Assembly (NCBI GenBank): GCA_964016885.1
Contig: OZ024753.1
Location: 2,790,001 to 2,854,000, forward strand
DNA from: Eledone cirrhosa
Lineage: Eukaryota
Direction: 5' to 3'
Length of the DNA stretch: 64,000 bases
Shown here: piece by piece, positions 1 through 64,000 of the stretch
Layout of the letters: each line of letters opens with the position of its first letter
Position numbering within the stretch: position 1 is the stretch's first letter
Made by a program: the position numbers and the translations under genes
The notes under the pieces: model-generated
What the model was told of the DNA's origin: nothing
What the model saw: the letters and a program-made list of their open reading frames with translations, nothing else
The model's database searches: none

Positions 1-569
1 ATGATTCAGTAATGTTAGCTGCTGCTGTTGCTGATGATGATGATGATGTCGATGATGATGAGGAGGATGGGGAGGTTACTGAATAACTTTGAATAATTGA
101 TAATTCTTAAGTGCAGCATTGTCAGCATATATCAGTGGTAGACATAATAATAAATAAATAAAACACTTTCTCAAATAAGTTATATTTTCTTTTGTTTAAT
201 GTAAAGTAAAACATAAACAATACTACATTTATATTTATGAAAGAAAATTAGTAAAAATGTTCACGAAACTATAACAATTAATATGGAACAATGGTTATTG
301 ACTGAAGTATAAACATTTTTCTTCTCTCTACAAAATGCAATTAATTATACGTAGATTAAGCAAATATAACAACAATTAGATCAATTGTTAAAGCTCATGT
401 TATAATCTCTTGGAAATGAAGATGTTACAATCCTTCTATCAGAATTTTATTAATGATTAGTTTGCCAAGCCAAGCTTTGTAATGAGAAGAAGGGAGGTAG
501 GCGTAAAAGCCAAACTTGCTGTCTTCAATTCGGTTTTCGTGCCAACCCTTAACTATCTTGGGTAATGAC

Positions 570-971
570 CAAAAGAATATGATTATGAGTACAAGTGGCT
601 GAAATGGGATTCCTCTGGAGGGTCTTTGTAGTAACATTACTTGATAAAGTGCATAAAGAGATGAGAGAGTTGCTCCAGGTAGAGCCGTTACTTCTCCAAA
701 TTGAGAGATCACAACTCCAATATTATGGGCAAGTGGTTAGAATGTTTCAAGAGAGAATTGCTGGACAGGTTTTACGAGCAAAACCAACAGGGGGTAGACC
801 CCGAGCAAGATGGTGGGATAACATCCATGAGCTTAGCTGGTCACACTTGGGGATCCAGCTGGATCAGTTGGAGATAATTGTTTCTGACAGGACCTGATGG
901 ATGGAGTGTGTGAGGACTCTGCCCCAATGACCCTCTCAGAAATAAGTGGGTGAAGAAAATGAAGAAGAAGA
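570..971 (+). mobile_element. RTE LINE 3' fragment
   Basis: AEMGFLWRV..VEPLLLQIERSQLQYYGQVVRM..GRPRARW then (GAA)n; related relic at about 6560-6830. Confidence 0.8.
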
Positions 972-3900
972 TTAATATGCCAGCATATTAATCAGTACTG
1001 ACTTGGTCTATGTAGACCTGTCAAACCCTTACTAGCAGAAAAAGCACACATCAAAACGGTGATGATGAATGATGATGATTACCCAAAACTTCAAGCGCTA
1101 ACATATAATTCCATCTAAAATGGTTGCATGATTAATACATACACACTATAGAGCTTGAGCTAGAAAAAGAAAGATTTTAACCAGTATATAATCATTCAGG
1201 TAAGTAGATTATCCAAAGATCTAAAATCATAGAATTTGTGGAGAGAACATAGCTGAAACTCTGTGTATTCTATGACAGAAGTTTTGACAATCTCTTAAAA
1301 GAACATAAATCTTTCACTATATAAACTGATATTCCTTATTTTCCAGGGAGATTAAACATTCTATCTTCAAATAGATGCTAGCTCTTAAGAAATTCCTAAT
1401 ATATATCCTGCTTAAGGATAGAATACCATACATTATATGTTCATACCACTGAGACACTCACAAATACATTCACTTTATCTCTCTCTTTAGACCAACATAC
1501 AACAAAAATGCCATCTACTTGGAAGGTAAAACTTCACACTTATAACTGAGGCGAATGTCAAATTGTGTTCCCTATTTGTCCGTTCTACCATTATAACCAT
1601 GGTATCTAGTATTTTATCACAATGCCAACTCCACCTAAATCTAATTAATGCATCTACCAATCTCTCCATCTTTCACCACTAACAACGTATTGTATACCTC
1701 CATACTAAATACTATGAAACAAATGTGGTTGGTGTTAGGAAGGGCCTCCAGCTGTGAAAACCCTGGCCAAATTTACTGCCCCATTAGAGCAAGGTACAGT
1801 GTGGCCAATCCTAGCTGGACTTGTCTCCCAGTGCAGACGACCGGTCTGATCCATGAAAGCATGGAGAAATGGACGTTAAATGGTGATGATGATGAATGTC
1901 TAATCCTTCCACTCAAAAATGCCTGCTCTCTTTTATTTCTTGTTAATATAACAGATAAATTGTAGCAATTCAAAAATCAAACATTAACTGCATTTATCAC
2001 AGCTACATAACTTAAGCATAGAAGCCAAGTTCGCTGGTTTAGCCATGTTGTTCACCAATAAGAGATATCTATGTTCCACTAAGCAGTTAAGGGAGATTTT
2101 TAAGGCCCAAGAAAAACAAGCAGACTATTGAAGAGATGGCAAAACAATATATAGGATTGGGAGCTTCTGACTGGTGTAAAATTAATTCCAATGGAGGCCA
2201 CACATATGATTGGCTAGCAAGAGGTTAAATAGTTCTACACATATATCCTCAATCACCATTATTATCAGCAAAATGGGCTTAACAACAGTAAGAACAATAT
2301 TCTTAACTCTTGGTTATTAAATAAGTAACTGGTAGTTGTCACTAGTTTTTGGTGTTTTAGTTATTAATACCATTTTGTATCTAGTATTTTGATTTACTAA
2401 ATATTTGTGTATTAGTGTATATTAATATAAAGAGCTTCACATCTAGAATATGGCACATCTTGAGTAATAAACCTACCTTATTTTAACTTTTTAGAATTTA
2501 CATTACTCTATATTTATTATTGTATTTTCACGGTAAAGACTTTATCTCACATAATATCGAAGCTATGAGATTGTAATGTTATTTATTTTGAGAACAATGC
2601 CTAAACATAGGTATGAGCAGCAGATTATAGCCAGTTTGAACAGAAAGAGGTGAGGGAATTCTGGCCGGATACAGCCAGTTTAAATGCTAAAGGGTTAATA
2701 TATTATAGTCAATGATAAACTAGGGACAGGTATGTCTATGTTTTTCAGCAGCTTGCTTCACAACCATGTGGTTCTAGATGATCATTGTATGTGCCAATAA
2801 CTTTATTTTATCTTTTCTCTTTTCTCTTATTTTGTCTGTATCATATCTCAACCTATTTTCCCATACAAGCATGAATGTGAGATGTATCTTACAAATTTTA
2901 ATATTTGCAGGCCAAATGATCTTCTTACCGACAAACATTCATCTATATTGAAAGTAAGTAGGAGATTAAAATATCAGTTTGGAACTAATTATCATGTATT
3001 CTTTCATCTAGTAGTATAATCTGACCTCATTGACTGTTTAATAAATTAATGCAGCAGAGCTATATAAGATTGCTGCTCCACCCTGTACACAGAAATGTTT
3101 TATCATGTTAACTAGTGTAGATAACTAACAGATTCTGTAAATATAGAAAGATTTTTCATTATTCCTGAATTTTATTTATATATCCATTTATTTATATTTT
3201 TCTTCGTTCACAATGTACCTGTTTCTTTACAAAACTTATCTATCAGCTTCACATTAAATACTGAATAGGTTTAAACTTAACAATCAATCTCATATATCTT
3301 CAAGTCTTAAAGACTTAACCTTCTACGATTACAAGAAAACTATCAGTCAAAGTAAAGATACTGTAGCTGCCCTGAGATTCATGTTATGGTATAATTAAAT
3401 GCAGGTAAGATAAGTTCTATACTGAAATCTGAATTCACCATATCTATTACAATAAAAAAAAAAGTTATGGGGAGATAGAAAGTAAGTTTATGTGTGCATT
3501 TGTCTGTTGTATGTGTGTTATATGAATAGCTTCTCTTTAGAATATGTTTTCATTTAATTATTGTATTAGCAGTCAATGTCATCAACTGATACAGAAAGTG
3601 GAAAAAATGCAACAATGAAAAAGATGGTAAAAATAAGTTTCCGTTATTTTCACTTTTTTTTTCCACTGGGTATCATATTAACAAACTCAGTGTATATTTC
3701 TCTTTCAATAGAAGCAAATTAGCTTTGAAATAGTTCAAATAACTTCCTTTAGTAGCAGTTGTTATTCCATAACATCATGTGTATTTATTATCATCATCAT
3801 CATCATCACTACCAGCACATCAATATTCTTTTTAACAATAGCATCAACATAACAGAAATTTATCTTTTCTCTTACCCACAGACTATCAATTAAGTTTGAA

Positions 3901-4467
3901 GAAGTGAAGATGAAATTATCTTCTAACATTAAAGAATATAGAAATTATCCATGAGCAAAAATGTGTATAGTTGAACAGATAACATATAATTATGGTGAAA
4001 ATGTGAAAAATGAATGTGAGTATACAATGGTAATGAAATAAATAATACTAGAATTATTTATGCTACAGCTTTTATGTAAAACTATAACTATCCATTTGGT
4101 TGGATAAAATGGACAGCTACTTTACTGAGTGAGAGCTGGATCAAATATAGTTATATCATATTCCACAACACAAATATAATTCTACTACATAATAGTATGG
4201 ATTTGTTTGTGTATTTATTCTATTATGTATATATTTTATATTGTAAAAGGTAAACAATTGCATCAGTTGATTTGAGGTTTTCACCAAGTCAATGAAGGGT
4301 TCACTGTATTTCAGTTGACATTAATGTAAAGGGGGTATCTGTAACTTGATGCAGAAGAAATGACAGGTTTTTCAGGTTTCTTGTGATATTTATATCCTTT
4401 GTTGGTATATATAGGTGAATGATATACCTTTCTTCCTTTCTCTCTCTCTCTGTAAATATATACAGGT

Positions 4468-4752
4468 GGAGGCATGTGGTCTACTAGAAATGGTGTTAGA
4501 CTTATGATCATAATGTTGTGGGTTCGATTCCTGGATTGGGTTGTGTGTTATGTTCTTGAGAAAAACATTTCATTTCACGTTGTTCCAGTAGACTCAGCTG
4601 AAAATGAGTACCAGCAACAGCTGGGGCTTTAACCCTGTGATGGACTGGCGGCCTATCCAGGAGGGAGGGGGTGTCTTGTACTCTCAGTTGCTTCACACCA
4701 TTGAAACCGGATTAAGCATGGGTCTGTTGAGTCTTTGAGCTTGAGACAGACT
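4468..4752 (+). mobile_element. tRNA-derived SINE family B
   Basis: B box GGTTCGATTCC and core ttcttgag..atttcacgttgttccag..actcagctgaaaatgagtacc, resembling MetaSINE-type central domains (inference). Copies at about 14415-14695(-), 18001-18265, 20858-21000, 43005-43140 and 45475-45735. Confidence 0.75.
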
Positions 4753-7700
4753 TTATACACATACGCACATATATATATAGTTTAATGGTGTTTCCTAGGG
4801 CACAGCGGTATTGGGACTGTGCCCCACGGACAATACTGCAAAAGCATTCCAGTGCACAATGACCAGTGACAGAGGGTTAAATATATGTCAAACAAAAAAG
4901 TAGACCCTCTCTGAACTTGTAGGATCTTTTAAAATAATTGGATTTTTCATTAACAAGTGGGTGAGGCCCTTCACTGAAATAGCCATTACACTACCAGGAC
5001 AGACTTTTATTCAGTATATCTGTGTCTTTATAACAGTGATTTTATCAAAGAACTAGCAGCCTAGATTCATTATAACACCAGATCCAACCTTAACATGGAT
5101 TAACCAATATAACAAATTGATTTCGTAACAGTTGATGAATCCCTATTCTGCAAGCTTTTGTAATTACTAGCAGCTCAAATAGAAATTAGTGGACAAGTGT
5201 CAGACTTGATAATATAACTAATATAGTTAATTCCAGTGTTTATATCATAAAATACAGTCAAGTCAACAACATTAGAAAACTAACCGATAATTTCACTGAC
5301 ACAGGGTGTGAAAGAGGTTAACAGGTCAATCTAAGTACTTGCCATAAATATCAAACAATTATTGAAACAGTGAAGGTGTGATGACCACTAACATCCACAT
5401 CTCTCAAAGTGTTGATTTTCTATAATAATGTATCAAGTAAAGTGAATGGTCAGTCAAAATATTACCCTAACAGTCCAAACAAGCCAATACATCAATATAA
5501 CATCGTAGTTTTTAATTTTCTTTATTGAAAAATCACTTCTATAAATAAGCAACGATCTTCTGCAAAAGTTTTTCAATGAAAACTTCCTAACATTTCTTTG
5601 AGAGATATTAATTAAGCATGTGTATGTGTGTGAGTGCACGTACACACACACACATATCAGTGTTACTACTATAGGTGGAAAGTAGGCTTTAGATTAATGT
5701 TGATCTAAAGGGGATTTGTTTAGTAGCTGAAGATGAAACACACATATGATAGTATATTCTGTAAACTGATATCTGTGGGTTCCAGAAGGGGCAGTTCTGG
5801 GTAGGAAAGATTAAATTTTTTTTTTCGTCTGTGCATTGAGATAAAGTAACAATAATTGTTTCTACTTTTGGCACAAGGTCAGCAATTATCTCAGTCCATT
5901 ACTGGTACTTTATTTTATCAACCCGGTAAGGATGAAAGGCAAAGTTAACCTTGGCAGGATTTGAATTCAGACCATAAAGGGCTGTAACTATGCTGCGAAG
6001 CATGGCGTCCAACCATCTACCAACTCTGAGATGTTAATGGAGTTGGGTGGACTTTAATAGAAATGATTTCAGTTTGTTAGTTTAGAAGACCAGATTCCAT
6101 TATACTCTTCTATTATATTCTGAAGAAGGGAATTTTAAGTCCGAAATATTAGGACAAAAGAAACAACAAAAACAAAACAAAGATTACCAGGTAACTACAT
6201 TTTTCATTACCTTCATCATGGGTTTGTTTCATAGAACCAGAGGCAGTTTTGGGTGGGTTGGTATAAAAAAAGTTAAACTAGCTGATGTACTAACTCTATC
6301 ATGCAAGATAGCCACAGCAGGAATTGAAATCAGAATGCTAAGAGTTAAAGCCCAAAACACAAGGTAGCTCTGCTAATTCTGCCAGTCAACCATTCTTGGT
6401 TAGTATTTTATTTACCAATCCTAATTACAGGTTGAAAGGTAAAATTGACTTTGGTAAAATTTTCTAACATTACACTGTAAAGTGGGCATCACTAAAAGCA
6501 GACAAGAACCATGTGATAACATTAAAAATATGTGGTAGATTATGTTTAGCAGCCAAGAATAAGGACAATCCCACAAACAACCATGATCCTGAATTTCACA
6601 ATGTTTCCATGCGCTACCAAGTGTATTACAGCCTACCAAATTTCAAATTTCACACATAAGAGACCCAGAGGTAGACTCTGAGCAAGATGGTTGGATAACA
6701 TCCATGAGCTTCGATGGTCATACTTGGGGATACTGCTGGATCAGTTGGGGATGGTTGCTTCTGGAAGGAGTGTTTGAGGACTCTGACCCCACAACCTTCT
6801 CAGGAATAAGCAGGCAAAAAATAAGAAGAACACACAAAGTTTTGAGCAAACTACGACTAAGAATGCTGATATTTACACAAAGAGCCACAGTTTCATAATT
6901 ACATAGCAAACCTCTTAACAGAGCCATGCCTGGTGTTAGGTGATGGCACCAACCGAGATAAAGAAGTGCTTTAATGTAAAGAGTATTAACACTTTCTAAA
7001 GAGTTAGCGATTCTGTATAGAAACCTAGCTTTTGTAATGCAGTCTTGACAGAATTAAAGTGAACTAGGAGCATAAATTTAATTTATGATTCCAATTACCA
7101 AAGGGTTCTCAAAAGTAAATATTCTAAATGACATTCTGAACTTTGAAACTAGATTAAAGTGACTTTCACTTTATACTTCAAATGTCTTTCATTATTTCAC
7201 AGTAGTAAAAGTAGTGTTAAACTTATTAAGGTAAATAATGAACACAAACATTCTTATTCATTCTTATTCTGACTCACAAATGCTATATACATATTACTGT
7301 CAAAATTTTAAGCATTCATTTCATTAATTCATGGTTTCTGAAGCTAGAGAGAATACCTCAGCAGTATTTCATTAACCTTTGCTCTCACTAGCTCTAGACT
7401 TCTCACCTTATGGTTGCTCTTTCTCTCTCTCTCACACACACTAACTCTCTCTTCCTCACACACTGTCTTTTTCTCATTTCCTCACATATACTCTCTGTTT
7501 CACACTCTCACACACACTAACCTTCTCTCTCTCACACACACTAACCTTCTATCACACACACTCCTCTTTCTCACAAACTCTCATTCTCTCTCATAAACAC
7601 ACTAACTCTCTTTCCCTCTCTCTCTACCAGTCTAGCTTAACTGATAAAATAGAAGTAAACCGTTATGAGATAAGAAGAGAAAAAGAGAAAGTTTAGGTTA

Positions 7701-8269
7701 TGATCAAGTGTGCTGTGAATTTGAGCTAATACAATTTTACTTAGTAAAAAGACACCAGGTAAAGGAACGGAAAAGTAATCAGAAACAGTTGATGTTAGAT
7801 GAAGAGGTAAAATAGGAAGGGAAGAGAAAGAGGTGGAGAAAGGGATACAGAGAACCATAGAACCAGAGAGAAAGAGAAAGAGGGGATAGAGACAGACATG
7901 TATTGATTGGGTGTAATTGTGGAATACTAAGTTAAAAAAGTCTAGATTTCATTTCCAAAATATTGAGATTGGTTTCATGATATACAAGCAAGTGCCATCA
8001 TTTGAATGAAAAATTTTGGAAAAATTAATTACACCAACAGAATATCAAGAAAAGTTAGTTGTTGATCAATAGTAGACAGAGAGGGAGGGAGAAAGTGACT
8101 GAGAGAGGGGGAAAGAAAGCAAGAGAGGGTGAGAATGATAAAGGGAGGGAGGAGAGTGACAACAGGAGTGAGAAAGAGAGAGGTCAGTCTTTGAAGAAGA
8201 TAAGAATGGTCTTTACTTCAATTAAGAAATGAATACAAATAGAATCACACATATATACCCACCCACATT

Positions 8270-8679
8270 TATATAAATATATATATATACATATATACAC
8301 ACGTGTATATTTACATTTATATATATATACATTTATATATACACATATATATACATATATATATACACATATATACACACGTGTATATATACATTTATAT
8401 ATATACATATATATATACACAAATATATACATTTATATATAAACATATATATACATATATATATACACATATATATACACGTATATATACATTTATATAT
8501 ATATATTTATACATTTATATATATATATTTATACATTTATATATATATATTTATACATGTGTATGTATATATATATATACACATATACATATATATATAC
8601 ACATATATACATATATATACACACGTGTATATATACATATATATATATATATACATATATACATATATATATACATACA

Positions 8680-8722
<43 letters not shown>

Positions 8723-8880
8723 GTGTATATATATATATACATAAACAAAACATATACACACATATATACACACACATGTATATATTCATCTATGCATACA
8801 AATAAAAATACTTTTCAAGACATACATGTATATGTGCATACACACAGATATTTCCACACATACTCATGTACATACTGACA
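8270..8880. repeat. Compound (TA)n/(CA)n microsatellite
   Basis: Direct inspection. Confidence 0.95.
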
Positions 8881-9358
8881 GACACTCTCCCAACAGATAT
8901 ATACAAGTGTGTCAATAGAATGGACATATAGATCAAAATATTTTACATGTATTTGTTATATCAGAGTATAAAAAGAAGAATAAGTCTACAAGCAAAACGT
9001 AATAGTAGTAGTAGTAGTAGTAGTAATAGTAGTAGTAGTAGTAGTAGTAGCAGTAACAGCAGTAGCAGTAGTAGTAGCCACAGGTTGACTATAGGTTTTT
9101 ATAAAATGTAGTCAAGGTTATACTGTTATCCTCAGAGATGGCTGTAGGTTATTTATTATTCACTAAACTCCCAAAACTAAATTCAGCAACACCATCACAA
9201 TTCTATGATTGCCTCTGTATTGTGGAAGTATAATATAATAGAAATCTGCCAGTTTGAACCCTTTTAACTGCCAGACTGCTTAAAATCACCCCTAATTATA
9301 GCAGACAAACAGCTTCTTCTAAATCATTCAATAACAAATTCATGGTTTAATTAACTAG

Positions 9359-9794
9359 TAACCCTTTTGTGACCTCATTTCTAATGAAATACAGTCTATT
9401 TTAACCATTTTAGCATTTAAACCAGCTGTATCTGACCAGAATTATCTCACCTCTTTCTGTTCAAAGTGGCTGTAACTGGCCACTCATACTGAGGTTAAGG
9501 TATTGTTCTCAAAATAAATAATATCAAAATCTCATAGATTCAATATTATGTGAGATAATTATGTACGGCAAGGCCTTTACCATAAAAATATAATAGCATA
9601 TATAGAATAATGTGAATTACTGAAGAATTTTGAAGGATTTACTAAAATAATTAATTATTTCACTACTAAGATGAAAGGTTCTTATATAAAATTATGCTGG
9701 AAGATTTTAATTTAAATTGGAAAGTTTTAAAATGGGTGGTTATATTTCATAGAACCAGAGCCGGTTTTGGCCACATTGGTAAGTAAAGGGTTAA
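9359..9794. mobile_element. Second TTAA-type MITE family with a first-family MITE nested inside
   Basis: taacccttttg...atttctaatgaaatac ... tagaaccagag...aaagggttaa; related fragments at about 20400, 40850-41113 and 41431-41580. Confidence 0.5.
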
Positions 9795-9959
9795 GTAAAT
9801 TAAGCACATGTTTAGAACATTAGTAGAAAAGGGACAGTGTATTTTCAAATTAAATGTTTTTGTCATTACCCACCAAATGTTATTTTTTTATTTTTTTGCA
9901 ATCTTTTAAGAACGCCATCTTGGACTGACCAAACTGCATGAAACAATCTGTTTTGATAT

Positions 9960-10340
9960 GAAACTCTTTTAAGTGTTTATATTTATGACTGAGTGCATTT
10001 GAAATGTCATGCTGTAGACGTGCACTTAGAATTAGGTGGACAGGTCACAGAACAAATGAACAAATGGTGCCAATTGACAGTTAGTTGAAACAGTAAGGAA
10101 AAGGAAACTTCAGTAGTTTGGTCATGTCATCAGAGCCCAACATTTGACTACCCACATCATTGAGGGACGAATACGGGGGAAAAGATCCAGGGGACGACAG
10201 AAAATGAGATGGACAGATGACATTAAGGAATGGACAGGCAGAATTTATGGCACTGGCAAGAGACAGGAAAAGATGGAGAGTGCTGGTGAAAAGGTCTATG
10301 ACCCCCAACCCTCAGATAGGCGGATAGGATGAGAAGGAAG
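9960..10340 (+). mobile_element. RTE-like LINE 3' fragment
   Basis: FGHVIRA..IIEGRIRGKRSRGRQKMRWTDDIKEW. Confidence 0.75.
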
Positions 10341-10540
10341 TAAAAGGTGAAAGATTTATCCACATATGTGTATGTGTGTGTAGATCTTGAGTTAAATCGG
10401 GGGTAACCACAGTAAACTACTCAATACATTAGTATTGTATGAAATCATCAGGAACCCTGATGATTTCCCATAAATGAGACAGTTCTAGTCCTGTAGAAGC
10501 CATTTCTATACTAAATATTGAAGTTAAATATGTGTATATA

Positions 10541-10572
<32 letters not shown>

Positions 10573-11116
10573 CCCTTGCAAGCAGGGAAAAGCGGACGTA
10601 ATATGATGATATATATATATATATATGTATATATGTATATATATATATGTATAGAGAGAGAGAGAGAGGTTTATCCGAGAGAGGGAGGGACATTATGTGA
10701 AAGTAAGTGTTTATATACATGTGCATGCAGTAATTGGGAAGGAATTCTTCACCTTTTCTTTGACTTGTTGCAAATTACAACATGGTGGTTAGTTAATGGA
10801 ATCAATCAAACACGTTTCATCTACAATTATAGAAATGTCTACCATTTCACTAAATTCTATTATTTAATCAACACAGCACCATCTATCTTTCTCTCCACCT
10901 CTCTCATTCTCATATATGTATATATATATAGTAATAATAATAAATTTGAAGACTAAAATCCAAAGAGGGCTCGATAAGGATAAATATATATCAAATATAT
11001 AAGAACACACATATACTTACACACATCATATGTAAATATGCATAAACATATATATGTGTATATAAATCAATGTTAAAACAGATGTTATGATTACATAATC
11101 ATATTTATCATATAAC

Positions 11117-12190
11117 ACACTTTGGTGACACCAGCGTACAGCTGTTATGCAATCATTACATTGGCAACAAACGCTATCATTAGAGTATTTACATGTAGTC
11201 ATGTAAAACTCTTTGGGGCATGTTCAAACTCAGGTCATTGTATAATTATTTATAATATTTCTGAAGTTTTACAATATGTAATAATTCTATGTTATACACA
11301 ATATTTTTCCTCTTTAACTACATTGAAATCATCATCATCATCATCGTTTAACGTCCATCTTCCACGCTTGCATGGGTTTGGACAGGAATTTTCCCACTTG
11401 AGGCAAGATTGGTTGACTTGCTCGTATAGGACTGTCTGGAGGGTTTTCTACGGCTGGATGCCCTTCCTAACACCAACCACATTTACAGTGTGGACTGGGA
11501 GGTTTTTACCGTGTTACCTACACGGTCACATTACAGAGTGGACTGTGTGTTTATTTTTGTCATGACACCTACATACGCATTAGTTGAATAAGATGTGTTT
11601 AAACATATGTAAAAATATTAAATTGTTTAAGAAATCTATTCTTTTATCGGAATTTGTTATATATATTTGTTATATACATATACATATATATATATATAAA
11701 TATATATAAGCTTATTTGTAAAACTGTTATATATTGTATTTTGTCTGATGAAGGCATACCATAATTTAATTTGGTATCCCTGAAATATGTATAATGAAAT
11801 AAATATGGTTTTATAAATATAGTTTCCATTTATTAATATCGTATATCTACTCCAAATACTTGTCGCCACCAAACACTTTGGTGACACCAGCGTACAGCTG
11901 TTATGCAATCATTACATTGGCAACAAACACTGGCATGATATCATTAGAGTATTTACATGTAGTCATATGATGGTACAACTTCTCTTTGGGGAATGTTGAA
12001 TCTCAGGTCATTGTATAATCATTTATAATATTTCTGAAGTTTTACAATTCTATGTTATACACAATATTTTTCCTCTTTAACTATATTGAAATAACATAAG
12101 CATTAGTTGAATAAGATGTGTTGAATCATATGTAAAGATATTAAATTGCTTAAGAAATCTATTCTGTTATCTGTATTTGTTATATATATA
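11117..12190 (+). mobile_element. Partial head-to-tail tandem of a hammerhead-bearing element separated by (TA)n
   Basis: 11117-~11665 and 11873-~12190 are diverged copies (acactttggtgacaccagcgtacagc...). Copy 2 is preceded by the 11731 hammerhead; copy 1 is interrupted by an RTE-tail repeat at about 11331-11570. Confidence 0.6.
11731..11806 (+). ncRNA. Minimal type I hammerhead ribozyme, intact core
   Basis: Stem I atattgtattttgt/atgaaataaatat; CTGATGA 11745-11751; stem II aggcatacca/tggtatccct; GAAA 11782-11785; stem III T-ATGT-A; AUA cleavage triplet ending at 11793. Confidence 0.75.
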
Positions 12191-15100
12191 TAACAATTAT
12201 TAGTGTAAAGAGCAAATAGACAAAAATATACCTAATTTTTCTTTCAACGTCCCATGGTCTGACTAACCAAAGTTGTGGATTCATGATGATTCAGAGGTTT
12301 TTTTTAAATCCCAACTAACAGTCTAATTCTATTTAGTCATATACCGCATAAACACATGTTACTACCTATATATATATACACACATACATATAAACATCTC
12401 ATACATATCACTAATGGGTCAATAAAATATCGTTCCCTGGGGATATATACAATTTCAAGCAACTTAAATATAAGTAGCCTGACCAAAATTGTGATCAATT
12501 TTAATTGTGTATAATTAATCAATTTATGATCCCAGCCATCAAGATGGAGAAAACTTTGCCACAGAGGATAATCAGTGAGAACAGAATCATAAAAATCTTG
12601 TCTGTTGGTTTAAGTTTATTACACTAGATAGAAACATCAAAGAGGAATTCAAACAACATATTCTAAGCCAAGGGCTTGCACTGGCAAGCAACCAATAGCA
12701 GTGAGTAGGTATGTGGTTCGGGATCAAGAATGCCAGAAGTTTCCACTGCTATGTCATTAAAGAAAAAATACAAAAAAATACAAACGGAAGGACATATTTT
12801 AATCTAAGGTAAATCCTGTCTGAAAAAAATTGGATAGTTACAGCTACAACAGTGGATGAAATGTAGTCTGGCTTGTGAGTAAATAACAACAGGAAATGTA
12901 ATAATAGCAGACAAGAGTCCACTATTAACTGTACCAATTATTCCAGTTAAAAACAATGGTTTAACAGTAAGTTAAAACTGGCTAAAGTAAATTACATATT
13001 TATATGATACTTCAAGTATAGTGGATAAGTAAAAATCTTGCATATTGTGTTGCATAGATTGGTTTAAGTTTATTGCAAGTATCTGTGGATAATCAGGAAA
13101 TATACACTAGATAGAAACATCAAAGAGGTATTCAAACAACATATTCTAAGCCAAGTCTATAAAAGAGTCTGGAATTTATGTTTACCAAATTTCCTTGAAA
13201 ATCTTCTGTTTAGTGGTATCATTTCCTTGAAAAAGAACTTTATACATAGTTAACCTGATTGGATTCTATATCTTCTATCTTTTAATTAGAAATACTATCT
13301 TCTTCCTCATAGTCAATAGAAAACCAATTAGATGGAGTAACTCTTCCTTACTGTGCCACATTATAAAAGAATATCGTCACATGTTATATGCATTCAGTGT
13401 ATGAACAATCATGCACGTGGTTATATAGAATTATCTAAGTTATCAATAAAAATCATGGCACAGGAAGATAAAAAAGCAAGAGAAAAACAGACACATGAAA
13501 AAAAAATGTCAACCAGATATTGAAGTTATATCAATGTATTGCACACGACTGGCATTGTGTGGTATTCTGCTGCAGCATGCATGGTAACAAAGACACAAAG
13601 ATTAACTTGAGTCATTTTTCTTTTCAACTTGCAGAGAGACTGAACGTTTGAAAAGATTGCGTGATAACAAAATCAGCTTCTTGAAATCTGATTGCATATC
13701 GTTATCCATAACATGGCAAATAATACACTACATACATACCCCCTTTTTATTTGTATATTTTATTTATAAACATTTATTTTCTTTCCTTCTCTGCTTAAGT
13801 AAGATATATTTCAGAACAGCAATATATAAAACAAAAAGCTCTCTTCATCAATTTTACTTTTTTTTTACCCCCTTCAATAATAAATCAGAGATTCTAATTA
13901 GCTAAAAGGGGTTTTCCCTAAGACTTAATAAAAGATTTTCTTTTTAAAGAAGATCTATATCTCATCGCCTTATACAAACAGATTACTTTGCTGAGGTAAA
14001 ACAAAACAAAAAACAAAATATACACCACTTATTCCTAGAAAATGATTACCATGACAATGGCAATCATTTTGCTTCTGATTGCTAATTCCATTTCCGTTTT
14101 GAGAAAATATAATTTGCTGGCAGAATAAGATATATAAATAAAATAACAGAACTGTAACATTTATCAGCTGCATTGTGGTTTTCAATAGAGGGAAATAAGA
14201 AATGAGATATTATTTTTTATTGAATTACCAATCAGTCTTTTAGCCTCTTGTGACTAACAATAGACCACAGCATCACATTAATAAAATAGTTGTTAGGATG
14301 GGCATATAGGTACAAACATTTGCTCTAACATTTCAATCAAATATCTTTATAAACGAAAATATATAATATGGGATAACTAGTTCTCTGTCTGAAACAGCAG
14401 AACTTACCTCTCCTAATGTTAAAGTCTATCTCAAGCCAGGAGGCTCGTCAGGCTGATGCTTATCCTGGTTTTGTGGTGTGAAGCGGCAGAGTACAAGACT
14501 CCTGCCTGGATAGGTCACCAGTCCATCACAGAGTTAAACCCCCAGCTATTGCTGGTATTCATTTTCAGCTGAGTATACTGGAGCAACAGAAATGAAGTAT
14601 TTTGTTCATGAACACAACACGCTACCTAGCCCAGGAATTGAACCGATGACATTATGATCATAAGTCCAACACCCTTACCACTAGGCCACATCCTCATGCT
14701 GCACAACATTATTACATCATTTATGTTGGCATAGCTGATACTAGTTTGAGTAGAATGGATCAGATAATTATAACTTATGTTGGCAGTAGTGGGTATCTTT
14801 CTATTTCCCTGTCTCTGTAAAAGATAGATTACCTGAGATGTGCTTAAGGATTATGATGTTGCATGGCAATGAGATTTGGGTACCAAATGTGGAAGATTTA
14901 CAGAAGTTGAAGATGTATAAATTAAATTTACATGAAAAGAGCAATGCATGATTAATGAAGGAATAACTGGCTAAGTTGATGTGCACAACAAAGGTAGCTC
15001 CACTGACATGCATATTTAATGCATAGCTGTTGCACCCAAAGGAATGCCTTCTTTAAGGTATGATGATCAGATGATCTGCCTATCTCTATCTCCTGTTCTT

Positions 15101-15482
15101 CTCAGTTTCTGGAAAAGAGAAGAAAGACCAGCTTTCTTGAAAGAAAGCCAACAACAACAGCAACAGCTCTTAGGTTAGAAATATACCATATGTTCACTCA
15201 AAAATACCAAGAAAGCCATGACAAATGTGGACAAGACTTGAGAAGATAATACATGATCAATAAAAATGGCGAGATTTTGTACTGGGAATCCCCCCACCCT
15301 TTGCCAGTATGGAGAATGACGATGGAAATGATGATGATGATGAGGAGAATAAGAAGGAGTGGGAGGAAACACACTCCCTCTAAGGGAATTTATGATTCCG
15401 AGACAAGCACAGGTAGAAACTCCAATAAGATCAGCTACTCAAACTTTGTATATAGAGAGGGTGAAGAGAGGCAGAGACAGAA

Positions 15483-15537
<55 letters not shown>

Positions 15538-15542
15538 AAGAA

Positions 15543-15935
15543 AACAATTATTTCTACTTTTGGCACAAGGCCAGCAATTACCCAGTGTATTACTGGTACT
15601 TTATTTTATCGACCCCGTAAGGATGAAAGGTAAAGTTAACCTCAGCGGGATTTGAACTTAGAATGGCAAGGGCCGTAACTCTATACGTCAAAGCATGGCG
15701 TCCGACCCTCTACCGATACTGCCAATCCACCGCCCTGAAGAAAATATATAATTGTTTATACTTTTGGCTCAAGGCCAGCAATTACCCCAGTACATTACTG
15801 GTGCTTTATTTTATCGACCCTATAAGGATGAAAGCAAAGTTAACCTTGGCGGGATTTGAACTCAGAATGGAAAGGGCGTAATGCTTTGCGTCAAAGCATG
15901 GCGTCCGACCCTCTACCGATACTGCCAATCCAAAC
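15543..15935 (-). mobile_element. Two tandem SINE family A copies
   Basis: Both match 49171-49357. Further copies at about 5851-6030, 19790-20000, 23945-24113, 27495-27630, 42340-42480, 50672-50855, 53497-53686 and 59785-59990. Confidence 0.85.
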
Positions 15936-16239
15936 GCTATTTAAATATGGCCAATATTGTGATATATTATATAATAATAACAACAATAAGAGTAGGAAGG
16001 TGAGCAAAAGTTTCTGAATTAGCCAACAATCAGCGTCATTTTAAAATGTAAGTCATCAGAAGAATGTAATGTGTCTGTATCTTATAACTATATCAACAAC
16101 AGCATAAATATCCCATTATATACAATTACGAAAGACTGATATACATGCTATCTTGGATTTGATCAATTATAACTAAAGTTATACAGTAAACTACAAAAAA
16201 ACTCCCAAAAATATATTCAATCAGGCATAGATATAGAAA

Positions 16240-16268
16240 CATGTATATAGATATCTATATAATATATA

Positions 16269-16338
<70 letters not shown>

Positions 16339-16368
16339 TATATATATATATATATACATATATATGCA

Positions 16369-16399
<31 letters not shown>

Positions 16400-16557
16400 G
16401 CATATATATATATATATATACATATATATGCATATATATATATATATATACATATATATGCATATATATATATATATATACATATATATGCATATATATA
16501 TATATATATATATATACATACATATACATATACATATATATATATACATACATATAC

Positions 16558-16596
<39 letters not shown>

Positions 16597-17217
16597 CGTA
16601 ATATATATATACAAATATATACATACATATATATATATATACATATATAAACATACATATATAAACATACATATATATATACATATATAAACATACATAT
16701 ATATATACATATATAAACATACATATATATATACATATATAAACATACATATATATATACATATATAAACATACATATATATATACATATATAAACATAC
16801 ATATATATATACATATATAAACATACATATATATATATATATACATATATATGCATATATATATGCATATATATATACATATACATATACATATATATGC
16901 ATATATATATACATATATATATACATATATACATATATATATATACATACATATATATACATATATATACATAGATACACATATATACATACATACACAT
17001 ATATACATACATATATATACATACATACACATATATACATACTTATATATACATACATATATATACATATATACACATATATACATACATACATATATAT
17101 ATATACATACATACATATATATATATACATACATACATATATACATACATATACATACATATACATACACATATATATATATATATATAATATATGTATA
17201 TATGTATGTATGTATAC

Positions 17218-17250
<33 letters not shown>

Positions 17251-17363
17251 ATATATGTCTATATGTATGTATATATGTATGTATGTATATATATATATGT
17301 GTGTGTATATATGTGTATATGTATATATATGTGTATGTAAATATATATATATGTGTATATATA

Positions 17364-17417
<54 letters not shown>

Positions 17418-17465
17418 TATGTGTGTGTGTTTATATACAGATAACATAGTTGTATACACATATAA
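16240..17465. repeat. Compound (TA)n/(TACA)n microsatellite with higher-order units
   Basis: Direct inspection. Confidence 0.95.
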
Positions 17466-18437
17466 AGCCATAAATATCATTAAAACAACAAAGAAAAAGA
17501 AAATTCATATAAAATAGTCACATTCTTGATTAGTTTCTCGAAAAATTATTAAATATATAATAGGGGAATAATATATATAAATAAAAAATATAAAATTTCG
17601 AAACCACATATTAGTGAAGTAAGTGGTTAAAGCTACAAATTCTCCCATATTGTTCAAATTGTAATGAACTCCAAATGGACGATTATAGTAGTACTAATAA
17701 GATTTGTGTAGTTGGTATTACTGTCATGTCTCCCAAATGAAATTAAACAAGGAAGATAACTCCAGTGAAATCAGCTAACCAGAATTTTCGGAAAACAAAC
17801 ATGGTGCAGATAAGAATAAATCTTTTCTTCACAAACTAATTGATGAAAGCAGCAGGCATGTTTCAGTTTATTAAATCTCCTCAGCCAAGAATATTATATT
17901 CAGTTAGCAAGAACTATGCATATAGAAAATTAGCAACAGGATTGGATTAAATCATTTTGAGCCATAAGCACTTATAAAATTATAGTGCCCCACCCGTTTG
18001 AAGGCACGTGGCCTACTGGTAAGGGTGTTGGACTTATGATGGTAATGCTATGGGTTTGATTCCTGGGTTAGGTTGCATGTTCTGTTCTTGAGCAAAATAC
18101 ATCATTTCATGTTGCTCCAGTATACTCAGCTGAAAATGAGTACCAGCAATAGCTGGGGGTTTAATCCTGCAATGGACTGGCGTCCTATCCAGGGGAGAGT
18201 TTCAGTCACTTCATGCCATGAAAGCAGGTTAAGAACTGGCTCAATGCGTTACTTATGCACACAAAGGGACGTAACTATGCTGGAAAGCATGGTGTCTGAC
18301 CCTTTACCGATACTGCCAATTCACCACCTAACACAGAATATTAGAGACTTTTTGTCTTAATAAAATATAAAATGAATATTAAAACTCTACTTCGGTATTG
18401 AGTACTCTTTTGCTTCAGCCGTCGACAATATACGGAT

Positions 18438-18492
<55 letters not shown>

Positions 18493-18686
18493 AGAGAGGG
18501 AGAGAGAGAGAAGGAGAGAGGGAGAGAGAGAGAAGGAGAGAGGGAGAGGGAGAGAGAGGGCAACAGATAAATTGATGGATGGATTGATTACTAATGCTGA
18601 TAGTTAACTTCAAAGATGACTATGAAATAGTATTTATCTACATATATATATGTGTTTGTGTATGTATGCATGTATGTATGTGTGTG

Positions 18687-18790
<104 letters not shown>

Positions 18791-19095
18791 GAGAGAGAAA
18801 GGAAGAGAGTCAGAAGATGATTCACCACTGAACAGACACACATAGAAAGTAGACATAAAGGTATAATATATAGTTATGTAACTTGTAGAATCAGGTCAGT
18901 ATAATGACAGAAGACGAGGTATTAAATATCTCAGGTGGGAAGATAATTAATAATAAAAAGAAATAGAGTTATTCAAATATCATATCAAGAATCATATTCA
19001 TTTATGTTCTCAGTCAGTGGTAATGAATAACTTGTTACCAGCTGGCATATATGTAATCAAACACACACACATACAGACACATATATATGCATACA

Positions 19096-19136
<41 letters not shown>

Positions 19137-19521
19137 TATATATATATTTTTTATATATATATATATATTCAAATATACATGCACACACACATATATATAT
19201 ACATATATGTATATGTATATATATATACACACACATATATACATACATGCATATATGTATGCATACAGTGTGTATATATATATATACATATACTCTTTTA
19301 CTTTTTACCTGTTTCAGCCATCCGGCTGAGGCCATGCTGGGGCACCGCCCTTGTCATATATATATATTTTTTTAATATATATATATATTCAGATATACAT
19401 GCACACACACACACATATGCATATATATATATATATGGAATAAAATGGTACTTCCTGTTGCATTTGAAAGAAACGTTTGTAAATCAATTAAATAATGTAA
19501 TTAAATTCTGTTTTTTTTATT

Positions 19522-19587
<66 letters not shown>

Positions 19588-20504
19588 CATACATGTATGT
19601 ATGTACATATATATACATACATATATATATATATACATACACACTTCAAAACTTCTGAACAACGTTTACCAAATTCTGATGTGCCTAACTGTTCTCTCTC
19701 TCTTTCTCTCCATTTCCTGATGAAGGATTTCTGTCCGAAACACTAAACCTGATTATCCAGCCACATGATATATGAGCCTTAATTAATAATTTTTAATTTA
19801 AACACAAGGCCAGCAATTTGTGGGGAAGAGATAATTGATTCTTTGAATATCAGTTCTTTATTGTTACTTCATTTTATCAAACCTGAGAAAATGAATGGCA
19901 AATTTGACCTTGGCATGGACTTGAACTCAGAGCATAAAGTGCTGTAGCTAAATGCCACAAAGCATTTTGCTTGATGCTCTAACAATTTTGTGAAGCCACT
20001 GTATGATATAAACCTTAATTAAAACCAGTGAGTTTATGGTTCTCAAGCTGGTGTTTATAATAGCAAAATTTCAATGCATGTATGTGTAATTTAGGGTAAT
20101 AAGCCAATTAAAAATATTGACTTTGGTAGGTTGGGCATCGTTAAATGCTCACATAGGTTGCAAGAGGTACTAATTAAGTTGAATATGCTTTAGAAATATC
20201 AAGAGAGGCTTATTATAGTTCATCTGTTAAGAAATATTAATCTCCTGAGCAACAACTGGAGACTATTTAAATACTATTAATCAATGCTCCTATATCTAAC
20301 TCTATCTAACTCTATCTAAATCTACACTGGGAGTCACAAGTTGTCACATATAAAACCATAATGTTCAAACAGTATTCTCTGCTGTTGATTAGCAATTAAA
20401 CCTTTCATTACCCTATTTCTAATGAAATATTCGCTATGATTTTCAATTATCTTAAATAAACAAAAATTTGTAGTGATTTAGTTAAATTCCATTCTCCTTT
20501 TTTA

Positions 20505-22600
20505 AGTATGTATGGTCCCGTAACTCCTGATAGAGTTGTAGGGGTGTTGTATAAACATACAGCATTTCTTGTGCATTTTAAGTTTGGCGGAGCCCACCCC
20601 TCTCCAGGCCTGAGTACAACAGATTTCTTCTAGAGAGAGGAAGAATTGACTCCAGTAATAGACTGGTATTTTTTTTATTGACCTTGAAATGACGAAAGAC
20701 AAAGTTGACCTCGACGGTATTTGAACTGAGAGAGTTGAGAGCTGGAACAAATACCAGAAAGCATTCTATCCGACATTCTAACAATTCTGTCAATTTTCCG
20801 TAGGCAGTATCAACCCTAAATTATGGAAGGAAGATTTTAGATAAATATAAATATAGTGGAGGCACATGGCTTAGTGGTTAGAGCATTGGCCTTGCAATCG
20901 AAAGGTTGTGAGTTCAATTCTCAGACCGGGTGATATGTTGTGTCCTTGAGCAAGAGACTTTATTTCACATTGCTCCAGTTTACTCAGCTGTAGAAATGAG
21001 ATGATAGGGACTGGGGTCCCTATCATTCCACTGCAAAGTGGTCGTAGAGGTGCCACGGTAAAAAAGCACCCAGCACTCACTGTAAATGAGGTTGGTGTTA
21101 GGAAGGGCATCCAGCTGTAGAAATCAAGCCAGAATCAGTTCCCGTCCCACCCTTGCAAGCAGGGACAAGCGGACGTAAAAATGATGATGATGATGATGAT
21201 GATGATACAGACTTTAAAATGAACAGCTTGGTATCATAGAACCCGGGGCAGTTTCAGGCAGTCTGGTATCAAAAGTGTTAAAGAAGATTATAATTTTGAT
21301 TGCTAGGTTGTTATTTAGTAATGCATGACTGGCATGGTCCCGTAACAAATAAGTTGTAGGGGCACTGTAGTGAGAAACAACATTTCTATGGCATTTTAAA
21401 ACATGGCAGAGCCCATCCCTCTCCAGATCTGAATACAGCAGACTTCTTCCAGAGAAGGATAGAGAGTGAGAGGATGGAAATGAGAAAGAGATATAGTGGA
21501 AAAATCCACCCTCAGTATTTGACTGGTAATCTTTTTATTGACCTTGAATTGATGAAAGGCAAAGTTGACCTCGGTGGGATTTGAACTCAGATAGCAGAAA
21601 GCTGAAACAAATACTGCAAAGCATTCTATCTGACGTTCTAATGACTCTGCTAAATCACTGCCTGTTGTTATAACCCACAGCTAATCCCATTTTTGTCAAG
21701 TAATCAAGACAAATGGTTTATAGTTCATAGTTATATTCACAGCAAGTTGAACTTCTCAGTGTACACCAATGAAACTCTCATCAATTTTAGAGTGTTTTCT
21801 CTCCATACAACCACAGAATAATTCTCCATCATATTGTACACACTCCTACATGGACATGGACCAGAACTAAATTAAGTCTTTTTGAGGTTCTAAGTACTTA
21901 AAAGATTATGTTTCCCCCTGCCCCCAGATATAGCATCTGCGGAAAATGGGGGTGGGCGATTACACATTTAATTTCAATAAAATGGTACCTTTCTTCCCCT
22001 TGAGAACCGAAGCTCATGAGCGTATTTTGCTTAATTGCTATTCCAGCTCTGGCAATGACATTCATCACCACCAACATCATCCTCATCAATAGCTGAATAA
22101 CTTGGCCATGGAAAGATAGTAGCATTGGAAACACACTAAAACCTCAGCTAATTGGTGGTATTTAGCTCCAGGCACATAGGCAGAATTGTGAAGACAAAAC
22201 ATCTTGTAGTATTTGTTCTAGCTCACTGTCCTCTGAGTTCAAATCCTGGAAAGGATGCATGCATACATGGTCCCATAACTCCTGAGGAAGTTGTAGGGGT
22301 GCCATATTGACATACAGCATTTCTTGGGAATTTATAAACTTGGCAGAACCCAATCTGTTCCAGATCTGAATCCAGAAGATTTCTTCCAGAGAAAGAAAGA
22401 GTGAGTAAGAGAGTGGAATTGAAAAAGATATAAAGAGGGAGAGTCGATCCTAGTACTAGACTTGTACTTTTTTATCAACCTTGAATGGATGAAAGGCAGA
22501 GTTAACTTTGGTGGGATTTTAACTTAAAGAGCAGAGTTGAAACAAATACGGCAAAGCATTCTATCCAATGTTCTAATGACTGCCAATTCACTGCCTCATT
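20505..22600 (-). mobile_element. Cluster of SINE family C copies (family A-like head, different tail), interspersed with other repeats
   Basis: Copies at about 20505-20800, 21330-21665 and 22260-22600; plus-strand copies at about 44955-45285 and 48560-48780. Confidence 0.65.
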
Positions 22601-24147
22601 GGAAAGTATGACTTTTTAAACCTTTCACAGTTAATAAAATAAAGTACCAGCCTAGATTAGTTAAATTATATAGTTCGATGTGCCACATGATATAGTTGAG
22701 AATACTACAAGATGTAGTTCAGTGTGCTACAAGATGTAGTTAGGATTGCTACAAGATATTATTAGGTACTCTACAAACAAGCAAGATTCTATTTCAAACT
22801 GAAAAATACAAGTTAAAATTTCTAATAAATTTCATATATAACTGTCAAAATGGGAAACAACTAAACTACAAAAACATTGCCAGAAAATACCAGATATATT
22901 TTTCTGTTTAGTAACTTTGTTCTGTTTATTGATTGAATAGGAGGTAAAAATAATTTTTCTATACTTTTAATTATCAATATTTCTATTTTATGATAATATA
23001 TATAAATATCTTATTTGAATAATTTTCGAATTTACATACAATGTGTGCCAATATATTTTTACATATTTTAAAGTACATCGTGTGTAAAAATAGTTTAGAA
23101 ATCACTGCTTCATGTGAGTTCTTGGCCTGCTAGAAATAGTAGCCATATCTATCAAATGTCATTCTATCACCTTGAATAAGATTGATACAGTGGATATTTT
23201 AGTACTAAATAATTGCCTGAGTAAAACAGAAGATGGTATTCATGATTGAAACATGTTTGTTCAGAAATCTACTGGGTAATAACTGAGTTGACCCTTAAGC
23301 TAAACAACAGGCTTTTCTTAAATGAAGGAAAAACTAAATACTGGGTATATTTCAGGGAAAATAATTAAGGTTTATTTTTTCACTGTTAACCCTTTAGCAT
23401 TTACTATATATACTATTGTATTTCTTCTGGATATTGCCCTTTAACAACCAATGTTGAACACACTTCAAAGGACTATGAATGCTACTGTTTGTTCTACCAA
23501 TCTTGGAAACCCTTTAAAGGACCATGGACACTGCTCTTTATTCAACCAGTCTAGGAAACTCTTCTAAGGACCACTGATGTTGCTCTTTACTCTAAATAGT
23601 CTGGGAAATACTTCAAAAGGCCAATTTACTGCCTTTCACCTTCACAAGTCTTAACCATTTACCATTTAAACCAGCCATATCCAGTCAAAATTCTCTCAAC
23701 TCTTTCTGTTCAAACCGGCCGAAACTGGCCACTCATACCTATGTTAAGGTATTCTTCTCAAATAAATATCAAAATCACATAGATTCGATATTATTTGAGA
23801 TAATTATGTAAGGTAAAGCCTTTACTGTGAAAATATAATAGTATATATAGAGTAATGTAAATGCTAAAGGGTTAAAGAACCTTTAATGAGTCTTGCCATA
23901 TACATTATCCTTTCTTCTGATTAATCAACAAAAGAAATAGTGTAATAACTGTTTCTACTTATTAGCACAGGGCCAGAAATTACCCCAGTGCATTACTAGT
24001 GCTTTATCGACACCATACGGATGAAAGCAAAGTTAACCTCAGCAGGTATTTGAACTCAGGCCATAACTGTATGCTGCAAAACATGGTGTCTGAAGCTCTA
24101 CCGATACTGCCAGGGACTTAAAAAGCAATACAACCTTCATCTTTAAT

Positions 24148-24185
<38 letters not shown>

Positions 24186-25011
24186 GAGAGAGAGAGAGAG
24201 GGAGAGAGAGAGAGGGAGAGGGAGAGAGAGAGAGGGGGGGGAGAAGTTTCAAGTTTTAACTTCCTTGCCCTCTCTCAATTTACAATAAAAACAACATTGA
24301 GAAAATAGAGCAGTTTAACTGAAACATAACAGTTTCATACTACTACCACCACCACCACCACCACCACCACCACCACCACCACCACCAGTGCTAGAAGGAG
24401 GAATAAGCCAAGTCCCTGATTTTAGTTTCATTCCTCTCTTCATTTATGTGCCTTAATGTCCTTGACCTGGAATGCATTTCATAAGCTGGATCAAATTTTA
24501 AAATCCAATATACCAAATAGACTTAAAATTAACATATTTACAACAACAGTAAAGTCTAACCTTCTCTAAGGTTCTGAGACTTGGACCTTGCAACCCTGTC
24601 TACAGAGCTGTTACGCCACCCTTCTCAGAAAGGCTCAAAATATTCATTGGCAGATCCATCCCTAGCTTAATCAGATATACGGAAAAATCCTGAAAGTAAG
24701 TGGAAGACTGATTGAAAGGTTGTACAAGGTTTGCTGGTCACTGCTTCCATACAAAAGATGAGGTGATTTCAGACCTCCTCTTGTGGGAGATCTCTATCTG
24801 AAAGCTCAGATACCAGGATATCAAAGCAAGAGACACTGGAATTGACAAGGATGACCTACAAACCTTGATGGGAAGAGAAACTGTTGATGTGAAGTTGTGC
24901 TTGTTGTCTCACCTAACAGCAATGGATAAGGATAATATAATGTTATCAGTCTAGATAAGTAAAGACCATTGCAGTAAGTAGTAGTTAAGTACTGACAAAG
25001 CTAGATAGCCA

Positions 25012-25365
25012 TTAACCCTTTAGCATTTATATTACTCTTTACATACTATTGTATTTTTGTGGTAAAAGCTTCACCTCATAGAATTATTACACATATATGG
25101 AATCAATGAGATTTTGATATTATTTATTTTGAGTTCAAATCCCGCCGAGGTTAACTTTGCCTTTCATCCTTACAGGGTCGATAAAATAAAGTACCAGTAA
25201 TGCACTGAGAAATTGCTGGCCTTGTGCCAAAAGCAGAAACAATAATTATTTATTTTGAGAACAATACCTTAACATCAGTATGAACGGCTGGTTACAGCCG
25301 GTTTGAACAGAAAGGTGTGAAAGAATTCTGGCCAGATATGGCCAGTTTAAATGCTAAAGGGTTAA
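25012..25365. mobile_element. piggyBac-type MITE with a nested 5'-truncated SINE A (about 25131-25243)
   Basis: Both TIRs and TTAA present; the SINE is flanked by duplicated tatttattttgag. Confidence 0.8.
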
Positions 25366-25859
25366 GCAAAATAAGCACAACGTTAGGAGAAGGAGGGGCC
25401 CCATTATCCTTAAAATTAAATGCATTTGTCAACTAGAAAAACAAATGTTATTGACATTATATGAGGGAGGAGGGGAACTATAATCTAATGACTGTTTAGA
25501 ATCTCAAAAGAATTTAATTTGGCCCAGAATAAGAACCAAGTACTGAGGCAAAAACATATGTATGAACCACACATTAACTTGGCCCCATCTAAGATATCTT
25601 TACTCCCTCTTCACCCTCACAGTATATGGTAGTGAGCTGAACAGTAGGAGACAGAGAGGACATATTTCATTTCTTTCACGTCATTAGTGTGTATGTGTAT
25701 GTACCTATGTATGTGTGTATGTGTGTATCTATGTATTAATGGGTACTAAGCTAAGAGAAACGTGGTAGGAAATATTATATAAACAAGAGAAGAAACCTGA
25801 TAAAACAGCAGTAGCAGAAAAAAACCTCCTTGTACGATCACATCACTAGTACTACCCCG

Positions 25860-25941
<82 letters not shown>

Positions 25942-26008
25942 GTAGTAAAAGTTTGGTAGAAATATCCAAGGATAAGAGCACTCAGTTCATATGACGAGTT
26001 TTCCTATG

Positions 26009-26058
26009 ACAGGCTGCATGAGTTGGGGTCCAGAAGCCAACGAAACTTAAGTACCTGT
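26009..26058 (+). ncRNA. Minimal type I hammerhead ribozyme with a 1-nt core insertion
   Basis: acagg-CTGCATGA-gttgg(loop)ccaac-GAAA-C-TTAA-G-TA-cctgt: perfect stems I and II, palindromic tetraloop III, GUA site; core is CTG(C)ATGA. Lies between (TA)n/(CA)n and (TA)n tracts. Confidence 0.7.
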
Positions 26059-26625
26059 TTATGCCACTGTTGTAATTATTAATATATATATATATATATA
26101 TATATATGGGGGGGGGGGTGAAGGAGAGGGGAGAGAGAGAGAAGGGAGAGGGCGAGAGAAGGGGAGAGAGAGATCTGAATTAATTCCAACAAGTTGAGTG
26201 GCCCTGTATGAGAGTCCGTGGCAAGTTTAATATGTTGTTTTAACCCCAAATCAGACCTCACCGAGCAGATCTATAATAAAATGCATTCTACCCATGACCA
26301 TCCCATCGATATTCAATATGATTTCCTTTTATTGATTTATTGTTTTATTAACTAGGATAGCTGGGTGTGATTTGAGAGAGATATGGCTACGATTTCTAGC
26401 AGATCAAAGCGACCACTTAACACATGAGATTATGTCAGCTTGCACATATATTACACAGATGTTAACGTGTAACTGCATTATTATTATTATTATTAGTAGT
26501 AGTAGTAGTAGTAGTAGTAGTACAGAGCAAAACTGCTTCTTGCTATTAATAGGTTTTTGGTTGCCTTGTCACTGAAAGTCAAAAGTTTGGATGAAAACAT
26601 GCAAAAACAGATGTTTATTCGCGAG

Positions 26626-26660
26626 TATATATATATATATATATAAATGTATATATATAA

Positions 26661-26706
<46 letters not shown>

Positions 26707-26778
26707 GTATATATATATATAAATGTATATATATATATATAAATGTATATATATATAAATGTATATATATAAATGTAT

Positions 26779-26809
<31 letters not shown>

Positions 26810-26925
26810 AATGTATATATATATATATAAATGTATATATATATATATATATAAATGTATATATATATATATATATAAATGTATATATATATATATAAAT
26901 GTATATATATATATATAAATAAATG

Positions 26926-26956
<31 letters not shown>

Positions 26957-26978
26957 GTATATATATATATATATATAA

Positions 26979-27017
<39 letters not shown>

Positions 27018-27208
27018 TATATAAATATATATATATAAATATATATAAATATATATATATATATATAAATATATATATATATAAATATATATATATATAA
27101 ATATATATATATATAAATATATATATAAATATATATAAATATATATATAAATATATATATAAATATATATATATATATAAATATATATATAAATATATAA
27201 ATATATAT
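26626..27208. repeat. (TA)n array with AAATG/AAAT interruptions
   Basis: Direct inspection. Confidence 0.95.
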
Positions 27209-27640
27209 GAGACCTTTTAAATCTCCCCGTCCGCTCCCACCCACTTTGGGGTGGGTGAGGGATGTCTTCTCTAGTGATAGCTTCCATTATGTAAAATCTC
27301 CCCATTTTGCATCATTTCTCCCTGTGTCGGGGCACTTGTTTTCAAGGTACTCCCCATTTGCGTAGATGTTGGCAAGTCTGATATGTCTGTGTGTGTATAT
27401 ATATATATATATACATACATACACATATATATATTCTAAGTATAAAATGCTAGTCGATTGCGGAATTTTTCTCCGAATGCAAAATAATATTAACAATAAT
27501 TGTTTCTACTCTAGGCACAAGGCCAGCAATTTGAAGGGGAGGGGAACGTAGGTTAAATCGACCGAAGTACACAACTGGTGCTTTATTGTATGTATCGACT
27601 CTGTAAGGGGGACAGGCAAAGCTAACCACGAATAATTTTA

Positions 27641-27750
27641 AAATGGAGATAATGTATGTAGGTGTTTTTATTGATCTAAATGGAGATAATGTATGTAGGT
27701 GTTTTTATTGATCTAAATGGAGATAATGTATGTAGGTGTTTTACTGACCT
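27641..27750. repeat. 37-bp tandem repeat x3
   Basis: aaatggagataatgtatgtaggtgtttttattgatct. Confidence 0.9.
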
Positions 27751-27864
27751 AATTTATTCTAACGACCCTTCTGTATAATCCTTCTATATTTGTTGTTAAA
27801 CTCCGACATAGTCTGTAACTTATTGTTTACATCTACACTGACACACACACACATTATATATATG

Positions 27865-28106
27865 ACTTTCGGAAACATTTTTTCACGCTCAGAGTTGCTG
27901 AAGCATGGAACAAACTACCTGCATCAGTTGTTAGCTGTCGAGACACTGCATCCTTTAAGGCCTCCATACTTCCCGAGATCCGCCAACACTACAGCTAACA
28001 CATACACACATGTACTTCCCTGACATTTGTGTATTATTCTATGTACTATATTGACGAGTTGTAGTGCACCTGAGCACTTTACACAATAATTTCATTATTA
28101 TTATTA
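27865..28106 (+). mobile_element. CR1-like LINE 3' end
   Basis: RKHFFTLRVAEAWNKLPASVVSCRDTASFKASIL, then 3' UTR gtgcacctgagcactttacacaataat and (ATT)n tail. Confidence 0.75.
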
Positions 28107-28717
28107 TATTGTATCATTTAACCCATACAGTTCCATTTATAATTTATACTTTATCAAACTTTCAAAGTGAATACCTACAGGAACGTGTAATTTCAGTTTA
28201 CATGCACAAACTCAATCGCTTCTTCTTCTACTCAGGAACATTATCCTAGTTCAACCTCAAGTTATAGTCACTATGTACGTTGTTACACTGTTAGATTTAT
28301 ATATAGACTGAATCAGAATGGGAGATAAAAATAGAGAATGGGTGAGAAATAACAAAATTATTCAAGACATATACAGGAACATAGGTTATAAAGTTACCAC
28401 CACCCGTTTTGTCACCCCTACCCTCCTTAATATATCTTTCAGGTAAGTGTACGAAAAGAAAGTCTAGCTAACCAACTGATTACTTTTTCAGTGTCTATAT
28501 CAATATAGTGTCTATATCATTAGCAAAGAAACTGCTATCAGTATACGTTAATTAGAAACCCCAATATACTTTTGATCACCTTTCCAACACAACTACGACG
28601 ACGACTAAAAAAAGTTGAATATTTTCCAAGTCATTGCTATTGATATCCAAACATAAACACAGCTATATATAATATATACACACAGCACAGAAATATATTT
28701 ATATATACTCACAACTA

Positions 28718-28791
<74 letters not shown>

Positions 28792-28810
28792 GTATATATA
28801 TATATGTGTG

Positions 28811-28841
<31 letters not shown>

Positions 28842-28929
28842 GTATATATATGTATATGTATATATATATATATGTATATATATGTATGAAGGCACAGAAA
28901 AGGTGATAAAAATTTTCTGTAATACTTAC

Positions 28930-28947
28930 ATGGTTTAGAAACTCCAT
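28930..28947 (-). CDS. Candidate 18-nt microexon of the same gene
   Basis: Minus strand reads tcgtttctttgttttctcttacAG|ATGGAGTTTCTAAACCAT|GTAAGT: strong acceptor and donor, length divisible by 3, open in phase 1 (DGVSKP) and phase 0 (MEFLNH). Confidence 0.5.
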
Positions 28948-29269
28948 CTGTAAGAGAAAACAAAGAAACGATTATCAGAACATATTGACAACAAACGGGT
29001 ACTGTCAAACACTTTGTTTTCTCCATCAGTAAAATAATTCGCTGTATGTGTTATATGTAAATATAAACCAAACAGTGAGTGTGTTCTGTTATTAATTCTG
29101 GCAATATTATGCAAATATGACCCTCCCCAAGTATATTTATATATATATATCAATAATACATTCTATGCGGGTTGCCGACAAACACGAGATACTCAAACAA
29201 ACATACATACATATTACACTTATACACTTACTCTCTCACAAACACAGGCATACACCATCACCATCTCAC

Positions 29270-29397
29270 ATCCGTATTAATGTGGTGGAATGGTATTATC
29301 TTTCGCTGTATTAGCACATTCTCTGTTGTGGGTGTGTGTTTTTGGATTGGAGCAGATGGCCCTGCCTGTCTATCGGCTGATGACGTTAATGGGTCGG
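29270..29397 (-). CDS. Weak candidate linker exon (Pro/Thr/Ser-rich)
   Basis: Long pyrimidine tract (about 29420-29452), CAG acceptor, open phase-1 frame ADPLTSSADRQAGPSAPIQKHTPTT..., GTGAGA donor. Contains a 21-bp tandem duplication; no recognisable homology. Confidence 0.2.
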
Positions 29398-29880
29398 CTG
29401 ATGACGTTAATGGGTCGACAGAGAAAGAAAGAGGGTAAAAAGAGAGAAAAAGTGTGGTAATGTCTGACAAAAGTCATGTGTTATTGTTGTTCTTACTGTT
29501 CTAGTAGTTTGGCCTTTGTTGATTTGCTCGGCGGCTTCAATTTAGAAGTACGATGTTGTTTCACTTACTAAGTAGTTTTGTTGTAATTGCTAGCACTTTG
29601 GCTAAATATTTTCTATTTATTTATTTAGACTGTATTTTTAATTTTTTTCCTTTGTTAATAATGAAATGGGCCTCTGTCGGTTTCAACGATGAGTGTTCCA
29701 GTCACAATAAAGTTATGGTGAATGGCATTAAGTTATGACAATGACACTTGTCTAAGATGTTACACAATGAGATTGAACTTGGAACCTGAAGGTTGCAAAG
29801 CCAATTTCCTAAATATTTGACCAGAGTAATACACCCACCCACACATAGTCCTTAACCATTGACCAAGCTGTATTCACAGT

Positions 29881-30408
29881 AATCATCATCATCATCATCA
29901 TCCGATGGTCTCAGCCGAAATCAACTCAACAATTGATCTCCAAGTGGATCTGTTGTTCATTGCTGCTGACAAATCCTGGATTTCAATACCAGAATCTCTG
30001 GAGATGACATTGGGGTAGGAGAGCTTGCTCCTTCTGTTATTAGTGACTGCTTGTGGTTTCCAAAGCACTAATGGAGACACAGCCTCAGAGGTGGTACGAT
30101 GGCAGTGGCCAGCAAATCTTACTCTCCTTTTACGTACAACGACAGATATGCGTGGGAGGCCGGCATATATCTCTCTCAAAGTCAGATGTCGCCAGCTTAT
30201 GTTCTGAATGTGTCAAAGCAGGCGAGTGTAGGTGCCATCAAGGTGCTTTTGTTGTTTGGATGAAAGCGTCCATGTTTCACTTCCATATAGCAAGATTGAC
30301 TGAATTGTTACCTGGAAGAGTCTGATCTTGGGGTGGTTGGAAAGATTTGAGTGCCAAACTCAATCCATCTTGTTGCAAGCTGACCAATCTTGGGCCTTTC
30401 TGGTGACC
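29881..30408 (-). mobile_element. RTE-like LINE 3' fragment (second family)
   Basis: RKRRVRFAGHCHR..LVLWKP..YPNVISRDSG..MNNRSTWR then (GAT)n tail; relatives at about 24540-24930 and 39325-39545. Confidence 0.8.
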
Positions 30409-30479
30409 TACATAGTCCTTAACCATTTGACCTCAGATATACACACACTAACATAGTCCTAAACAATTTAACTGATGCG

Positions 30480-30831
30480 TATGACGGATGACAGCTGCAT
30501 AAAAGGTGCAGAGCACTATAAGTCGATGGAAGCCGCGGAGTGGGGGGACCCAAGAAGACCTGGGATGAGGTGATAAAAGCCGACCTTACCCAATTGTACC
30601 TCTCAAAGGCGATGACACATGATGGTGACCTCTGGCATCACGCAGTAATACAGAAGACCCGACTTCCCACGGGTGCAAGCTGAAGCTGAAGCATATAGAC
30701 AATATGCCCCACCACCTCCCACTGCAAAGTGGTCGTGGAGGTGCCATAGCAAAAAAGCACCCAGTCCACACTGTAAAACGGATGTGTAGGCGCCACGGAA
30801 AAAAAGCACCCAGCACTCACTGTAAATGAGT
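30480..30831 (+). mobile_element. RTE LINE 3' fragment with repeated 3' UTR units
   Basis: GSRGVGGPKKTWDEVIKADL-like frame followed by aaaaagcacccagtccacactgtaaa units. Confidence 0.7.
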
Positions 30832-32281
30832 ATTCTCATAAATTGCTACAAAGGTAAAGGGGATGCTCTGGAGAGGAGCAATTATAGGGGTATAAAACTG
30901 ATGGATCAGGTTATGAAAGTAGCAGAAAAGATATTAGCACAACTAATTAGATAAAGGGTCAAACTAGATGAGATGCAGTCTGGTTTTGTGCCTGGGAAAA
31001 GTACAACAGATGCCCTCTTCTTGGTGAGACAATTACAAGAGAGGTTCTTAGCTTTTGTTGACTTAGAGAAGGCCTTTGATAGGGTACCCGGTCTGTCATC
31101 TGGTGGTCCCTAAGGAAACTAGGTGTTGAGGACAGTGCAAACTTTGTACAGAGGTGCTGTCAGTAAAGTCAGGGTAGGAATGGAGTTTAGTGAGGAATTC
31201 CAGATACAAGTAGGAGTACATCAAGGTTCGGTCGTCAGCCCGCTCTTGTTCATTATAGTCCTCCAAGCCATAACAAAGGAGTTTAAGACTTGCTGTCCAT
31301 GGGAACTTCTCTATGCTGATGATCTGGTTCTTATAGCAGAATCAGTAGAGGAGCTAGAGAATAAATTCTGGCTATGGAAACAACAGTTGGAAGCAAGAGG
31401 ACTGAGAGTGAACCTAGCTAAGACAAAAGTGTTGATGAGTAGAAAAGAGGACAAAATTCTGATTCCATCAGGGAAATGGCCATGTTCGATATGCAGAAAA
31501 GGAACTGGGTACACAAGAGATGTAATGGGATAGCAGGCAAACTAACAGGTAGGGAGAAATACGTATGCAGTAAATGTACAAGGAAATTAGACAGTAAAAG
31601 CTGCACTGATAGACACATTTTTCAAATGCAGGCGGGTGCTATAGAAGTGGTTGATAGCTTCCGGTACCTAGGAGATCAGATTAGCATGGGAGGGGGGGGG
31701 GGGGGGGGGTCCGAGGCCATAGTATCTAGAATAAGGGTCGGTTGGAAGATGTTTAGGGTGCTGCTTCCTCTGCTGACGCAGAAGGGTTTCTCCCTGCGTA
31801 CGAAAGGCCGGTTGTATGATGCCTGTGTGAGGAGCGCAATGCTGCATGGTAGTGAGACTTGGGCAGCAACTGCAGAGGATATGTGATGTGGCTGGAGAGA
31901 AATGAGGCAAGCATGCTCCGTTGGATGTGCAATGTCAATGTGCGTGAACGACCCAGCATGGATGTGTTGAAAGAGAAACTGTGTCTGAGAGGGATAGAAT
32001 GTAGTGTGCGAGAGAGGAGACTACGGTGGTATGGACATGTGATGTGCATGGAGGATGACCGATGGGTGAAGAAGTGCCAGGAAATGCCAGTTGAAGGAAG
32101 ATGTGGTAGAGGTAGACCACGAAAAACATGGGCGGAGGTGGTGAGAACAGACCTCAGATTGCTGAAGCTCACGGTGGAGATGACGAAGGACCGTGACAAG
32201 TGGAGAGATGCTGTGCTGAATAAAACCCATCCTACCCTTGCAAGCAGGGAAAAGCGAACGTAAAATGATGATCATGATGAT
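30832..32281 (+). mobile_element. 5'-truncated, inactivated RTE-clade LINE (RT, C-terminal region, (ATG)n tail)
   Basis: CYKGKGDALERSNYRGIKL, FVDLEKAFDRVP, QGSVVSPLLF, LLYADDLVL, FRYLG, RRLRWYGHV, GRGRPRKTW; several stops and frameshifts. Confidence 0.92.
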
Positions 32282-33096
32282 ATACAGAGAATTAGTTCCA
32301 CAACAGTTTAACAAGCCATACTTGAGGACACGTGTTTCACCCATAGGAATATTCAACTCGTGTATGGTTATAATGAGAACAGAAGTATTTATGAGCTGGC
32401 TGGATTCTGCACAGATGTCAGTAAATGATTCTGTTACAAGGGAAGTAAATCGAGTATGACTGTTGTAGGGAATACAACTTTTGAAGAATGATCCCTTGAG
32501 ATAATTCAGCCTGAGTTAATCTTCTGTTTATGCAATAAGCCTGAGTTAATCTTCCAGTTACGCAATAAACATTTTGGAGCATGGGGGCTATGATTAAAAC
32601 AATTATGTATGTATGTATGTCTGTATGTATGCGACAGGCAACCTATAGCAACACAGTGAAGTGGATCTAAAACTAATTATGTAGCATTGCTGTATATTCA
32701 TATGACAATACATATATATATACACGCACACACACATGTACATATATACACACACACACATATATACACACACACACATATATATACACACACACATATA
32801 TACACACACACACATACATATATACACATACATACACACACACACACACACATACATATATATACACATACATACACACACACATACATATATATACACA
32901 CACACATATATAAACACACACACATACATATGTACACACACACACATACATATATACACACACACACATATGTTAGTTATTAGTTCTAGTTGAATTATAA
33001 ATTATTTCCTGTACAATTTATTGTGCAGATAAAATAAAAGTAATGGAGGGGGCAGAGGAGATGTATGACGAATGTTTGTGAATAACTATCATGCTT

Positions 33097-33130
<34 letters not shown>

Positions 33131-33419
33131 TATATACATACACATCACACACATATCTATATACACACACATACATACATTTATACATAAATACATATCA
33201 ATATGTAATTTTTTTCCCAACAACAATATTTTTCAATTAATATTCATCAAATAATAAAGGTCATACATAAAAAAATCATCGATGGTGAACGTAATATAAT
33301 ATTTACATATAATGAACAATAAAACAACTATATTTATTCATATTAATTACACAAATCTCTTATTGTTGTTGTTGTTCTTTGTTATTTACATGATTTTTTA
33401 CACCTATTTTACCATAGGT

Positions 33420-33457
<38 letters not shown>

Positions 33458-35189
33458 TTTTAATAAAGTTTAGATATTTGCATGATTCTGGAACAACTGA
33501 CTGTGAAAAGATGGATGACATTCCTTACCTCTTGCCAAGCCAATCATGTTGCCTTCAACACATTATATTAAAGACATTTCTAATACTACATCATCATCGT
33601 CATCATCATCATTATTATTTAACCCTGTAACATTTAAACTGGCCGTATCCAGCCAGAATTCTTTCACCTCTTTCTGTTCAAATTGGCTGTAACAGGCTTT
33701 AACTGGCCGCTCATACAGACTTTAAGGTATTGTTCTCAAAATAAATAATATCAAAATCTCATAGATTCGATATTATGTGAGATATTATGTGAGCTAAAGC
33801 CTTTACCGTGAAAATACAATAGTATATATAGAGTAATGTAAATACTAAAGGGTTAATGTTAGCATGGGTTAGATGGGTTATCCAATTTGAAACAAGTTGG
33901 GTCAGATGGCCATGTCTTGCACATATAGAACTGTTTCTAGCTAGATTTCTACAGCTGGATGCCCTTCCTAATGCCCCATATGTCCCTAACAAATTATGCG
34001 CCCCCCCCCCATATCTCACCCTGTTTCTGTCTCCCCCTTTCTCTTTATATGTTTGTCTCTTTAACAGACCAGAGACCATACATATGTATACATGTGTATG
34101 TAAAGTATTTAATAAATCAAATCTTAATTTGTCTGTTTGTTACTATATTTGGTACAGCAGTAGTAAGCAGATTGGTGAAGATGATGGGGTGGGTGGCTGC
34201 TTGCTTGCTTTCAGAATTACATTTTATTAAGTATGTTGTATTGTATTAGTGGTGGTGGTGTATTGTATGGTATAGATTGTAGTAGGGGTGGTGTGATGTG
34301 TTGTAGTGCGTTGGTGTGCAATGGTACAGTGGTGATGGTGGTAGCCATGTGGTGGTGGTCGTTTTGGTGGTGCGGTGTAGTGGTGATGTTGTGATGGTGG
34401 TGGTTTGCTGAATGGTATAGATTGTGGTGATGGTGGTGTGGTGTGGTATGGTGATGGTGTGATGTAGTGTGGTGGTGGTGGTGCAGTGATGGTGGTGTGG
34501 TGCAGATGTGGAGAGAGTAAGACTTCTTAAACTCATTGTTTAATAAATGTCGATTGTGTTTACAATCAAAGGCAAGAATATAGATGAAAGTTCATTGAAT
34601 GTCACTTCTAAACACCCACACCATTCATCTATCTTCTTCTATAACACACAAGCACACCTCTCACTTGATCTCATATATATATTGTTTTATTCATGTAGTG
34701 GCTATGCTAGAGGTAAAATAATTCAGCAGCAAATATTTAGCTGCTGAATTAATTAAAATGAAACAAAAGTCCTACTTAACAATGCCTATCCTAATTATCT
34801 AATTGATAAATATATGACTAATTTCTATTATAGAATAAATAAGACTCAAGTATTTTATTCAATAAGTTCATTAGAGATATCGGCACAAAACTACAAATAA
34901 ACTTCCAATTAATAAGAAATCAATCAATTTTATTGATGATGGATCCTCCACCAGTTTCAACGATGAGCAATCCAGTTATTCAATCAACTGGACTACTGTT
35001 CATTGAATTATAGTTTAAGTGAGCAAGTGTTGTCAGATACTTGTAAATTTGATGCAACTTCCAGGCTGAATCAATGTGACATTTTGTGTTACAAGGCTGG
35101 ATCTTTCCAATAATAGATACAATCTATCTATATGTGAATTTGAGCGACTTTCATCCATCTGTCCATCCATCCGTTATGCAATGTATGTT

Positions 35190-36183
35190 TATGAACAGCA
35201 TTGTTGCATGGTAGTGAGACCTGGGTACTATTCACAGAGGACCTGAGAAGATTGGAAAGCAATGAAGCATGCATGCTCTGATGGATGTATAATAGTAATA
35301 TACTAAGAGGGCAATTAGGCATAAGAAGGACCAGATGCAGTATACTAGAGAAGAGATTGTATTGGTAATGTCATGTGATGCATATGAAGGATGACAGTTA
35401 TATAAGGTGCAGGGTGATAACAATTGATGGAAGCTATGGAGTAGGAAGACCCAGGAAGAACTGGGACGAGGTGATAAAAGCTGACCTTATACAATTGCAC
35501 CTCTGAAAGACAAGGACACAGGATCGAGATTTTTGGCGTTATGCAGTAATACAGAAGACACATCTTCCCATATACATGGACTCAAACACACTACTTGTAG
35601 GCACCTCTTAAACACTATATTCTCTTCCATACACCTCCACACCCCTACATACACCCTCCCACTACAGTCCACACCACCCTTGCACTCAAAAGTTATGTTG
35701 ATATCACAAAAAGGCATCCAGCCCGCTCTGTAAAGTGATCATGTAGGTGTCAATAAAAACCACCCAGTCTATACTGTAAAGTGGTCATGTAGGTGTCACA
35801 ACAAAAGGAACACAGTCCACACTGTACAGTGATCATATAGGTGTCATGACAAAAAGCACCCAGTCCACACTGTAAAGTGATCATATAAGTATCACAACAA
35901 AGAGTGCCCAGTCCTCACTATAAAGTGGGCATATAGGTGTCATGAAACAAAGCACCCAGTCCACACTGTAAAGTGGTCATGTAGGTGTCACAAAAAAAAG
36001 CATCCAGCACATACTGTAAATGTGGTTGGCGTTAGGAAGGGCATCCAGCTGGAAAAACCTAGCCAGAAACAGTTCTATATGAGAAGGTCACAGTCACCTG
36101 ACCCAACAAGCTTCAAATGGGACAACCCGTCTTCCCCATGCCAGCATGGAAAATGAACGTTCAACAATGATGATGGCAATGAT
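35190..36183 (+). mobile_element. Degenerate RTE 3' region with ~6 tandem ~48-bp UTR units and (ATG)n tail
   Basis: ALLHGSETW..RLESNEACML..GRPRKNWDEVIKADL relics; units ctgtaaagtggtcatgtaggtgtcac..aaaagcacccagtccaca at about 35729-36020. Confidence 0.75.
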
Positions 36184-36417
36184 ATATATATATACACAAA
36201 TATTTTAGATGAGCTGGTAATGAGTGGGATAACACAGCACATTACTCATCTTGTGTATTTATATCATAATTATATATAATAATATTGTAATGAATTCTCT
36301 CTTGCTTGTAACATTTTAATATATATACACATATATATATATAAATACATATACACATACATATATAAATACACACACATACACATATGTATACATGCAC
36401 ATATATATATATACATC

Positions 36418-36464
<47 letters not shown>

Positions 36465-36808
36465 TTTATATATATCCATGCTAGCGTGGAAGATAGACAT
36501 TAAACGATGATGATGATATATACATCACACATATATATATACATACATACACATATATAGATAGATATATACATATACACATACATATATACACATACAT
36601 CTACACACACACATATATATATACATATACACATATATATATACATATACACATATATATATATACATATACACATATATATTACATACCCATATATATT
36701 ACATATTTATATATATATATATATATATATATCATCATCATCATTTTACGCCCACTTTTCCCTGCTTGCAAGGGTGGGACGATATATATATATTATATAT
36801 ATATATAT

Positions 36809-37348
36809 ATAAAATATTAAACAAATAATGAACAAACAATTCCTTATATTAAATAAAAAAAGTTCACTATTTAACGATCGTTTCTAGGGCATATATGTGT
36901 TATAATTGGTATGCATATTTAACAGATCTATGTACAAAATTATACAAAATTATACAAATTATCAAGATTAAATATACATACCTAACTCATATATACGCCG
37001 TCTTCAGAAATATTTCTGAAGACGGCGTATATATGAGTTAGGTATGTATATTTAATCTTGATAATTTGTATAATTTTGTATAATTTTGTACATAGATCTG
37101 TTAAATATGCATACCAATTATAACACATATATGCCCTAGAAACGATCGTTAAATAGTGAACTTTTTTTATTTAATATAAGGAATTGTTTGTTCATTATTT
37201 GTTTAATATTTTATCTTGACTCTGTATACCGTTTATCTTTCACCGAAAGTGGATTTTCATTACATCTCTTCTTTCCATGATATCCGAAATACATTGAGTT
37301 CTTCATACGGATTGGACACTACCGTAAACTCTTGGTAGATTTATCTAC
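36809..37348 (+). mobile_element. (TA)n-flanked PLE-like non-coding element with a perfect 406-bp palindrome (36809-37214)
   Basis: 203-bp arms, no spacer, centre 37011/37012; unique ~135-bp extension on the right; (TA)n on both sides; contains a hammerhead motif. Confidence 0.65.
37011..37155 (+). ncRNA. Hammerhead ribozyme with ~100-nt loop II; exact mirror copy on minus strand at 36868-37012
   Basis: TATTT-CTGAAGA(37016-37022)-c-ggcgtatat...atatatgcc-cta-GAAA(37139-37142)-C-GATC-G-TT-AAATA; palindromic GATC tetraloop III; the base of stem II is imperfect. Confidence 0.6.
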
Positions 37349-37927
37349 ATATATATATATATATGGATATTATATATATAGGGAGAGAGAGAAAGAGAGA
37401 AAGAGAGAAAGGATGGACCATGTATACTCCTATTCTTAATGAAAATATATTTTATATATTATTTTTATCTTTGTACGAAAGTTATTTTAGGTGTATAACA
37501 CCCCAGGGAGAACATAGAACATGAATTCATTAATTAATTTTTATATCAGAATATATTTCTAGCTTTTGTCTAAAATAACTATGGGGTTATTGGGGTTAGA
37601 AAACAATTGCTGCTTGTTTTAAAAGAGAGCTTGAAATATTCCCATATAGAATTAATTAATTCATATAATGTGTAATGTAATTTTCCACATGCAATAATTG
37701 GCAAATCTACATGACCAGATGGATATTAACAAATACAACAGTCTAATCGAGTGGATGTACATGGTTCTAACTGTGCTGAAGTGGTATGGGACCTTACTGA
37801 GTTAAAGGCCTTATTTATTGAGTTGTCAGCAGCCCAGCATCTTCTCTCTAGGGTTTTATACCCATACAATAAATATATTGTTACATAGATTTATATAAAT
37901 ATATGTGTATATATATATATATATATA

Positions 37928-38110
37928 ATGAAGGAAATGTGGTAAGGAACCAGGTGGACCATAACGCACCAAAGTACTCAATACTTAGGGTAGTAGAGTG
38001 GCTAATAGGAACAAGTAAGACCCCGACGGCTGAGCTCAAGCCGTTTCGACCGCTAATTCAGAATTAGCCGTCGAAACGGCTTGAGCTCAGCCGTCGGGGT
38101 CTTACTTGTT

Positions 38111-38115
<5 letters not shown>
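37928..38115 (-). mobile_element. (TA)n-flanked element with a 111-bp fold-back (38005-38115) and the 3' half of a hammerhead
   Basis: 55-bp arms, 1-nt loop at 38060, one C.C mismatch; carries GAAAC-GGCT-TGAGCTC-AGCC-GTC-GGGGT (stem III, GUC site, stem I'). Confidence 0.6.
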
Positions 38116-38145
<30 letters not shown>

Positions 38146-38151
<6 letters not shown>

Positions 38152-38604
38152 ATGCTTTGGGAGGGTCATGTTGCCAATAAGAAACACACGCACCAGTTGC
38201 TTTCACTTCAATTTATTATAAATTAAATTTATAAATTTCCGGTTGGTTCGTTGGTTCCACAACCAGACGATTGTTCATACCCCATCTTGTTTTTGCACAA
38301 GATGGGGTAGGACAGAACAAAGGAGAGAAACAAAGAAAAGAATCCCCACTCACTGAAGAGGTCAAAGAATGTGAGACGAAAAAACTTTGACAATATATGA
38401 ACAATCGTCTGGTTGTGGAACCAACGAACCAACCGGAAATTTATAAATTCCTAAATTTATAAATTTAATTTATAATAAATTGAAGTGAAAGCAACTGGTG
38501 CGTGTGTTTCTTATTGGCAACATGACCCTCCCAAAGCATAACAATATCGGTTTCAACACACGTTTTCAGATAAAGAATCTTGCTAAACAAATTGAGAAAC
38601 GAAA
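38146..38604 (+). mobile_element. (TA)n-flanked element with ~135-bp inverted arms and a ~115-bp spacer
   Basis: Arms about 38146-38279 and 38395-38547, with a short insertion in the right arm; the spacer has the hairpin taccccatcttgt/acaagatggggta and a CTGAAGA motif; unique 3' extension. Confidence 0.6.
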
Positions 38605-38619
38605 TATATATATATATAT

Positions 38620-38935
38620 ATAATATAAGATCAAAAGATGGTTAAAAGAGTTCCATGTATTTTATTATGCGCATTTCAAAAACAAATATCATCATGAGAT
38701 GACATTTGCGTTTTTGTCAGATAAAATAGGGAGACATGATATGAAGGTTAAAAAGCACTTGTGAATAGTGCAGTTTTAAATCAACATATTGAAAATGTGC
38801 GTAATAAAATACATGGAACTCTTTTAACCATCTTTTGATCTTATATTATTTATACTCCAGTCCCACAAACTGTAGAGTGCTACTTATCCGATATCTGCAT
38901 TGCTTTATTGTACTACAATAAAACTCACCTCCTAC
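38620..38935. mobile_element. (TA)n-flanked element with ~60-bp inverted arms and a hammerhead
   Basis: Arms 38620-38679 and 38789-38849; hammerhead at 38658-38728 on the minus strand; unique right extension. Confidence 0.6.
38658..38728 (-). ncRNA. Minimal type I hammerhead ribozyme with a G8>A core change
   Basis: Minus strand: tattttat-CTGACAA-aaacgcaaatgtcatc(tcat)gatgatatttgttttt-GAAA-T-GCGC-A-TA-ataaaata. 8-bp stem I, long stem II, palindromic GCGC loop. Confidence 0.65.
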
Positions 38936-39020
38936 ATATATATATATATAAGTTAACGTGATATCGTTTAAGGTAATCCAACTAGCTGGCCACGTTATTC
39001 TTCACTCTTTTACTATATAC

Positions 39021-39053
<33 letters not shown>

Positions 39054-39275
39054 GTAATAATAATAAATTTGAAGACTAAAATCCAAAGAGGGCTCGATAA
39101 GGATAAATATATATCAAATATATAAGAACCGTAGAGCAAAAATTTATTAAAATAACAGATTAAAGAATCGCTGCTTTCACTCTTAATGGGATCTTCTGAA
39201 ACTATTTCAGAAGATCCTGTTAAGGGTGAAAGCAGCGATTCTTTGCTTAAACTTGAATCTGTTATTTTAATAAAT
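39054..39275 (-). mobile_element. (TA)n-flanked element with imperfect fold-back 39142-39275
   Basis: Arms centred on 39203; the terminal 76 bp (39054-39129) are identical to 10931-11006, which also abuts (TA)n. Confidence 0.55.
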
Positions 39276-39324
39276 ATATATATTTATATATCATCATCAT
39301 CATCGTTTTTCTCTTTGTTTTCAT

Positions 39325-39545
39325 ATATGCTCACCGACATCCAGAGTTGAGATTGCACTCAGTGCTCCTGTGGGAGCCCCTACATGGACACACTAGAAGA
39401 GGAAGACCAAGGTATGTTGATGCCCTAAGGACAGACACTGGTCTGTTGGAGACGCAGGACATGGCAGCGATAATGAGGGACAGAGACCGCTGGAGAGAAC
39501 TCGTCCATGGATCTCGGGAATTTTACCCGCCTTAGATAGATAGAT
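39325..39545 (+). mobile_element. RTE-like 3' fragment
   Basis: VLLWEPLHGHTRRGRPRYVDALRTDTGL..MRDRDRWR then (TAGA)n. Confidence 0.75.
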
Positions 39546-39737
39546 ATATATATATATAGATAAATATATGTGTATATATATGTGTGTGTATATATATATA
39601 TATATCATTACCAATCACACCCTGCCTGTGTGTTATGTAACTTTCTTAGTACATACTGTTATGTTGATAGACTAAGTGCTTTTACTTATAGTTTCATGAC
39701 TGCTGACTCTGTGAACATCACTGTGCTGAAGTAGTTG

Positions 39738-40292
39738 ATGGTTTGTGTGTGGTTGCTAGTGTGTGAGTCTGTGGTTGTCTGCATGTGGTTGTGTGTGTGT
39801 GGTTGTGTATGTATGGTTGTGTGTGTGTGTGGGGGGGGAGTGGTTGTGTGTGTGTGGGGGGAGTGGTTGTGTGTTTGTGGTTGTTTAAGTGTGTTTGTGT
39901 GTGTGCAATTGTGTATGTGTGGTTGTGAGTATGTGTGTATGTGTGTGTGTATGTGTGGTTGTGGGCATGTGTGTATGTGTGGTTGTGGGCATGTGTGTGT
40001 GTGTGTGGTCGTGTTTGTGTGTGTGTGGGGGGGGGGGCATGTGTATTTGTGTGGTCGTGTTTGTGTGTGTATGTGTGGTCGTGAATGTGTGTGTGTTTGT
40101 GTGGTTGTGGGCATGTGTGTGTGTGTGGTTGTGGACCTGTGTGTGGTTGTGGGCATGTGTTTGTGTGGTCGTGTTTATGTGTGTAAGTGGTTGTGTGTGG
40201 CTGTGTGTGGGTGTTTGTGTCGTAGTGAGTATGTGTATGTGGTTGTGTATAGTTGTGAGTATGTATGGTTGTGTTTGTGTGTATGTGTATAT
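39738..40292. repeat. (GT)n-derived degenerate minisatellite
   Basis: gtgtgtggttgtgggcat-like units. Confidence 0.9.
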
Positions 40293-43200
40293 TTTCTCAC
40301 TCCTTTCTCTACCTCACCTTCACACCTCTTTTGGCCCCACCCCCCGCCCCTTATTATTACATTCTCTTCAGACAGTTTATCAATTAATTAAGAAATCTAT
40401 TTAGAATCTGAATGGATAATTGGATTTTAACACAAAGTTCTAAATGTGACCATTGGTTTAGGAATATAAACAAAAGAAACATTTTATTGTTTGTGATGGC
40501 TGTTGTTCAGGTCCATCGCCAGACTCTGGTGGTGAGGAATGGAGGGATTCAAAATATTCTGGGTGGGTAATTTATTTCCATAGTGAATTTTTTAACTAGT
40601 TTTTTTTTGGTTAATAAGTTTTGTTTGTTATTTTTTTATTTATTTATTTTTGTTCTTTGTTCTTGTTTTGAAAAAAACCTTTACAATATCAGGGAATCAA
40701 GGATCATATTTCAGGACATTCTTTTATAAATTCAAATATTTCCAAATTTGAGAGTGCCACATTAACACTAGGGACATACTGCCATCCAGTGTCACCTAAC
40801 CTCTGCTCAGCTTTGGCAACGATCTTGGAATATGTGTAGCCTAAAATATAACCTATTCAGAAGCTGATTAATCCCTCATTAATATATTTCTAATTAAATA
40901 TAACATATATACATTTCCAAATAACTGTGTAAATATTCAACAATTTGAAAAAATTTAGTAAAATAATTATTACATAGCTGGTGTTTGGTATGTAGCTTAA
41001 CAAAACTATTCTTCTATAACACTGCTTTTGATTGCAGTGTGGATGGTTTAAAACAAGAGGTTTATCATCATAGAATTGCAGGATTTTACATGGGTTGGTA
41101 TCAAAAGAGTTAAATATGCTGGATCTCTTTATAAAAGTTGCTTACATAACGCCTGGATTACATGATAACAACACAGTGGATGTGAACCTTTCATGATAGA
41201 TGGGATAGATTGTAGTTATATTATTTATTGAAGTAGCAGATAAAGATAACTATCTTTAATTTTGGATGGTTTTCTATATTCATAAGATCTTGATCAGAAG
41301 GGATAACTTAGCTTAATTAGAAAATGTTTCTGGAAGCTAAAAGTGCCATTCATTGTGACGTATTGATCTGCCTAACAGCTGAATTTTGGGATTACTGTCT
41401 TCATTTGATGAGAACAGCAAGATAGCATTATTAACCCTTTTGTTACCATATTTCTAATGAAATACACTGCCAATGTGTTTCAATTAATTTTGAAAATAAT
41501 AAAGAAATTTGAGGAATTCAGCAAAATAATTAATTTTTTCATTAATAACCTGATGTTAGGAATATCATTTAATTATTAACATCCTGTAATGATTCAGCAG
41601 AAAATGTCTAAAAACTGGTCTGTTAATTCAAATGTTTCAAGTATCTTTAGTTGTAGACAGACTATCAAATATAATTAGTAACAAAGATTATCCTAGAAAT
41701 GTCCCAAACATTCAAAATAGTCTTGTCACCTATTAATTCCCCAAATAAACTTTCAGTATTTATGTTTTCCTATTGTGTTTTGAAGCAGTACAGGACTTTA
41801 AGAGTTACAAAACAGTTCTTGTATAAAATTAGGAGAGGTCTTGATAAAGGTATGAACATTTTAAAATGGGCAATTTTGTCGCATAGAAATGGGGTAGATT
41901 TAGGAGTTTGGTATCAAAAGAATTAAGTAGGTAGTTGTGAAAGAATTGTTATTTTACCCCTATGTCAAATCTGATTGAGCAGACCTCTGACTCAATGCAT
42001 TTCAACTATGACCATCCTGTCATTTTGTGGGATAATTTTTGTGAAATTCTTTTACTGGATTTAATCATTTAATTGTAGCCATGCTGGAGCACTGCTGTGA
42101 AGGGATTTAGTTGATCTTAACGACCCAAATACCTATTGTTTTCATGTCTGGTATTTATATTATCAATTCTTTTTTGGCAAACTGTTAAGCTATGGGACAT
42201 ATAAACAGTAAACCCATGCACACATATACAATGGGCTTCTGCACAGTTGCTGTCAACCAAATTTTACTCACTAGGCATTGGATCAAAGGGAGGCGAACAT
42301 GTTAACCACACAGCCATGTCAGCACTTGGCTGACTTCAAATCCCACCATAGTCAACTTTACCTTTCATTCTCCTGTGATAAAATAAATTGACAGTATGGC
42401 AGTAGAGTGTTGGTATCAATATAATTGAATGTCTCCTCCCTACATATTGCTAGCCTTGTGCCTAAACTAGAAATATTTATCTAATGTCATCATCTTATTT
42501 AAGATAATGATACGGTGTAATTTGAAGATGATTTATCTGTTATTAAGTAACAGGTCATGTGACCATCATTGACAAAACAGTCCAAGGGAAAAGACACAGA
42601 TGTAAATAGCATACACAATAGACTGACTTTGTAAACAAGCAAGGAAGTTGGTGAGGTGGATGGGGTAAAGAATGTTTGGTAGCAACTTAGATGACTGAAT
42701 CAATTGAAAGAACAATCAAATCAATAATGTTGATATTAAATGACTTGTAAAAAAAATAACAAAATTATTGATAATATTTTTGGAAATCTAGACATAAATA
42801 ATTATAACTTATGAAACTTCCTATTATTGTTAAGTTAGATTAGAGTATAGTGCATAATTTGATAAATAACATTTATCATATAGAGATTAAATAGTGGTAA
42901 ATAGATGAAAAATACAACAACAAAAAAGTTTTAGTTTAGATGTTGTCTTCCTGTTTCTTCTACAATAACTACAATGGTACGCGATGGGGCCCACCCAATA
43001 TATATATTGTGAAGTTGTGAGTTTGATTCTCAGACTGAGCTTTGCGTTGTGTTCTTGAGCAAGACACTTTATTTCACATTGCTCCTCTTCACTCAGCTGT
43101 AGAAATGTGTTGCAACGCCACTATTACTAAGCTGTATTGGACAATTCCTTGTTGGAAAGAGTTGGTGTCTTGGTATTTAGCAACCTAAGCCAGCCCTACT

Positions 43201-44298
43201 ATGTATGACCCCCTTTTACCAGTTATGTGCCCTATTTATTCTCCAAAATAATTTCAACTTACAGTTTTGTAAGCTGGTGAACCTTTGAAACTTCTTGTTC
43301 TGACTTCCCTAAGGTAAATGACTAAATCTACATTTTCCACTACACAGTACACACTCACCCATGCCAAATCATGTGACAGGTTCCAACACTATATAACTAC
43401 TTTCTCTACTGCTTTGGGTATTTTTACAACTCTGCTATTTGGCAAACATGCTTAGCAACTTATCTAATGATTGCATAAAATGATTATGTATTTAGTTTAA
43501 TTATAAAAAAAAAATTGTCTAGAATTGTGATCCTTTAAGTTACAGAAATCATCTCCCTATAGACTATGCCTCAGGTAGCTGCTAAGTTGGTCAAATGGTA
43601 GCACTGGCCCTGTTATCTGTTGATTTTTAAGATAAGAGTTGAAGGAGATAAATATAGTAGGCCTTGGTATAAACGTATATACAATGTATTGTGTATGTTT
43701 GAATATGTATGTGTGTATGTGGACATGTCTGAATGCATACGGGTGTATGTGGACATGTGTGTATGTGTACATGTGTGTTTGGAGTATGTGAGTGTTTCTG
43801 TGTGAGTGTTTAAGTGTTTTTATTCGCCAATGTCATCATACTCCAGAAACTATTCACTGAACAAAGATGTAAGTAATTTCATATTTCACTAATCTACTTT
43901 AAAACTGACTAATTATCTTACAGTTGCACTGAATAAACTCTAAACTCAGCAATACTCACAATGTTGCACCTGGCAATCACCTTGAAAAACTTATTACCTT
44001 CTCTTGTCTGCACTTGTTAACTTCTACAAGTAACTCATTACATAATACTGCAATTGTTTAGTTCTTACAGTATTAATATCACCCTTATCTTTCGTAAGGT
44101 ACATTAGTTTTTAGTACATGCCTGAATTAATGCATATACTGTACACGTTTCAACGTATACTTACATTATACAGACACACACAAATAGTCTCACACACACA
44201 CACACACACAAATAGTCTCACACACACACACACACACAAATAGTCTCACACACACACACACACACACAAATAGTCTCACACACACACACACACACACA

Positions 44299-44339
<41 letters not shown>

Positions 44340-44444
44340 GGAGCCCATTAAAATATGTGTGTGCGTGTTTGTCTGTGTTTGTTTGTGTATGTTTGTGTGT
44401 TTGTGTGCATACCTGCGTATGGGTGTGTGTTTTTGTGTGCATAC

Positions 44445-44480
<36 letters not shown>

Positions 44481-47400
44481 TTGTGTGCATAGCTGTGTGT
44501 GTGTTTGTGTGCATACCTGTGTATATGTATGTGTATGTGTGTATTCCTGTGTATATGTATGTGGAATATATCAATATACTACATATATGTACCAATTACA
44601 TATGGAGGTAATTTCTCTGTTGTATTGAAGTGAACAACTCACAGCTACATATTACATGTTTCTAGCATTTTAAATTATGTTTCTTATTTTATTTTACATT
44701 CTGAGTGCATTATAAAAAAGTTACCTAACATACTTAACTGCCTGCTAACATAAGTAGTAATAATATACAATAAAATGGTCAACTAAAACATATAAGCAGA
44801 CCTCAATATATCTAACCAATGAAATAACTTCACAAAATTTATATCTCTTTAAAATGACATCTACCAAAAAAAAATAAAATAAAATAAAAAAATAAAAATC
44901 TACAGCCATCTCTTGCAATCAAGAATGACTTGGTAAACTGTACTATGGTATTATGGTGGTGAATTGGCAGAGTCATTAGAACGTTGGCTAGAATACTTTG
45001 AGGTATTCCCTTCAGTCTCTACTCTCTGAGTTCAAATCCCGCCGAGGTAAACTTTGCCTGTCATCCATTGAAGGTTGATAAAAAAGTACCAGTCAAGTAC
45101 TGGGATCAGTTCTTCCTCTATATCTCTTTCTCACTTCCTTTCTCTCTCTCTCTCTATCCTTCTCTGGAAGAAATCTGCTGTATTTATGCCTGGAGAGGAG
45201 ATGGGCTCTACCAGGTTTACAAAATGCCTTAGAAACGCTGTATGTCAATACGGTGCCCCGATGACTCCCCCAGGAGTTACAGTAGCATACATACTCATAT
45301 ATATATACTCATATATATATACTTACTAAAGAGTTTTTAAGTACCTATACAAGACATAGGATTAATACGCTGTGTGGAATTCAGCCTATGACTAAGCAGG
45401 TAAATGTGACCCCTAAATCATAGTGAATGCAACCTATCTAGGAGAGCAGTCACTCCAAATAAGACTGAGCAGGGTAGACGTGGTAAGGTGTTGGACTTAT
45501 GATCATAACATCATGGCTTTCATTCCTGGACTGGGTTGTATGTGGTGTTTTTGAGTAAAAACACTTCATTTCACGTTGCTCCAATATACACAACTAAAAC
45601 ATGAGTACCAGCAGTAGCTGGAGTTTTATCTCTGCGATGGACTGGCATCTGGTCAAGGGGGAAATCTTCTACTCTCAGTCACTTATCGCTACAGAAACCA
45701 AGATAAGCACAGGCCTGATGAGCCTCCAGGCTTGATTGAAACAAACTTTAGATTTTTAGGGTAGATGTGGGCTCTGTATATCATAGCTAGGAGAGTAGTC
45801 ACACTGCATAAAAAACTGATACAGAACAGAAAGGAGACTTAAATCCTGTCAAAGAATCTCTCTAGTACTGGTGGCATTAAAAAATGCCTTCCAGCAGATA
45901 CTGTAAAATGATTGGTGATAGAAAGGGTATCCAGCCAGAAAAATTCTGTGAAAATGTCATGACTAAGCACAATTCATAACATACATACTACAGAGTATAT
46001 ACTGTATACAGAGTCTATATTATGCATACTGTAGATAGGATAATGGTTTTAGCTGACCAGATACCTATTCTTGCAGCTAGATGAGACAGCATTTGAGAGA
46101 AACAACTTTTCTGCTCAGAAATACTTGCAGCAGATAAGAACTCATCTATGAAAAGGGGACCAGTTAAGCTCTTTGGGATAGAAAGTCCAATGGCAGTATA
46201 GTTAAAATTGTAAAAAAACATTTGGAAACATTGTAATATTATAATTGAGATATTTTAAATGACAAGATCCTGAAACATGAGATAAGTGTTGACATACAAA
46301 TGTTTCAATTTATGCCCAACCCAAAACATATTGGAACTACTTGGAATGTGTTTGTGTGTTTGAGAGAGAGTATGTCCATGTATATAGGAATGTGTGTGAT
46401 TCATTAAAAACATAGCCACCCAGTTGTGAATGATAGGAGGAGATTGTGGAAATTGCTTACAAGACATATTCTTAGATGTCTACTTTTGAAACTGGATACT
46501 TTATTTCACCTGATGTTCAGATCTATGTAATATCAGGCAAATGGTCCCAATCTACAATCTATTTTGAATCCCTCTCTTCCTTCTTCCTCTACATTAATTT
46601 CTCGCTTCTTTCTTTCTTTAACTTCTTTTCTTCTTTACTGCATCTACTAGTCTAATTCTTCCATTTTCATTTTAAATTCAGGACAAGGCCTCCAATAGAA
46701 ATTTTACAAGCAATGCAACACTGTTTTGAACACTGGGCGTGGGAAAGATCTCAAAATTCAAGAGAGCTGTGATATTTTATTGGCCAGTGGGAAGTGTAAG
46801 AGAATCTCAGTCCTTATGCTTCCACCAGGTTTAACATGCCAAAGACATGCTGTGTATCTGTGTATCAGGATGGCACTCTTACAACTTCATCAGGAGTTAT
46901 AGGGCCTTTTACTTGTTTTTAATCCTGTTTTGTTCTGCTCTTCCTGTGTCATTCTATTAGCTACCCACCCCTCACTAACAGAACAAATTTCACTAGAATG
47001 ATACCACATACATAATTGAAAAAAGTATGAAGATCATAAAATATCATTTGTCATTCTATAAATCTAACTTCTGAGATGTTTCTGTACACATCACCAGAAC
47101 TTATCATGATAAGGCAGAAGATGAAGAATGAAGGGATGTCTGCAGGAAACCAAGTCAGAAAATAATTTTTGATACCCAGTTATAGCTATTTCACATCACT
47201 TATATTTCTAATGCCTTTAGTAATGGTAAAAACATTTTAAAACTTCCATTCCTCATCACCTAAAATTTTAAGGCTTTATGCCAATATTAAAAACCAAAAA
47301 TCAATATTATTATTTATGAGAAATGTTCCCTATTTCTATTTTCATTATTATTAAACACATTTTATTGATTTCCAATTAATAATGGGAAAAGAAATTCTAT

Positions 47401-47759
47401 GAAATATTTAAAAAGAATAAAAAAAAACATTATACATTGAAAATAAATGTTTTTCTATTATTCTCATCCTACTCGTTTTGTGTTGCTGGCACTATTATCT
47501 ACTGAAATTCCATTGTGAAACAGAACAATCACAAATAGATCATATAAAATATTGCTGCCTGTTCAATACCAACATATTAATTTAGGATAGCAATATTCTG
47601 GTTTCTTGAGACATTAATCTGAGGGAAAAAGGCCCACAGCTAAGCAACATATTTGGATATTTGACAACCAGATGAATTACTCTTGCTTTGTATACCAGCA
47701 GAAGGAATGGTTTTTGTTCCCTAGAGATATTGCATTTCAAATGGCTTTGTTGTTCTTGC

Positions 47760-48230
47760 TATATTGAATGAGAGGAGTTACATCTCGAGAAAATCTACTT
47801 GGTTAATCTGTATAAAGTCACTCACTATCATTCTTCACAATCTCGCTGACAGATGTGCTATCTTCTCCTTCTGCTTCTACTACCATACCTACAATGGTCC
47901 CTGCTTCTTAAAGCTTGCTAGTCTCATTCCAACTTCATTGAAAGACTTCCAAATCATTCATCTTCCCTCATTTCTTCACCTGTGTTGCATTCAGCCTCCC
48001 TCATTCTAAACTAATCATTATGCCCAATTCTTTCTGTTCAGAACCTTGGCACTCTGGAACTCTCATTGTGCTCATGTCTTTCTAAAAGGAGTGGACATGC
48101 AAGAGTTTAAGCAAAAGGTCAGTGGCATCAATCACTCTGATCTTGGGGGTCCTGTGAAGGTTATGGACACTGCTCTTTCATCCAACTTAACTAAGTATAA
48201 AGAAATGAGAAAATCTCACATAGATATGTA
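47760..48230 (+). mobile_element. Old LINE C-terminal relic (CR1/Jockey-group-like)
   Basis: Degenerate frames such as FCFYYHTYNGPC and ALWNS...VF, typical of RT C-termini; many frameshifts. Confidence 0.4.
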
Positions 48231-49067
48231 AGCACTAACATATTTGATATTGAGAGCTAAGGAATTTTAATTCATTCAAATTACACCCATAGTTATAAAA
48301 ATCAATCATATCAATGAAGAAAGGCAGCTCATATTGCTGAAAGACTGACATCCTATCCAGGAGAAATGTTTCTGCTATATATCAACATCATTTATCATTG
48401 ATATTTCCAATGAAAAAAAAGATGAGTGAAGTTTGCATTGATTAATTTAGATCTCCTGATATTCCAATGTTAGATTGTATTACAAAATATAACTGCTGTT
48501 GATGGCATCAATAGAGTGTTGGCCTATCAATGGAATGTCTGATAGCATGTATACTATAAACGGTTGGTGGTGAATTGGTAAAATTGTTAGAATATCAGAT
48601 AGAGTGATTTGCATTATTGTTCTGGCTCTCTTCTCTTTGAGTTCAAAACCTGCTGAAGTCAACTTCTTACAAAGTGGATAAAAAAGTACCAGTCAAGTAC
48701 TAGGGTCAATTTTTCCTTTATCACTCTTATCTCTCTCCTTTTCTGGAAAAAAATAGCCAGATTTAAAATGCTCTAGGCATTATGTCCTTGAGCAAGACAC
48801 TTTATTTCATGTTGCTCCTTCTGCCAAGAGTTGCAACTAGTAGATATTATTAGGAATTGGAAAGACCACTAGAAACATTGTTTCCTTGGACCAGTCTGAT
48901 GAGTTCAACCTTACTCAGTAAGTGAATGAGGTCTGGGACCTTGTTGCTTCAGACTACATTTATTTTAAACATAATAGATTCAGAACTATATTAGCTGATG
49001 TGTACTTCACTTTTTAAGAGAGTAAGGTGCAATTTGAAGCATTGAGAGTGCATTTAGTTGCAACTTT

Positions 49068-49454
49068 TTACAGGTCAAGTGCCAAAAAATGTATACACAC
49101 TTTGATTACCTGTACAGACATATTTCAATTGTATGTAAACATGCAAACATGTTTACATAATTTAAATAATTGTTTCTACTTTTGGCACAAGGCCAGCAAT
49201 TATCCAGTACATTACTGGTACTTTATTTTATCGACCCCATAAGGATGAAAGGTAAAGTTAACCTCGGCGGGATTTGAACTCAGAATGGCAAGGGCCGTAA
49301 CTCTATGCGTCAAAGCATGGCGTCCAACCCTCTACCGATACTGCCAATTCACCGCCCTTACATAATTTAAATAATGCATATTAAACAATTTATTTTAATG
49401 CATTTTTTTTTTTTTGCTGTTGAAGTGTGTATACATTTTCTGGAACACTCTGTA
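49068..49454. mobile_element. Tc1/mariner-type MITE hosting the 49171 SINE
   Basis: Inverted ends aaaatgtatacacactt / aagtgtgtatacatttt, closing with ctgta. Confidence 0.55.
49171..49357 (-). mobile_element. tRNA-derived SINE family A, full-length, with 18-bp TSD
   Basis: A box TGGCAGTATCGG, B box GAGTTCAAATCC; TSD ttacataatttaaataat at 49153-49170 and 49358-49375. Confidence 0.9.
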
Positions 49455-50298
49455 TATTAAAGAGAGGAGTTTGGAGACATGCCATATAGTGTTGAATTAC
49501 ACTCCTAATATGGGCATATTGTCTAAAGAGATATTTGAAGTCAATAAGCATAATCACCCATTAAAGGGTATACCTGTTTAAGAAGTTTGAAGCAATTGGA
49601 TATATATATATATATCACACATCAACATCATGATATAAATTTTAGTTGATATTGATTACAAAATATATCTGCATAATTCTTTGCAGCAAGGAGGAAAAAA
49701 ATACGGTGCCGTGAACCACTAATTTGTAATATTAACCCTTTAGCATTTAAACCAGCTGTAGCCAGCCAGAATTTGCTCACCTCTTTCTGTTCCAACCAGC
49801 CATAACCGGCTGCTCATACTGATGTTGATGTATTGTTCTCAAAATAAATAATATCGAAATCACATTGATTCGATATTATGTGAGATAATTATGTAAGACA
49901 TAGCCTTCACTATAAAAATACAATAGAAAATATAGAGTAATGTAAATGCTTAAGGGTTGAGCTATGTAGTGTAAAATGTAACTAATAAAAACTACAAGAA
50001 CATCAACAGAGAGATCTTTGATTATTATACGAATGGAAAGTTGGCAATAAGTGGTGTAGCTTGCTTGAAAGCCAAATATTTTATGTTTGAATGTATAGAA
50101 ATATAAACATTTCCTTTAGTCAGAAAAATCATTTTCAGAACAAAAACGGAGTATATACATACATATATGTACATATATATATATATACATACAAGTATAT
50201 ATACATACATACATATATACATATAGACACATCTAAAAAATATACATATATCATCATCATCATTGTTTGACGTCCATTTCTCACACTAGCATGGGTTA

Positions 50299-50360
<62 letters not shown>

Positions 50361-51198
50361 TATCTATTTATGTTCACATATGGAACAATGGCGCTACCCA
50401 AGATTTCAAGGCCCAAATTTAGCCATACTTCCAGATACAAGAGACATCAAATTAGTGACCTTTCTTCATGTGCTTATATGATTTTATAAGACCATACATA
50501 CATATTCATGTTATAAAATATCGATGAACTGAAGTTGCGTTTGTATCACTACATTCAATAAATAATGGTGTAATCGGGTTCAAGCACTCAACATCATGTG
50601 TGTCCTCCAATTCCATAGTACATGAAGTACATAGTACATCAATTGGATTATATGTATGATAATAATAATAATAATAATTGTTTATACTTTTGGCACAAGG
50701 CCAGCAATTACTCAGTGCATTACTAATACTTTATTTTATCGACCCTGTAAGGATGAAAGGCAAAGTTAACCTCGGCGGGATTTGAACTCAGAATGATAAG
50801 GGGACGTAACTACGCTGGAAAGCATGTCCAACCTTTCTACCAATACTGCCAATTAATAATACAAGGCTATATATTCACAATTCTTTTTATTGTGTAATAT
50901 GTTGTAATACGTATTTTTGTGGTGGTGTTATTAATTATGTAATGCTGATATCACTCAATTACTGACACAACTTCTTCAGATAGTATCTTAGGGAAATCTT
51001 TTATGATGTAATATATTTCTTATGCAACACAACCTATTAATATTGAAAATATTTATTTTCAACGTTCTGTTTTCAAAACCCCATCACCGTATATATATAT
51101 ATATATATATGTATATACATGCACACACGTACATACTTGCACATATATACATTCATTCTCATTTAGACATACATACTCTTATGTATGCATACATATAC

Positions 51199-51256
<58 letters not shown>

Positions 51257-51560
51257 AAGTGAGAGAGGTTTGATATCTGAGAAAAATAATGGAATAAATA
51301 ATGGAGAGAGAGAGAGAATGTGTGTGCAGATGTGTGTGCATGTGTGTGTATGTGTGTGTGCATGTGTGTGTATGTGTGTGTGCATGTGTGTGTATGTGTG
51401 GAGGGAAGGAAATGATAGGAGCTACACAATATTTATATTCTTATATATTTTTAGTTAATAATGTATTGTGTTACGTATTCTTTCTAATTTCCCAGTTTGT
51501 GTTTCAACTGGATACACCCGAGTTAACAGAGATGATTTAACAGTTAATCTACACTGCTGC

Positions 51561-51666
51561 GAACAACAACAACAGCAACAACAACAGCAATAATAATGAT
51601 AGTAATAATAATAGTGATAGTAATAATAATAATAATAATAGCCACAACAACAACAACAACAACAAC

Positions 51667-51701
<35 letters not shown>

Positions 51702-52210
51702 CAACAAAGACAATGAAAACAGTACTAACTTCAACAACAACAACAACAGCATTAACAACAACAATAACAACAGCAGCACTAACAGCAACAACAGAAACAA
51801 TATGACTATCAACAACAACAACAACAACGGCAATAACAACACTAACATCAAAAACAAGAATAACCACAACAACAACAACTACAATACTGACAACAACACT
51901 AACATCAAAAACAAGAGTAACCACAACAACAACAACACTAACAACCACACTCACCACGATAACAATAGCAACACTAGCGACAGTAACAACAACACACGAA
52001 CCCCCATACTACCACCACCACAACAACTAGAACACTGACAACAACAACACTAACCACCACCAACCACAACAGCAACAACAACAAAAACAACAACAGCAAC
52101 AACAAAAACAACAACCCACTAACCACCACCACCACCACCGCCACAACAACAACAACAACAGCAGCAATACTATTCACAACAATAGAAACAAAAACAACTA
52201 CTATTACTAC
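51561..52210. repeat. (AAC)n/(AAT)n/(ACC)n trinucleotide array abutting the Ig exon donor
   Basis: Direct inspection. Confidence 0.95.
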
Positions 52211-52217
52211 TGCTTAC

Positions 52218-52431
52218 CTTTCACTGTTAGATGTACCAAACGAAAGAGTTTATTAGAGGAACTAACTTGACACTCGTACACTCCTGAACGGGAGATTTGA
52301 ACGTCTTTAATGAGCAAATTCCACTCGTGTGTTTGGTTGTTATGAACCACAGAGATATTGGCGTCGTCTATAAACGTGTATGTACCAACTGTAAGTGGTT
52401 CTTGCTTTGGATACTTTTTCAACCAAGAAAC
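52218..52431 (-). CDS. Internal exon encoding most of an Ig V-type domain of a Dpr/Zig-8-like neuronal cell-surface protein
   Basis: Pyrimidine-rich tract and TGTTAACAG acceptor before 52431; AAG|GTAAGC donor after 52218; 214 nt, phase 0 to phase 1. Translation VSWLKKYPKQEPLTVGTYTFIDDANISVVHNNQTHEWNLLIKDVQISRSGVYECQVSSSNKLFRLVHLTVK has the Dpr Ig1 pattern VSW..LTVG.YT..D..EW.L.I....SGVYECQVS. The upstream exon with the first Cys was not found. Confidence 0.9.
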
Positions 52432-52767
52432 CTGTTAACAGAATGAACACAATTTAGAAAAGGGGAAAGAAAAAAAAATTAGGAAATAGGAGAAACAAGA
52501 GTACAAAGAAAAAGTAATTTCTTAATTTTCCTGTGCAGTCTATCGTTTTATTGGATATATTGATGAGAAAAACACCCGCCAAACATAATAAAAGAGGTCT
52601 AAAATGTTGGTAGAAAATTCAAGTAACACAATTTAACAGTATTTTCATTACATTTTTTAACTGAATTTCTCAGTTGAATGAAGATGAGATAAAGTTAAAG
52701 AAGTTGTATACAGTGTTTGGCGATCAACAGTTTGAATCTTGGAATTCATTTTACATTGTGGCTTCCT

Positions 52768-53090
52768 TTAACCCTTTAGCATCTAAACCGGCCAGATCCG
52801 GCCAGAATTCTCTCTCCTCTCTCTGTTCAAACTGGCCGTAACTGGCCACACATACTGACTTTAATGTATTGCTCTCAAAATACATCACATCAAAATCTCA
52901 TAGATTCAATTTCATGTGAGAGAATTATGTAAGATAAAGCCTTTACTACAAAAATACAATAGTATATATAGAGTAATGTAAACACTAAAGGGTTAACCCT
53001 TTAGCATCTAAATTGGCCAGATCCGGTCAGAATTCTCTCACCTCTTTCTGTTCAAACTGGTTCTAAGTGGCTGCTCATACTGATGTTAAG
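52768..53090. mobile_element. piggyBac-type MITE plus a partial second copy sharing one TTAA
   Basis: Full copy 52768-52996; the second copy starts at the same TTAA (52993). Confidence 0.8.
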
Positions 53091-53684
53091 GATTAAATCA
53101 GTTTTGAAATTACAGCACAGTGACTCAGGGCAAAAGTATGTTTTGAGTTTTTAGATGATAGATTTAATCTATCCTCCAGTTTAAGGCCACTATCTTGTCT
53201 TAAATACTGCATACACTCATGTATAAGTCAAACCTATATTGTACATACAGGAGCATCTGGCTTGTCTGAGCACTTGGTGGAATGCAAGAATATAAATAAG
53301 CAAGATGCAGGCCCCTGGTCTTTATGAAAGGTCAGTACCTCCACTTAAGTATGGACTCAGTGAGTGACAACCTGTCCAACCCTTGCTAGCTGAGAAAATT
53401 ATATGTTAAATGGTGATGGTGATGATTACAATGTATATATGATTGATTTTAATTGAAGAGCTGGAGGTCCAGTAATTAAGCCACATGCTGGTGTCAATAA
53501 TAATTGTTTCTACTTTTGGCACAAGGCCAGCAATTATCCCAGTGTATTACTGGTACTTTATTTTATCGACCCCGTAAGGATGAAAGGCAAAGTTAACCTC
53601 GGCGGGATTTTAAATCAGATCATAAAGGGCCGTAACTCTATGCTAAAAAGAATGGTGTCTGACTCTACCAATACTGCCAATCCA

Positions 53685-54020
53685 ATAATAATAAAAATTA
53701 TTGTGTACAGTGCTCAGGTGTACTTCAACTCATCAAAGGTGCATGTATAGTACATAGAATAATGTACAAATGTCAGGAAAGTGAACAGTGTATGAGTTAT
53801 GATATATACACAGATATATGTGTGCGTGTGTATGGAGGCAGAATATCAGGTGTAGTGTTGGCGAATTTCGAGAAACATGGAAGTTTTGAAGGATGCAGTA
53901 TCCAGATAGTTTGTTCCATGCTTCAGCAACTCTGAGCGTGAAAAAATGTTTCTGAAAGTCTTGGGAGCTGTGCTGTTTTCTGATTTTGTAAGCATGTCCA
54001 TGAGTGTTTGTCACATGAGT
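53685..54020 (-). mobile_element. CR1-like LINE 3' end
   Basis: TNTHGHAYKIRKQHSSQDFQKHFFTLRVAEAWNKL, with the same 3' UTR as 27865-28106. Confidence 0.8.
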
Positions 54021-55725
54021 GTTATGTCATGAGTTTTCTGAATCTCAGCAGGAGTAAATGAAAGTTACAGAACTCTACCTCAAGATAGGAGTAACTTATA
54101 AGAGAAAGTTGAATGTTGGGAAGGATTTAATGTTTTGCTTATCAAAAAATACCTGCAGTTAAATAGGAATACACAGACAATGAAACGAAAACTTTATATT
54201 GTATACATTAGGCTTATTTTCAGTTTACATTGTGAAAAATATTCTGTTGTTAAAGAGTGTCTCCTGAAATATTTATAAACATATTCTATTTCCTGAAGAT
54301 ATTTATAAATGTATGTAGAAACCAAAATAAATAACATAAAATGCAATAAAGTGAAAGGAAATAAACACAATTTAAAACAGTTTAATGATTTAATAATGGC
54401 ATATATCATGTGTATATATTCCTCTCGGAGAAAACAATACATTAAATATTCATATTTTCTAATTGTCTCTGAATAATGAGATGGTTGTTTTTGTTGTTCA
54501 TCTTCATCTTCATCATCATCATTATTTAACATCCATTTTCTCTGTTAGCAAGGGTTTGTTTGACATGTCAACAGATTAGGTCACTATCCAAGCAGGGCTA
54601 ACCTCTCAGAATGGCTGGAGCTCTGCATCTCAATTACATAAGTTATCACACTCTGACAAGTGCTCATGTTCAATTGGCCCAAGGCCTCGCATCATGCTTA
54701 CATACAATCCTGTACTCCAGTGATCATATTTTATCATGTCAACAAAACTGACCTTTTTTGGGGAAGGTTTTCTATGGTTTGATGCCTGTTCTATCATAAA
54801 CCACTTTGCAGATTGTACTGGGTGTGTTTATGAGAAAATTGGTGCTATTAAAATCTTGGGATACAAAAGAAATAGGCCAATGACTTTTCAAAAATACCCG
54901 TAGTATTATCAATTTGAAAGAGTTACAGTATCAACTTTCTAACACACTACTACAGGGGCAGTAGAACATTTCTGAATTGGGGTAGGAGTGGGGTGAGGGG
55001 GCAAATTTGGTCAATTTAGTTGTAATGATTAGTTTAGCTCTTTGCTCTCTAAAATGATCAGAAAATGCAATTTGAGTCCAAGCAGGTCATATTACATTTA
55101 CAGCTTTCAATAATTATGAAGTAATTATAGCAAAATGACCTATGAAATTTGTCTCTGAGTACACATACTAGCAATTGGCAAATAGTAATATGTGGAGAAA
55201 AAGTTATGACATGACAAAGAAATTTACTAAGAAGTTTAACATAATATTTTACAAGATATAAAAGACTTCGATATGCTATAAACATAACATGTACATAAAT
55301 TGTAGCACATATACAAATAGATGTGGGTTTTGGTAGTTTGGGGAGAAAAAATATAATTATTAGAGGAGCCATGGCCCACCTGCCCCTCTACTACCATTCC
55401 ATAATATTCACTACATTCTGAGACAACACGTGTAACTAAAGTTTTTTATCATATACATTTTTTAAATAAATTTTTTTCACAGTTTAGGACAGAAGTCTCT
55501 AATGCAATAACAAGCATCTTTTCAAGATATCGCTTCAGAAAACCTTCCTAGTTGTATAGTCCACCTTAAAATTCTCAACTCTATAAGTCTTATAGAATGA
55601 AATAGGCTATCTTTATTGAAGTGGTTATCAACTAACCTCCTGATACCTAACTCATCCAGCATTTAAATGTAGGTGAGATTTATTTTGACTTTGGAAATGC
55701 TGTCAAAAATATGTTTCATATTTTG

Positions 55726-55783
<58 letters not shown>

Positions 55784-55794
55784 ATGTATTATGG

Positions 55795-56185
55795 GGGTGA
55801 TGAATTTATAGAATTGGTTAGGAGTCGGACACCATGCTTTACAGCATAGAGTTCAGGCTCCTTACGTTTTGAGTTCAAATCACATTGAGGTTAGTTTTGC
55901 CTTTCATCCTTACGGGGTCAATAAAATAAACCACCAGTAATGCACTGGGGTCGATTTAATTGACTTTCCCCTCCCTCAAGTTGCTGGCTTTAAGGCGGTG
56001 GATTGGCAGTATCAGTAGAGGGTCGGACGTCATGCTTTGCAGCAAAGATCTACGGCCCTTTATGGTCTGAGTTCAAATCCCACCGAGATTAACTTTGCCT
56101 TTTATCCTTACGGGGTCGATAAAATAAAGTACCAGTAATACACTGGAATAATTGCTGGCCTTGTGCCAAAAGTAGAAACAATTAT
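55795..56185 (+). mobile_element. Two tandem SINE family A copies
   Basis: ggcggtggattggcagtatc..gagttcaaatccc..ggccttgtgccaaaagtagaaacaatt. Confidence 0.85.
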
Positions 56186-58606
56186 TAACCCTTCTGTCTA
56201 AAGACTATATCCCTACACCTATCTTAATGTGTCATCTGCCTAGAGACTTGAATAAATACTAGGGGCAACCACTGTCTGGAAGGCATTGTTTATCTTCCCT
56301 TGTGTTAGAATGATGCATGTGACATAGTATGGTTTGATGGCTTGAATTCTTGATATTGTAGAATGGAAATCTAGAAACTACAAACTCAGCTAAGTTATTC
56401 TTTTACAGCTAAATTATTCTTATTAATATCACAGATTTGATGTGGAATTGCTTTAGTTTATTTGTTACTTTATTGCTGTATTAACGATGGAATACACTGT
56501 ATATCAATTAATTTGTGAAGAATTTTGCAGGTTGTATTGAAATTATTATTTCATTACGATGATAGTAACTTAACATATGGTTTTTATATGAAAGTATTTT
56601 GAAAGATTATAATTTAAATAGGAACTGCTTTAAAATGTATGATTATAGATATACATATAAAAATGGTGTGCTCATGCATGGAGATGCTATAAAATAGCTA
56701 ATATAACGAGGTGACCAATTAAGTCTACCATTCAAGTATGCCATAGTAAGATTTGAAGTCAGAATACAAAGAGCCAGAAAAAATACTGCAAAGCATTGCA
56801 TCCAATACCCTAAGAATTATGGCAGCCCACTGTCTCAAGACTGACACTTTATTGATCTTCAGAAGTACGACTTGTAGACAGAAGCTATAAAGCTGGAATG
56901 AACACTGCTCAGCATTTAATTTTACGCACTATTGCTTTGACCAATTCACCACCTATATGTTGTAAATTGCTTGTTTCCTAGAACTGCAATACATAATTCA
57001 ACAATAGAGTTCATGGTAATTATTAATTCAAATAGTTTTGAGATATGAAATAAAAGTAATCCTCTATATCAGAGCAGATTATTTGTCAGTATTAATGACA
57101 TAATTACCTTGGATGTAGGTAATAGAACTATGTCTAATGATAAATCTATTTAATAGAATTATCATTAATGTGAGAGTGTTGAAGACTGGTGGATTAAATA
57201 TATCACAGTATTTAGTGACGTCACCAACAATTTCAGTTGATATCCCACACAACTGTAGACTTTGTCTTTCAAATGCTTCAGTTAATAATATAAAAGCCAC
57301 TCATTTCCAGAGTCAATTAAATCAACTCAATTCCTCCTTGTGCCAATGTGAGAAATTATAATTTACTTAAAAGTGGCATACACCATTTAATTTCATTGCT
57401 TAACACTATACATTCGAATCATAGTTTAAAGTGAAATTTTCTTTTCAGTAATTTAATGGTAGATACATATATAAATTTAATGGGGCAACAGTAAATATAA
57501 AGGTCATCTGAAAAAACATACTCTTTTCCCAATAGAATGTTGCCATTTAGTTAACTAAAAGAACTGATAGTTACAATGACTTGTCTCATATAAGTGTGAT
57601 AAATAGTAATACATATATCAAATGTTAGTGGTATCCATTAAGAAGTAAATAATTCTACTAACTTTACCGTAAAAGCAAATAGTAGTTTTGACATTCATTC
57701 TTTATCCTAACATTAGAAAAGTAAATTATGTAAATTATTTCAAAGTTTGATACAAACACAGTTTCTTTACAACATAAAGGCAGCCTTTCAATGCCACTGT
57801 GTCTAAAAGATTATATGCAAATTATAATAGAATATAAAGTCTCCTAAATCATAAAACTCACATGGACTTCTTCTGTGAGAATAAAAAGTAATTTGTTTAG
57901 GTAAAATACTGTGAGTGAATTTGAATTTATATGAACTTGATATGGTTCCTTTTGAGTAAAATCAATTAAATTAAGATGTGGTCTCTGTTTAATGCGAATA
58001 CATAAAATAAGAAAACAACAGCAAAAACATAATGTTGTAATCTCAAAATTTACCCCATACACCAAAAAACAACAATAACAACAAATAACATGAAATTAAA
58101 GCGGCTTATGGTATTTTTCAAACTGTTTAATGTTTTGAGTTCAAACCATGCTAGGTTGTCATGTTATGAGTTTAGTCAAGTTAAGTGACCATATCTTGCT
58201 CATACTGTCTATTTTAGGGACATTTCTAATTTTCTTTTTCTTTTTACAGATGGATGCACTTTCTAATGCCATTTTATTATTTGGGAAATTTTTCATTGTT
58301 CTTTTATTACATCCTCTGTTTTTTTTTTTTTTTACACGCAGAAATGCCCATTTGTACCGTCCTGTATTGTCCTGTACTGTCCTTAATGTCTACATTGTGT
58401 AAACCCTTGCTGGCCTTGTGCCTAAAGTAGAAACAATTATTATTATTATTATTATCTATCTTTATTTACACACCCTTTATATGCTTTCTACTTCTACTAT
58501 TCTTAATTTATGCACCACCCCTCTCTTCTATATTCTCATTCACTAGGACACACAAACTATATGCCCCTGCCTTTTCATATATATATATGTAGCAAATAAA
58601 ATCATA

Positions 58607-58749
58607 GTTTAGTATTTCTGAAGAAGATGGTTGAGCAAATGGGAATTTTGAGACTAGAAATAGGTAGTATCCTAACCACTACCATGCTAGTTGATACATT
58701 GATCTTCCACAATCAATCGACCCTCTGAAACGATCGTAAAACAATGAAC
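58607..58749 (+). ncRNA. Hammerhead ribozyme with long loop II, same architecture as 37011
   Basis: gtttagtattt-CTGAAGA(58618-58624)-agatggttga...tcgaccctct-GAAA(58727-58730)-C-GATC-G-TA-aaacaatgaac; preceded by a (TA)n tract. Confidence 0.65.
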
Positions 58750-58889
58750 TAATTAACTACCTCTGACTTCTGTCTTCTTTTTATTGTTCTATGCACAAAC
58801 ACACACATACATGTATATATAAATTCCCTCACAAGACATTGGCTAATCATAGGCATTAGTAGATCCTTGGCACATATTGGCAGGTAGGG

Positions 58890-59440
58890 ATTTATATGTT
58901 TCACCTTCAGATTTAAGGTAGCAAAGGTGGGGAAGAGGAAGAGAGAAGAGTCAGGATCATACTGGTAGGTTTGAGCCATCATCTCCAGTACAGCATGTCA
59001 CCAGTTATCTCAACCCTGCGTCATCCAATTTGTAAGGTTCTGCTGCATGAGGTCAGCCTTTACCACATCATTCCAGGTTTTCCTATCTCTTCCCTTTCCA
59101 TAGATTCCATCAACTTTGAACATTCTGCCATTTTTTTAAATAATAGCTATCCTCTTCATACGTAACATATCCTACAAACAAAATCTCCTCTCCTGCAAAT
59201 TGCATCTGATCCCAATTATGCACAATATATCTCTCAGCTCCTTGATATTTTGTAATTCATATACAGTGTATGGTTACCTTATTTCTTTCCAATCTTCATA
59301 TGTCCTTTGCACACAAAACTTAAGTCTTCTATGCAGCATTGTTGTTCACACACAAGCTTAATACAATGGCTTTCACTCTGAGGGAGAAGCCTTTTTATAG
59401 CCAGTAGTAGTGGCTCCTTGAACTTTCCCAGCTGGTCTCA
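58890..59440 (-). mobile_element. Highly decayed RTE fragment
   Basis: Minus-strand relics similar to the C-terminal part of 30832-32281 (GFSLRVK, GKPGMMW-like frames). Confidence 0.5.
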
Positions 59441-60052
59441 ACTCTGGCTACTGTGTGTGTGTGTTAAACAATGATGATATTGATGATATATACACATATA
59501 GATAATTACACATAGATATACATATATACACATACACACACACACATATTTATTCTCTATCTTTAATTCAGGCAAACCTTCATAGCCTTCAGCCCTATAA
59601 ATATAAAGATATGATAATATAAATTGACACACTTTCACTGACTGGAAAGATAAATATGAGACCAATTTTAGCAACCAATATATCAATAATATAGATCATT
59701 TACTCTAGTAATGTTAAATCACTGCCATTGTCATCATCATCACCATTATCATCACCATTATCATCATTATTAAAGTGTTGCTTAGGGCGATGGATTGGCA
59801 GGACCGAGAGAGTGTCAGACACCAAGCTTTGCAGCATAGAGTTACATCCATTTATGTTCTGTGTTCAAAACCTGCTGAGGTTAGCTTTGCTTTTTATCCT
59901 TACAGATTTGATAAAATAAAGTACCAGTAATGCACTGGGGTCGATTTAATTGACTTTCCTCTCCCTAAAATTGCTGGCCTTGTGCTTATATTTGTTGCTG
60001 TTCTTTCTTCTGTTCTAATTATTTGAGGACCTAAAATTCCCTTCTGCAGAGT

Positions 60053-60288
60053 TTAACCCTTTAGCATTTAAACCGGCCATATAAGGCCAGAATTCTATCA
60101 CCTCGTTCTGTTCAAACTGGCCATAACTGACCATTCATACTGATGTTAAGGTATTGTTCTCAAAATAAATAATATCAAAATCTCACAGATTCAATATTAT
60201 GTGAGATAATTATGTGAAATGTGAAGTAAAGCCTTTACTGTGAAAATATAATCGTAAATATGGAGGAATGTAAATGCTAAAGGGTTAA
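60053..60288. mobile_element. piggyBac-type MITE (~235 bp)
   Basis: TTAA|CCCTTTAGCATTTA ... TAAATGCTAAAGGG|TTAA. Copies at about 2485-2698, 9400-9620, 23650-23874, 33619-33856 and 49732-49960. Confidence 0.85.
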
Positions 60289-60502
60289 GTAACTTTCAGA
60301 GTATAATGTTCTGGTTGCTTCTCTTTGGGATTAAATTTTGATTTAAATTTCTTAAGTCGTTTTCAAGCATAATATTAGGACCGAAGAAAGAACAGCAATA
60401 ACAAAAACAAAACAAAGATTACCAGCTTATTTACTTTGTTGTTACCTCATCTTACAGTCCATTTTGCATTGTTTAGCCTTCTATATCCTTCCACATTATA
60501 TA

Positions 60503-60827
60503 TACAGTGTACTCCAAGCATTCGCAGTCCTGGTTATTGGTGGAATTTTCCTTAGAGAACCTAACTAATAATTGTTTGTGGAAACCACCGCATATTCACA
60601 GAATCGCAAATATCTTCCGTGATATTTTTCTGGCTTTTTCATGGCAATAAATATTTTTTTAAATACTAAATTATTAATAACAATATACCATATTTGGCAG
60701 CCTATATTTTACGCTATGTTTTGATGTTTATAGGTATTTTTATGGACCACATCCAATATTTGTCGTTTTTCGCTATTCACGGGTGCTCTAGGAATGAAAC
60801 CCATGTGAATACTGGTGGACAGCTGTA
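60503..60827. mobile_element. Tc1/pogo-type MITE
   Basis: TA|CAGTGTACTCC..GCATTCGC ... GTGAATAC..GGACAGCTG|TA: imperfect TIRs and TA TSD. Confidence 0.55.
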
Positions 60828-61171
60828 TATATATCTATGTCTACATAAACACATACCCACACATATGTATTTTCTATTTTGACCAAGACTGAGCAAGCAG
60901 AAATAAAGTAATTGTTTCATGACAATGTGCACATATTCTCCAGATATGTTTTATATTCTGCTTGATTACATAATTCTGGGATTTTATGATGGAAGACAGT
61001 GTTTAAGACAGTGAAACAGAGCACACTATCTCCTAAAATTCAACTTAAATGTTGTACAATACTCAATGGAAGACTACTAAATACCTAGACTGTTAACTAG
61101 ATACTAACTAATGGAAATTAGAATGGCAAGTTCTAGAAAATGGGTGAATAAATGCAATATCCGGAAGAAAA

Positions 61172-61290
61172 ATGGTGATGATGACAATGATGATAAGTAG
61201 GGTCTAGATGATGATGATGACAATAACAAGTAGGATATAGATGTGTATGATGAGGATGAATGATGATGGCACTGATGATGATGATGGCAC

Positions 61291-61321
<31 letters not shown>

Positions 61322-61616
61322 GATAATGATGATGATAATGATGATGATGACAATAACACGTAGGATATAGATGTGTATGATGATGATGAATGATGGTGCT
61401 GATGATGATGAATGATGGCGCTGATGATGATGATAATGATGAAGATGATGTCGATGATGATGATTATGATGATGATGATGATGATCATCATCATCATCAT
61501 GAATAGGACATAAATGTGTATGATGATGAAGATGACAATAACAAATAGGTCAGAGATGTGTCTGGTGATGATGATGATGATGATGACAATAACAAATAAT
61601 AATAATAATAATAATA
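61172..61616. repeat. (GAT)n/(AAT)n array with recurring gacaataaca..taggatatagatgtgt unit
   Basis: Direct inspection. Confidence 0.9.
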
Positions 61617-61753
61617 AGGAAATTATTGTGTAAAGTGCTCAGGTGCACTACAACCCGTCAAAGGTGTATGTATAGTACATAGAATAATACACAAATGTCA
61701 GGGAAGTACATGTGTGTATGTGTAAGCTGTAGTGTTGGCGGATCTCAGGAAGT

Positions 61754-63647
61754 ATGGAGGCCTTAAAGGATGCAGTGTCTCGACAGCTAACAACTGATGC
61801 AGGTAGTTTGTTCCATGGAGGCCTTAAAGGATGCAGTGTCTTGACAGCTAACAACTGATGCAGGTAGTTTGTTCCATGGAGGCCTTAAAGGATGCAGTGT
61901 CTTGACAGCTAACAACTGATGCAGGTAGTTTGTTCCATGGAGGCCTTAAAGGATGCAGTGTCTTGACAGCTAACAACTGATGCAGGTAGTTTGTTCCATG
62001 GAGGCCTTAAAGGATGCAGTGTCTTGACAGCTAACAACTGATGCAGGTAGTTTGTTCCATGGAGGCCTTAAAGGATGCAGTGTCTTGACAGCTAACAACT
62101 GATGCAGGTAGTTTGTTCCATGGAGGCCTTAAAGGATGCAGTGTCTTGACAGCTAACAACTGATGCAGGTAGTTTGTTCCATGGAGGCCTTAAAGGATGC
62201 AGTGTCTTGACAGCTAACAACTGATGCAGGTAGTTTGTTCCATGGAGGCCTTAAAGGATGCAGTGTCTTGACAGCTAACAACTGATGCAGGTAGTTTGTT
62301 CCATGGAGGCCTTAAAGGATGCAGTGTCTTGACAGCTAACAACTGATGCAGGTAGTTTGTTCCATGGAGGCCTTAAAGGATGCAGTGTCTTGACAGCTAA
62401 CAACTGATGCAGGTAGTTTGTTCCATGGAGGCCTTAAAGGATGCAGTGTCTTGACAGCTAACAACTGATGCAGGTAGTTTGTTCCATGGAGGCCTTAAAG
62501 GATGCAGTGTCTTGACAGCTAACAACTGATGCAGGTAGTTTGTTCCATGGAGGCCTTAAAGGATGCAGTGTCTTGACAGCTAACAACTGATGCAGGTAGT
62601 TTGTTCCATGGAGGCCTTAAAGGATGCAGTGTCTTGACAGCTAACAACTGATGCAGGTAGTTTGTTCCATGGAGGCCTTAAAGGATGCAGTGTCTTGACA
62701 GCTAACAACTGATGCAGGTAGTTTGTTCCATGGAGGCCTTAAAGGATGCAGTGTCTTGACAGCTAACAACTGATGCAGGTAGTTTGTTCCATGGAGGCCT
62801 TAAAGGATGCAGTGTCTTGACAGCTAACAACTGATGCAGGTAGTTTGTTCCATGGAGGCCTTAAAGGATGCAGTGTCTTGACAGCTAACAACTGATGCAG
62901 GTAATTTGTTCCATGGAGGCCTTAAAGGATGCAGTGTCTTGACAGCTAACAACTGATGCAGGTAGTTTGTTCCATGGAGGCCTTAAAGGATGCAGTGTCT
63001 CGACAGCTAACAACTGATGCAGGTAGTTTGTTCCATGGAGGCCTTAAAGGATGCAGTGTCTCGACAGCTAACAACTGATGCAGGTAGTTTGTTCCATGGA
63101 GGCCTTAAAGGATGCAGTGTCTTGACAGCTAACAACTGATGCAGGTAGTTTGTTCCATGGAGGCCTTAAAGGATGCAGTGTCTCGACAGCTAACAACTGA
63201 TGCAGGTAGTTTGTTCCATGGAGGCCTTAAAGGATGCAGTATCTTGGCAGCTAACAACTGATGCAGGTAGTTTGTTCCATGGAGGCCTTAAAGGATGCAG
63301 TGTCTTGACAGCTAACAACTGATGCAGGTAGTTTGTTCCATGGAGGCCTTAAAGGATGCAGTGTCTTGACAGCTAACAACTGATGCAGGTAGTTTGTTCC
63401 ATGGAGGCCTTAAAGGATGCAGTGTCTTGACAGCTAACAACTGATGCAGGTAGTTTGTTCCATGGAGGCCTTAAAGGATGCAGTGTCTTGACAGCTAACA
63501 ACTGATGCAGGTAGTTTGTTCCATGGAGGCCTTAAAGGATGCAGTATCTTGACAGCTAACAACTGATGCAGGTAATTTGTTCCATGGAGGCCTTAAAGGA
63601 TGCAGTGTCTCGACAGCTAACAACTGATGCAGGTAGTTTGTTCCATG
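61754..63647. repeat. 61-bp minisatellite, ~31 near-identical copies, inside a CR1-like LINE 3' end (whole element about 61597-63656, minus strand)
   Basis: Unit atggaggccttaaaggatgcagtgtcttgacagctaacaactgatgcaggtagtttgttcc shifts 1 nt per 60-nt line; a single-copy equivalent lies at about 27905-27966. Confidence 0.95.
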
Positions 63648-64000
63648 CTTTAGCAAGACAGAGATGGGTATAAAGATAATGATCAACATCATCATCATTA
63701 TCATCAACATCATGATGGTAATTGACAGCATTGGCAGTTGAGGTGGAAGCAACGGGGAGGAAAGAGTGTTGGTGATAAAGACAATGATGTTCTCTTAGGT
63801 GATTTAATAAAACCATTTACTATTATTTTGCCCTGAAGCAGACAAAAGATATGTGACATTCAAATATGAAAGAAGCTGAACAATTCCGAGCTATAATTGA
63901 TTCTCAAATTAAACAGTCTAAGGTGGGTGCACTTTTGAAATTTCAAGTATTGGAGTTTAATTTGCATATGTGTAGTTCGACTTCAATCACAACTTGACTT

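Follow-up and report, generated by a model that had tools for sequence, protein, structure and literature searches.

An aged, hammerhead-bearing and retrozyme-like repeat, probably PLE-derived, in the genome of Eledone cirrhosa

The stretch of the Eledone cirrhosa genome analysed here (the window: 64,000 nt of contig OZ024753.1, positions 2,790,001 to 2,854,000) contains, near 11 kb, an intact-core type I hammerhead set within a partly duplicated non-coding repeat. We consider it likely, at a probability of roughly 0.7, that this repeat is an aged, non-autonomous derivative of a Penelope-like element (PLE), of the non-LTR-retrozyme type, with a non-coding unit of ~480–515 nt. Hammerheads in PLE ends and in non-LTR retrozymes number in the thousands in invertebrate genomes, and one more aged copy of this type changes little. 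If, as we infer from one locus and without a consensus, the repeat belongs to a family, its copies would allow the start and stop points of PLE reverse transcriptase to be mapped in nature, an open question for PLE mobility. Literature searches on cephalopod or octopus hammerheads or retrozymes gave only one paper that was relevant by title and abstract, and the families found listed there are autonomous (Craig, 2021; PMC8557442). A non-autonomous family may so far have gone undescribed in cephalopods, or may already be part of the O. vulgaris repeat library on Zenodo.

The locus has the order body–(TA)n–ribozyme–body, or X1-(TA)n-Y-X2-(TA)n, amounting to ~1.6 units. Its parts are as follows.

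11110..11117, + strand: candidate target-site duplication, left, 8 bp, identical to 12188–12195
11117..11666, + strand: upstream body X1, interrupted, 95% identical to X2 at aligned sites
11330..11570, − strand: SINE-like insertion of 241 bp in X1, seen as an alignment gap and by matches elsewhere
11658..11709, no strand: degenerate (TA)n separating X1 from Y, stopping 35 nt before the ribozyme core
11710..11872, + strand: ribozyme segment Y, single copy in the window by self-BLAST
11873..12187, + strand: non-coding downstream body X2 with a short (TA)n at its end, six frames without a relevant Pfam match
12188..12195, + strand: candidate target-site duplication, right, 8 bp, identical to 11110–11117

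As measured, the unit is 478 nt long with a GC content of 0.28. The segment 11873–12189 aligns to 11117–11329 plus 11571–11666 with 284 matches, 15 substitutions and 5 indels (299 aligned sites), a divergence between the two bodies of 5%. The duplication across the (TA)n tract that the first-pass annotation had described is real, but the upstream copy is split by the 241-bp insertion and has no ribozyme of its own, and the 8-bp repeat around the whole had been missed. The statement in the same annotation that the ribozyme heads the element depends on the phase in which the unit is read; PLE consensi have it close to their 3′ end. We found no other copy of X within the 64-kb window, and no tandem of two ribozyme-bearing units at the locus. 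The substitutions between X1 and X2 are mostly transversions (11 of 15) and four of the indels span 3–10 bp, which is unusual for simple neutral decay.

The 8-bp repeat is matched equally well by 0.7–4.1% of random positions, and a second, 10-bp repeat of TA type surrounds Y-X2 (11700–11709 and 12184–12193), so that a single insertion and two nested insertions both fit. The right junction (12176–12195) is a 20-bp perfect palindrome centred on (TA)n. An LTR or TRIM reading was rejected, as TG...CA termini are missing and the repeat on either side measures 8 bp. The 241-bp insertion in X1, which we infer to be a SINE, has a trinucleotide tail and no target duplication, and many partial copies of its family occur in the window (35931–36183 at 73%, 21031–21123, 1721–1764 and elsewhere), some of them with internal tandem units of 48–49 bp.

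Nothing in the unit points to a coding function. Pfam searches of the unit and X1 in 12 reading frames returned one sub-threshold, unrelated match (E 0.024) and no reverse transcriptase or GIY-YIG domain, a protein search with the 66-residue frame over the Y/X junction yielded no candidate, and a search of the phage collection gave no match. A 57-residue open frame was discarded as coding, since its two matches among 1.84 billion, to low-identity repetitive proteins, are attributable to chance. Having the same sequence after and before the ribozyme, with no ORF between, the locus is unlike an autonomous PLE tandem. A candidate ribozyme relic upstream of X1 was also rejected, its score being equalled in 2.9% of background windows (n = 1137) and in 5.3% of AT-matched ones (n = 152).

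The hammerhead itself has its core at 11745–11793, and its helices extend as follows.

11737..11801, + strand: type I hammerhead with its core, the proximal part of stem I, stem II and the 2-bp helix III, predicted cut after 11793, from a descriptor scan with shuffles and a predicted fold
11752–11761 with 11772–11781, + strand: stem II arms
11710..11823, + strand: long hairpin enclosing the ribozyme, with minimum-free-energy pairs predicted between 11710–11727 and 11805–11823

This motif is the sole match to the strict descriptor on both strands of the window, and it is real, beyond chance: 150 block-wise dinucleotide shuffles gave one match with a stem I of at least 5 pairs and none with at least 8. 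The conserved core residues and the U-H cleavage site are both present. Core positions 3–9 fall at 11745–11751, the second core box at 11782–11785 and residue 17 at A11793, which bears out the first-pass claims that all core nucleotides are there and that the cut would come after 11793. Stem I comprises 8 pairs, a bulged G11736 and then 5–6 pairs (13–14 in total, 3–4 of them G.U), in keeping with the ~13 bp first reported, but stem II, given as 10 bp, is paired at 9 of its 10 positions, the exception being a C.C mismatch (11755 x 11778), and at its base it carries A-U where G-C is usual. Helix III consists of two A-U pairs and the loop 11787–11790. That loop had been described as one change from palindromic; its 4 nt are as claimed, but even unchanged it can pair with itself as RNA by tandem U.G/G.U wobble, weakly so at −2.2 kcal/mol versus −6.5 and −3.2 kcal/mol for the two palindromic variants that had been named. 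An additional 12-pair helix prolongs stem I (11713–11724 with 11808–11819), and the distal helix of the long hairpin begins exactly where the (TA)n tract stops. All three helices can form, open at stem I, with the active register as a minor predicted fold.

The label ‘minimal’ had been applied too loosely to this motif. In minimal hammerheads, helix III is formed by core pairs only, an extra nucleotide follows A9, a G10.1-C11.1 pair is present and stem I has 4–5 bp (Cervera, 2014; PMC4209133). Here there is a tetraloop, no extra nucleotide, an A-U basal pair and a long stem I, so that the motif, with its 2-bp helix III and tetraloop, resembles the canonical-like short form and is not a strict minimal hammerhead. 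The Rfam search that had been suggested matched no hammerhead model. At the gathering score there were no matches in the whole window, and at E values up to 10 there were 10 matches in 10900–12400 and 2 in 11700–11840, none a ribozyme; as the search ran without a known PLE motif as a positive control, this negative shows only that Rfam models miss this hammerhead.

The window is rich in AT and in microsatellites, and the AU-rich stems, with the lack of a hammerhead match in Rfam at E up to 10, might suggest a chance fold in AT-rich DNA. That reading is barely credible and largely refuted, as none of the 150 shuffles equals the motif and the window holds a second, related one.

38658..38728, − strand: second type I hammerhead, of another family, from a relaxed scan, its joint similarity with the first reached in 0 of 400 shuffles

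The relaxed scan gave three matches in the window versus a mean of 0.24 in 25 shuffles. Compared with the two halves of the motif at 11745–11793, the one at 38728–38658 is identical at 12 of 15 and 19 of 24 bases, and it has a near-identical stem I, a perfectly palindromic loop III and a G8-to-A core lesion. All 13 tested pairs are kept between the two, through two one-sided and two two-sided changes, a two-sequence covariation that 124 of 500 shuffles equal and that is not significant. A covariance model built on the two sequences found no third copy, its five further matches all having E of at least 0.62. Outside the ribozyme, the 38.7-kb element and the 11-kb unit have nothing in common. 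A (TA)n tail begins 44 nt past the cut of the 38.7-kb motif, and 62 bp of its 3′ end recur upstream in inverted orientation (38793–38854 versus 38615–38676, 95%). An inverted 3′-end copy together with a (TA)n tail is a PLE signature in the account of Craig (2021; PMC8557442), and this independent example ties the hammerhead type to PLE-style insertions; we regard 38600–38854 (− strand) as a short PLE-style insertion of another family. The third relaxed match (57228–57281, − strand) has one core mismatch and a 5-bp stem II and is within chance expectation.

Several other repeats were noted in the window, and we take them to resemble octopus repeats. A 95-bp repeat occurs at 10912–11006 and 39035–39129 (98%), each copy beside (TA)n and at most ~750 bp from a hammerhead element, a pairing that may be a coincidence of (TA)n targeting. 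Long inverted repeats at 38005–38115, 38144–38547 and 39162–39244 (55 nt at 98%, 95 nt at 100% and 40 nt at 93%) are near-perfect, MITE-like or foldback, and are clustered at (TA)n tracts. A satellite at 61754–63647 consists of 31 copies of a 61-bp unit that are 99% identical. At 31123–32263 (+ strand) there is a broken non-LTR reverse transcriptase, presumably of RTE type, in which 31123–31533 matches Pfam RVT_1 (E 6e-14); the best organism-named match of this fragment, among 120 listed of which 2 bear names, is an Octopus sinensis protein at 65%.

Judging from predicted folds, the copy at 11745–11793 probably no longer self-cleaves. The 131-nt ribozyme region is moderately structured (z −2.45; 6 of 200 shuffles equally stable), and stem II is predicted to be stable (0.92–1.0 at its 9 paired positions). 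However, the hammerhead fold lies 8 kcal/mol above the minimum free energy, and in three contexts the catalytic register of stem I reaches only 1–2% predicted pairing and helix III ~0, because the distal helix of 12–18 pairs shifts stem I out of register. With that helix trimmed, the active register rises to 0.4–0.6 in the best of three contexts and to 0.1–0.3 in the others. Nearest-neighbour models underrate three-way junctions, and the low predicted register should thus be taken as caution, not proof. Activity is doubtful, as the copy lacks a neighbouring ribozyme as dimer partner and its active register is predicted at ~2%; clear cis cleavage of the native monomer would be rather improbable. 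The first-pass proposal of an active ribozyme is unsupported, given a lone motif, a register of 1–2%, helix III at ~0 and ~5% divergence between the bodies, and its argument from dimers requires two motifs on one transcript where the locus has one. Its choice of this motif as the best candidate in the window stands only because no other motif there has its core intact. Elsewhere, a single minimal PLE motif did not cleave (Cervera, 2014), and among predicted Xenopus dimers one of nine cleaved and eight did not (Li et al., 2026; bioRxiv 10.64898/2026.07.22.740005).

We find it very improbable that the motif is an active ribozyme processing its transcript, whether by trans-dimers, through a protein chaperone or because it has been retained by the host. 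Such activity would be consistent with the intact core residues, the stably predicted stem II, the wobble self-pairing of loop III and the register of 0.4–0.6 without the distal helix, and a precedent exists in Poseidon_Ac, whose ribozyme cleaves only with protein (Frangieh, 2024; PMC11167929). But a core of ~12 residues would mostly survive ~2.5% decay per copy anyway, and the motif is single, with its C.C mismatch, A-U basal pair and low register; apart from the intact core, nothing speaks positively for present activity.

A hairpin just past the ribozyme bears on the extent of the unit.

11861..11886, + strand: hairpin across the Y/body junction, 8 bp, with an AC-rich 10-nt loop at 11869–11878

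This is the strongest local hairpin of the unit, equalled in stability by 0.38% of 12,794 sampled 26-mers. One of its arms lies in Y and one in X, which argues that Y and X make up one unit. Its loop is 76–85 nt past the cut site, and the 5′ boundary of the upstream copy falls inside that loop, a coincidence that was noticed post hoc. In Poseidon_Ac, where uncleaved RNA is the main template, reverse transcription starts in an AC-rich stem-loop without target homology (Frangieh, 2024), 85–92 nt past the cut by subtraction of the positions given (PMC11167929).

The position of this loop, at the 5′ end here versus the start of reverse transcription in Poseidon_Ac, keeps alive another explanation, that Y alone is the short, 5′-truncated 3′ end of an autonomous PLE and X an unrelated, locally duplicated piece of DNA or repeat. 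X would then have been doubled by a tandem duplication or as a very long target duplication. Y does have the geometry of a PLE end, stopping 79 nt past the cut, a distance to be set beside the 85–92 nt of Poseidon_Ac and the ~100–200 nt between ribozyme and 3′ end in Hydra elements as published; the 38.7-kb relative meets (TA)n at 44 nt, with a TA-like patch at a similar distance in Y; and X lacks another copy in the 64 kb. Nonetheless, we think this explanation unlikely, as the junction hairpin cannot form without an arm from each of Y and X, the 8-bp repeat flanks X1 to X2 as a whole, and X2, but not Y, ends at (TA)n as expected of an element that targets (TA)n.

The PLE-derived reading of the whole repeat, Y and X together, is the one we prefer. 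In its favour we also count that both bodies end at (TA)n and that the 8-bp repeat flanks the whole. Against it stand the lack of a two-unit ribozyme tandem at the locus, the weak self-pairing of the linear unit (z −0.98; 12 of 100 shuffles equally stable), the weak 8-bp repeat, the non-significant covariation, the lack of an Rfam hammerhead match, the lack of an Octopus PLE partner among the published consensus ends compared, and a 3′ end that is 394 nt from the ribozyme versus at most ~200 nt in the PLE consensi available.

Under this PLE-derived reading, a tandem source locus would have been transcribed into multimeric RNA, which neighbouring hammerheads, paired through loop III, would have cut into monomers, and a host ligase may have circularised these as an optional step. 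Cleavage as dimers and circular templates have both been proposed for PLE ribozymes (Cervera, 2014). Reverse transcriptase and GIY-YIG endonuclease borrowed from an autonomous (TA)n-targeting PLE would then have nicked an AT-rich site, the PLE reverse transcriptase would have copied the RNA from the (UA)n stretch, and the copy at the 11-kb locus would have decayed after insertion. We put a single pass of more than unit length, yielding X-(TA)n-Y-X, at slightly under even odds, and give a distinctly smaller chance to two steps, in which a truncated copy came first and a second Y-X copy then inserted into its (TA)n tail.

A more specific version, in which the locus is the fossil of one rolling-circle reverse transcription event with fixed ends and A-to-I editing scars, is a long shot when all its parts are taken jointly. 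At the 3′ end, the nicked (TA)n target would pair with the internal (UA)n, 35 nt before the ribozyme; at the 5′ end, synthesis would stop in the AC-rich hairpin loop, placed like the initiation hairpin of Poseidon_Ac; and the four G.U pairs of stem I and the G of loop III would be A-to-I scars fixed by reverse transcription. The stem I G.U sites and the loop III G all have a 5′ U, and two of them are A in the 38.7-kb motif. If this version were true, target-paired priming, PLE ‘tail’ sites and RNA editing would be joined in one family. CpG decay is another candidate source of the stem I wobble pairs: CpG is depleted across the window (o/e 0.31), and of 45 tested pairs the two stem I sites concerned come out best, with a register of 0.80. 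However, 13 of the 45 pairs exceed a register of 0.3, the 38.7-kb relative has A-U pairs at the stem I sites, and the 15 X1/X2 substitutions include 11 transversions and no CpG transition.

How, then, does the repeat compare with known systems? Retrozymes have been proposed to derive from PLE pLTRs, which the non-LTR retrozymes of animals match, and an active retrozyme is taken to have two or more successive units that each carry a complete hammerhead (Li et al., 2026). Non-LTR retrozymes are known from animals including mussel (Cervera and de la Pena, 2020; PMC7229834), and the present repeat is like them in its non-coding unit, GC of 28%, type I hammerhead with a 2-bp helix III, head-to-tail order and candidate target duplication of more than 4 bp, with LTR features not seen. 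It is unlike them in having only 1.6 units and one ribozyme, in not being highly self-paired, and in stems I and II that are longer than canonical. The unit is slightly above the 150–450 bp first described for such elements, and within the 51–972 bp given by Li et al. (2026). The ‘retrozyme-like RNA’ of the first-pass annotation agrees with this anatomy (non-coding unit, type I hammerhead, partial tandem, (TA)n ends) and is also backed by the candidate target duplication and by the related PLE-style motif 27 kb away. The repeat would work like a non-LTR retrozyme or a PLE pLTR, but because the two-ribozyme tandem and the self-pairing of retrozymes are not found, we call it a retrozyme-like relic and stop short of a proven retrozyme; nor is it an autonomous PLE.

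Among cephalopods, O. vulgaris has 31 recently active PLE families, in a report whose main text, as available, does not mention ribozymes (Bonar, 2026; PMC13282606). Octopus Naiad and Hydra PLE families include (TA)n targets, one with a hammerhead (Craig, 2021). By eye, the 3′ ends of four published Octopus PLE consensi bear no resemblance to the unit, and two short motifs of the unit are absent from the supplement text of Craig (2021), where line breaks could conceal them. Poseidon_Ac, as described (PMC11167929), likewise has an AC-rich hairpin ~80 nt past the cut, but its loop marks the start of reverse transcription, at the 3′ end, whereas here it marks the 5′ end. The Chlamys element MRC1 in Craig (2021) is similar as a non-autonomous PLE derivative with pLTRs, head-to-tail copies and microsatellite targets, though the Chlamys elements are algal and, in that account, mostly without canonical hammerheads.

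Close parallels also exist with the pseudo-LTRs (pLTRs) of endonuclease-positive (EN+) PLEs (Penelope/Poseidon, Neptune and Hydra, e.g. Hydra-1_Obim of Octopus bimaculoides), although, in the 12 Pfam frames over the unit and X1, the repeat is unlike the autonomous elements in having no reverse transcriptase or GIY-YIG ORF. Partial tandems, inverted 5′-truncated copies and (TA)n targets are described for PLEs, and their consensi, as published, place the ribozyme near the 3′ end, at up to ~200 nt and in Hydra at ~100–200 nt (Craig, 2021). In one Hydra consensus there, a short (TA)n lies, by our own count, ~31 nt before the ribozyme, versus 35 nt in the 11-kb unit. With these pseudo-LTRs the repeat shares a type I hammerhead with a long stem II, a short self-complementary helix III, a partial tandem of pLTR kind and a (TA)n microsatellite target.

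Follow-up and report, generated by a model that had tools for sequence, protein, structure and literature searches.

Fold-back insertions beside and within a (TA)n array

The window, by which we mean the whole 64,000-nt stretch of Eledone cirrhosa DNA analysed here, belongs to a 3.0-Gb genome that is rich in microsatellites. Between positions 36809 and 39275 it carries the five fold-back elements bounded by (TA)n that an initial annotation had picked out, here called E1 to E5 (Table 1); the inverted repeats were found where they had been placed, with TA runs on both sides of each element, and blastn (word size 7) returned only TA- or AT-rich scraps common to the five, in agreement with the view that they have no evident sequence in common. 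The inverted repeat is 203 nt long, perfect and without a spacer in E1 (36809-37214), 55 nt at 98% identity in E2 (38005-38115), 95 plus 54 nt in E3 (38144-38547) and 62 nt at 95% identity in E4 (38615-38854); in E5 the identity is 79% across 39142-39275. Site T denotes the tail end, at which a direct arm stops, and site S the fixed 3' end upstream of it, at which an inverted arm stops.

The picture of a stack of five stands for E2 to E5 and needs amending on two counts: E1 is set apart by a single-copy spacer, and a sixth insert (E6), whose two pieces do not overlap on the template, had been overlooked, so that the true stack is E2-E3-E4-E6-E5. The arms of E4 have also been reassigned, the inverted arm (38615-38795) being the longer. 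Read depth on the spacer was 9-46 against 1e5-3e6 on the elements (one DNA read run), and one contig covers 37419-37885 of the spacer without differences; the exact arrangement rests on the assembly, since no read or contig spans the locus.

Table 1. Features of the locus (positions within the window)
Feature	Position	Strand	Description
E1	36809-37348		Fold-back between TA runs
E1 inverted arm	36809-37011	-	Ends at site S against (TA)n
E1 type I hammerhead	37011-37155	+	Canonical core, 116-nt stem II, palindromic stem III, predicted GUU site
E1 direct arm	37012-37348	+	pLTR and tail (37215-37348); ends at site T
E1 bulged hairpin	37219-37299	+	ACTC/GAGT stem, 2-nt bulge; right behind site S
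Single-copy spacer	37381-37907	.	Outside the elements; from read depth
(TA)n target array	37908-39283	.	Tracts at 37908, 38113, 38604, 38936, 39021 and 39274; split by five insertions
E2	37928-38115		Fold-back between TA runs
E2 direct arm	37928-38059	-	Cut off within hammerhead stem II; tail 37928-38004
E2 bulged hairpin	37976-37999	-	Behind site S
E2 inverted arm	38061-38115	+	Ends at site S; contains hammerhead 3' half (38073-38099)
E3	38144-38604		Fold-back between TA runs
E3 inverted arm	38144-38279	-	Ends at site S
E3 direct arm	38297-38604	+	Degenerate hammerhead 38349-38391; tail 38548-38604; no bulged hairpin
E4	38615-38935		Fold-back between TA runs
E4 inverted arm	38615-38795	-	Longer of the two arms; full hammerhead 38658-38728
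E4 direct arm	38793-38935	+	Begins at hammerhead GAA; tail 38855-38935; hairpin 38854-38878
E6	38949-39013	.	About 35 nt of tail end (-) head to head with about 30 nt of site-S end (+)
E5	39054-39275		Fold-back between TA runs
E5 direct arm	39054-39204	-	Tail 39054-39141; hairpin 39092-39137; 11-nt deletion over hammerhead cut site
E5 inverted arm	39205-39275	+	Ends at site S; hammerhead 39203-39252 with U4>A core, without the deletion

Several other repeats were noted in the window. At 10931-11006 the window holds one more fragment of an E5 tail, which also ends in (TA)n, and a further, more decayed inverted repeat (8558-8858) adjoins a long (TA)n array. The short repeat at 36731-36781 and 39293-39322, with (ATC)n beside (TA)n, is present several times in the window and at many loci, and we read it as the end of another TA-associated family. 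Positions 61754-63647 hold 31 tandem copies of a 61-bp unit, which are 99% identical.

Hammerhead calls rest on motif and pairing scans; Rfam returned no hammerhead family at the gathering threshold or at E<=10, and only generic hairpin (miRNA) matches. Clear hammerhead parts had been proposed for three elements: the motif of E1 is complete, that of E2 is a 3' half only, and that of E4, on the minus strand, has all its parts but bears G8>A in the window copy. Of the two motifs described as partial or degenerate, that of E3 has degenerate stems and that of E5 a U4>A core. The E1 hammerhead is mirrored at 36868-37012 on the minus strand and has a fold z-score of -5.2 against shuffles; the window motifs of E2, E3 and E5 fold no better than shuffles. 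At the level of families, the core is canonical in E1, E3 and E4 and carries U4>A family-wide in E5 (41 E5 arms), and a U3-A8 core was read in the intact E2 copies inspected, on which this reading rests, a regex for E2 core variants having given no match. PMC4209133 already describes U3-A8 cores, as well as dual motifs on opposite strands. The pLTRs bear the type I hammerhead motif, putatively self-cleaving, by which Penelope-like elements (PLEs) are recognized.

The idea that the 5' ends of copies coincide with the hammerhead cut site was ruled out, as the ends cluster elsewhere: at the core or up to 70 nt upstream of it in E1, E3, E4 and E5, and in loop II in E2. Ends away from the cut site fit uncut RNA as the template (PMC11167929). 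A recurrent 11-nt deletion between two CTTT repeats was seen in E5 direct arms only (window 39142-39204 and loci L130-L133); it removes the hammerhead cut site, and a jump of the reverse transcriptase (RT) across cleaved RNA is a speculative explanation. Strong sub-threshold matches to miRNA precursor models fall at 36968-37055 and 38014-38106, and the fold-backs, if transcribed, would form long dsRNA hairpins.

Coding parents, clade and abundance

Genome-wide searches gave 859-2375 candidates per element, 40 of which were scored for each. In each of the five families, longer copies continue into open reading frames for RT/GIY-YIG, which upholds the Penelope-like origin put forward in the initial annotation; together with subfamily variants that are the same in both arms, it contradicts the non-autonomous, retrozyme-like status proposed there. 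The inverted, 5'-truncated copies and the multi-copy families with fixed ends that had been anticipated were seen across loci. Coding parents were sought for E1 to E5, and the six inserts are almost certainly 5'-truncated PLE ends, four of them of the Hydra clade, one Nematis/Neptune-like and one (E6) unassigned.

The long copies of E1 form tandem units of 6.1 kb with an ORF of 813 aa, whose product has RWR, DKT, YRDD, CxCX5C, CxxC and CxH and lacks CCHH; all scored E1 RT matches (134/134) are stop-free and 99-100% identical. The C-terminus of the E1 protein matches GIY-YIG clusters in the Atlas (hits at 0.96-0.97), Pfam gave no significant match to the PLE proteins, and 116 homologues are without names, save for one mis-named host protein. 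The parent of E2 is a 3.5-kb tandem unit with an open ORF and Hydra-clade motifs including RWR, and that of E4 a 3.9-kb tandem unit, also with an open ORF and Hydra-clade motifs but with RWT for RWK; over the RT, both ORFs are 46-49% identical to the E1 protein. Since their ends are 93% (E2) and 90% (E4) identical to the family references, these coding units represent sister subfamilies of the window copies. Decayed Hydra-type ORFs lie upstream of E5, with fragments 42-46% identical to the E1 protein.

Upstream of E3, ORFs for a different RT and for an endonuclease (EN) were found in pieces at all three loci examined, and no intact ORF was recovered. The EN of this parent has a CX4CxxC linker, CCHH-type residues and a Cys inside the GIY-YIG core; the linker, these residues and the lack of a tblastn match to the E1 protein led us to reject E3 as a member of the Hydra clade. 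Its CxxC-to-GIY spacing is short and, by eye, like that of the Nematis rows of Fig. S2, and by spacing and motifs the parent is probably Nematis/Neptune-like: PLEs of that kind share with E3 a C-terminal GIY-YIG, the CX4CxxC linker, CCHH-type Cys/His residues, a simple-repeat target and a hammerhead. The Hydra clade is defined, in PMC8557442, by an RWK-type motif, DKT, a CxCX5C linker, CxxC and CxH, and the absence of CCHH; from these motifs, and by-eye agreement with the Hydra-1_Obim rows, E1, E2 and E4 are assigned to it, as is E5 through the likeness of its ORF fragments to the E1 protein. As in EN+ PLEs generally, a single predicted ORF joins RT to a C-terminal GIY-YIG in E1, E2 and E4 (decayed in E5, fragmentary in E3), and tandem or partial-tandem pLTRs, an inverted 5'-truncated copy and a one-sided tail are observed.

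Two further observations concern the coding copies. The 3' UTR of an E1 parent (L031:4233-7400) extends over 3.2 kb and is rich in TA/CA/TG microsatellite-like sequence, so that E1 spreads its own kind of target when moving. A further Hydra-type ORF, open over 636 aa and 42-47% identical to the E1 protein, lies at L217:6092-7999.

A sample of 60 evenly spaced 10-kb stretches (600 kb) held 58 E1-E5 insertions at >=80% identity (54 under another merging rule) and 1028 TA tracts; ends of these families are present at about 1 per 10 kb, or roughly 290,000 per genome. Another family was found within 80 nt at 28 of the 203 family-selected loci and at 4 of the 58 random loci, the expected neighbour rate being 1.2% under uniform placement and about 6% per tract. 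As a rough inference from about 0.07 per side, a genome should hold a few chains of five. Because the families are abundant and neighbours in one TA tract are common, the stack is an extreme of shared targeting: the proposed targeting of (TA)n by several families stands, and the term hotspot is an overstatement when 28/203 loci have a close neighbour. The stack itself is ordinary, and the interest lies in a mechanism that can be tested.

Fixed ends, paired arms and bulged hairpins

The arms of these insertions end at exactly two positions, T or S, in 167 of 234 cases, site S lying 57-137 nt upstream of T; the sample was drawn from loci not chosen for the family, with a few window copies included. 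In the same 234 arms (unselected loci, E3 included), TA stands at the 3' flank in 169 and at the 5' flank in 25. Insertion into (TA)n, a mark of the Hydra clade, is thus seen here, and the expectation that copies end at the same base next to (TA)n is borne out at two fixed positions. Raw reads from another study likewise show (TA)n at site-S ends (2661 reads at 38005 and 2119 at 38547). At 7 of 8 sites with a known continuation (E1-E5), the end overlaps the target by 3-5 nt of TA, depending on the variant in E5, and at site T of E4 by 2 nt only; as background, 21% of random cut sites have >=3 nt of TA ambiguity.

Arms that are joined head to head combine one end of each kind. Among 63 such pairs at unselected loci, the window excluded, 42 are S+T, none is T+T or S+S, and 21 have one unclassifiable end; over all loci, the 194 pairs comprise 159 S+T, 5 T+T, 1 S+S and 29 unclassifiable. 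The arms are symmetric in 23 of 46 unselected S+T pairs (four being those of the window), and in 18 of the 46 the S arm either extends further 5' than the T arm or does not overlap it. Some S arms stand alone: at least 7 of 35 unpaired ones have (TA)n directly on both sides. Where an E5 pair carries the 11-nt deletion in its direct arm, the inverted arm is without it (5/5).

Subfamily variants were found in both arms in 16/17, 16/17 and 9/10 cases in E2 and in 9/9 and 9/9 in E4, the expectation across E2 and E4 being 1.5-4.4; in E5 none of 20 was common to both arms. Most C>T/G>A changes are confined to one arm. Junctions vary within one E2 subfamily and among E1 copies at 99% identity, and this variation, with variants mirrored in both arms, indicates that each short insertion is remade from parent RNA and not inherited as a unit.

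In five families overall, the ends are followed at a distance of 4-9 nt by a bulged hairpin. Its stem (RCTC...GAGY, interrupted by a 2-nt bulge) begins 4-7 nt past site S in E1, E2, E4, E5 and E6, and a hairpin of the same pattern follows site T in E1; 6 of the 7 sites first examined had one. E3 has two fixed ends but no such hairpin. The shuffle values at the S sites (0-5 per 1000) are post hoc, since the pattern was defined by eye on these same sequences. A forward test was applied to site T of E2 and E4, with a query that asked only for RCTC within 9 nt after T: it gave 321 (E2) and 267 (E4) matches, against 0 in reversed controls, and nearly all of the matches listed represent one continuation. 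The bulge and the closing GAGC, which the query had not asked for, were present at 18/20 (E2) and 15/20 (E4) loci. By eye, the same hairpin can also be made out close to the 3' end of the Hydra-2_Amil consensus as published. Judged from its position, the hairpin may tell the enzyme where to start; no description of twin hairpins or of strict S+T pairing was found in the open-access literature.

Probable twin priming and competing explanations

How the tandem and inverted structures of PLEs form, and how microsatellites are targeted, is named as an open task in PMC8557442. That paper already gives the (TA)n target, hammerheads, inverted copies and tails of Hydra elements, and its supplement includes Hydra-1_Obim from a cephalopod, (TA)n targets and, for Penelope-13_HM, an inverted copy; fold-back and tandem architecture is textbook for PLEs (PMC8969392). 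The Hydra-clade elements in PMC8557442 (Hydra-1_Obim, Hydra-2_Amil, Penelope-13_HM) share with those found here RW(K/R), DKT, CxCX5C and CxxC/CxH around E/N without CCHH, as well as a type I hammerhead (often with a GUU/AUA-type site), the (TA)n target, 5'-truncated inverted copies and a one-sided tail. The present families differ from what is given there in their units of 3.5, 3.9 and 6.1 kb (published, "generally <3 kb"), tails of 57-137 nt (published, 30-40), a stem II of up to 116 nt, the U3-A8 (E2) and U4>A (E5) cores and their abundance of roughly 290,000 end fragments; the hairpins and the strict S+T pairing are not described there. The hammerheads all differ from that of Hydra-1_Obim.

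We consider twin priming the probable origin of the insertions, with cDNA synthesis begun at two fixed points within the element RNA. The GIY-YIG domain would nick both strands of (TA)n, one nick priming reverse transcription at T and the other at S, 57-137 nt upstream, with 2-5 nt of TA pairing helping the priming and with binding of the hairpin by the RT, 4-9 nt downstream, positioning the start. Each cDNA would be extended in the 5' direction of the RNA, past a hammerhead that is still uncut, until the RNA ended or structure halted it, and the two would be joined head to head; (TA)n would be left on both sides of each insertion, so that other families could land alongside.

In LINE-1 twin priming, each strand of the target primes one cDNA and the two are then joined head to head, the second primer landing at variable sites and the pieces barely overlapping; here, unlike in L1, neither site varies and one arm is often a duplicate of the other. 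Another analogue is the Poseidon element PAc of Anolis carolinensis, for which both target strands are cut and extended in vitro and the tail is flanked by two internal positions at which reverse transcription begins (PMC11167929). A model with one cDNA primed at S and one at T, on opposite strands, would fit all cases here and, by analogy, agree with PAc, which shares the two internal starts flanking the tail, the use of both strands, an AT-rich target and an uncut RNA template (PMC11167929). Unlike the strict S+T pairing and the TA overlap seen here, the start sites of PAc in vitro did not differ between strands, and no homology to the target was seen (PMC11167929).

The main rival is self-priming, in which a single cDNA (or antisense RNA) would serve as its own template after folding back, with the endonuclease or a microhomology terminating the copy at S and the unevenness of the arms arising from deletions afterwards. 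It was proposed for the inverted junction in PMC3846280, and "EN-mediated resolution" of the tail is suggested in PMC8557442. Self-priming directly explains the pairing of one end of each kind and the variants common to both arms, and half of the pairs are symmetric (23/46, as fold-back predicts), some with perfect axes. Twin priming has to accommodate these symmetric pairs, the 5 T+T pairs, the two ends of E3 that lack a hairpin and the absence of common subfamily variants in E5 (0/20); later deletion at the palindrome centre could also create asymmetry. We nevertheless favour twin priming, because the S arm holds sequence missing from the T arm in 18/46 pairs, solo S arms lie within (TA)n, the E5 deletion is restricted to direct arms (5/5) and the halves of E6 do not overlap; the matching hairpin behind both sites is a further point against self-priming, which we hold to be rather unlikely.

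That the short fold-backs are non-autonomous families, retrozyme- or SINE-like, with both arms copied whole by PLE proteins in trans, has been largely refuted and now seems very improbable. One E4 junction does recur in most of 30 copies, although the query contained that junction, and short copies far outnumber long ones. Against this, the junction changes from copy to copy within one E2 subfamily, as it does among E1 copies that are 99% identical; the two arms mirror each other's variants, short units were not found in tandem arrays, and all five families (E1-E5) run into ORFs. Treating E4 and E2 as fixed-length non-autonomous elements was likewise rejected, since junction-containing queries had misled and unbiased queries show longer copies. 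Metazoan non-LTR retrozymes resemble the present copies in being short and non-coding, with a type I hammerhead related to PLE pLTRs; in 10.64898/2026.07.22.740005 they are tandem repeats with a hammerhead per unit, whereas those here are single truncated ends of coding elements, and with a contiguous coding parent at hand we rejected the class for them. The least credible reading, with hardly any probability left to it, is that of MITEs with terminal inverted repeats and TA duplications, or of an assembly artefact of fold-back reads: the perfect 406-bp palindrome and the lack of any record spanning the locus speak for it, but the repeats are one-sided and variable in length, the parents encode RT and GIY-YIG, another study's raw reads show (TA)n at the site-S ends (38005, 38547), and the evenly spaced stretches, 600 kb in all, hold 19 pairs of this kind. 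The arms are of variable length and some are unpaired, and the tail is one-sided, which rules out the fixed-length, symmetric terminal inverted repeats of MITEs.

The RTs of PLEs are the sister group of telomerase. We give about even chances to a more specific proposal, that in Hydra-clade PLEs the paired hairpins (RCTC stem, 2-nt bulge, GAGY) would act like a telomerase template-boundary element, a dimeric RT-endonuclease binding both, priming one cDNA per (TA)n strand through a few TA base pairs and joining the two head to head. Hundreds of natural insertion products in this genome can tell the models apart, and a short RNA motif to mutate, together with young elements whose ORFs are open (the E1 RT alone has at least 134 near-identical copies), suits an in vitro system. 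For annotation, about 1 such end per 10 kb would otherwise be mislabelled as a MITE or a miRNA hairpin, of which the false Rfam matches are an example. If true, the hairpin rule would account for the tail, for the inverted pLTR and for the many short solo ends, and the self-priming model would give way to it.

Follow-up and report, generated by a model that had tools for sequence, protein, structure and literature searches.

What is a perfect 406-bp palindrome that places a hammerhead motif on each strand: a ribozyme governed by its own antisense copy, or a trace of the way in which a mobile element entered the genome? The locus lies in a window of 64 kb (the whole stretch of DNA that was analysed), which is AT-rich, animal-type DNA crowded with microsatellites and short repeats and may resemble octopus DNA. 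The unit that contains the palindrome is most probably a young, 5′-truncated insertion of a high-copy Penelope-like retroelement (PLE) family in (TA)n, with the ribozyme on both strands and the hairpin lock as by-products.

A perfect palindrome inside a longer unit

Exact extension from 37011|37012 gave arms of 203 nt each (36809-37214) with 0 mismatches and a spacer of 0, and alignment agreed. The longest arm among 200 base shuffles of the palindrome's 406 nt was 10. The perfect, spacerless 406-bp palindrome with 203-bp arms claimed in the initial annotation is therefore real as a sequence, 203/203 positions being identical by exact extension. The unit exceeds the palindrome: the right copy extends ~134 nt further, to ~37348, and (TA)n abuts both unit ends. 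Outside the arms the sequence is (TA)n and a short interspersed repeat on the left and the tail on the right, and the flanks are unrelated to each other. The parts of the unit are as follows.

36782-36811, unstranded: (TA)n microsatellite, left half of the insertion target; no target-site duplication is readable
36809-37011, minus strand: left arm, an inverted copy of 37012-37214 without the tail, 203/203 identical
37012-37214, plus strand: right arm, a 5′-truncated pLTR-like end-piece of a high-copy repeat family (run coverage, alignment)
37215-37348, plus strand: one-sided extension (the tail) of ~134 nt, part of the same family (coverage in runs)
37349-37380, unstranded: (TA)n microsatellite, right half of the insertion target, where family coverage ends

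No tandem or second copy of the unit was found within the 64-kb window. A 43-codon open frame (37207-37335) overlaps the tail, although the tail's coding frame is itself uncertain, and a protein search found no candidate for a longer protein to which it might belong. Its only representative protein match, P0001 (E 2e-7), is a translated 56-residue tandem repeat without a reverse transcriptase (RT) or endonuclease family, and was rejected as spurious.

The hammerhead motif and its predicted fold

A type I hammerhead pattern occurs on both strands, with the plus-strand copy at 37016 and its mirror on the minus strand at 37007, in agreement with the earlier statement that each strand has the ribozyme behind its own antisense copy. 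Its components are these.

37011-37155, plus strand: type I hammerhead motif, a putative ribozyme (pattern, fold)
36868-37012, minus strand: mirror copy of the motif (pattern match)
37011-37015 with 37151-37155, plus strand: stem I of 5 bp, which uses T37011
37016-37022, plus strand: core CTGAAGA
37023-37138, plus strand: stem II region of 116 nt, an unusually long hairpin (fold)
37139-37142, plus strand: GAAA
37142-37149, plus strand: palindromic stem III of 2 bp, in the palindromic stretch ACGATCGT
37149-37150, plus strand: UH of a GUU triplet, with the predicted cut after 37150

The required core elements CUGANGA, GAAA and UH are all present (37016-37022, 37139-37142 and 37149-37150), as are the three helices around the core: the 5-bp stem I, the long stem II and the 2-bp stem III with its palindromic loop. 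H17 varies from U to A within the repeat family, as judged by run reads. The centre of the palindrome had been placed at the exact 5′ edge of the remaining stem I. It lies one base inside that stem, since T37011, the last base of the left arm, takes part in the pairing; the idea of a remaining stem holds in that the edge is a truncation point, reads of other copies lengthening stem I to 10 pairs.

A descriptor derived from the motif matched none of 20,000 shuffles of 37011-37348 that preserved dinucleotides and nothing in 30 shuffled windows, against 2 real sites, a generous control because the descriptor was fitted after the motif had been seen. No Rfam hammerhead reached the gathering score in the 64-kb window (0 Rfam hits of any model), and the hammerhead model was absent among the 54 matches at E<=10 over 36700-38700. 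The ribozyme call consequently depends on motif and fold, and a helix II of 116 nt would defeat the Rfam hammerhead models. Those 54 matches, all below gathering, were mostly to microRNA-precursor models that fit any long hairpin; a microRNA precursor was considered as the identity of the palindrome and rejected.

The G10.1-C11.1 pair that closes helix II, called highly conserved in PLE hammerheads in the available text of PMC4209133, is absent in the fold register used here, in which C37023 lies opposite A37138. Pairing of stem II outward from the core runs C.A, then G.U, G-C and C.C, and neither 37023 nor 37138 is among the 40 family variants listed of 49. The fold of 37012-37170 is stable (z = -4.88), but the lowest-energy fold of a single copy pairs the core (-40.3 kcal/mol versus -35.0 kcal/mol with the hammerhead forced, a cost of 5.3). 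Twelve of the 18 family variants checked fall on paired positions, of which 10 keep or restore the pair and 2 break one in stem II; this lends weak support to stem II, as many are easy G.U changes. In the right copy's predicted fold, 37191-37200 pairs with the 3′ strand of stem I, a possible competitor within the family.

For the full palindrome the hairpin is predicted at -331 kcal/mol, compared with -158 kcal/mol when the hammerhead is forced, a cost of ~174. The proposal that the hairpin sequesters the ribozyme is thus right in that the hairpin wins the folding, but it took for granted an active ribozyme, and the monomer fold that this requires is not the lowest in energy. Minimal PLE hammerheads of the dimer type did not cleave as single motifs in published tests, according to the accessible part of PMC4209133, and the hammerhead of an anole element needed its protein to cleave (PMC11167929). 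Because the motif here is truncated, dimer-type and lacks G10.1-C11.1, the hairpin lock is probably a by-product; on these structural models it probably locks a motif that is already poor as a predicted ribozyme.

A solo hammerhead-like motif elsewhere in the window (11737-11801, plus strand) has a CTGATGA core, a 30-nt stem II region and an 8-bp stem I; no inverted copy of it was found.

One member of an abundant repeat family

Four of 19 public sequencing runs were aligned to 36980-37890 at 85% likeness: X1 and X4 (contigs of organism A), X5 (contigs of organism B) and X17 (raw RAD reads bearing the species label of X1). Runs X6-X16 (share <0.2), X2, X3, X18 and X19 were left out. The aligned stretch takes in only 32 nt of the left arm and does not reach the left junction at 36809. 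X1 is possibly the assembly's own sample, or is without this locus, and so provides no independent support. Matching records numbered 831 in X1, 149 in X4, 18 in X5 and 3865 raw reads in X17, where RAD reads count few loci many times, so that X17 numbers are not copy frequencies.

Positions 37011-37351 are covered in all four runs, and coverage ends at the right (TA)n. Such coverage in four runs and two organisms identifies 37011-37350 as a high-copy repeat family, represented by hundreds of differing records, although depth is not copy number. The initial annotation described the symmetry of the palindrome correctly but missed that the unit is one copy of this family. The family contigs on the 37011-37350 repeat are only 50-170 nt long, and 278 of the 3865 X17 reads are at least 99% like this copy. 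No read in the four runs spans the palindrome locus plus its flanks, and the flank 37412-37890 is almost uncovered; with that flank nearly empty, the reads do not confirm this individual locus.

Within the tail, the segment 37290-37323 is common to other subfamilies that differ upstream, with peak tail depth and loose ends in X1, X5 and X17. It is a candidate protein-binding or RT-start signal.

A local nest of inverted repeats with the same layout

An inverted-repeat scan of the whole 64 kb (outside microsatellites, score of at least 18, spacer up to 150) returned 5 non-microsatellite inverted repeats, all within 36809-39275. The palindrome's four neighbours lie within 2.5 kb and are unrelated to it in sequence, but have the same layout of arms, one-sided extension and (TA)n at both ends.

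37930-38115, minus strand: sister insertion B (other family); arms 38005-38059 and 38061-38115, 54/55 identical, 1-nt spacer, 75-nt extension
38144-38605, plus strand: sister insertion C; arms 136/136 plus one 16-nt indel, 116-nt spacer, 58-nt one-sided extension
38615-38935, minus strand: sister insertion D; arms 59/62 identical, 116-nt spacer, 81-nt one-sided extension
39054-39275, unstranded: sister insertion E; arms 57/60 plus one 11-nt indel, 3-nt spacer, ~88-nt one-sided extension

Given neighbours with arms of this kind, perfect or near-perfect arms are not unique to the palindrome here. By eye, B keeps just the 3′ half of a hammerhead-like motif. The spacer of C contains a CTGAAGA motif, and its extension lies within an open frame that has an ATG start and continues into (TA)n. 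At 38720 on the minus strand, D carries a hammerhead motif whose core has one change and whose stem I measures 8 bp; its stem III is palindromic. E has a degenerate core-like motif beside its centre (by eye, weak).

The 2.5 kb from 36782 to 39283 hold all 5 inverted repeats but 6 of the 31 (TA)n loci, a nest of five unrelated families; each insertion may split and renew the TA target. The centre of B (38005-38115) falls at the would-be stem II, with one C.C mismatch nearby. The turnaround there may have been a natural hairpin, and this would be a point in favour of self-priming in that neighbour. A 95-nt sequence found at 10912-11006 and 39035-39129 (98% identical) corresponds to the outer end of E, and the 10912-11006 copy also lies beside (TA)n.

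The turnaround zone, the termini and the age of the copy

Where other copies of the family turn back on themselves bears on how the mirror arose. An opposite-strand joint at 37011 is present in 6 X17 reads (2 starts, 56 letters on the shorter side). Among the X17 reads that reach 36996, 16 of 18 show a family variant in mirrored form, and even the cleanest read departs from this copy in 3 further places; these reads therefore derive from other copies or loci. One X5 contig has a perfect palindrome centre 2 nt further upstream, and in one X1 contig, of depth 3, the turn comes ~17 nt upstream and leaves a loop of 5 nt. At both perfect centres (37011|37012 and that of the X5 contig) the family sequence has a self-complementary dinucleotide. 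X17 reads that fold back at 37011 are outnumbered, with 6 explicit and up to 18, versus 286 that run on upstream without a mirror. The consensus of these 286 reads, joined by eye to the window, gives a stem I of 10/10 pairs, all Watson-Crick with the majority base at 37156. Reads that continue upstream with a full stem I show the palindrome centre to be a truncation point inside stem I, the mirror being formed anew in different copies.

At the other end, family records run into TA repeats near 37348 in X1, X4 and X5. At least 2 pieces end exactly at 37214 (2 of the 24 listed, with 983 further pieces), and 72 X17 reads (1 start, one RAD locus) join 37216 to another place on the opposite strand. 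From these sequences 37214-37216, to which the outer end of the left arm also corresponds, looks like a second family terminus, on evidence that is thin but consistent.

The base at 37169 is near-private: 1702 of 1711 X17 reads differ from it, as does all X4 and X5 depth, and yet it is present in both arms, which implies one template or homogenized arms. The tail has a near-private base of its own at 37287, from which 1140 of 1153 X17 reads differ. That perfect arms mean either a recent origin or arm-to-arm conversion, as had been suggested, is borne out as an alternative of exactly this form. Because the arms of D and E drift apart, a young copy of a rare source is the simplest reading, the others being later fold-back or conversion.

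In the best surviving of the rival accounts, which is nonetheless improbable, a solo copy came first and the left arm was added later by fold-back repair or a replication template switch, or the arms have been kept identical by arm-to-arm conversion. This would explain why near-private 37169 is in both arms while the single-copy tail carries its own near-private 37287; if the tail change post-dates insertion, ~3 arm differences would be expected, a rough figure taken from one change. Against this account, the left arm ends at an apparent family terminus, flush with (TA)n, and turns at or near the base at which other copies turn. Conversion is not strong here, as the drift between the arms of D (59/62) and E (57/60) indicates. 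The young copy of a rare source is retained below.

Identity of the unit

Several traits of PLEs are present: a hammerhead motif, 5′ truncation with a head-to-head inverted copy, (TA)n on both sides and a multi-copy family. According to the accessible text of PMC8557442 and PMC8969392, PLE insertions are 5′-truncated; many have a truncated copy in inverted orientation at the 5′ end together with a one-sided tail, and several clades have a (TA)n bias. Pfam searches of 150 of the 163 longer frames of the window, together with the search of the tail frame, found no PLE RT or GIY-YIG ORF in or next to the unit; the Pfam matches were confined to an Ig domain, a weakly matching DUF and a separate remnant of an RT. 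As no such ORF is linked to the unit we can only infer that the family belongs to the PLEs, which is likely.

The closest parallels concern anatomy. In the parts of Craig et al. 2021 (PMC8557442) that were available, PLE insertions resemble the unit in their inverted truncated 5′ copy, one-end extension and (TA)n target, and in having no readable target-site duplication. They differ in that the unit is a 340-nt end-piece without an ORF, and in tail length: ~134 nt here and 58-88 nt in the four neighbours, versus the 30-40 bp reported for PLE tails, so that the tail here is three to four times as long. Neither a description of the 37011-37350 family nor PLE tails >100 nt were found in the literature consulted, mostly non-subscription and without supplements. 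Naiads lack canonical hammerheads, as far as the available portion of PMC8557442 goes, which makes a Naiad identity unlikely.

Inverted copies that meet head to head at a palindromic junction have been described as products of PLE insertion (PMC3846280, available in part), a precedent overlooked when the palindrome was first reported. In Adineta vaga, the accessible sections of Arkhipova et al. 2013 (PMC3846280) state that palindromes are common at head-to-head Penelope junctions and put them down to self-priming. As in the unit, the pLTRs are inverted head to head, the junction is palindromic and the inverted copy is the shorter one. In contrast, the A. vaga palindromes given there are 18 and 38 bp long, lie at pLTR 5′ ends and belong to elements with ORFs, whereas the unit is a 406-bp palindrome plus a tail.

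Its hammerhead shares with the metazoan PLE hammerheads in the available text of Cervera and de la Pena 2014 (PMC4209133) an intact core, a palindromic dimer-type helix III, an enlarged helix II and a short helix I. It departs from them in the 116-nt helix II, in C.A for G10.1-C11.1 and in a family helix I of ~10 bp, although the supplements of that paper may list such forms. The same text reports dual hammerheads on opposite strands, 100-700 bp apart, in Schistosoma.

A ready-made non-autonomous palindrome, either a MITE-like or fold-back DNA element or a non-LTR retrozyme monomer, is slightly less probable than a later-formed arm. High copy number, the lack of an ORF and the same centre in other copies would suit such an element, and retrozymes are described as PLE derivatives in the accessible part of bioRxiv 10.64898/2026.07.22.740005, where non-LTR retrozymes, like the unit, are short non-coding hammerhead repeats akin to PLE pLTRs. 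A MITE is hard to reconcile with outer ends that are not inverted repeats of each other (the 134-nt extension is on one side), with centres that vary among copies and with the 286 X17 reads that continue upstream without a mirror. The retrozymes in that text are tandem and head to tail, unlike the head-to-head unit, which has no tandem monomer in the window.

Illumina libraries can generate fold-back chimeras, and an assembly or read artefact of this type would account for perfect arms at a locus that no record spans together with its flanks and whose flank is almost uncovered in the four runs. We consider an artefact very improbable. The flanks beyond the arms are unmirrored and unrelated, which is not what a simple fold-back chimera would yield; the same junction recurs in a second organism's contigs and in raw reads from a different sample; and neighbours with diverged arms share the layout. 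The view taken at the outset, that a fold-back chimera is unlikely, is sustained by the unmirrored flanks and by that junction in the other sample's raw reads.

A proposed mechanism of insertion

How PLEs form inverted copies is stated to be open both in the available text of PMC8557442 and in PMC11167929. Seen as a young PLE insertion, the unit has an anatomy, from left to right, of (TA)n, the inverted copy, the direct copy that carries the hammerhead motif, an extension of 134 nt on this side only and again (TA)n. We propose that the element's endonuclease would cut the (TA)n target, and that uncleaved element RNA would be reverse-transcribed from the tail end back through the ribozyme until copying stopped inside stem I, just upstream of the ribozyme core. 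The mirror half would arise in the same event: two cDNAs could be primed from both sides of the break, at internal starts at ~37348 and ~37214, reach the same stop in stem I and be joined head to head through their self-complementary 2-nt end. Unequal stops of the two cDNAs would give the 116-nt spacers of C and D.

Parts of this scheme have a counterpart in Poseidon PAc of the green anole, whose purified protein cleaves the two strands of the target and extends each of them (Frangieh et al. 2024, PMC11167929). In that system two internal RT start sites bound the tail and uncleaved RNA is the template. The likeness to the unit lies in the AT-rich target, the two internal RT starts and an uncleaved hammerhead kept in insertions. 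PMC11167929 describes no inverted copies, and it is by extension from it that we infer the two-cDNA model of the palindrome.

On balance we lean slightly towards joining of two cDNAs over hairpin self-priming of a single cDNA. Self-priming fits the centre equally well, but must also account for the 37214 end. Tentatively, and with doubt outweighing belief, the family may have a fixed RNA 5′ end (or RT stop) in stem I and two RT starts ~134 nt apart, its insertions recording two-primer joining.

Two other origins were rejected. Hammerhead cleavage as the source of the 5′ end would make copies begin at 37151, not 37011. Two independent family copies lying head to head do not fit identical arms, when only 278 of the 3865 X17 reads are at least 99% like this copy.

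If the two-primer reading is true, the centres and arm ends of many copies could separate two-cDNA joining from self-priming. For the study of PLE inversion this abundant family, which has two termini, a long tail and a turnaround confined to a tight zone, offers good material. The single locus is of little weight: it is a repeat insertion, whose two-stranded ribozyme and antisense lock follow from the copying of the element. What remains of note is modest: the length of the tail, the narrowness of the turnaround zone and the nesting of five such insertions in one place. As PLE stumps routinely give striking ribozyme-bearing palindromes, caution is called for in genome scans.

Host context and other features of the window

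An Ig V-set-like exon at 52213-52431 (minus strand) has a polypyrimidine tract, an AG acceptor and a GT donor, with a Pfam E of 5e-5 that is below the curated cut-off. No further exons of this gene were found in the window, and the exon probably belongs to a gene with very long introns. The insertion cluster may lie in a later intron of this gene, in which case a perfect duplex of 200 bp would be part of the pre-mRNA. PMC5625713 describes palindromic repeats as strong targets of A-to-I editing and reports that Penelope is heavily edited in a lizard. The locus, if transcribed, would give not a working ribozyme but perfect double-stranded RNA, on which editing or small-RNA pathways would be likely to act, and intronic PLE insertions of this sort may feed those pathways. 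Were the two-primer reading true, such insertions could supply this animal group with perfect double-stranded RNA from introns on a large scale.

A selected host device, whether a ribozyme repressed by an antisense arm of its own or a cruciform with a function, is scarcely credible. A hairpin predicted to sequester the core and a site possibly in an intron of an Ig-domain gene would accord with it. Against it, stem I is half the family's, the dimer-type motif lacks the G-C pair next to its core, this apparently young copy is one among many, and there is no conserved flank in the second organism (where a gap proves nothing).

The probable PLE insertion lies among repeats of other kinds. A broken non-LTR reverse transcriptase remnant (31123-32260, plus strand; Pfam RVT_1, E 6e-14) is unlinked to the palindrome. 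Tandem units of 48-49 nt occur within a common short interspersed repeat, at 35706-36020 and 30720-30813. A 61-nt satellite (61754-63647) comprises 31 nearly identical copies, and its monomer is also present inside a dispersed repeat at 27895-28107.
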